From the IMG/VR virus record IMGVR_UViG_3300013104_000019, positions 1 to 23,473 of that record: a stretch of DNA of 23,473 bases. The stretch is one strand, 5' to 3'. Positions within the stretch are counted from its first letter, which is position 1, and every line of letters starts with the position of its first letter. The DNA is from a virus. Its lineage: Duplodnaviria > Heunggongvirae > Uroviricota > Caudoviricetes. A program made the translations under genes and the position numbers. Shown in pieces: positions 1-23,473 of this stretch. Under the pieces are notes generated by a model, which had not been told where the DNA came from, ran no database searches, and saw only the letters and a list, made by a program, of their open reading frames with translations.

Positions 1-39
1 AATCCGACGCTGAACGGCCTGACCTATACGGCACCGTAA
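1..39 (+). CDS. 3' end of an upstream gene (...NPTLNGLTYTAP*), probably another adaptor-family virion protein
   Basis: Frame 1 is open to TAA at 37-39 and a terminator follows. The peptide resembles the hinge strand (T-x-L-x-G-L-x-Y) of the downstream paralogs. Confidence 0.55.
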   Translation, partial: NPTLNGLTYTAP

Positions 40-70
40 AGCCGCGATTAGCGACTCTCGACCTGGACGA

Positions 71-100
71 GGGAGGGCCGAGTGCCCTCCCTTTTTATTT
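71..100 (+). terminator. Intrinsic (rho-independent) terminator
   Basis: Perfect 8-bp stem GGGAGGGC/GCCCTCCC with a CGAGT loop, followed by TTTTTATTT. Confidence 0.85.
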
Positions 101-114
101 GTTTAGGGGCACCT

Positions 115-915
115 ATGTCATTGCTTAACGGGACACCTAAAGAGGTTGTGTTGTCGCTGGTTGCTCAGCATAACACGCTTCCTGTTCCTCTCACCGAGGA
201 GAACCTGTATTTCGGAGCAGCACGATTTGATACCGACGGCGTAACCTCCATACTACCTGTCACGGCTATGCTGGGCGGGGAGTATGTTGGTTATCAGAAT
301 TTCAAGTACAAGCGGATCAACCTGTCCCAGATTTTTGACGTCGCACCGATCATCTCGGATGTCGGTGGGCCGTCGCTGTACTCGATGTTGCCGGCTGTGA
401 ATAAAGTACTCGGGATGAATTTCACCGAGGACGACATTCTCGATACCGATATCGTCCCAATCAACGCGGGCGAGCAAACGAACATCAACATGGTGGCCAA
501 GTCGAGTTCGGCGGGCTACTCAGGTCAGTTCTTCTTCCGATTCATTCGGCTGCGCATCACCTTCACGAATGCAGTCAAAAGCACCGCACTTCAAACGCTG
601 GTGTATCCGGGCCATCCGGACGTCACGAAGACGAACCTGTCGATGATGATGTGGGATTTTGATTTCAGCCCCGATGTGGTCGCTGGTACGTTGGCACTGC
701 GAGGCAGTACGTGGGCGAATCAATCGGCGGTGGCGACCTTGATGCATGAGTTCGGTATCACCGACTGGCCCGCTCCGGTGGTCAACGGAGTGACCGATTA
801 CGCGACCAAGGATTATCCGGGCGCGAACACGGCATTCCAGCGCGTCATTGTGCAGAAAACCGTGAGTGGAAGTACGTACGCGGGAGACGCGCTCTTCCAC
901 TACAACCCATCGTAA
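115..915 (+). CDS. Virion structural/tail-fibre paralog, adaptor + HYN head (266 aa)
   Basis: ATG at 115 after AGGGG; the track start at 82 lies inside the terminator. Motifs YKRINL, LGMNFTEDDI, hinge STALQTLVYP, DFDFS and C-terminal LFHYNPS. Confidence 0.75.
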   Translation: MSLLNGTPKEVVLSLVAQHNTLPVPLTEENLYFGAARFDTDGVTSILPVTAMLGGEYVGYQNFKYKRINLSQIFDVAPIISDVGGPSLYSMLPAVNKVLGMNFTEDDILDTDIVPINAGEQTNINMVAKSSSAGYSGQFFFRFIRLRITFTNAVKSTALQTLVYPGHPDVTKTNLSMMMWDFDFSPDVVAGTLALRGSTWANQSAVATLMHEFGITDWPAPVVNGVTDYATKDYPGANTAFQRVIVQKTVSGSTYAGDALFHYNPS

Positions 916-924
916 GGATTTGAA

Positions 925-1788
925 ATGGCGCTTTTTCCCGATCCGTTGACCAGTATTCTGGCAGCCATCTCTGCGCAGAATCCGGGAGTCAGTCTGATTG
1001 CGTCGCAGTACACCTTCGGCAACCCGACTCCCTACACCGATCCGAATGGACTGACCAACACGTCCATGTCGATCACCCCCAATACGCCGGAGTCACCCTA
1101 CACTGGTACGGTGACCATCACGTATTTCCGCTGGCAGCTGCAAGACCTGCTCAATCAGCTGCCGTTGCCGTTGAAGTTTAACGGCCTGAACACTGCGCTT
1201 GCCATGGCGCAGAAGATGAACACCTACTTCGGTACGAACTTCACCGCAAGCGACATCGTCGATGGCCCGGTGACAGTGGCTGGAGATGGCAGCGGCACGC
1301 TCACGCTGACCGCACAAGCCAACTCGCTGGGTTGGGTGGGCACCGTCAATCTGCCGTTTGTGCTGGGTAACTTCGATCTCGGTACGGTCATCACGACGAC
1401 CGCTTTGCCGGGACTCATGTATCCGGAACGCGACGAGACGAAGCCGTTTGCAGAAGCGTACTCGTACTGGCGAGACTTCAGCCCGCAAGAGACGCTGCTG
1501 GTCAACCATACGACGGCCGATACGGATCTGACCGACATCGCTACTGCGCTCACGCAGAACGCAGGCAATTCGCAAGTCGTGTGGACAACCACGGGTCAGA
1601 CGCGTTATTCGCTTGCAGGCGCGACGATCACCTACAACGGCACCACTGCCGCGTATCCGACCAATAGCGACGGCTCAGCGCGCGTCAATACGTCGTATTC
1701 GAACGTGATGACGGTGCTGCTTGATCCGGTGCAGAACATCGGCTACACGGGTACGCTCTTCCTGCACTACAACGTGCCGGTGTTTTAA
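925..1788 (+). CDS. Virion structural/tail-fibre paralog, adaptor + HYN head (287 aa)
   Basis: Motifs FGNP, YFRWQL, FGTNFTASDIVD, NSLGWVG, hinge LGTVITTTALPGLMYP, DFS and LFLHYN. Thr/Gly/Asn-rich. Confidence 0.8.
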   Translation: MALFPDPLTSILAAISAQNPGVSLIASQYTFGNPTPYTDPNGLTNTSMSITPNTPESPYTGTVTITYFRWQLQDLLNQLPLPLKFNGLNTALAMAQKMNTYFGTNFTASDIVDGPVTVAGDGSGTLTLTAQANSLGWVGTVNLPFVLGNFDLGTVITTTALPGLMYPERDETKPFAEAYSYWRDFSPQETLLVNHTTADTDLTDIATALTQNAGNSQVVWTTTGQTRYSLAGATITYNGTTAAYPTNSDGSARVNTSYSNVMTVLLDPVQNIGYTGTLFLHYNVPVF

Positions 1789-1802
1789 TTAAGGAGTGAA
1801 TG

Positions 1803-2639
1803 ATGGCAAACGTCTTTACTCCGTCCGAGCAGAGGCTGACTGATCTGCTCAACATCACGAATTTGCCACCGAAGCTGTTCGACAACACGCGTCTGACGTA
1901 CGGTACGCCAGAAGCGGTGACGGGACAATCAGGTTACGACACGCAAGTGTTGGCCACTGCTATTCCCGGCATGGGGTATTACGGTGAGCAGATGGTCTAC
2001 TACTCGCGCATTCAGCTGAGTGTGCTGTCAGGTCAGGTCAATCTGTTCGACACCGACCCGTTCACGTTGGACAAAATCGTCTCGATGCTCAATGGTCAAT
2101 TCGACACGTTCTTGAGCACATCGGATCTGCAACCGATGACCATTCCACCGCTTTCGGCTGGTCAGTTCGAGACGATTACGCTGGTGGCAGCCTCGACTTC
2201 GATTGGCTGGCAAGGTCAAGTCGACATCGTGATCACGTATGGCAAGCCGCAATTGCCTGCGGTGATTGGCAGTCGTTCTCTGCGTGTGCTGAAATGGCCG
2301 GATTACCCGTATCGCAACGGGATCGAGTTCATGTGGAACATCGATTTCACCTCGTTCCGGGATGCGCTTAAGCTCAAGCAGTACGCGCCGGGCACATGGT
2401 TCACGTACTGGGGATTTACCGATTACGAAGCGATTGCAGATGTCTGCCATCGACTCGGTGTGCCGTGGTTCCCGGCTCCTCAGTGGAATCAGCAAGTCGC
2501 CGATTATGCAACGTCGGCTATCGCTGGTGCCAATACCGCATTCGATCGCGTGGTGGTGATGGGTCCCATCCAAGGTGGCTTGTTTAACAAGTACGATGGG
2601 TACATGTATTTCCACTACAACAACTTTGACAAGGCTTGA
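1803..2639 (+). CDS. Virion structural/tail-fibre paralog, adaptor + HYN head (278 aa)
   Basis: AGGAG RBS at 1792-1796 spaced best to ATG 1803. Motifs YSRIQL, SIGWQG, DFT and YFHYN. Head closely resembles that of 115..915. Confidence 0.8.
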   Translation: MANVFTPSEQRLTDLLNITNLPPKLFDNTRLTYGTPEAVTGQSGYDTQVLATAIPGMGYYGEQMVYYSRIQLSVLSGQVNLFDTDPFTLDKIVSMLNGQFDTFLSTSDLQPMTIPPLSAGQFETITLVAASTSIGWQGQVDIVITYGKPQLPAVIGSRSLRVLKWPDYPYRNGIEFMWNIDFTSFRDALKLKQYAPGTWFTYWGFTDYEAIADVCHRLGVPWFPAPQWNQQVADYATSAIAGANTAFDRVVVMGPIQGGLFNKYDGYMYFHYNNFDKA

Positions 2640-2641
2640 AA

Positions 2642-3622
2642 ATGGGACTCTACACCAAGACATCTCAGCAGATGTTGTTTGACCTGCTCAATGCGAGCAA
2701 CCCGTCGATGCCGTTTCCGGTCTCGTCATCGAACGTCAAGTTCGGCACGGTATCGACTGTCACGCCTTCGGGCGGAGCCATTCAGGACACAGCGGTCAAG
2801 GTGATCGCACTGCCGGGCAGCCCGTACGTCGGCAATCAGGCACTGACGTATCGTCGCCTGAACGCGACGGTGCTGTTCCGTTCGGTACCGCTGCGTATCG
2901 ACCTGTATTCATCGGCCAACACTAGCACGTCGCCGTACAAGATGAGCCAGCTGCTGCCGTACATCAACGCGAAGTACGGCCTGAATCTGCAAGCGTCCGA
3001 CATCGTCGATGTGAACTTCCCGGCGGGCAACACGAACGCCAACGCTGCGTATGGCGTTGCGACTGGCACGCGCAACGCAGTCGCAACGCTTACGTTCACG
3101 ACTGCAAACTACGCATGGCTGGGCAACATCAACGTATGCTGGGTGCAAGCACCGCAAGATCTGTCTACGCTGCTTGCAACGTCGTCGCTGGAAACGGCAC
3201 TGACCTATCCGGGTCAACGCGACGTGGTGAACAACACGGTGTACGTGCCCAACCTCGACGTGTACTACCAAGACTTCACCGATCAGTTCACCACGCTGTG
3301 GGGTACGCCGCTTGCGTCCACCGTTCCGGGTTATAACGGCGCGGCAATTGCGACCAGCACCAACAGCATCACAGGCATCCTCAATGCCATCAATGCCCTC
3401 TCGGGCAAGACCTATACGGTCGGCCAAGGCACACCGGCTGGCAGTCAAGCGATGGATTTGACGGGTGCTGTGATGACGAAGGTAGACCTGACTCAAGCGG
3501 CCAACCAAACCCTGTATCCGGAATCGGATTACAGGTACTACAACAGCATGCTGTACATCAAGCTGACGGCTGGAACCAACACGTGGGGCGCAGGCGACAT
3601 GATGCTCCACTACAACGCTTAA
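2642..3622 (+). CDS. Virion structural/tail-fibre paralog, adaptor + HYN head (326 aa)
   Basis: ATG at 2642. Motifs LFDLLNASN, FGTV, YRRLN, INAKYGLNL..SDIVD, hinge SSLETALTYP and C-terminal MLHYNA. Confidence 0.8.
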   Translation: MGLYTKTSQQMLFDLLNASNPSMPFPVSSSNVKFGTVSTVTPSGGAIQDTAVKVIALPGSPYVGNQALTYRRLNATVLFRSVPLRIDLYSSANTSTSPYKMSQLLPYINAKYGLNLQASDIVDVNFPAGNTNANAAYGVATGTRNAVATLTFTTANYAWLGNINVCWVQAPQDLSTLLATSSLETALTYPGQRDVVNNTVYVPNLDVYYQDFTDQFTTLWGTPLASTVPGYNGAAIATSTNSITGILNAINALSGKTYTVGQGTPAGSQAMDLTGAVMTKVDLTQAANQTLYPESDYRYYNSMLYIKLTAGTNTWGAGDMMLHYNA

Positions 3623-3632
3623 AGGGTGAATC

Positions 3633-4538
3633 ATGAGTCGATTTCAATGGCCTTCGCTCACAGCTTTGCTGGACGCCATCAACACCGCGAACACTACCGT
3701 GCTGGCTTCCTCGGATGTGTCGTTCTCGAACCCGAAGGTGATCACTGGCGGCACATGGCAGGGTATTGCGAGCGATCGCAATACGGCGATTCAGGTGACC
3801 GGTAACGGTGTCACGTACAAGGGTAACAAGGTTATCCAGTACAACCGTAAGGACATCTCGCAGCTGCTGAATCTGCCAAGCTTCAAGATGGCGGTGTACA
3901 ACATCAACACCGTCTGGGACCTCATCCCGTACTTTGCGTACTGGACGGGGATCAAATTCGTGCAGGGCGACCTCATCAACGACCCGGTGACGGGGTTGAC
4001 GAACAACGCCGGGCAGATCACGGTGCGTGCTGACCCCAACTCGCTGGGTTGGATCGGACAGGTAACGATGACGGTCACGCAGGGCGGTATCGGCCTTGAC
4101 ACGGCCGTGCAGACCGCTGCGCTCACGGGTCTCAACTACCCGGTCTCCGATGCTTCGGCTCCGCCTGCTTCGGCCACGTACGGTCCGGTGTATCTGTACC
4201 CGTACGACTTCTCGGCCAACACCAGCACATTCCTCAGCTGGACTCCGGGCGTGCTCACGCAAGCCCAAGCCGATACGCTTGTCGCAGCCCTCAAGGCAGT
4301 CGACATCGGATCGGGCGCAGCGCTGTGGAACGACGTCGCGTCGGGCAACTCAGGCTACACGGCGTGGAACTTGACGGGTGCAACGATCGTCTCGAACGGT
4401 CTGAACAACGCCAACACCATGCCGACCAACCCGAGCTACAAGTATGCGATGGTCCTCCAACTGCGTTCGGATGTGACGGTTCCGAGCGGTCTGTTGTACA
4501 TTCAGTACAACGATCCGTTCAACCCGAACAACTTCTAA
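3633..4538 (+). CDS. Virion structural/tail-fibre paralog, adaptor + QYN head (301 aa)
   Basis: Motifs LLDAINTAN, RNTAI, YNRKDI, NSLGWIG, hinge LDTAVQTAALTGLNYP, YDFS and LYIQYN. Confidence 0.8.
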   Translation: MSRFQWPSLTALLDAINTANTTVLASSDVSFSNPKVITGGTWQGIASDRNTAIQVTGNGVTYKGNKVIQYNRKDISQLLNLPSFKMAVYNINTVWDLIPYFAYWTGIKFVQGDLINDPVTGLTNNAGQITVRADPNSLGWIGQVTMTVTQGGIGLDTAVQTAALTGLNYPVSDASAPPASATYGPVYLYPYDFSANTSTFLSWTPGVLTQAQADTLVAALKAVDIGSGAALWNDVASGNSGYTAWNLTGATIVSNGLNNANTMPTNPSYKYAMVLQLRSDVTVPSGLLYIQYNDPFNPNNF

Positions 4539-4547
4539 GCGCCATGT

Positions 4548-4574
4548 CGCTCTGGAGGCAACCCCTCCAGAGCG
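4548..4574 (+). other. Intergenic RNA hairpin without a U-tract
   Basis: Perfect 11-bp stem CGCTCTGGAGG/CCTCCAGAGCG between two co-oriented genes, followed by CAAAAC rather than a T run. Confidence 0.6.
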
Positions 4575-4590
4575 CAAAACGAGGTGTTGA

Positions 4591-5472
4591 ATGTTTCCAT
4601 ACAAAGCTACACAGTACGACACCTTCATGGCGCTGGTGCAGGCATCCAATCCTGGGTTGGACATTGCACCGCTGACTTCTGACCAACTGCGTGCGCTGGT
4701 TCCGACAACGATCACAGCGGATGCTTTTGGGCGGGACACATCCGTGCGCCTGATGGTGCGGCCGAATAACAGCAAGTATTTCGGTACGCAGACGGTTACG
4801 TATCGCCGGATCAATCTGGCGAACTATTTCCGGAACATGGTGTTGACGCTTGACGATTACGTCGCAAGCGGTAACCTGCTGGCCGCGCAATTTGTATCGT
4901 CCTTCAACGCGAAGTACGGCACTGCGCTTGTCACGACTGATTTCGCAGCAACAAGTTTTGTATCGGGCTCACTTACGACAGTGCCGATGCTGGGGGCCTC
5001 GATCTGTTACGAAGGTTCGTTTCAGGTTACGTGGACCAAGGGTAAGCAGCAGATCGCTTCAGCGGTGAGCAATCCGGTTCTCACGGGACGATTGTATCCG
5101 GGCGGTAACACCATGCCGCCTAATAAGCCAGTAGCTGATTTCCTGACGTATAACTTGGATTGTTCATCGATCAAAGCTGCGTTGGGTGGTCTGTCCTCTG
5201 GCGGTACGATTACCCCGACCAACTGGAATACCGCGAACAGCATCTACGCGACGATTCTGGCTTTCTTGCAGCGGGCTCGTCCGGATCTGAATTTGAGCGG
5301 TGCTGATTCAGCCACCACGGGTGGCTTAGGGAATCTGGTGGCTACCCGCTACACGATCCCCTCGGCAGCGGTGCAAGGCGCTAACAGTGCCAAGTACACG
5401 ACGCTGGTGACGATCCAGTCGGTGTCAGGGTCGTGGTTCAAAGGGATGTTCTATCTTCACTACAACGCTTAA
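4591..5472 (+). CDS. Virion structural/tail-fibre paralog, adaptor + HYN head (293 aa)
   Basis: GAGGT RBS. Motifs RDTSV, YRRINL, FNAKYGTAL, hinge NPVLTGRLYP and C-terminal FYLHYNA. Confidence 0.8.
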   Translation: MFPYKATQYDTFMALVQASNPGLDIAPLTSDQLRALVPTTITADAFGRDTSVRLMVRPNNSKYFGTQTVTYRRINLANYFRNMVLTLDDYVASGNLLAAQFVSSFNAKYGTALVTTDFAATSFVSGSLTTVPMLGASICYEGSFQVTWTKGKQQIASAVSNPVLTGRLYPGGNTMPPNKPVADFLTYNLDCSSIKAALGGLSSGGTITPTNWNTANSIYATILAFLQRARPDLNLSGADSATTGGLGNLVATRYTIPSAAVQGANSAKYTTLVTIQSVSGSWFKGMFYLHYNA

Positions 5473-5484
5473 CGGGAGGGCGTC

Positions 5485-5991
5485 ATGAGTTTGTATCAAG
5501 CATCGCAAGACGACCTTTCGTTGATGCTTTCAGTAGCTGTTGGTGCGACTGTCAACAGTGCGGACTATACCGTCCTTGGCGTGCGTCCGACTACGACGGC
5601 TGAGCAAAGCGGAGTGGCGGGAGGCAAGAACAGCAAGGCGCGTGTGTCGATGAAATCGAGTTCCACGTACCGGGGCTATGTCGATGTGTATTACGATCGA
5701 CTGGACTTGGGTGCGTTGACGAACTTCTCACCCATCAAAACGGTGGCATCAGCAGGTACGGATATCTCGGCACTGCTCACGCAGATTCGCGATATGTACG
5801 GCATCAACTTCACGATGGCGGATCTTGCAGATACACAGACGCAAGATGACGGCTCGGGAACAGGTGCCTCGACTTTACTGCTGCAAGCTTTGTCGACCTC
5901 CATCGGCTGGATCAACAGCGTCACCATCAAGTTCGCCCCGCTGCCTGACATCAGTACGGCGTTCAACTCGCCGGTCATGCCGGGCTTCTAA
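5485..5991 (+). CDS. Adaptor-only paralog (168 aa)
   Basis: GGGAGG RBS. Motifs YDRLDL, YGINFT..DL and SIGW. Ends at the hinge (ISTAFNSPVMPGF*). Confidence 0.8.
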   Translation: MSLYQASQDDLSLMLSVAVGATVNSADYTVLGVRPTTTAEQSGVAGGKNSKARVSMKSSSTYRGYVDVYYDRLDLGALTNFSPIKTVASAGTDISALLTQIRDMYGINFTMADLADTQTQDDGSGTGASTLLLQALSTSIGWINSVTIKFAPLPDISTAFNSPVMPGF

Positions 5992-6005
5992 ACGAAGGGT
6001 AGAAA

Positions 6006-6374
6006 ATGAGCGATCAAACTTTCTGGGCAAATTACTTGTTCTTTTGCGATTTCAGCGCAGACAAGGACTCGCTCGTCGATTTGCCGACGGGCGTGGTGGA
6101 CGAACATGCTGCTACCATCTTGGCTGCAACCCTTTCCATGCATGATACCGGTGAGGGTCGTGCGCTCTGGACGGATCAGCAAAATCCGGAGTGGGGGTTG
6201 GCTGGTGCGGAGATCATCCACAACGGACCGAACGAAACGGGCTTTGCCAGCAACGGCTCGTTCGACCACGTGCTGATGCTCAAATTCCCTGAAACGCAAG
6301 TGTATCCGAAGGGCATCATCGCGGTTCAGTACAACGCCGGCACCAGCACGGCTCCGGTGACACCGACGGCATAA
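6006..6374 (+). CDS. Stand-alone head domain (122 aa), homologous to the C-terminal half of 3633..4538
   Basis: YLFFCDFSA...G.GRALW...W.LAGA.I..NG...QYN aligns by eye with YLYPYDFSA...GSGAALW...WNLTGATIVSNG...QYN. Has its own purine-rich RBS. Confidence 0.8.
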   Translation: MSDQTFWANYLFFCDFSADKDSLVDLPTGVVDEHAATILAATLSMHDTGEGRALWTDQQNPEWGLAGAEIIHNGPNETGFASNGSFDHVLMLKFPETQVYPKGIIAVQYNAGTSTAPVTPTA

Positions 6375-6383
6375 GGCGGTTTT

Positions 6384-6421
6384 CATTCTGAGGATTCTTC
6401 CTCAGAGGAATCCTTGGAATG
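6384..6421 (+). promoter_or_regulatory. 17-bp RNA hairpin leading fibre block 1
   Basis: CATTCTGAGGATTCTTC-ctca-GAGGAATCCTTGGAATG, fully paired with 3 G-U pairs. Homologous to 10605..10642. Confidence 0.7.
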
Positions 6422-6448
6422 TAGCTGTCTTTTTTAAGAGAGAAGATC

Positions 6449-8161
6449 ATGGCATTGAAAGCAGCTTTTAACTGGGATCACTTGGCTGGCGTCAATCTGA
6501 TTCCTGGAGCTACCAGTGGGTACGGGACCTACCAATTAGCAGCATGGCTGGACCTCTACGGTAATGGTTACACGCCATACGCCTACATTCCGTCAGTGGG
6601 CAATTCACTCATCAGCATTGATTCAAACGGGTGGTTTTCGTTATCGACACCCGCTTCATCGACTCCTTATCTTGGTGCTTTGGAAATTCCATGGGGAATG
6701 TTCCTCGACAACACCAAGACAGAAAGCTGGATTGGTTTTCGGTTCAAGGCTACAAGCAATCTGTTCACTGGCGCAGGCAATTTTGTCTGGTTGGCGTCAG
6801 TCAACGGCGCTGGACCCACGACACTGATCACGCTTGCCTCACTGGCAACATGGGGTTGTGTGCTCGGTAAAGAGTACTACTTTGAACTGCGATTCTGGAA
6901 GAACGGAGCGAACTATCAGGTTGATGTCTGGATGGACGGGGTTTTGAAATCTACCGGTTCTACCTCCATCGGTTCAGTATCCGGCATGCCGTCCAATTTC
7001 ATCTGGTTCGGCTCTGCGACTCAAACTACCGCCAGTGTCGTTACGACTTTCCTCTTCCGGGATTTCTATTTCTTGGATGCAGACGGTTTGGGGAATTGGG
7101 ATAGCACTCGTGTGGGCCCAATTCGTACGACTCCGTTGCCAATCTCATCGGTATCCGCACCGAATTATAGCGCTGGTACAGCCGCCCTGACAGGAGGCGC
7201 GGCTTTGTCGAGCGCGCAGTCCAAGTTCGGCGGTTCCTCATTGCTCGTGACGGGCGCTAACGACTACGCACTGGTTCAAGATTCGGTTGCGCTCAAGTTC
7301 ACAGGCGACTTCACAATCGAATACTTCGCGTATCTCAACGCCTCAAGTAACGGCATGGTCTACTCGAAGGGGCCGACGACGAGTCGAATTCAGGTTTATC
7401 AGGGCAATCTGGTTGTGTATAGCGATCAGTCTGTGTCTGGTACGCCGCTCGTTTCATCAGCGGCTGGTAAGATCATTCTGAACCAGATGCAGCATCACGC
7501 GATTGTGAAACAAGGCAATGTCTGGACGATTTATATCGACGGGCAGTCGGTTGGAACTGTGACTTCGGCGGGTCAGACGTTGGGAAACAACACGAACTCA
7601 GCTTATCTCGGCAACTATGCGGCGTTGGGTTTCCCGCTGAATGGTTATCTGGATGAATTCCGGATTAGCAACGTTGCACGCTACACGGGGAATTTCACAC
7701 CGCCTGCGAGTGCCTTTACACCGGATGCGAATACGGTGATGTTGTTGCATTGTGATCAGGCACTGGCTGGATTCATGCGCGATGAAGCCCCATCCCCGCA
7801 GAGTGTGCTTCAAACCCTGATGGCGAACGGTGTTCCAGCAACGACCCCGAACATCACGAACGCTGCGACGCTTGATCCGCTGAAGATTTCGTTCAGTACG
7901 AGTGGAATCGTAGCAGGTTCCAAGATCCTCGCAATGAAGTACCAACATGCGGTAATGAATCAACAATCGGGTAACGGCGTGATCAATCCCTCGCTGGTGG
8001 AAGGGCAAAGCACACTTAGCCTGACTCAAGAAACATTCACAGATGCCACCATGCGGTACAGCCGTTCGATTGGCTATGTCAAGACAGCACCTGACGGATC
8101 TGCACTGACGCTTTCCAATATCGCTGCTACGCAGCTGGTGTTGACCCCGACGTCGGTATAA
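6449..8161 (+). CDS. Putative receptor-binding/tail protein: ConA-like N-domain + inserted LamG-like cassette + C-domain (570 aa)
   Basis: N-domain motifs WDH, WIGFRFK, EYYFE, VWMDGV and FRDFYFLD. LamG motifs [28 protein letters not shown] at about 7169-7783. C-terminal APDGSALT. Confidence 0.75.
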
Positions 8162-8171
8162 GGAGTGAATG

Positions 8172-9260
8172 ATGACAATGCGTTTGGTAATGCCGTTTGA
8201 TCACGTACCGGCTGCGTACGACGGCGGTGTCAATGTATCAACTTACACTGATTATCCGGCGTTTCAGTTCGGTACAAACGGCGGTGCTTCGCGAGGCGTA
8301 CTGGCAGACTCCGGGTACAACTGGCTGTCGGTGAAGATTGCCGGGTTAAACAGCTACGGTTATGCTGCTTTTTTGGCACTGCCTGTGAGTTCGTTGTTTG
8401 ATTTGACGAAAGCAAGGAGTTACGTCGGCTTTCGGTATAAGGTCACTACTTATAATACGACTGCTGGACTGTCACTTTTTTGCTGGGAAGCTGCGACCAC
8501 ACCTCCCGGCAACGGTCCGACAGGAACGACCAATGCGCTGATCAAGACCACGGAATTTACCTTCACGCTGGGCCAGGATTACTACATCGAAATCATGTTC
8601 GATTGGGTGAACTTGACACGCACTGTGTGGGTGGATGGCGTAAAGATCGTGAATGCCGTAGCACTAGGTTTCACTCCGCTGTCGACGCACCTGGTGGAAT
8701 GGACCATTCAATCAGGTAGCGCTGCTGTCAACCCTGTGATCCAAGTGAAGGATTTCTACGCACTGGATGATGCAGGCGACGGTGCAGCTGACAGCCAGCG
8801 ACAAGGTCCGATGGTCTACTTGCCGCTTACCATGAATGACGCTTCGGGCAACGGTTGGACCAGTTCGGATAGCACGACGCTTTTGGCCGACATCAACAAT
8901 GCGATTACGGGTTCGGGGAATTTGGCTGCCCCGTATGCGCAGAGTCCGACTGATGGTACGCCACTCGATATGCATTTCAATGCGTCGGGCTTGGATCCGA
9001 ATGTCGGGATTAAGGGTCTTGTTGTGCTTGGTTCGGCCACTCGTCCCTCGGGTGCTGTAGCGTCGGTGAAAACGGTCGTATCGGATCAAGCCACGCCTGC
9101 GAATACGAAACGATTGGTGGATCAGAATTTTCCAAGTGCAGGCGTCGTTCCTAACCGAACGGTTGGTGTCTTGACGACTGCCTTGGACGGATCGACTTGG
9201 ACACCGACTAAGATCCAGCAGACCAAGATCAGCATGAATGCGATCGTTCCGGGGACTTAA
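8172..9260 (+). CDS. Putative tail protein, same two-domain family without the LamG cassette (about 362 aa)
   Basis: AGGAG RBS; tandem ATGs at 8169, 8172 and 8178. Motifs FDHVP, YVGFRYK, DYYIE, VWVDGV, KDFYALDD and ALDGSTWT. Confidence 0.75.
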   Translation: MTMRLVMPFDHVPAAYDGGVNVSTYTDYPAFQFGTNGGASRGVLADSGYNWLSVKIAGLNSYGYAAFLALPVSSLFDLTKARSYVGFRYKVTTYNTTAGLSLFCWEAATTPPGNGPTGTTNALIKTTEFTFTLGQDYYIEIMFDWVNLTRTVWVDGVKIVNAVALGFTPLSTHLVEWTIQSGSAAVNPVIQVKDFYALDDAGDGAADSQRQGPMVYLPLTMNDASGNGWTSSDSTTLLADINNAITGSGNLAAPYAQSPTDGTPLDMHFNASGLDPNVGIKGLVVLGSATRPSGAVASVKTVVSDQATPANTKRLVDQNFPSAGVVPNRTVGVLTTALDGSTWTPTKIQQTKISMNAIVPGT

Positions 9261-9263
9261 TCA

Positions 9264-10598
9264 ATGGCAACTAATCGCGCAGCGCAGGCGATCCTGATCA
9301 CCAAGGATCAGCCTGCCATTTCAAATCGATCAGCGCAAGCGGTTGTCATCACACAGGACCCGCCTACTGCGCAAATCCGTAACGTACGCGGCTATGCCAT
9401 GTCGGCTATGCCGGCAAAGGCACAGATTCGCAATGTGCGCGGTTACGTGATGTCGACCGCGACCAAACCGCCACCGACTTCCATAACCGGCGCAGCTGCT
9501 CTGCTGTGGTTGCTGAACCAAAACACGAAGGGCGTGACGTTCACTGCTGGTCAGTTGGCGTTTGGTACACCGCAGACGTATAACGATCCAACGGGCCGGT
9601 CGAACACGCAGGTATTGGTCACGGCGAATCAGAGCAGTGGTTATAGCGGCAGCATGACTGCCTACTATAATCGCCGAACACTACTCTCTGTGTTCGCCAG
9701 CACGAGCTGGTTGCTTGGGACGATCTCCAGCGCAACAACCGTTCGTGCGTTGATTCCGCAAATCAACACCGCGTACGGGGTTGGTCTGGATGTGACGGAT
9801 GTGGTGGATGGACCAGTGGCAGCAGGCGCAACCAGTCTTGTGCTGACCGTTGCTTCGGGCAGTTACATGTTCAAGGCAGGCGATGCGCTTCAGTTGCCGT
9901 CTTACACGCTTGCCTCTAAAACGCCGAATACCGCGCTTACTGGTTTTGATGATGCGGCAGGCAATGGTCCAAAGACTGGTACGCTTGCGTTGTTCCATTT
10001 CGATGGTTCAACCGGCTCGCCTTCTTTGGTCGACACCTCTGGCAAGAACATCGCCAGTACGTCGGGGACAGTCGCTACGTCCAGCACCTCGAAGTTCGGT
10101 ACGCAAGCCGTCAGCATGGCATCCACAAACGCAGCCATTGTGCTGCCAGACGCATCGTATCTGCGCTTCGCGGGACAGGACGCCACCATCGAGGGTTGGT
10201 TCAATCCGGCCAACACCACACAGAACGGTGTGCTTTTCGGTAAGGAAGCGTCTTCTGGTAGCGTTTATGGTGACTTGCAGTACTACCAGGGCAGCATGCG
10301 GCTTTGGCTGGACTCGACCAACTTCGCCTTTAGCGTAGTATCGTCGCTGGTAGCAAACGTGTACTCACACGTGGCGTTGGTTTCGTATAAGGGCGTCTGG
10401 TATCTGTACGAAAACGGCGTGCTGAAGGGACAGGTCACGGGCGGCACTTTCGGTAATAACAGCAACCCGTTCCGTATCGGTAACTACGCTGGTCTGACTG
10501 CACCTTTCACTGGTATCATCGATGAATTCCGGATTTCGAGCTTTGCTCGTTACACCGGACCGTTCACTCCGCCGAGTGGACCTTTCGTTTTGGACTAA
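9264..10598 (+). CDS. Putative fibre scaffold: N-terminal beta-repeats + adaptor module + C-terminal LamG-like domain (444 aa)
   Basis: AQIRNVRGY twice. Adaptor motifs FGTP, RSNTQV, YYNRR and INTAYG..L...DVVD. LamG from LALFHFDG to IDEFRISSFARYTGPFTPP. Confidence 0.75.
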   Translation: MATNRAAQAILITKDQPAISNRSAQAVVITQDPPTAQIRNVRGYAMSAMPAKAQIRNVRGYVMSTATKPPPTSITGAAALLWLLNQNTKGVTFTAGQLAFGTPQTYNDPTGRSNTQVLVTANQSSGYSGSMTAYYNRRTLLSVFASTSWLLGTISSATTVRALIPQINTAYGVGLDVTDVVDGPVAAGATSLVLTVASGSYMFKAGDALQLPSYTLASKTPNTALTGFDDAAGNGPKTGTLALFHFDGSTGSPSLVDTSGKNIASTSGTVATSSTSKFGTQAVSMASTNAAIVLPDASYLRFAGQDATIEGWFNPANTTQNGVLFGKEASSGSVYGDLQYYQGSMRLWLDSTNFAFSVVSSLVANVYSHVALVSYKGVWYLYENGVLKGQVTGGTFGNNSNPFRIGNYAGLTAPFTGIIDEFRISSFARYTGPFTPPSGPFVLD

Positions 10599-10604
10599 GG
10601 AGCA

Positions 10605-10642
10605 GATTCTGGACGATCTTCTTCGGAGGGTCGTCTGGTATC
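10605..10642 (+). promoter_or_regulatory. 17-bp RNA hairpin with C(UUCG)G loop leading fibre block 2
   Basis: GATTCTGGACGATCTTC-ttcg-GAGGGTCGTCTGGTATC, 16 of 17 positions paired when G-U is counted. No U-tract. Confidence 0.7.
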
Positions 10643-10670
10643 TCCTTCGCCTGACACATTTGAGGGCATC

Positions 10671-11750
10671 ATGGCAATTCACGATTTGTGGACATACGAC
10701 CACGCTCCGCAAGGTACAACGGATCTGTCGACAGGTTCAGGTGGTCCGGTGTACAGCGAGACTGGTCTTTACAATCAGTACACGGGTAATCCGGGTTACG
10801 CATACAACAACGGCATTACCAATGCCATTCAGGCTACAACCGATGGTTATCTGACCATGAATTCGAACAGTTCTTCGAATCCGGGTCTGGCAGTACAAGC
10901 CAAAGAAGTACAAGACTGGAGTGTGGCTACTCAGTACTGGGTTGGTTTTCGCACGAAGACATCCAAGCAGAATGCATCGAACGCCAACGTCTTCACGATG
11001 TCGGATACGATTGGTCAAACCAATCCGTCGATTCTGGTGCTGGAATCTGACATGACTGCGGCTGGAGCCAATGTCCTGAATCAGGATTACTACGTCGAAG
11101 TCTTTATCGACCGAACCAATCGAGTCTATCAGGTCTGGATCAACGGTGTTCAAGTGAAATCCGGAACCATTGCTGCTGCTTCTGTTGTGAGTGGTGGTAA
11201 CGGCTTTTACTGGTTTGGTCCGTGGAATAGCGGATTGATTGCGAGTGCCTCACGAGCCTTCCGGGATTTCTACTTTCTCGATGTGGATGCCACGACGCCT
11301 GGTCGTCTGGGTTCGATTCGTTCGAACCTTGCTGCACTGTCGGTAGTTTCTGCACCAAACTACACACTTAACGCAGGTTCAAGCGGGGTAAGCGATGCAC
11401 TGGGTGCGTTCAATTACGCATATCCGACGCCGCCGGTGGCTACGCCTAATGAAACCAATGCTGCAACTGACGATGTGTTGACATCGACGTTTAACACGTC
11501 GGTTCCATCCAGTACAAGCATCATTGCGGTGGAATACCGTCACGCGTCGCAGTCGACCAGCGCAGCGAATCTGGGTGTCGCGTTGACCTCTGGAGGTACG
11601 ACGCAAAACAAACCAGCTTACGCTTTTGCCGATACGAATACGATGAAATACGGTCGACGTGCTGTGTTGGCAACAACCGCAGTGGACGGATCTGCCTGGA
11701 CACCAGCAAAAGTGAACGCAACGCAATTGTTGCTCACTCCGACTAACTAA
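10671..11750 (+). CDS. Putative tail protein, two-domain family without the LamG cassette (359 aa)
   Basis: GAGG RBS. Motifs [35 protein letters not shown] and VDGSAWTPAK. Confidence 0.75.
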   Translation: MAIHDLWTYDHAPQGTTDLSTGSGGPVYSETGLYNQYTGNPGYAYNNGITNAIQATTDGYLTMNSNSSSNPGLAVQAKEVQDWSVATQYWVGFRTKTSKQNASNANVFTMSDTIGQTNPSILVLESDMTAAGANVLNQDYYVEVFIDRTNRVYQVWINGVQVKSGTIAAASVVSGGNGFYWFGPWNSGLIASASRAFRDFYFLDVDATTPGRLGSIRSNLAALSVVSAPNYTLNAGSSGVSDALGAFNYAYPTPPVATPNETNAATDDVLTSTFNTSVPSSTSIIAVEYRHASQSTSAANLGVALTSGGTTQNKPAYAFADTNTMKYGRRAVLATTAVDGSAWTPAKVNATQLLLTPTN

Positions 11751-11766
11751 GCTTTTCGAGGTAATC

Positions 11767-13434
11767 ATGACGATCCGTGACATGTGGACGTATGACCATG
11801 CGCCGCAAGGTAGCGCGGACTTGTCTGCTGGAACGTCCCTGTCAGCATACTCGGAGAATAGCAATTACAACCTCTACACGGGGTTGCCGGGTATGCTGTA
11901 TAAGAACACCAGCGGCACGGGTGCCGTGACCACTGACGGCTTTTTGACGCTTACCACAGCAAGTGGTTTGAATCCGGCTTTGTTCGTTCGCGCCAACGAA
12001 GTCCAGAACTGGGGCACCCCGACCAAGTACTGGATTGGTTTTCGTACCAAGACCACGTCACAAAACGGCGCAGCGTGTAACATCTTTGCCCTCACCAGCG
12101 ACGTCACCAGCATGGCGAACTATGCTGCATTGTTGCAAGAAACGGACATGACGGCAGCCGGTGCAGCGACGCTGAACACCGAGTATTACGTGGAGATTTT
12201 CATTGACCGCGCGAACTTGGTGTATCAAGTCTGGGTCAATGGCGTACAGGTGAAGAACGGTACGTTGAGTGCCGCTTCACTGCCTGCCAATGGCGTGGGT
12301 TATTACCAGTGGGGGGCGTACAACTCGCTCTCTGGGGTGACCAACGGCGCGACGCGTTGTTTTCGAGATTTCTATTTCTTGGACGTGGACGCAACGGACA
12401 CAGGGCGACTGGGTTCCATCCGATCTTCGCTTCAGCCTCTTGCAACAATTAGTGCGCCGAATTATTCAGCTTATCATGCATCGGTGGTTGGGACAGCAGG
12501 ACTGTCAACTGCGCAGGCGAAGTTTGGAAGTCGTTCTTTCGTGGTTGGAGCGACCGCTGGCTCATGCGCACAAATCGCAGATGTTTCGACTTTGCGGCTG
12601 ACTGGGGATTTTACGATCGAGTTCTTCACGTACAACCCCACTCCAAACAGTTCGACGATGTACCTTAACAAAGGTACGAACGCCTATGTCTTTAACAACG
12701 CAGGATCAATCTGTGCCTCGTTTGATCCTGCGAATTCACTGGTCGTCAATGCTGCTGGCAAGCTCAAAGCCAATCAGTGGCAACACATTGCGCTGACGAA
12801 GCAAGGAACAACAGTAACGATGTGGGTCGATGGGGTGAGTGTAGCTACTGCCACATCGAGCGGTACGTTTGGTAATGTGTCGAGTCCGCTGCAAGTCGGG
12901 ACATGGAACAATGCTACTGATGCACTGATCGGGTTTCTGGACGAACTGCGCATTAGTAACGTATGTCGCTACACGTCAGCTTTCACACCGACGGCCACTC
13001 CGTTTGTCACGGATGCTAACACGGTGCTGCTCATGCACTTCGAGAGCACCAGCAATGGTTTGTTTGATTCGGGTCTGTCTGCCTTGCAGTCAATTCAGAC
13101 ACCTTATCCGTCTTCGGGCTCGCCCAATACACCTGTATTGCAAGACGCCCCGACGAAAGATCCGATGACTGTTGGTTTCAACACCAGTTACTTGACCCAA
13201 CCAAATATTTTGGCAGTGGATTATCGACTGGGGTTGCAAACGCCATATCCGTCGTCGTCTGTTGCGGCTCAACTGCAACAAGGAGCCAACAATGTACCAG
13301 CGTCATTACCGATTAACGACAACAGTATGAATCTCGGCCGGCGCGTAGCGTTACTGCGAAGCGCACCCGATAGCGGGAATTGGACGCCGGCGAAGATTGC
13401 CGCGACTTCATTAGTCGTGACTCCCGCTTCTTAA
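11767..13434 (+). CDS. Putative tail protein, closest paralog of 10671..11750 plus the LamG cassette (555 aa)
   Basis: GAGGT RBS. Motifs WTYDHAPQG, YWIGFRTK and FRDFYFLD. Cassette at about 12466-13068 (AKFGSRS, GDFTIE, FLDELRISNVCRYT, DANTVLLMHF). Confidence 0.75.
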   Translation: MTIRDMWTYDHAPQGSADLSAGTSLSAYSENSNYNLYTGLPGMLYKNTSGTGAVTTDGFLTLTTASGLNPALFVRANEVQNWGTPTKYWIGFRTKTTSQNGAACNIFALTSDVTSMANYAALLQETDMTAAGAATLNTEYYVEIFIDRANLVYQVWVNGVQVKNGTLSAASLPANGVGYYQWGAYNSLSGVTNGATRCFRDFYFLDVDATDTGRLGSIRSSLQPLATISAPNYSAYHASVVGTAGLSTAQAKFGSRSFVVGATAGSCAQIADVSTLRLTGDFTIEFFTYNPTPNSSTMYLNKGTNAYVFNNAGSICASFDPANSLVVNAAGKLKANQWQHIALTKQGTTVTMWVDGVSVATATSSGTFGNVSSPLQVGTWNNATDALIGFLDELRISNVCRYTSAFTPTATPFVTDANTVLLMHFESTSNGLFDSGLSALQSIQTPYPSSGSPNTPVLQDAPTKDPMTVGFNTSYLTQPNILAVDYRLGLQTPYPSSSVAAQLQQGANNVPASLPINDNSMNLGRRVALLRSAPDSGNWTPAKIAATSLVVTPAS

Positions 13435-13454
13435 CTTTTTTGGATGTGGAAATC

Positions 13455-15128
13455 ATGTCTAAAGCAAAAATGATGTACGCCTTTGACCACATTCCGACTG
13501 GACAAAGTGGGACAGGAGGTAACGTACCGACGTACGCTGTCGATTACCCGTTTGTGTGGAACGGCGCAACTACAGGTGGTGGTCCGGGTACTGGTGGTAC
13601 TCTGTCGGATACAGGCGGTGTGTGGTTGGCAGCAAATGGTGCGTACGGTTTTTCCGGCAACTTCTACGTGGGTGGATGGCTCATTCCGGTCAATCTGTTC
13701 GATTTGACCAAACCACGCGGTTATTATGGTTTTCGTTTTAAGGCTGCCGGCCCGAACCGCGTGAATCACCCACTAGTCATCATGAACAGCGCCAAAAGCG
13801 CCTATGGCTCGGTGATGGTGAACATCAACGATTACAACTGGATCACCAACCAGGAGTACTACGTTGAAGTACTGATTGATCGCCAGAACAATCTGCGCAC
13901 CGTGTGGGTCGACGGAGTGATGGTGATCAACGCCCAAGTGTTCAGCCAGACTATTCTCTCGACGGATTATCTGTCGATGGGTCAGATTTTGGGAACAGGC
14001 GGCTCAAGCGGGCAGTCTTATCAGTTCAAAGACATCTATTTGATGGACGATCCGGGTGACGGCAGTGTATCGCGACTCGGTCCGATCAAAGCGTATCCGA
14101 TTTCGATTGCCTCAAGCAGCGGCAACGGCTGGGGTTCGAACATCGCAACCTTCAGTGGTACAGCTGGGGTTTCATCGCAAGCTAAGTTTGGCGCATCAGC
14201 GTTGACGATGGGAGCAACCGCATCGTCGGCTTGTTCGATTCCGGATAAGTCTGGTGTGAAATCCACCAGCACGGCAGACTTTACGATTGAAACGTGGTGT
14301 TTGTCGAATAACAATGCTCAAGTCGGGATACTGTTTGGTAAAGATGGTAGCGCGGCTCCGTTTGCGCACCTCACATACAACGCAGGGACTTGGCAGATGT
14401 GGGCTGACGGCAGCAGTGCGGTGATCAGTGCAGCCTCGGGTGTGGCTGTCAACACCTGGATGCATATTGCTCTGGTGAAATACCAGAACACGTGGTATCT
14501 CTACCAGAACGGTGTATTGCTGGGTTCGGTAGCAGGCAGTACGTTCGGCAATAACTCGAACAACTTCGTGATCGGGAATTACGGCGGACTGCTCAATCAA
14601 TGGCAAGGTTCCATTGACGAATTCCGCATCAGTACCAATGCGCGCTACACTGGCGCATTTACGCCGCCGTCCGCTCCGTTCACCACGGATGCGAATACGG
14701 CTTTGTTGATGCACTTCGACGCATTCAATAACGGTTATACGCCAGATGCATCGATCACGCTTCAAAGCGTTCTGAATACGGCTCTTAACGCCACCACACC
14801 GACGATGCCGAACCTCTCGGCGGCAGTGGATGGTACACCTTTGGTTTCTGCACTTCAGTCGACAGCAGACCAAGGAGCAAGTATTCAAGGGATTTTGTTG
14901 GTTGCTTCGGGCCAACGTGCTCCAGCATCAGGCACGACGCTTCGCACCACGATTGCTGATCAAGCTCAACCGCCCAACCAGCAAACCCTGAACGCGCTTC
15001 AATTCCCAGCGGGTGCTTTTACTTACGGCAAGGTATTGGGTTTCTTGGCCAATGCACCAGATGGCTCGCAACTGACGACAGCAAAAGTGGCGCAACTTAG
15101 CTTGTCGTCTGTCGCGACAGCAACCTAG
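13455..15128 (+). CDS. Putative tail protein, paralog of 8172..9260 plus the LamG cassette (557 aa)
   Basis: Start MSKAKMMYAFDHIP at 13455; the track start at 13380 overlaps the previous gene. Motifs YYGFRFK, EYYVE and KDIYLMDD. Cassette at about 14133-14747. Confidence 0.75.
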   Translation: MSKAKMMYAFDHIPTGQSGTGGNVPTYAVDYPFVWNGATTGGGPGTGGTLSDTGGVWLAANGAYGFSGNFYVGGWLIPVNLFDLTKPRGYYGFRFKAAGPNRVNHPLVIMNSAKSAYGSVMVNINDYNWITNQEYYVEVLIDRQNNLRTVWVDGVMVINAQVFSQTILSTDYLSMGQILGTGGSSGQSYQFKDIYLMDDPGDGSVSRLGPIKAYPISIASSSGNGWGSNIATFSGTAGVSSQAKFGASALTMGATASSACSIPDKSGVKSTSTADFTIETWCLSNNNAQVGILFGKDGSAAPFAHLTYNAGTWQMWADGSSAVISAASGVAVNTWMHIALVKYQNTWYLYQNGVLLGSVAGSTFGNNSNNFVIGNYGGLLNQWQGSIDEFRISTNARYTGAFTPPSAPFTTDANTALLMHFDAFNNGYTPDASITLQSVLNTALNATTPTMPNLSAAVDGTPLVSALQSTADQGASIQGILLVASGQRAPASGTTLRTTIADQAQPPNQQTLNALQFPAGAFTYGKVLGFLANAPDGSQLTTAKVAQLSLSSVATAT

Positions 15129-15142
15129 CGCGGAGTGTTGAG

Positions 15143-16465
15143 ATGACAACAACCTTTCGTAAAACAAGTGCAATTGTCTGGACGAAAGACCCTTCGCCGA
15201 TTAGCACGCGTGCTGCTTCGGCAGTGGCGTTTGCCAGTGATTTAAATTTGGTGGTGCGTAACGTTCAAGGTTACGCATTTGAGTCCCCGCAAGCGAATGT
15301 GGCTTTGCGCAACATCCAAGGTTATGCGTTTGAATCGGTCAAGCAGTCGTTGAATCTCTCTGTTACGGGAAATCAAGCGCTGTACGCGCTGATCAACAAC
15401 AACAGCTTGTACCAGAGCTGGAGTGCAAGTAACAGTACGCTGGGTGCACCAGTCGTTGATAACAGCGTGACGAACTGTAACACCAGAGTCAATTTGGCAG
15501 CCAAGACGGCAAGCGGGTACAGCGGCAACATCAATCTGTACTACAACCGGCGTCCTATTTCTGATGCGATTAACACCAGCGTCAGTTTGGGAACTATCGC
15601 CAGTAACACGGACGTCTGGACGCTGTTGCCGACCATCAACAGTAAGTACGGGACTAACCTCACGACAAGCGATGTGGTCAACGCATCGGTGAGTGCAGGT
15701 GCGACCACGGTGATGTTGACGGTGGCAAGCGGTAGTTACATGTTCATTCCGGGTTCGGTGGTGGCTGCTGGTTTGGTGAAGGATCTGGCTTCGGTTACAC
15801 CGAGTAACCTGCTGTTTGGTTTCGACAATGCAGCGGGTAATGGTCCGAAGGCAACGAAAACGGTGATGTTGCTGCACTTCGAAGGCGGCAGCATTGTTGA
15901 CACTTCAGGTAACTTCACTCCGACGATTGTGAGTACTGCTGCGCTGACGACGCAGCAAGCGAAGTTTGGTACTCAGTGCCTGAGTTTGCCAGCCTCTGGA
16001 TCTGCTCTGAAGTTCGCAGACGATCCGCGACTGCGCTTTACGAGCGACTGCACGCTTGAAGCCTGGGTGATGTCGACTAATAATGCTCAGAACGGCGTGT
16101 TGTTTGGTAAAGATCCGTCCTCTGGCAGCCCGCCTACGGAACTCCAGTATTTCAATGGTTCTTGGCGCGTGTGGCTTGATTCTGCCACTGTGAACATCTC
16201 AGCAACTTCCGGCGTTGCAGTCAACACCTGGATGCACATCGCGTTGGTGCGCTACAGTGGTGTCTGGTATCTGTATCAAAACGGTGTGCTGCTTGGTCAG
16301 TTCACCGGTGGCACCTTCGGCAATAACACCAACCCCTTCTACGTCGGTAACTGGGGTGGCTTGGCGAATGAATTCCAGACTTACGTGGATGAAGTTCGGA
16401 TCAGTAATGTGGCGCGCTACACGGCTCCGTTCACTCCTCCGAGCACTGCGTTTGCATTGGATTGA
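15143..16465 (+). CDS. Putative fibre scaffold, paralog of 9264..10598 (440 aa)
   Basis: GGAG RBS. Repeat RN(V/I)QGYAFES twice. Motifs YYNRR, INSKYGTNL, VASGSYMF, GFDNAAGNGPK and a C-terminal LamG domain. Confidence 0.75.
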   Translation: MTTTFRKTSAIVWTKDPSPISTRAASAVAFASDLNLVVRNVQGYAFESPQANVALRNIQGYAFESVKQSLNLSVTGNQALYALINNNSLYQSWSASNSTLGAPVVDNSVTNCNTRVNLAAKTASGYSGNINLYYNRRPISDAINTSVSLGTIASNTDVWTLLPTINSKYGTNLTTSDVVNASVSAGATTVMLTVASGSYMFIPGSVVAAGLVKDLASVTPSNLLFGFDNAAGNGPKATKTVMLLHFEGGSIVDTSGNFTPTIVSTAALTTQQAKFGTQCLSLPASGSALKFADDPRLRFTSDCTLEAWVMSTNNAQNGVLFGKDPSSGSPPTELQYFNGSWRVWLDSATVNISATSGVAVNTWMHIALVRYSGVWYLYQNGVLLGQFTGGTFGNNTNPFYVGNWGGLANEFQTYVDEVRISNVARYTAPFTPPSTAFALD

Positions 16466-16482
16466 TTTCCAACGTTTCGCTT

Positions 16483-16510
16483 AAAAAAAGTTGTCATCCT
16501 ATGCGGGATG
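16483..16510 (+). promoter_or_regulatory. Possible phage late promoter (A-tract, then TATG within a short hairpin)
   Basis: AAAAAAAGTTGTCATCCTATGCGGGATG upstream of 16555. TATG is the reported phiKZ late-promoter core. The motif is short, so support is weak. Confidence 0.3.
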
Positions 16511-16554
16511 CTGGTAGAAGGTCCCGTTATTTCGTCTCCTTTTAAGGATCTCTC

Positions 16555-17097
16555 ATGGCAAAGATTGACTCCACCAAGTCAGCCATCGACAACCTGCTCG
16601 TTCTGGTGAATGCGGCCAACACCGGCCAAACGCTCCTGAACACGCAGGTCTCCGCTGGCACTCCGGCAGCTCAAACCGCTGACGGCCAAGGTCGCAACAC
16701 CAACGTCGTGCTGTCGGCCATCGCTGGTCACGGCTACACCGGTTCGCAGACGTTCACCTACACGCGTCGCGGTCTGAACGACTCGGTGCTCAGCCCGGTC
16801 GACAGCTACACGGCCACGATCGGCGTGACCGCCGCTTCGCTGCTCACCGCACTGGCCTCGCAGCTGGGCCTGGTCGCAAGCGAACTGCATCTCGAAGATG
16901 CAGCCAATTCGGGCACGACGCTGTCGGGTGCGATCAACAACAGCCCGGCCACGATCAACATCGTGTCGGCTGCCGGCTCGCTGCTGTACGTCGACGGCTC
17001 GACCCAGGGCATCACCATGACCTGGAACCAGCCGACGGTTGACCTCGCAACGGCTACGCCGACCACCGCACTGAGCGGCTTCGACGCAGCAAGCTAA
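16555..17097 (+). CDS. Adaptor-only virion protein (180 aa), probably abundant
   Basis: AAGGA RBS. Motifs RNTNV, YTRRGL and hinge LATATPTTALSGFDAAS*. Strongly C/G-ending codons; followed by a terminator. Confidence 0.8.
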   Translation: MAKIDSTKSAIDNLLVLVNAANTGQTLLNTQVSAGTPAAQTADGQGRNTNVVLSAIAGHGYTGSQTFTYTRRGLNDSVLSPVDSYTATIGVTAASLLTALASQLGLVASELHLEDAANSGTTLSGAINNSPATINIVSAAGSLLYVDGSTQGITMTWNQPTVDLATATPTTALSGFDAAS

Positions 17098-17127
17098 TCC
17101 AGAGCGCTTCGGCGCAATGGTTTAGGG

Positions 17128-17158
17128 AACAGCCGGGGAGCAATCCTCGGCTGTTTTT
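17128..17158 (+). terminator. Intrinsic terminator with GCAA tetraloop
   Basis: AACAGCCGGGGA-gcaa-TCCTCGGCTGTT followed by further Ts. A small GCGC-ttcg-GCGC hairpin lies at 17104-17115. Confidence 0.8.
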
Positions 17159-17218
17159 ATGCCGTCACCGCAAACGCCGCAATTTTATGCCCTTCCCTAT
17201 CCTGCTTTTGGACTTGAC

Positions 17219-17677
17219 ATGAAAATCGACCCGACGAAATCCGCATTGCAAAACCTTCTGGCGTTGGTGGATGCAGCCAACCCCAATGGACCGACCAACG
17301 CTGCACAGGTGACATACACGAACCTGCAAGCTGCGACCCTTGAAGGCGATGCCGCCGCTAATACCTCGGTGGAACTCGACGGTGTAAGCAATCAAGGCTT
17401 CACGGGTTCCCAGACCTTCTATTACGGACGTCTTGCCTTGGCAGACGAAGCCGCCAGCCCGACAGGTTCGGTGAACATTCCCAACGGCTCCACCAGCGAT
17501 CAAATTCTGGCACTGGTCGCCACCTATTACGGTTTCATTCCTGCTGAGATCTCTTGGCAGAGTGTGCCGGTCGCTCCGGGCACATTGCCGGGGGACACCA
17601 CCGCAACAGTACAGTGCAGTGGCTCGCTGGTGTATCTGGATGGCACCGCGACAGTCAACCTTCACTGGGAAGCATAA
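17219..17677 (+). CDS. Adaptor-only virion protein (152 aa from ATG 17219; alternative start at 17159)
   Basis: MKIDPTKSALQNLLALVDAAN aligns with MAKIDSTKSAIDNLLVLVNAAN of 16555. Motifs GFTGSQTFYYGRL and GSLVYLDG. Confidence 0.75.
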   Translation: MKIDPTKSALQNLLALVDAANPNGPTNAAQVTYTNLQAATLEGDAAANTSVELDGVSNQGFTGSQTFYYGRLALADEAASPTGSVNIPNGSTSDQILALVATYYGFIPAEISWQSVPVAPGTLPGDTTATVQCSGSLVYLDGTATVNLHWEA

Positions 17678-17698
17678 GTGAGCTAAGGAAACTCAAAA

Positions 17699-18166
17699 AT
17701 GCAGATGAACCTACCATACCCCTATTTGGGGTTGAGCGCGCAGAGGTTGACTGACTGGATCAATTCTGACAACAGTACGAGTTATCAGTTGGGGGTGGAC
17801 TTCACGTTCAGTGGTCCGGCTCTTTACACTGATAGCCTGGGGCGAAACACCAAGGTAACGATGCAGCCGGCGGATTCGACGAAGTACGCTTCGACCGACA
17901 TTCACTACTGGAGACTGCCGCTGACGATTCTGAACAACTTGCCGCAAGGCAATGTCAACCCGGTTCCGATTCCTCAGTTGCCGTTTTCCATCCATGGAAT
18001 TCTGGATGCGATCAACACCGCACTGGGATTGAACCTGACGCCCGACGAAGTACCGGACCAGACGTTCACCACCGAGCTTGCTTCCTATCCGTTGCACATC
18101 AACGATGCCGTGAGTCTTGCTTGGATTGATTCGGACTTTCAATTCCAGCCGCAGTTCATGTTTTAA
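17699..18166 (+). CDS. Adaptor-only virion protein (155 aa)
   Basis: Motifs LTDWINSDN, GRNTKV, YWRLPL, INTALGLNLTPDEV and SLAW. Followed by a terminator-like hairpin. Confidence 0.75.
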   Translation: MQMNLPYPYLGLSAQRLTDWINSDNSTSYQLGVDFTFSGPALYTDSLGRNTKVTMQPADSTKYASTDIHYWRLPLTILNNLPQGNVNPVPIPQLPFSIHGILDAINTALGLNLTPDEVPDQTFTTELASYPLHINDAVSLAWIDSDFQFQPQFMF

Positions 18167-18176
18167 AGGTTGCGTG

Positions 18177-18202
18177 AGCCTAGGGGAAACCCCCTAGGCT
18201 TT
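18177..18202 (+). terminator. Terminator-like hairpin closing the structural array
   Basis: Perfect 10-bp stem AGCCTAGGGG-aaac-CCCCTAGGCT. The T-run is short (TTT, then ATGCC). Confidence 0.65.
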
Positions 18203-18243
18203 ATGCCCGAAAAGTGAGAATTTACGTAGAGCATCGATAATGT

Positions 18244-18301
18244 AGATTCTAGAATCTTTCAGTTACATATAACCTCATCGAGTTGGTAAGCCTATCAACT
18301 C
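18244..18301 (+). promoter_or_regulatory. Putative early promoter region: 14-bp palindrome, ACATATAAC motif and 5' hairpin
   Basis: AGATTCTAGAATCT (18244-18257), TTACATATAACC (18263-18274) and hairpin GAGTTGGTA/TATCAACTC (18280-18301) in an AT-rich gap. Confidence 0.45.
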
Positions 18302-18338
18302 TTTCTCCATTTACATTCGAACAAACTAGGAGCTAATC

Positions 18339-18512
18339 ATGGTTGACTACGCAAACAACAATTATTCCGCAGGCAAGAAAACCTTCAAGGCAAAGGCATT
18401 GCGCTTCATTGGCGTGACGCTTATCTTCGCACTGCTGGGTGGCACGATCGTCGCGGCTGACCACGTCGGCCACTACCTGCAAACGCACCGCACCGGTTAC
18501 ACGGGCAACTGA
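18339..18512 (+). CDS. Small single-pass membrane protein (57 aa), not in the ORF track
   Basis: AGGAG RBS at 18328-18332. Translation MVDYANNNYSAGKKTFKAKALRFIGVTLIFALLGGTIVAADHVGHYLQTHRTGYTGN*. Confidence 0.75.
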   Translation: MVDYANNNYSAGKKTFKAKALRFIGVTLIFALLGGTIVAADHVGHYLQTHRTGYTGN

Positions 18513-18522
18513 GGAATCGGCG

Positions 18523-18903
18523 ATGGAACAACAGAAACAAGACTGGATGTCGTTTCTTGCAGACTTCGTTGATCTCGTCAAAATCTTGAACCGTAAGTTT
18601 GGCGACAACGAAATCACTGAACAAGAAATACTCGATTCAGTCGGAGAGAAGTTCGTCGATGCGCACAACTACGCGCAAGTGTCAGAGCTTCATCCGAAGA
18701 TGGTTCATGCTTGGTCGCAATTGCAGGAATCGATCCAGAAGATCAAACTCATTCGCGCCAAGAAGATGACGCAGCGCCAGCGTTATCTGTACCACATGCG
18801 GGAACTCTTCCAAGACCCCGCCAAAGTCTGGGATACCAGCATTCCGTGGTCAACGCGCTGGTGGTACAACCACTGCGTGGAGTTGCAAAGCAGGCCGCAT
18901 TAA
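18523..18903 (+). CDS. Hypothetical protein (126 aa, helical-looking)
   Basis: GAGG RBS overlapping the previous stop; start MEQQKQDW. No recognised motif. Confidence 0.7.
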   Translation: MEQQKQDWMSFLADFVDLVKILNRKFGDNEITEQEILDSVGEKFVDAHNYAQVSELHPKMVHAWSQLQESIQKIKLIRAKKMTQRQRYLYHMRELFQDPAKVWDTSIPWSTRWWYNHCVELQSRPH

Positions 18904-18935
18904 ACAGTATCCAACATTCGAATAACGAGGAATTC

Positions 18936-19145
18936 ATGAGAATCAAAGAAATGGTCGTGATCGATAACGACACGCGAGAAGTTTTCGTCGATGGTATCAA
19001 GTGGCAGCCGTCGCCGGAGTCGTACATGCATCTGGCTCGCTTCGGGACGGGTCCGTATAGCGAACGCCCCATTGAGCCGCAACGCATTCATCCCGGCATC
19101 GCCATGTACCGCACGGTTTCCAACATGGGGGTGCGTCGTGCTTAA
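18936..19145 (+). CDS. Hypothetical protein (69 aa)
   Basis: GAGG RBS at 18927-18930; start MRIKEMVVID. Confidence 0.65.
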   Translation: MRIKEMVVIDNDTREVFVDGIKWQPSPESYMHLARFGTGPYSERPIEPQRIHPGIAMYRTVSNMGVRRA

Positions 19146-19407
19146 GATCTTCATCCTCTTCGGCCTGTTCGCATGGTACAAGAGCAGCTGGATGATCGCG
19201 CGCTACCTTACGCGCCGGGTGATGTTCAAACACGTAATTCGTGCAGACATGGCTGTTGCGTTTGCACAGATGACCGGAAGGAGAGAATTCATCGTCCAGA
19301 ATCAGAGGAATCTCATTCTGCCGATCATCGCAAGTTGGTTGTTGTTCATCGCGCTCCTGTATCTGGGAGCGGCATTTACAGTCCAGTATCTTGGGCTGAC
19401 GTTGTAA
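19138..19407 (+). CDS. Small membrane protein with two hydrophobic segments (89 aa)
   Basis: GTG at 19138 after a GGGGG run, overlapping the previous gene. Hydrophobic segments LKIFILFGLFAW and LILPIIASWLLFIALLYLGAAFTV. Confidence 0.6.
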   Translation: MLKIFILFGLFAWYKSSWMIARYLTRRVMFKHVIRADMAVAFAQMTGRREFIVQNQRNLILPIIASWLLFIALLYLGAAFTVQYLGLTL

Positions 19408-19525
19408 GAAAGGCGTCGACACCTATAAGTCCTACAAGTCACACGCCTTCACGGGGCTCGACCATGCGAGACAGTCGGGCTAATCACTCTTAAAAAAAGA
19501 AGAATTGTGAAGTTTGGGAGCTATC

Positions 19526-19840
19526 ATGCGAAGCTTATATCGCAGACACATTAAAATCTCGCTCTTGGAAGCGAGTCAAGCTGAAAGGGCCCATGGTTGG
19601 GCCAGCACGGAAGACGGAACGGGTACCGAAGTTCGCCACTACTTTGTGTGCGACCAAGAACGCTTTCTCCATCACCTGAAACAACCGGGGATTGCATCCT
19701 TGCGCTTGCAGCTTGAAAAGCTCGGCGTCCATCCGAAAAGCATCACGATCAAGCGGGCCTACAACACGCTCACGTACAAGAACCTGTCGTATCGGCGGGA
19801 GCGCGCTGTGAATCAATACGAAATGCCGGTCGCAGCCTGA
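19526..19840 (+). CDS. Hypothetical basic protein (104 aa)
   Basis: GGGAG RBS at 19516-19520; ATG at 19526. Confidence 0.6.
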   Translation: MRSLYRRHIKISLLEASQAERAHGWASTEDGTGTEVRHYFVCDQERFLHHLKQPGIASLRLQLEKLGVHPKSITIKRAYNTLTYKNLSYRRERAVNQYEMPVAA

Positions 19841-19940
19841 TCGCCGGAGGAGCCGTGGAAACGGGGGTAAGCGGTTCCTCTTCTCTGTCCCCCGGAAGTA
19901 CCTTAAACATTTTTCGCTCAATCATCTTTGGAGATAACAA

Positions 19941-20873
19941 ATGAGCATCAAAGAAACCATCCTGAACGTTCTCGGCGCTAACCCCAAGAACAGCTTCAAC
20001 GAAGTCGAAGTAAAGTTCTACAAGGACTGCAATCGTGACGGCCAACACGGCATGGTGATCGTCTCGCACCGCGTGAAACGTCTAGACCACGTCGCTGTCC
20101 CGTTCCTCTTCCCTGGCCTGACCGAACCGCCGGCGCTCACCGCTCGTGTCCTCGCAGACATCGAGTCGGCTGGCGCGTCGCAAGGTTATGTCGTCCACTG
20201 CCTGCTGCCTGAAACGTACGGTCCGAACCTGGCCGAGGGTGACGATCTGTCCAGCGATCACGATTCGTCGAACCGTCGGCAGATGTTCAGCGATCGCCTC
20301 GCGAATCCGGTACGCGTGCCGGCCGTTCAGCGCGAACAAGGCATGATGTTCGCTGGTGTGCTGCCGAGCGATGTCGATACGTTCCTCAAGCACTACTTCG
20401 CAGCGGACGTCAAGCGACAAGCTGTGCAACTCGCGCTGAACGGCAAGCAAGCCGCTGACCTGCGTGAGCGACTCGGCGAGCGCGTAGCGCAAGCATTCAC
20501 GCGCAGCGAGAAAGTCGGCATGATCTACATCACACTGGATCGCATGCTCGATCAGTTCTGCAAGGAGATCAATCTGATGGTCCTCTCGCCGAATGTAGAC
20601 GAGCGGCCGAGCGGGTTGCCGTTGCCGTTGTCGAAGCTGAAGGAAGGCAGCACGCTGGAGCAGATCCAATCGGCATCGGATCTCGTCGATATGCTCTTCC
20701 CGCACGAAGAGTACGACACGCTCACGCAGATCCAGAAGGATGAAATCCAGTCGCGTGTACTGATGTCGGTGAACAACGACACGGCTCGCAAGCTGCCGTC
20801 GTCGGTCGTACAAGCCAACGTCGAGCAGATCATCACTGCGTTCCGCGAAATCAACGTCGTGTCGAAGTCGTAA
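19941..20873 (+). CDS. Hypothetical protein (310 aa)
   Basis: GGAG RBS, long ORF with strong C/G third-position bias and its own terminator. No recognised motif. Confidence 0.8.
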   Translation: MSIKETILNVLGANPKNSFNEVEVKFYKDCNRDGQHGMVIVSHRVKRLDHVAVPFLFPGLTEPPALTARVLADIESAGASQGYVVHCLLPETYGPNLAEGDDLSSDHDSSNRRQMFSDRLANPVRVPAVQREQGMMFAGVLPSDVDTFLKHYFAADVKRQAVQLALNGKQAADLRERLGERVAQAFTRSEKVGMIYITLDRMLDQFCKEINLMVLSPNVDERPSGLPLPLSKLKEGSTLEQIQSASDLVDMLFPHEEYDTLTQIQKDEIQSRVLMSVNNDTARKLPSSVVQANVEQIITAFREINVVSKS

Positions 20874-20879
20874 GGCAGC

Positions 20880-20902
20880 GAGGAGACTTCGGTCTCCTCT
20901 TT
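20880..20902 (+). terminator. Intrinsic terminator with UUCG tetraloop
   Basis: GAGGAGAC-ttcg-GTCTCCTC followed by TTT. Confidence 0.75.
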
Positions 20903-20939
20903 CCCAACACATTCGAAGAAATTACAGAGGGAGTCAATC

Positions 20940-21233
20940 ATGTTGGAACTGTTCGGTCTTGCCGATCACAGCGTACAAGTCGGCATCAGCAATCTCGCTC
21001 TTCAGTCGCACCACGGTACTGCTACCACCACGCAAGGTCGCTTTCCTTTCGTCGTGGATCGTCCGGGTAAGTTGAAGCGCCCGCGCACCAGCACGGTCGA
21101 GAGCATCTTCAAGCAGTTCGAGAAGCTCGGCGCACCTGCAACGGAAGTGGAAGTTTCAGTTGGTAATCGTCGGCGCGTCTATCGCATCGAGAATGGCCAA
21201 CCGAAGCTGATCACGCAATCGTTTTCCGCCTAG
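20940..21233 (+). CDS. Hypothetical protein (97 aa)
   Basis: GGGAG RBS; ORF lies between two terminators. Confidence 0.7.
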   Translation: MLELFGLADHSVQVGISNLALQSHHGTATTTQGRFPFVVDRPGKLKRPRTSTVESIFKQFEKLGAPATEVEVSVGNRRRVYRIENGQPKLITQSFSA

Positions 21234-21263
21234 AGTGCTGTTCCCGTAGACTGGGCGGGTTTT

Positions 21264-21302
21264 AAGAGGGTGCGTCTGTCCACGCGCACCCTCTTTTTTT
21301 TT
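21264..21302 (+). terminator. Intrinsic terminator
   Basis: AAGAGGGTGCG/CGCACCCTCTT stem running into a 9-T tract. Confidence 0.85.
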
Positions 21303-21319
21303 GTCTTCGATGATAAAAC

Positions 21320-21772
21320 ATGGATAAGAAAACTGGCATCATCGTGCAATGCCTCTTCGGAGTGGAAGTCGTCAATGAGTTCCGCAAAGCGTACAAGGAG
21401 ACCAAAGAAGTCCAGACATTAACGGACTCTTCCATGCGCTCGATGTTGTATCATGGGGATGCGATTCCGCACATCGAGTATGGAAATCTCTTCGTGGTGA
21501 AAGTGGGTCGTCCTGTACACATCCTCGGTATGTCGACTCGCTTTGGTCCGGTCATCATGCGCGTGACGCATCGGCGGGAAGTCGAGATCTTGATGAATCG
21601 TGCAGTGGGTCATTACTACCACAAGAAGCTGCACGAGATTGGCATGCATACGTCGAACATCTATAACGAGATGACGAAGTTCATGGGGTTGAATTCCGAT
21701 AAAAGAAAATATCCTGGCGATAAACCTATGGTGAATTTGGGCCAGATGATCGAACGTGAATCGATCCATTGA
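21320..21772 (+). CDS. Hypothetical protein (150 aa)
   Basis: Fills the gap between the terminator and tmk. RBS is weak; no recognised motif. Confidence 0.6.
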   Translation: MDKKTGIIVQCLFGVEVVNEFRKAYKETKEVQTLTDSSMRSMLYHGDAIPHIEYGNLFVVKVGRPVHILGMSTRFGPVIMRVTHRREVEILMNRAVGHYYHKKLHEIGMHTSNIYNEMTKFMGLNSDKRKYPGDKPMVNLGQMIERESIH

Positions 21773-21784
21773 AACAGAAATCGA

Positions 21785-21795
21785 ACATATATCAC
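21785..21795 (+). promoter_or_regulatory. Putative early promoter motif ACATATATCAC
   Basis: Resembles ACATATAACC at 18265-18274; both lie in intergenic DNA upstream of non-structural genes. Confidence 0.4.
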
Positions 21796-21849
21796 TGACG
21801 TAGGCTAGTGTTAGCCACGACAATTTTTTCGTACTTGGAAGAAAGAAGA

Positions 21850-22500
21850 ATGGAAAAGAAAGGGGTTTTCATTTCGATGGAAGGACCGGATGGTTCGGGC
21901 AAAACTACGAACGTGGGTTTCCTGCGCGAGTGTTTGCAAGAACACGGTTTTCAAGTCGTGACAACGCGCGAGCCTGGCGGCTCTCCAATCGCAGAACAAC
22001 TGCGCCAGATTATCCTCACGCAGTACATGGAGTCGGATGCAGAATTGCTGCTCTTCGCGGCAGCGCGGGCAGACCACATCAGCAAGACGATCAAACCGGC
22101 ACTGGCCGGTGGCTATGTCGTTCTCACTGATCGCTTCTGCGACTCGACCGTCGCCTATCAGGGGTATGGGCGCGGGTTGTTGGAGAAGGTACGTGAACTG
22201 GAGCAATTCGTTCACGCGGGGTTCTATCCCGACCACACGCTCTTTTTCGACATCCCTTTCGAAGAGTGCATCAGCCGGCTCTCGAAACGAGTCGACAAGC
22301 AAGATCGCATCGACCAAGAAGCGGTCGAATTCAAGCGTCGCGTTTGGTTCGGCTACCAGCGGCAATTCAACGATAACCAACATCGCATGGTCCGGATCAA
22401 TGCGTTGGAGGATCTGTCGGATGTACAGCGGCAGATCCAAAACTGGGTGCATGAGGAGTTCGCTCCGAAGCATCGTCACTTGCAACATTATCCGAGATGA
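21850..22500 (+). CDS. tmk: Thymidylate kinase (dTMP kinase, 216 aa)
   Basis: P-loop EGPDGSGKTT, TREPGG, LLFAAARADH, VLTDRFCDSTVAYQG and LID-like RIDQE. ATG at 21850. Confidence 0.95.
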   Translation: MEKKGVFISMEGPDGSGKTTNVGFLRECLQEHGFQVVTTREPGGSPIAEQLRQIILTQYMESDAELLLFAAARADHISKTIKPALAGGYVVLTDRFCDSTVAYQGYGRGLLEKVRELEQFVHAGFYPDHTLFFDIPFEECISRLSKRVDKQDRIDQEAVEFKRRVWFGYQRQFNDNQHRMVRINALEDLSDVQRQIQNWVHEEFAPKHRHLQHYPR

Positions 22501-22673
22501 TTCACTATTTGTTTCGCACTCCAGATGGCGTCATGCTTTTGATCGTCATCTGTTCTGTCGTCGGTTTCTTTATCGGTCGTACTCATCGACGTTACAAGAA
22601 GAGTCTTAAACATCGGACTCCTCATCGTAAGCTCGATGGTTTTCATCCAGCGGACAAGAAGAAAGATTTCTAA
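22497..22673 (+). CDS. Small single-pass membrane protein with a basic tail (58 aa), not in the ORF track
   Basis: ATGA overlap with the tmk stop. Translation MIHYLFRTPDGVMLLIVICSVVGFFIGRTHRRYKKSLKHRTPHRKLDGFHPADKKKDF*. Confidence 0.65.
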   Translation: MIHYLFRTPDGVMLLIVICSVVGFFIGRTHRRYKKSLKHRTPHRKLDGFHPADKKKDF

Positions 22674-22799
22674 TTCGCTGGAAGATATTTGCGGTTTCCA
22701 TCGTACTTTATACGCCTCCTCTCCATCATGCGAAGCAGTATAGGCCAATTGAACTTGATTGACACAGGCAGCAGTGAGCGTAAGTCCTAGGAGATAATC

Positions 22800-23090
22800 G
22801 TGAGTATCACATCGCAGGAGCAACTCGCTCAACGCCTCGCCAGCGAATTGGCTCCACTTCGTCAGCTGAAACAAAGCGAGGACATGGAAGACTTCTATCA
22901 AGCAGTCGACTGGGTTCGTGGCAATTGTGCCTTTACGTCTGAAGGCGATGTGGTCTTTCATGGCGGCACGCAAGAAAGCATCCCGGTTCGTTGTCCGAAC
23001 CTCTCCAAACGCGATCCGTTGTATCGACTGCTCAAGGCAGAGGCGGAGCGCAACAACACGCACCTCAACCCGGCAGTCACCACTGCCTAA
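22800..23090 (+). CDS. Hypothetical protein (96 aa)
   Basis: AGGAG RBS at 22789-22793; GTG start. Confidence 0.7.
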   Translation: MSITSQEQLAQRLASELAPLRQLKQSEDMEDFYQAVDWVRGNCAFTSEGDVVFHGGTQESIPVRCPNLSKRDPLYRLLKAEAERNNTHLNPAVTTA

Positions 23091-23101
23091 GGAAAAGAAA
23101 G

Positions 23102-23473
23102 ATGGCTGACAAGAAGAAATACCCCGGCTGGATTCTGGCAATCGATGCCGACTACTGCAAGCGCTTCTTCCAACAGGGCTTCAACGCCATGTCGCTGTCG
23201 CGCTTCATCGACGGCCTGCCGGCCAAGCGCATCGATCCGAAGACGAACCAGTCGATCTTCTACACCGACGATCTGGCGTCGCGCGTCTTGATGCGCGAGC
23301 GGCACCGGCTGGAGTTCGACAAGAACTGCCTCCAGCCGCTGAACTACATGGTGCTCAAGCAGAGTCAACCGGTCGGGTTCGCCAATCGGGAAGGCGGCTT
23401 CTGTGCGGTCAAGCGCGAGGACTTCTTTTCGACGTACTACCGCAACAAGGGTGTCGGCGAAGACCGGCTGGCA
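23102..23473 (+). CDS. 5' part (124 codons, truncated by the window end) of a probable YmaB/COG4112-like Nudix hydrolase
   Basis: ATG at 23102 after AGGA. ILAID..QGF, R..LEFDKNCLQPLNYMVL and YYRNKGVGEDRL match, from memory, the family pattern R..AE.D..KQ.IPY.V and Y.R..G.GE.RL. The Nudix box itself lies beyond the window. Confidence 0.6.
   Translation, partial: MADKKKYPGWILAIDADYCKRFFQQGFNAMSLSRFIDGLPAKRIDPKTNQSIFYTDDLASRVLMRERHRLEFDKNCLQPLNYMVLKQSQPVGFANREGGFCAVKREDFFSTYYRNKGVGEDRLA

Follow-up and report, generated by a model that had tools for sequence, protein, structure and literature searches.

A conserved sense-strand RNA hairpin ahead of the fibre cassettes of a phiKZ-type jumbo phage

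Hairpins between phage genes have long been known. Two of them, each standing ahead of a block of fibre genes in the DNA analysed here (the window, a stretch of 23,473 nucleotides from a 159-kb virus record), raise the question of whether such structures are terminators, joints between gene cassettes or signals that are read on the mRNA. The phage, which is uncultivated, is a jumbo phage of the phiKZ type, chimallivirus-like and with Burkholderia phage FLC9 as a relative; giant phages of this type use polymerases of their own for transcription, and in many of them transcription and translation are kept apart. The element is a clean and well-supported candidate for post-transcriptional control in a phage of this type, with a defined structure and an invariant foot that gives sharp predictions. 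As a regulatory RNA signal it would be undescribed, yet familiar in its general kind, and not a new principle.

Fold and position of the two hairpins

The core hairpins lie on the + strand at 6384-6421 and 10605-10642, and the letters re-read at these positions were identical to those given in an earlier sequence-only reading of this DNA. Core hairpin 1 consists of the foot AUUCUG/UGGAAU, seven variable pairs, the apex UCUUC/GAGG(A) and the loop CUCA, with all 17 pairs formed and three of them G-U. Core hairpin 2 has the foot AUUCUG/UGGUAU, seven variable pairs, the apex UCUUC/GAGG and the loop UUCG, with 16 of the 17 pairs formed and a U-U mismatch at pair 4. As the sequence-only reading had proposed, the G-U positions match (pairs 6, 7 and 15 in both hairpins), and the central and closing pairs differ in their bases but retain pairing. 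Its stem length of 17 bp holds for the core, but outer helices make both hairpins longer. According to RNAfold, the complete structure of hairpin 1 spans 6373-6431 on the + strand (about 26 bp in all) and begins with an outer helix of 9 bp (6373-6381 with 6423-6431; better than flank shuffles, p 0.002), followed by a small internal loop and then the core. The complete structure of hairpin 2 spans 10599-10648 on the same strand (about 21-22 bp in all), where GGAG at 10599-10602 pairs with CUUC at 10645-10648, A10604 pairs with U10643 and the core lies inside. The version of hairpin 2 carried by G001 has a U-to-C change that makes one U-G pair a C-G.

When the whole intergenic regions were folded with RNAfold, the + strand gave -32.0 and -33.2 kcal/mol (z -4.2 and -4.7, equalled by 0 of 200 shuffles), and the - strand gave z values of just -1.4 and -0.3. 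The G-U pairs can form on the sense strand only, and the fold is specific to that strand.

Upstream of hairpin 1 lies a 122-aa gene (6006-6374, + strand, stop codon TAA at 6372-6374) which matches the C-terminal half of DUF7941 in Pfam and whose orthologs sit ahead of the hairpin in every relative. The gap from the upstream stop codon to the core is 9 nt at site 1 and 6 nt at site 2, and the hairpins end 27 nt and 28 nt, respectively, before the next ATG, in line with the distances reported earlier (within 10 nt and about 28 nt). Both end well 5' of the Shine-Dalgarno sequence and do not occlude it; at site 1, a T6 run (6430-6435) and the Shine-Dalgarno-like AAGAGAG make up the translation initiation region (6430-6448, + strand) of the first gene of block 1 (ATG at 6449). 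Fibre block 1 (6449-10598, + strand) encodes a 570-aa LamG protein, a 363-aa paralog and a 444-aa DUF7941+LamG protein. Fibre block 2 (10671-16465, + strand) encodes a 359-aa paralog without LamG, LamG proteins of 555 and 565 aa and a 440-aa DUF7941+LamG protein. The first gene of block 2 (10671-11750) had also been assigned to the ConA family, which was not borne out: Pfam detected no LamG/ConA domain in it, and it has just the N-terminal domain in common with the fibre paralogs.

Conservation and covariation among related phages

A first covariance model was built with 8 copies as the training alignment, in which 93% of the cells were paired and 8 pairs had changed on both sides, a result matched by 0 of 500 shuffles. 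Covariance-model scores of the two cores in the window were 53.5 bits (E 7e-14) for hairpin 1 and 54 bits for hairpin 2. The 8-copy model made one match in the relative G008, at the predicted spot (E 1.8e-10), and nine in a further 8 loci (162 kb), each of these nine lying on the sense strand immediately past the orthologous stop codon, which brings the untrained copies recovered at the predicted place to 10. It made no matches beyond the element's copies in 10 whole phage records, and none in 405 kb of unrelated LamG loci that served as a negative control; these 80 loci were the yield of a metagenome scan with the fibre alignment, in which the widespread LamG domain dominated the matches and no relatives were returned. 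Loose pattern scans of IMG/VR gave mostly chance matches, G001 alone being real.

Alignment of 17 distinct copies left 94.8% of the cells paired, with 44 cells changed on both sides. The foot AUUCUG/UGGNAU, including a tandem U-G/G-U that is never replaced, is invariant in all 17, the apex CUUC/GAGG is kept in 16 (L388 lacks it), and the seven middle pairs covary freely. The apical loop measures 3-5 nt and reads CUCA, UUCG, CCA, UCAC and others. An internal loop of 1-4 nt separates the core from the outer helix, which is supported (Fisher p 4e-4) and itself covaries, for a total duplex of 21-26 bp or about two helical turns. Each genome has one or two copies, always at one locus, where 3-21 nt separate the element from the stop codon of the preceding DUF7941-type gene and 25-36 nt from the start of the gene that opens the fibre cassette; the cultured phage FLC9 is among the carriers. 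On these comparative grounds, the hairpins are best regarded as copies of one conserved, selected, sense-strand RNA element. The sequence-only reading had suggested a selected RNA element outside the described families; this is supported by homologs in ~17 related genomes at the same place, by strong covariation and by the lack of an Rfam match, a cmscan of 4400-10800 with E values up to 5 having returned no family match to the hairpins and two chance hits elsewhere. The second hairpins of the FLC9-like type retain AUUCUGG, although their wobble pairs have become Watson-Crick pairs and the apex is lost. As these hairpins and L388 diverge, either the element's reader tolerates more change than the invariant foot suggests or two sub-types exist.

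Several other identities were considered and rejected. A dispersed phage repeat does not fit a motif that occurs exactly twice in the 159-kb record, with ATTCTGG not enriched between genes; nor does a host REP or REPIN family fit one or two copies per phage genome, 0 model matches in an Achromobacter genome and a pattern found in 0 of the 301 Burkholderiales genomes searched. CsrA sites expose GGA in a hairpin loop; no copy has GGA in the loop, and the stems are of 17 bp, which excludes a CsrA/RsmA site. Recoding by stop-codon readthrough, -1 frameshifting or bypass of the T4 gene-60 type was dismissed on the grounds that the copies show all three frame offsets (0, 1 and 2), that the downstream frame contains stops (TAG at 6422-6424) and that matching in-frame codons are found in just 4 of 10 copies. 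A start-stop mini-ORF (ATG TAG, 6419-6424) is not conserved by the relatives. The target hairpin of a diversity-generating retroelement was rejected because the 76%-identical stretch that the ends of the genes at 9264 and 15143 have in common is without an A-biased mismatch spectrum.

Termination, initiation and cassette borders

The phage's own terminators, of which there are ~25 in the 159-kb record, are GC hairpins followed by TTTATGCC, and the pattern of the whole unit is a GC hairpin CCYCCCC...GGGRRGG followed by YTTATKYYGT. This agrees with the phiKZ terminator motif (PMC10914365) and the TATG late promoter (PMC4666361). Canonical terminator/late-promoter units of this kind occur in the window at 17124-17166 and 18177-18207. 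The fibre hairpins resemble them in being intergenic hairpins of a phiKZ-like genome, but they are longer and AU/GU-rich, have a fixed 5' motif and lack both the GC stem and the TTATGCC tail; they also lie inside a transcription unit, whereas the phiKZ-type units stand at its end. The element is not an ordinary terminator.

It could, however, act as an attenuator, either a pause site or a leaky intrinsic terminator, through which the phage RNA polymerase would transcribe each successive fibre block less, a role that we consider unlikely. The hairpin does stand just past a stop codon in a co-directional operon, and the earlier observation that neither hairpin has an adjacent U-tract needs qualification, as the T6 run of site 1 begins 8 nt past the core and directly after the outer helix; in an unrelated phage contig of 37 kb, T13 comes after the outer helix of a look-alike hairpin, and a short U stretch suffices for phiKZ-type terminators (PMC10914365). 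The comparative data nevertheless assign the T6 run to the ribosome-binding region. The corresponding run in the relatives ends 11-14 nt before the ATG and starts 8-20 nt after the hairpin, and because the former distance is fixed and the latter variable, it tracks the ATG and not the hairpin. Moreover, a run of five or more is absent in 8 of 14 copies, two copies being without even a run of three. An attenuator is further disfavoured by the AU/GU-rich base of the stem and the missing tail, both unlike the GC-rich terminators of this phage, by a simple pattern scan that made no terminator call on the hairpin, and by the invariant sequence, which termination leaves unexplained. The downstream genes also have no promoter of their own, no canonical one having been found between the hairpins and the next genes. 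G001 shows no canonical unit on the same strand between the nearest ones, at -7176 and +17157, so the downstream blocks would depend on read-through. Each hairpin of FLC9 stands ahead of the last gene of a unit that is bounded by canonical terminators.

Comparison of the fibre loci indicated how the hairpins are inherited. Block 2 is orthologous to the single block of G003 (73%, 51% and 47% identity to the G003 genes), and block 1 is absent from the relatives G003, G008, L382, L383, L385 and L388; relative to these six, the window and L381 contain exactly one extra block and one extra hairpin. The earlier claim that the hairpins head the fibre blocks is thereby upheld, with one hairpin in one-block relatives and two in two-block relatives. 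Because the relatives without block 1 are also without one hairpin, hairpin and block behave as a cassette. The element thus marks the borders of host-range cassettes, which aids the reading and engineering of fibre loci. The single hairpin of G003 follows the ortholog of gene 6006, yet its middle and 3' foot are those of site 2, and this combination places a breakpoint at or before ATTCTG.

The extra block with its hairpin and the hairpin of G003 would both be accounted for if the element were chiefly evolutionary, a DNA joint at cassette borders where recombination adds, removes or swaps fibre blocks, for which the PeSL cassettes of T4-type phages provide a precedent (PMC2839356, PMC4122927). 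We regard this as very unlikely to be its main role, given that the identical DNA in common amounts to just ~6+6 bp, a poor substrate for homologous recombination, that the arms do not form a DNA palindrome, and that G-U pairing, strand specificity and compensatory changes denote selection on the RNA fold and not on the DNA sequence. Such a role could nonetheless coexist with a regulatory one. In PeSLs, too, conserved regulatory hairpins flank variable genes and the motif bounds gene gain and loss; each such cassette joins an early promoter to a terminator, and hyperplastic regions contain many of them (PMC2839356, PMC4122927). The element likewise flanks gene indels between related genomes, but it is without a recognisable promoter, belongs to a late operon of structural genes and has just one or two copies per genome. 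Of the 17 copies, only L229/L233 contain a TATG box, the mark of a phage promoter, and there it is a chance occurrence (TGGAATATGC).

There is a very slight chance that ATTCTG(G) is itself a variant start signal for the non-virion RNA polymerase, with TCTG in place of the late TATG, so that each block would have a weak promoter to itself and a transcript opening with a protective hairpin. ATTCTGG on the 5' arm is invariant in every copy, including the diverged second hairpins with a different 3' arm, and is one substitution away from the TTATG of the canonical units; in L381, the promoter-like box ahead of a 180-aa gene, CATTCTATGCGGGG, is close to the start of the hairpin at that locus, CATTCTGGGG. 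Transcription in phiKZ, however, needs every position of TATG (PMC4666361), and elsewhere between the genes ATTCTGG shows no enrichment. On its 3' side, the foot has a partner strand that is either conserved or changed in a pair-preserving manner, which would place AUUCUG itself in the transcript.

Candidate readers of the element

The sequence-only reading had put forward an RNase III-like cleavage site, a protein-binding operator or a stabiliser by which each block would be dosed separately. We tentatively favour the view that the element is a post-transcriptional punctuation mark in a late operon of ~24 kb, read by an RNase III-type double-strand-specific factor; both the reader and the effect on dosage are what we infer. 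RNA polymerase would transcribe through the element, and a double-strand-specific factor, the likeliest being host RNase III, would recognise the two-turn duplex and its fixed foot on the mRNA and cut or cap the message at the hairpin. Each fibre cassette would then occupy a separate mRNA segment, whose individual hairpin end would give it a stability and a translation yield of its own.

The duplex of 21-26 bp falls within the range of RNase III-type substrates (~20 bp or more, often with an internal loop). The RNase III sites of T7 (R0.3, R1.1 and others) are also intergenic hairpins in a long phage message, with about two helical turns of duplex, a small internal loop and no terminator tail, present in several copies with a fixed and a variable part, and are thought to leave hairpin-capped mRNA segments; the element would match them in intercistronic position and two-turn length, no likeness in sequence being claimed. 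The element differs in having one or two copies per genome that are confined to the fibre locus, and an invariant tandem G-U in its foot where the T7 sites have an internal loop. The phage, unlike T7, presumably infects a Burkholderiales bacterium and is transcribed by its own polymerases. A search of five phage genomes found no RNase III domain, so the enzyme would have to come from the host. FLC9 groups with the Chimalliviridae, suggesting a nucleus-like compartment (PMC12388082). If such a compartment is built, RNase III would act only after export of the mRNA.

RNase III is usually regarded as making few demands on sequence, and the invariant 6-bp foot points at least equally to a sequence-specific binding protein. 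The main rival of cleavage by an RNase III-type factor is a hairpin that serves as the operator of such a protein, from phage or host, which would dock on the invariant foot and the apex and tune the translation or stability of the first cassette gene without cutting the RNA. We consider this possible, if doubtful. It would account for a foot whose tandem U-G/G-U is kept in 17 of 17 copies when single mutations to stronger pairs are possible but never seen, and for an apex conserved in 16 of 17. As seven variable pairs separate foot and apex, geometry would place them on the same helix face, about one A-form turn apart from centre to centre. The occurrence of just one or two copies per genome at a single locus and the nearly constant distance to the start codon (25-36 nt) are also consistent with an operator. 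No candidate protein was found, however, and the product of the upstream neighbour, a small protein of the DUF7941 structural family, is unlikely to bind RNA. The Shine-Dalgarno sequence, well downstream of the end of the hairpin, is left free, and the FLC9-type second hairpins and L388 are without part of the supposed contact surface.

A more specific proposal, which we hold to be rather unlikely, is that the foot is the dock of a dedicated phage factor, hairpin and factor together forming a clade-specific riboregulation that would set the stoichiometry of the alternative receptor-binding cassettes and mark the joints of their gain and loss. When two contigs with look-alike hairpins (G009 and G010) were compared with the jumbo phages by BLASTP for a shared trans-factor, nothing but a LamG domain came up, and the relatives of the G009 contig in IMG/VR are identical copies only. 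The look-alikes belong to an unrelated contig of podovirus-like character and to a prophage of Burkholderiales type; were the proposal of a dedicated factor true, they would point to a wider sharing of the signal or of its reader.

Structure and gene context of the two fibre hairpins

The core hairpins that head the two fibre blocks of the window lie on the plus strand at 6384-6421 (17 of 17 pairs formed, loop CUCA) and at 10605-10642 (16 of 17 pairs formed around a UUCG loop; pair 4 is a U-U mismatch), and precede the fibre genes at 6449-10598 (block 1) and 10671-16465 (block 2), respectively. A sequence-only reading had described both hairpins, and its coordinates and sequences agree exactly with the window DNA, as do the matching G-U positions, which fall at pairs 6, 7 and 15 of both sites. 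The 17-bp stem that it gave holds for the core and falls short of the whole; RNAfold predicted enclosing outer helices that had been overlooked, pairing plus-strand positions 6373-6381 with 6423-6431 around the site 1 core and 10599-10602 with 10645-10648 around that of site 2. Inclusive of the outer helix, the duplex measures 21-26 bp. The outer sequences vary among lineages and, taken together, pair better than flank shuffles (Fisher p 4e-4; site 1 by itself, p 0.002). Folding of the whole intergenic regions with RNAfold gave -32.0 kcal/mol (z -4.2) for site 1 and -33.2 kcal/mol (z -4.7) for site 2, with 0 of 200 shuffles equally stable in either case, whereas the opposite strands folded in an ordinary manner (z -1.4 and -0.3). 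The fold is therefore a property of the sense strand, the same strand that carries all the flanking genes.

The genes between 82 and 16465 are all on the plus strand and closely packed, and gaps of more than 25 nt occur among them only at 4539-4590, 6375-6448 and 10599-10670. Upstream of hairpin 1 is a 122-aa protein matching the C-terminal half of DUF7941, and upstream of hairpin 2 is a DUF7941+LamG protein. The downstream genes are members of a single paralog family that shares an N-terminal domain, and only some include LamG; the first gene of block 2 has no LamG domain, which contradicts the proposal that each block opens with a ConA-family gene.

The DUF7941 halves are separate genes in the window (5485-5991 and 6006-6374). 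This split is also present in FLC9, a Burkholderia phage (gp318/gp317), in the related record G003 and in seven of the eight newly fetched loci, and is therefore an old arrangement and not a recent break; in the remaining locus, L387, the N-terminal half is apparently fused to the preceding gene. A third intercistronic hairpin, at 4548-4574 between genes 3633-4538 and 4591-5472, has an 11-bp GC stem and a CAACC loop without a U-tract. FLC9 has a hairpin with a different stem in the same gap, and AAACGAGGUGUU downstream of it is common to FLC9 and the window. Probably, this is a further conserved hairpin of the operon that does not act as a terminator.

Conservation and covariation among related phages

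The window comes from a 159-kb virus record, estimated to be 53% complete, of which it forms the initial 23.5 kb. Its closest cultured relative is FLC9 (322 kb), which has been placed with the Chimalliviridae in a review (PMC12388082); proteins of this region are 30-57% identical between the two. In G001, a record 96% identical to the window, site 1 is identical and site 2 differs by one U-to-C change that converts a U-G pair to C-G. At the site 1 position, a hairpin is also present in FLC9 and in five IMG/VR records; its foot (AUUCUG/UGGNAU) and apex (CUUC/GAGG) are the same, and its middle is different yet complementary. In the first alignment of eight sequences, 93% of cells pair and eight pairs are altered on both sides, a level reached by 0 of 500 shuffles, and shifting the partner by 1-3 columns abolished the signal.

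The sequence-only reading had suggested a covariance model and a search of relatives, and this search found homologs at the same place together with covariation. The model, trained on the first eight sequences and then run as a predictor on others, returned the sites already known and no others when applied to ten phage records in full, and no match in unrelated LamG loci totalling 405 kb. In G008, a newly recovered record, it gave one match (E 1.8e-10), directly 3' of the orthologous stop codon, with yet another compensating version of the middle. The upstream 122-aa family, used as a protein query, retrieved 36 relatives, and eight new loci from among these were fetched (162 kb); they yielded nine matches, all on the sense strand and all at the predicted gap, one of them a second copy in L381, a two-block locus like the window. 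Sequences found in this manner are biased towards the model, but each gap held one candidate at a position predicted by synteny.

The final alignment comprised 17 distinct copies, with 94.8% of cells paired. Covariation lies in pairs 8-14, where 44 cells are altered on both sides (0 of 500 shuffles as high). The foot is unchanged in 17 of 17 copies (A-U, U-A, one free position, C-G, U-G, G-U) and the apex is present in all except L388. These results show that the mRNA carries a selected RNA fold, partly fixed and partly free in sequence, through which the polymerase reads. It is a real conserved RNA motif and a previously undescribed one, and a search of Rfam without a match bears out the earlier suspicion that it belongs to no described family. 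Hairpins between the cistrons of phage mRNAs are a known general class; this motif stands out by its unusually clear sequence constraints and its link to fibre-cassette borders.

Block and hairpin numbers agree, with one of each in G003, G008, L382, L383, L385 and L388 and two of each in the window, G001 and L381. The G003 block is orthologous to block 2 (73, 51 and 47% identity), and its hairpin has a site 2-type middle yet is positioned after the ortholog of gene 6006-6374; block 1 plus one hairpin therefore behaves as a hairpin-bounded insertion or deletion. That the hairpin is purely an evolutionary joint appears very unlikely. FLC9-like phages have a second, diverged hairpin with covarying stems; TGATGTGTATTCTGG is kept, the foot is Watson-Crick paired (UUCUGG/CCAGAA) and the apex is missing.

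A strict pattern run over IMG/VR recovered all known members and two unrelated families with 7 of 7 middle pairs, against only 2-4 of 7 in seven chance families. One look-alike, at 4900-4937 of L334 (a 37-kb IMG/VR contig with a portal gene), lies 3 nt past a stop codon, with a T13 run behind it; the other, at 1501-1538 on the minus strand of L349 (a 46-kb provirus with its nearest relative in Achromobacter), has a zeta-toxin-family gene 40 nt downstream. Both have the same foot and apex as the fibre hairpins and fully paired middles, and about 0.1 would be expected by chance on our own rough estimate. Judged by pattern and pairing, they may be true relatives or chance resemblances. A host repeat was also considered, and was rejected: the model gave 0 hits in an Achromobacter genome, and the pattern was present in 0 of 301 Burkholderiales genomes searched.

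Terminators and promoters of the phage

The 159-kb record has about 25 GC-rich hairpins on both strands, each followed by TTTATGCC / (T)TTATGCC(G/C)T; two of these units are inside the window, at 17124-17166 and 18177-18207. Hairpin and tail together match the phiKZ terminator motif (PMC10914365) and overlap the late promoter, TATG, that the phiKZ non-virion polymerase uses (PMC4666361). Judging from these signals, the source phage very probably has a phiKZ-like transcription system, polymerases included. The fibre hairpins are not ordinary terminators of this phage: their stems are longer, lower in G+C and without the TTATGCC tail. A variant promoter carried by the hairpin seems most improbable.

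The sequence-only reading had reported no adjacent U-tract. This fails at site 1, where a T6 run follows the hairpin and at first resembled a terminator tail. A T-run of at least 5 is present in only 6 of 14 copies, and all six end 11-14 nt before the ATG and start 8-20 nt after the hairpin; with spacing fixed to the ATG and variable to the hairpin, the run is therefore part of the translation initiation region. On this strand of G001, the closest canonical terminator-promoter units are 7.2 kb upstream of the window start and at 17157, so that expression of both fibre blocks has to rely on read-through. In FLC9-like phages, very long GC-rich terminator hairpins (18-29 bp) with CTTATGCC come after the first gene downstream of each fibre hairpin (FLC9 23804-23888 and 17386-17484; L384 12144-12231; L386 12102-12196). 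In these phages, each fibre hairpin is therefore separated from a canonical terminator by one gene, the last of its transcription unit. An attenuation signal is an unlikely reading of the element.

A CTATGCG box at 16499-16505 precedes a conserved 180-aa gene (16555-17097), and its TATGCG version recurs in L381, L383, L385 and L388; the box resembles a late promoter, but no terminator hairpin precedes it.

Candidate readers and minor sequence features

Single mutations could strengthen the tandem wobble of the foot, yet it is unaltered in every one of the 17 copies; this favours a reader that senses the geometry of the wobble. Our tentative best guess is that this reader would be a double-strand-specific nuclease of the RNase III type, which suits the two-turn length, internal loop and intercistronic position; a search of five phage genomes found no phage-encoded RNase III. 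A sequence-specific binding protein would better fit the invariance, but no candidate for it was found, and we regard it as possible though rather doubtful.

On the minus strand, TTATGCCGTC at 6365-6374 is identical to the tail that the phage's terminator-promoter units carry; it adjoins hairpin 1 and overlaps the stop codon of gene 6006-6374. The sole other copy in the window is in the canonical unit at 17157, and G008 has CTTATGCC at the equivalent place. The antisense copy may be an antisense late start or an accident of C-terminal codons.

The 11-mer GTCTGGTATCT of the hairpin 2 3' arm is found at 10395-10405, 10633-10643 and 16262-16272 (0 expected by chance), the two extra copies falling in LamG coding regions of the genes starting at 9264 and 15143. 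This sharing may reflect a common Trp-Tyr codon pair or the source of the hairpin arm, and the copy at 10395 could in principle base-pair with the 5' arm of hairpin 2.
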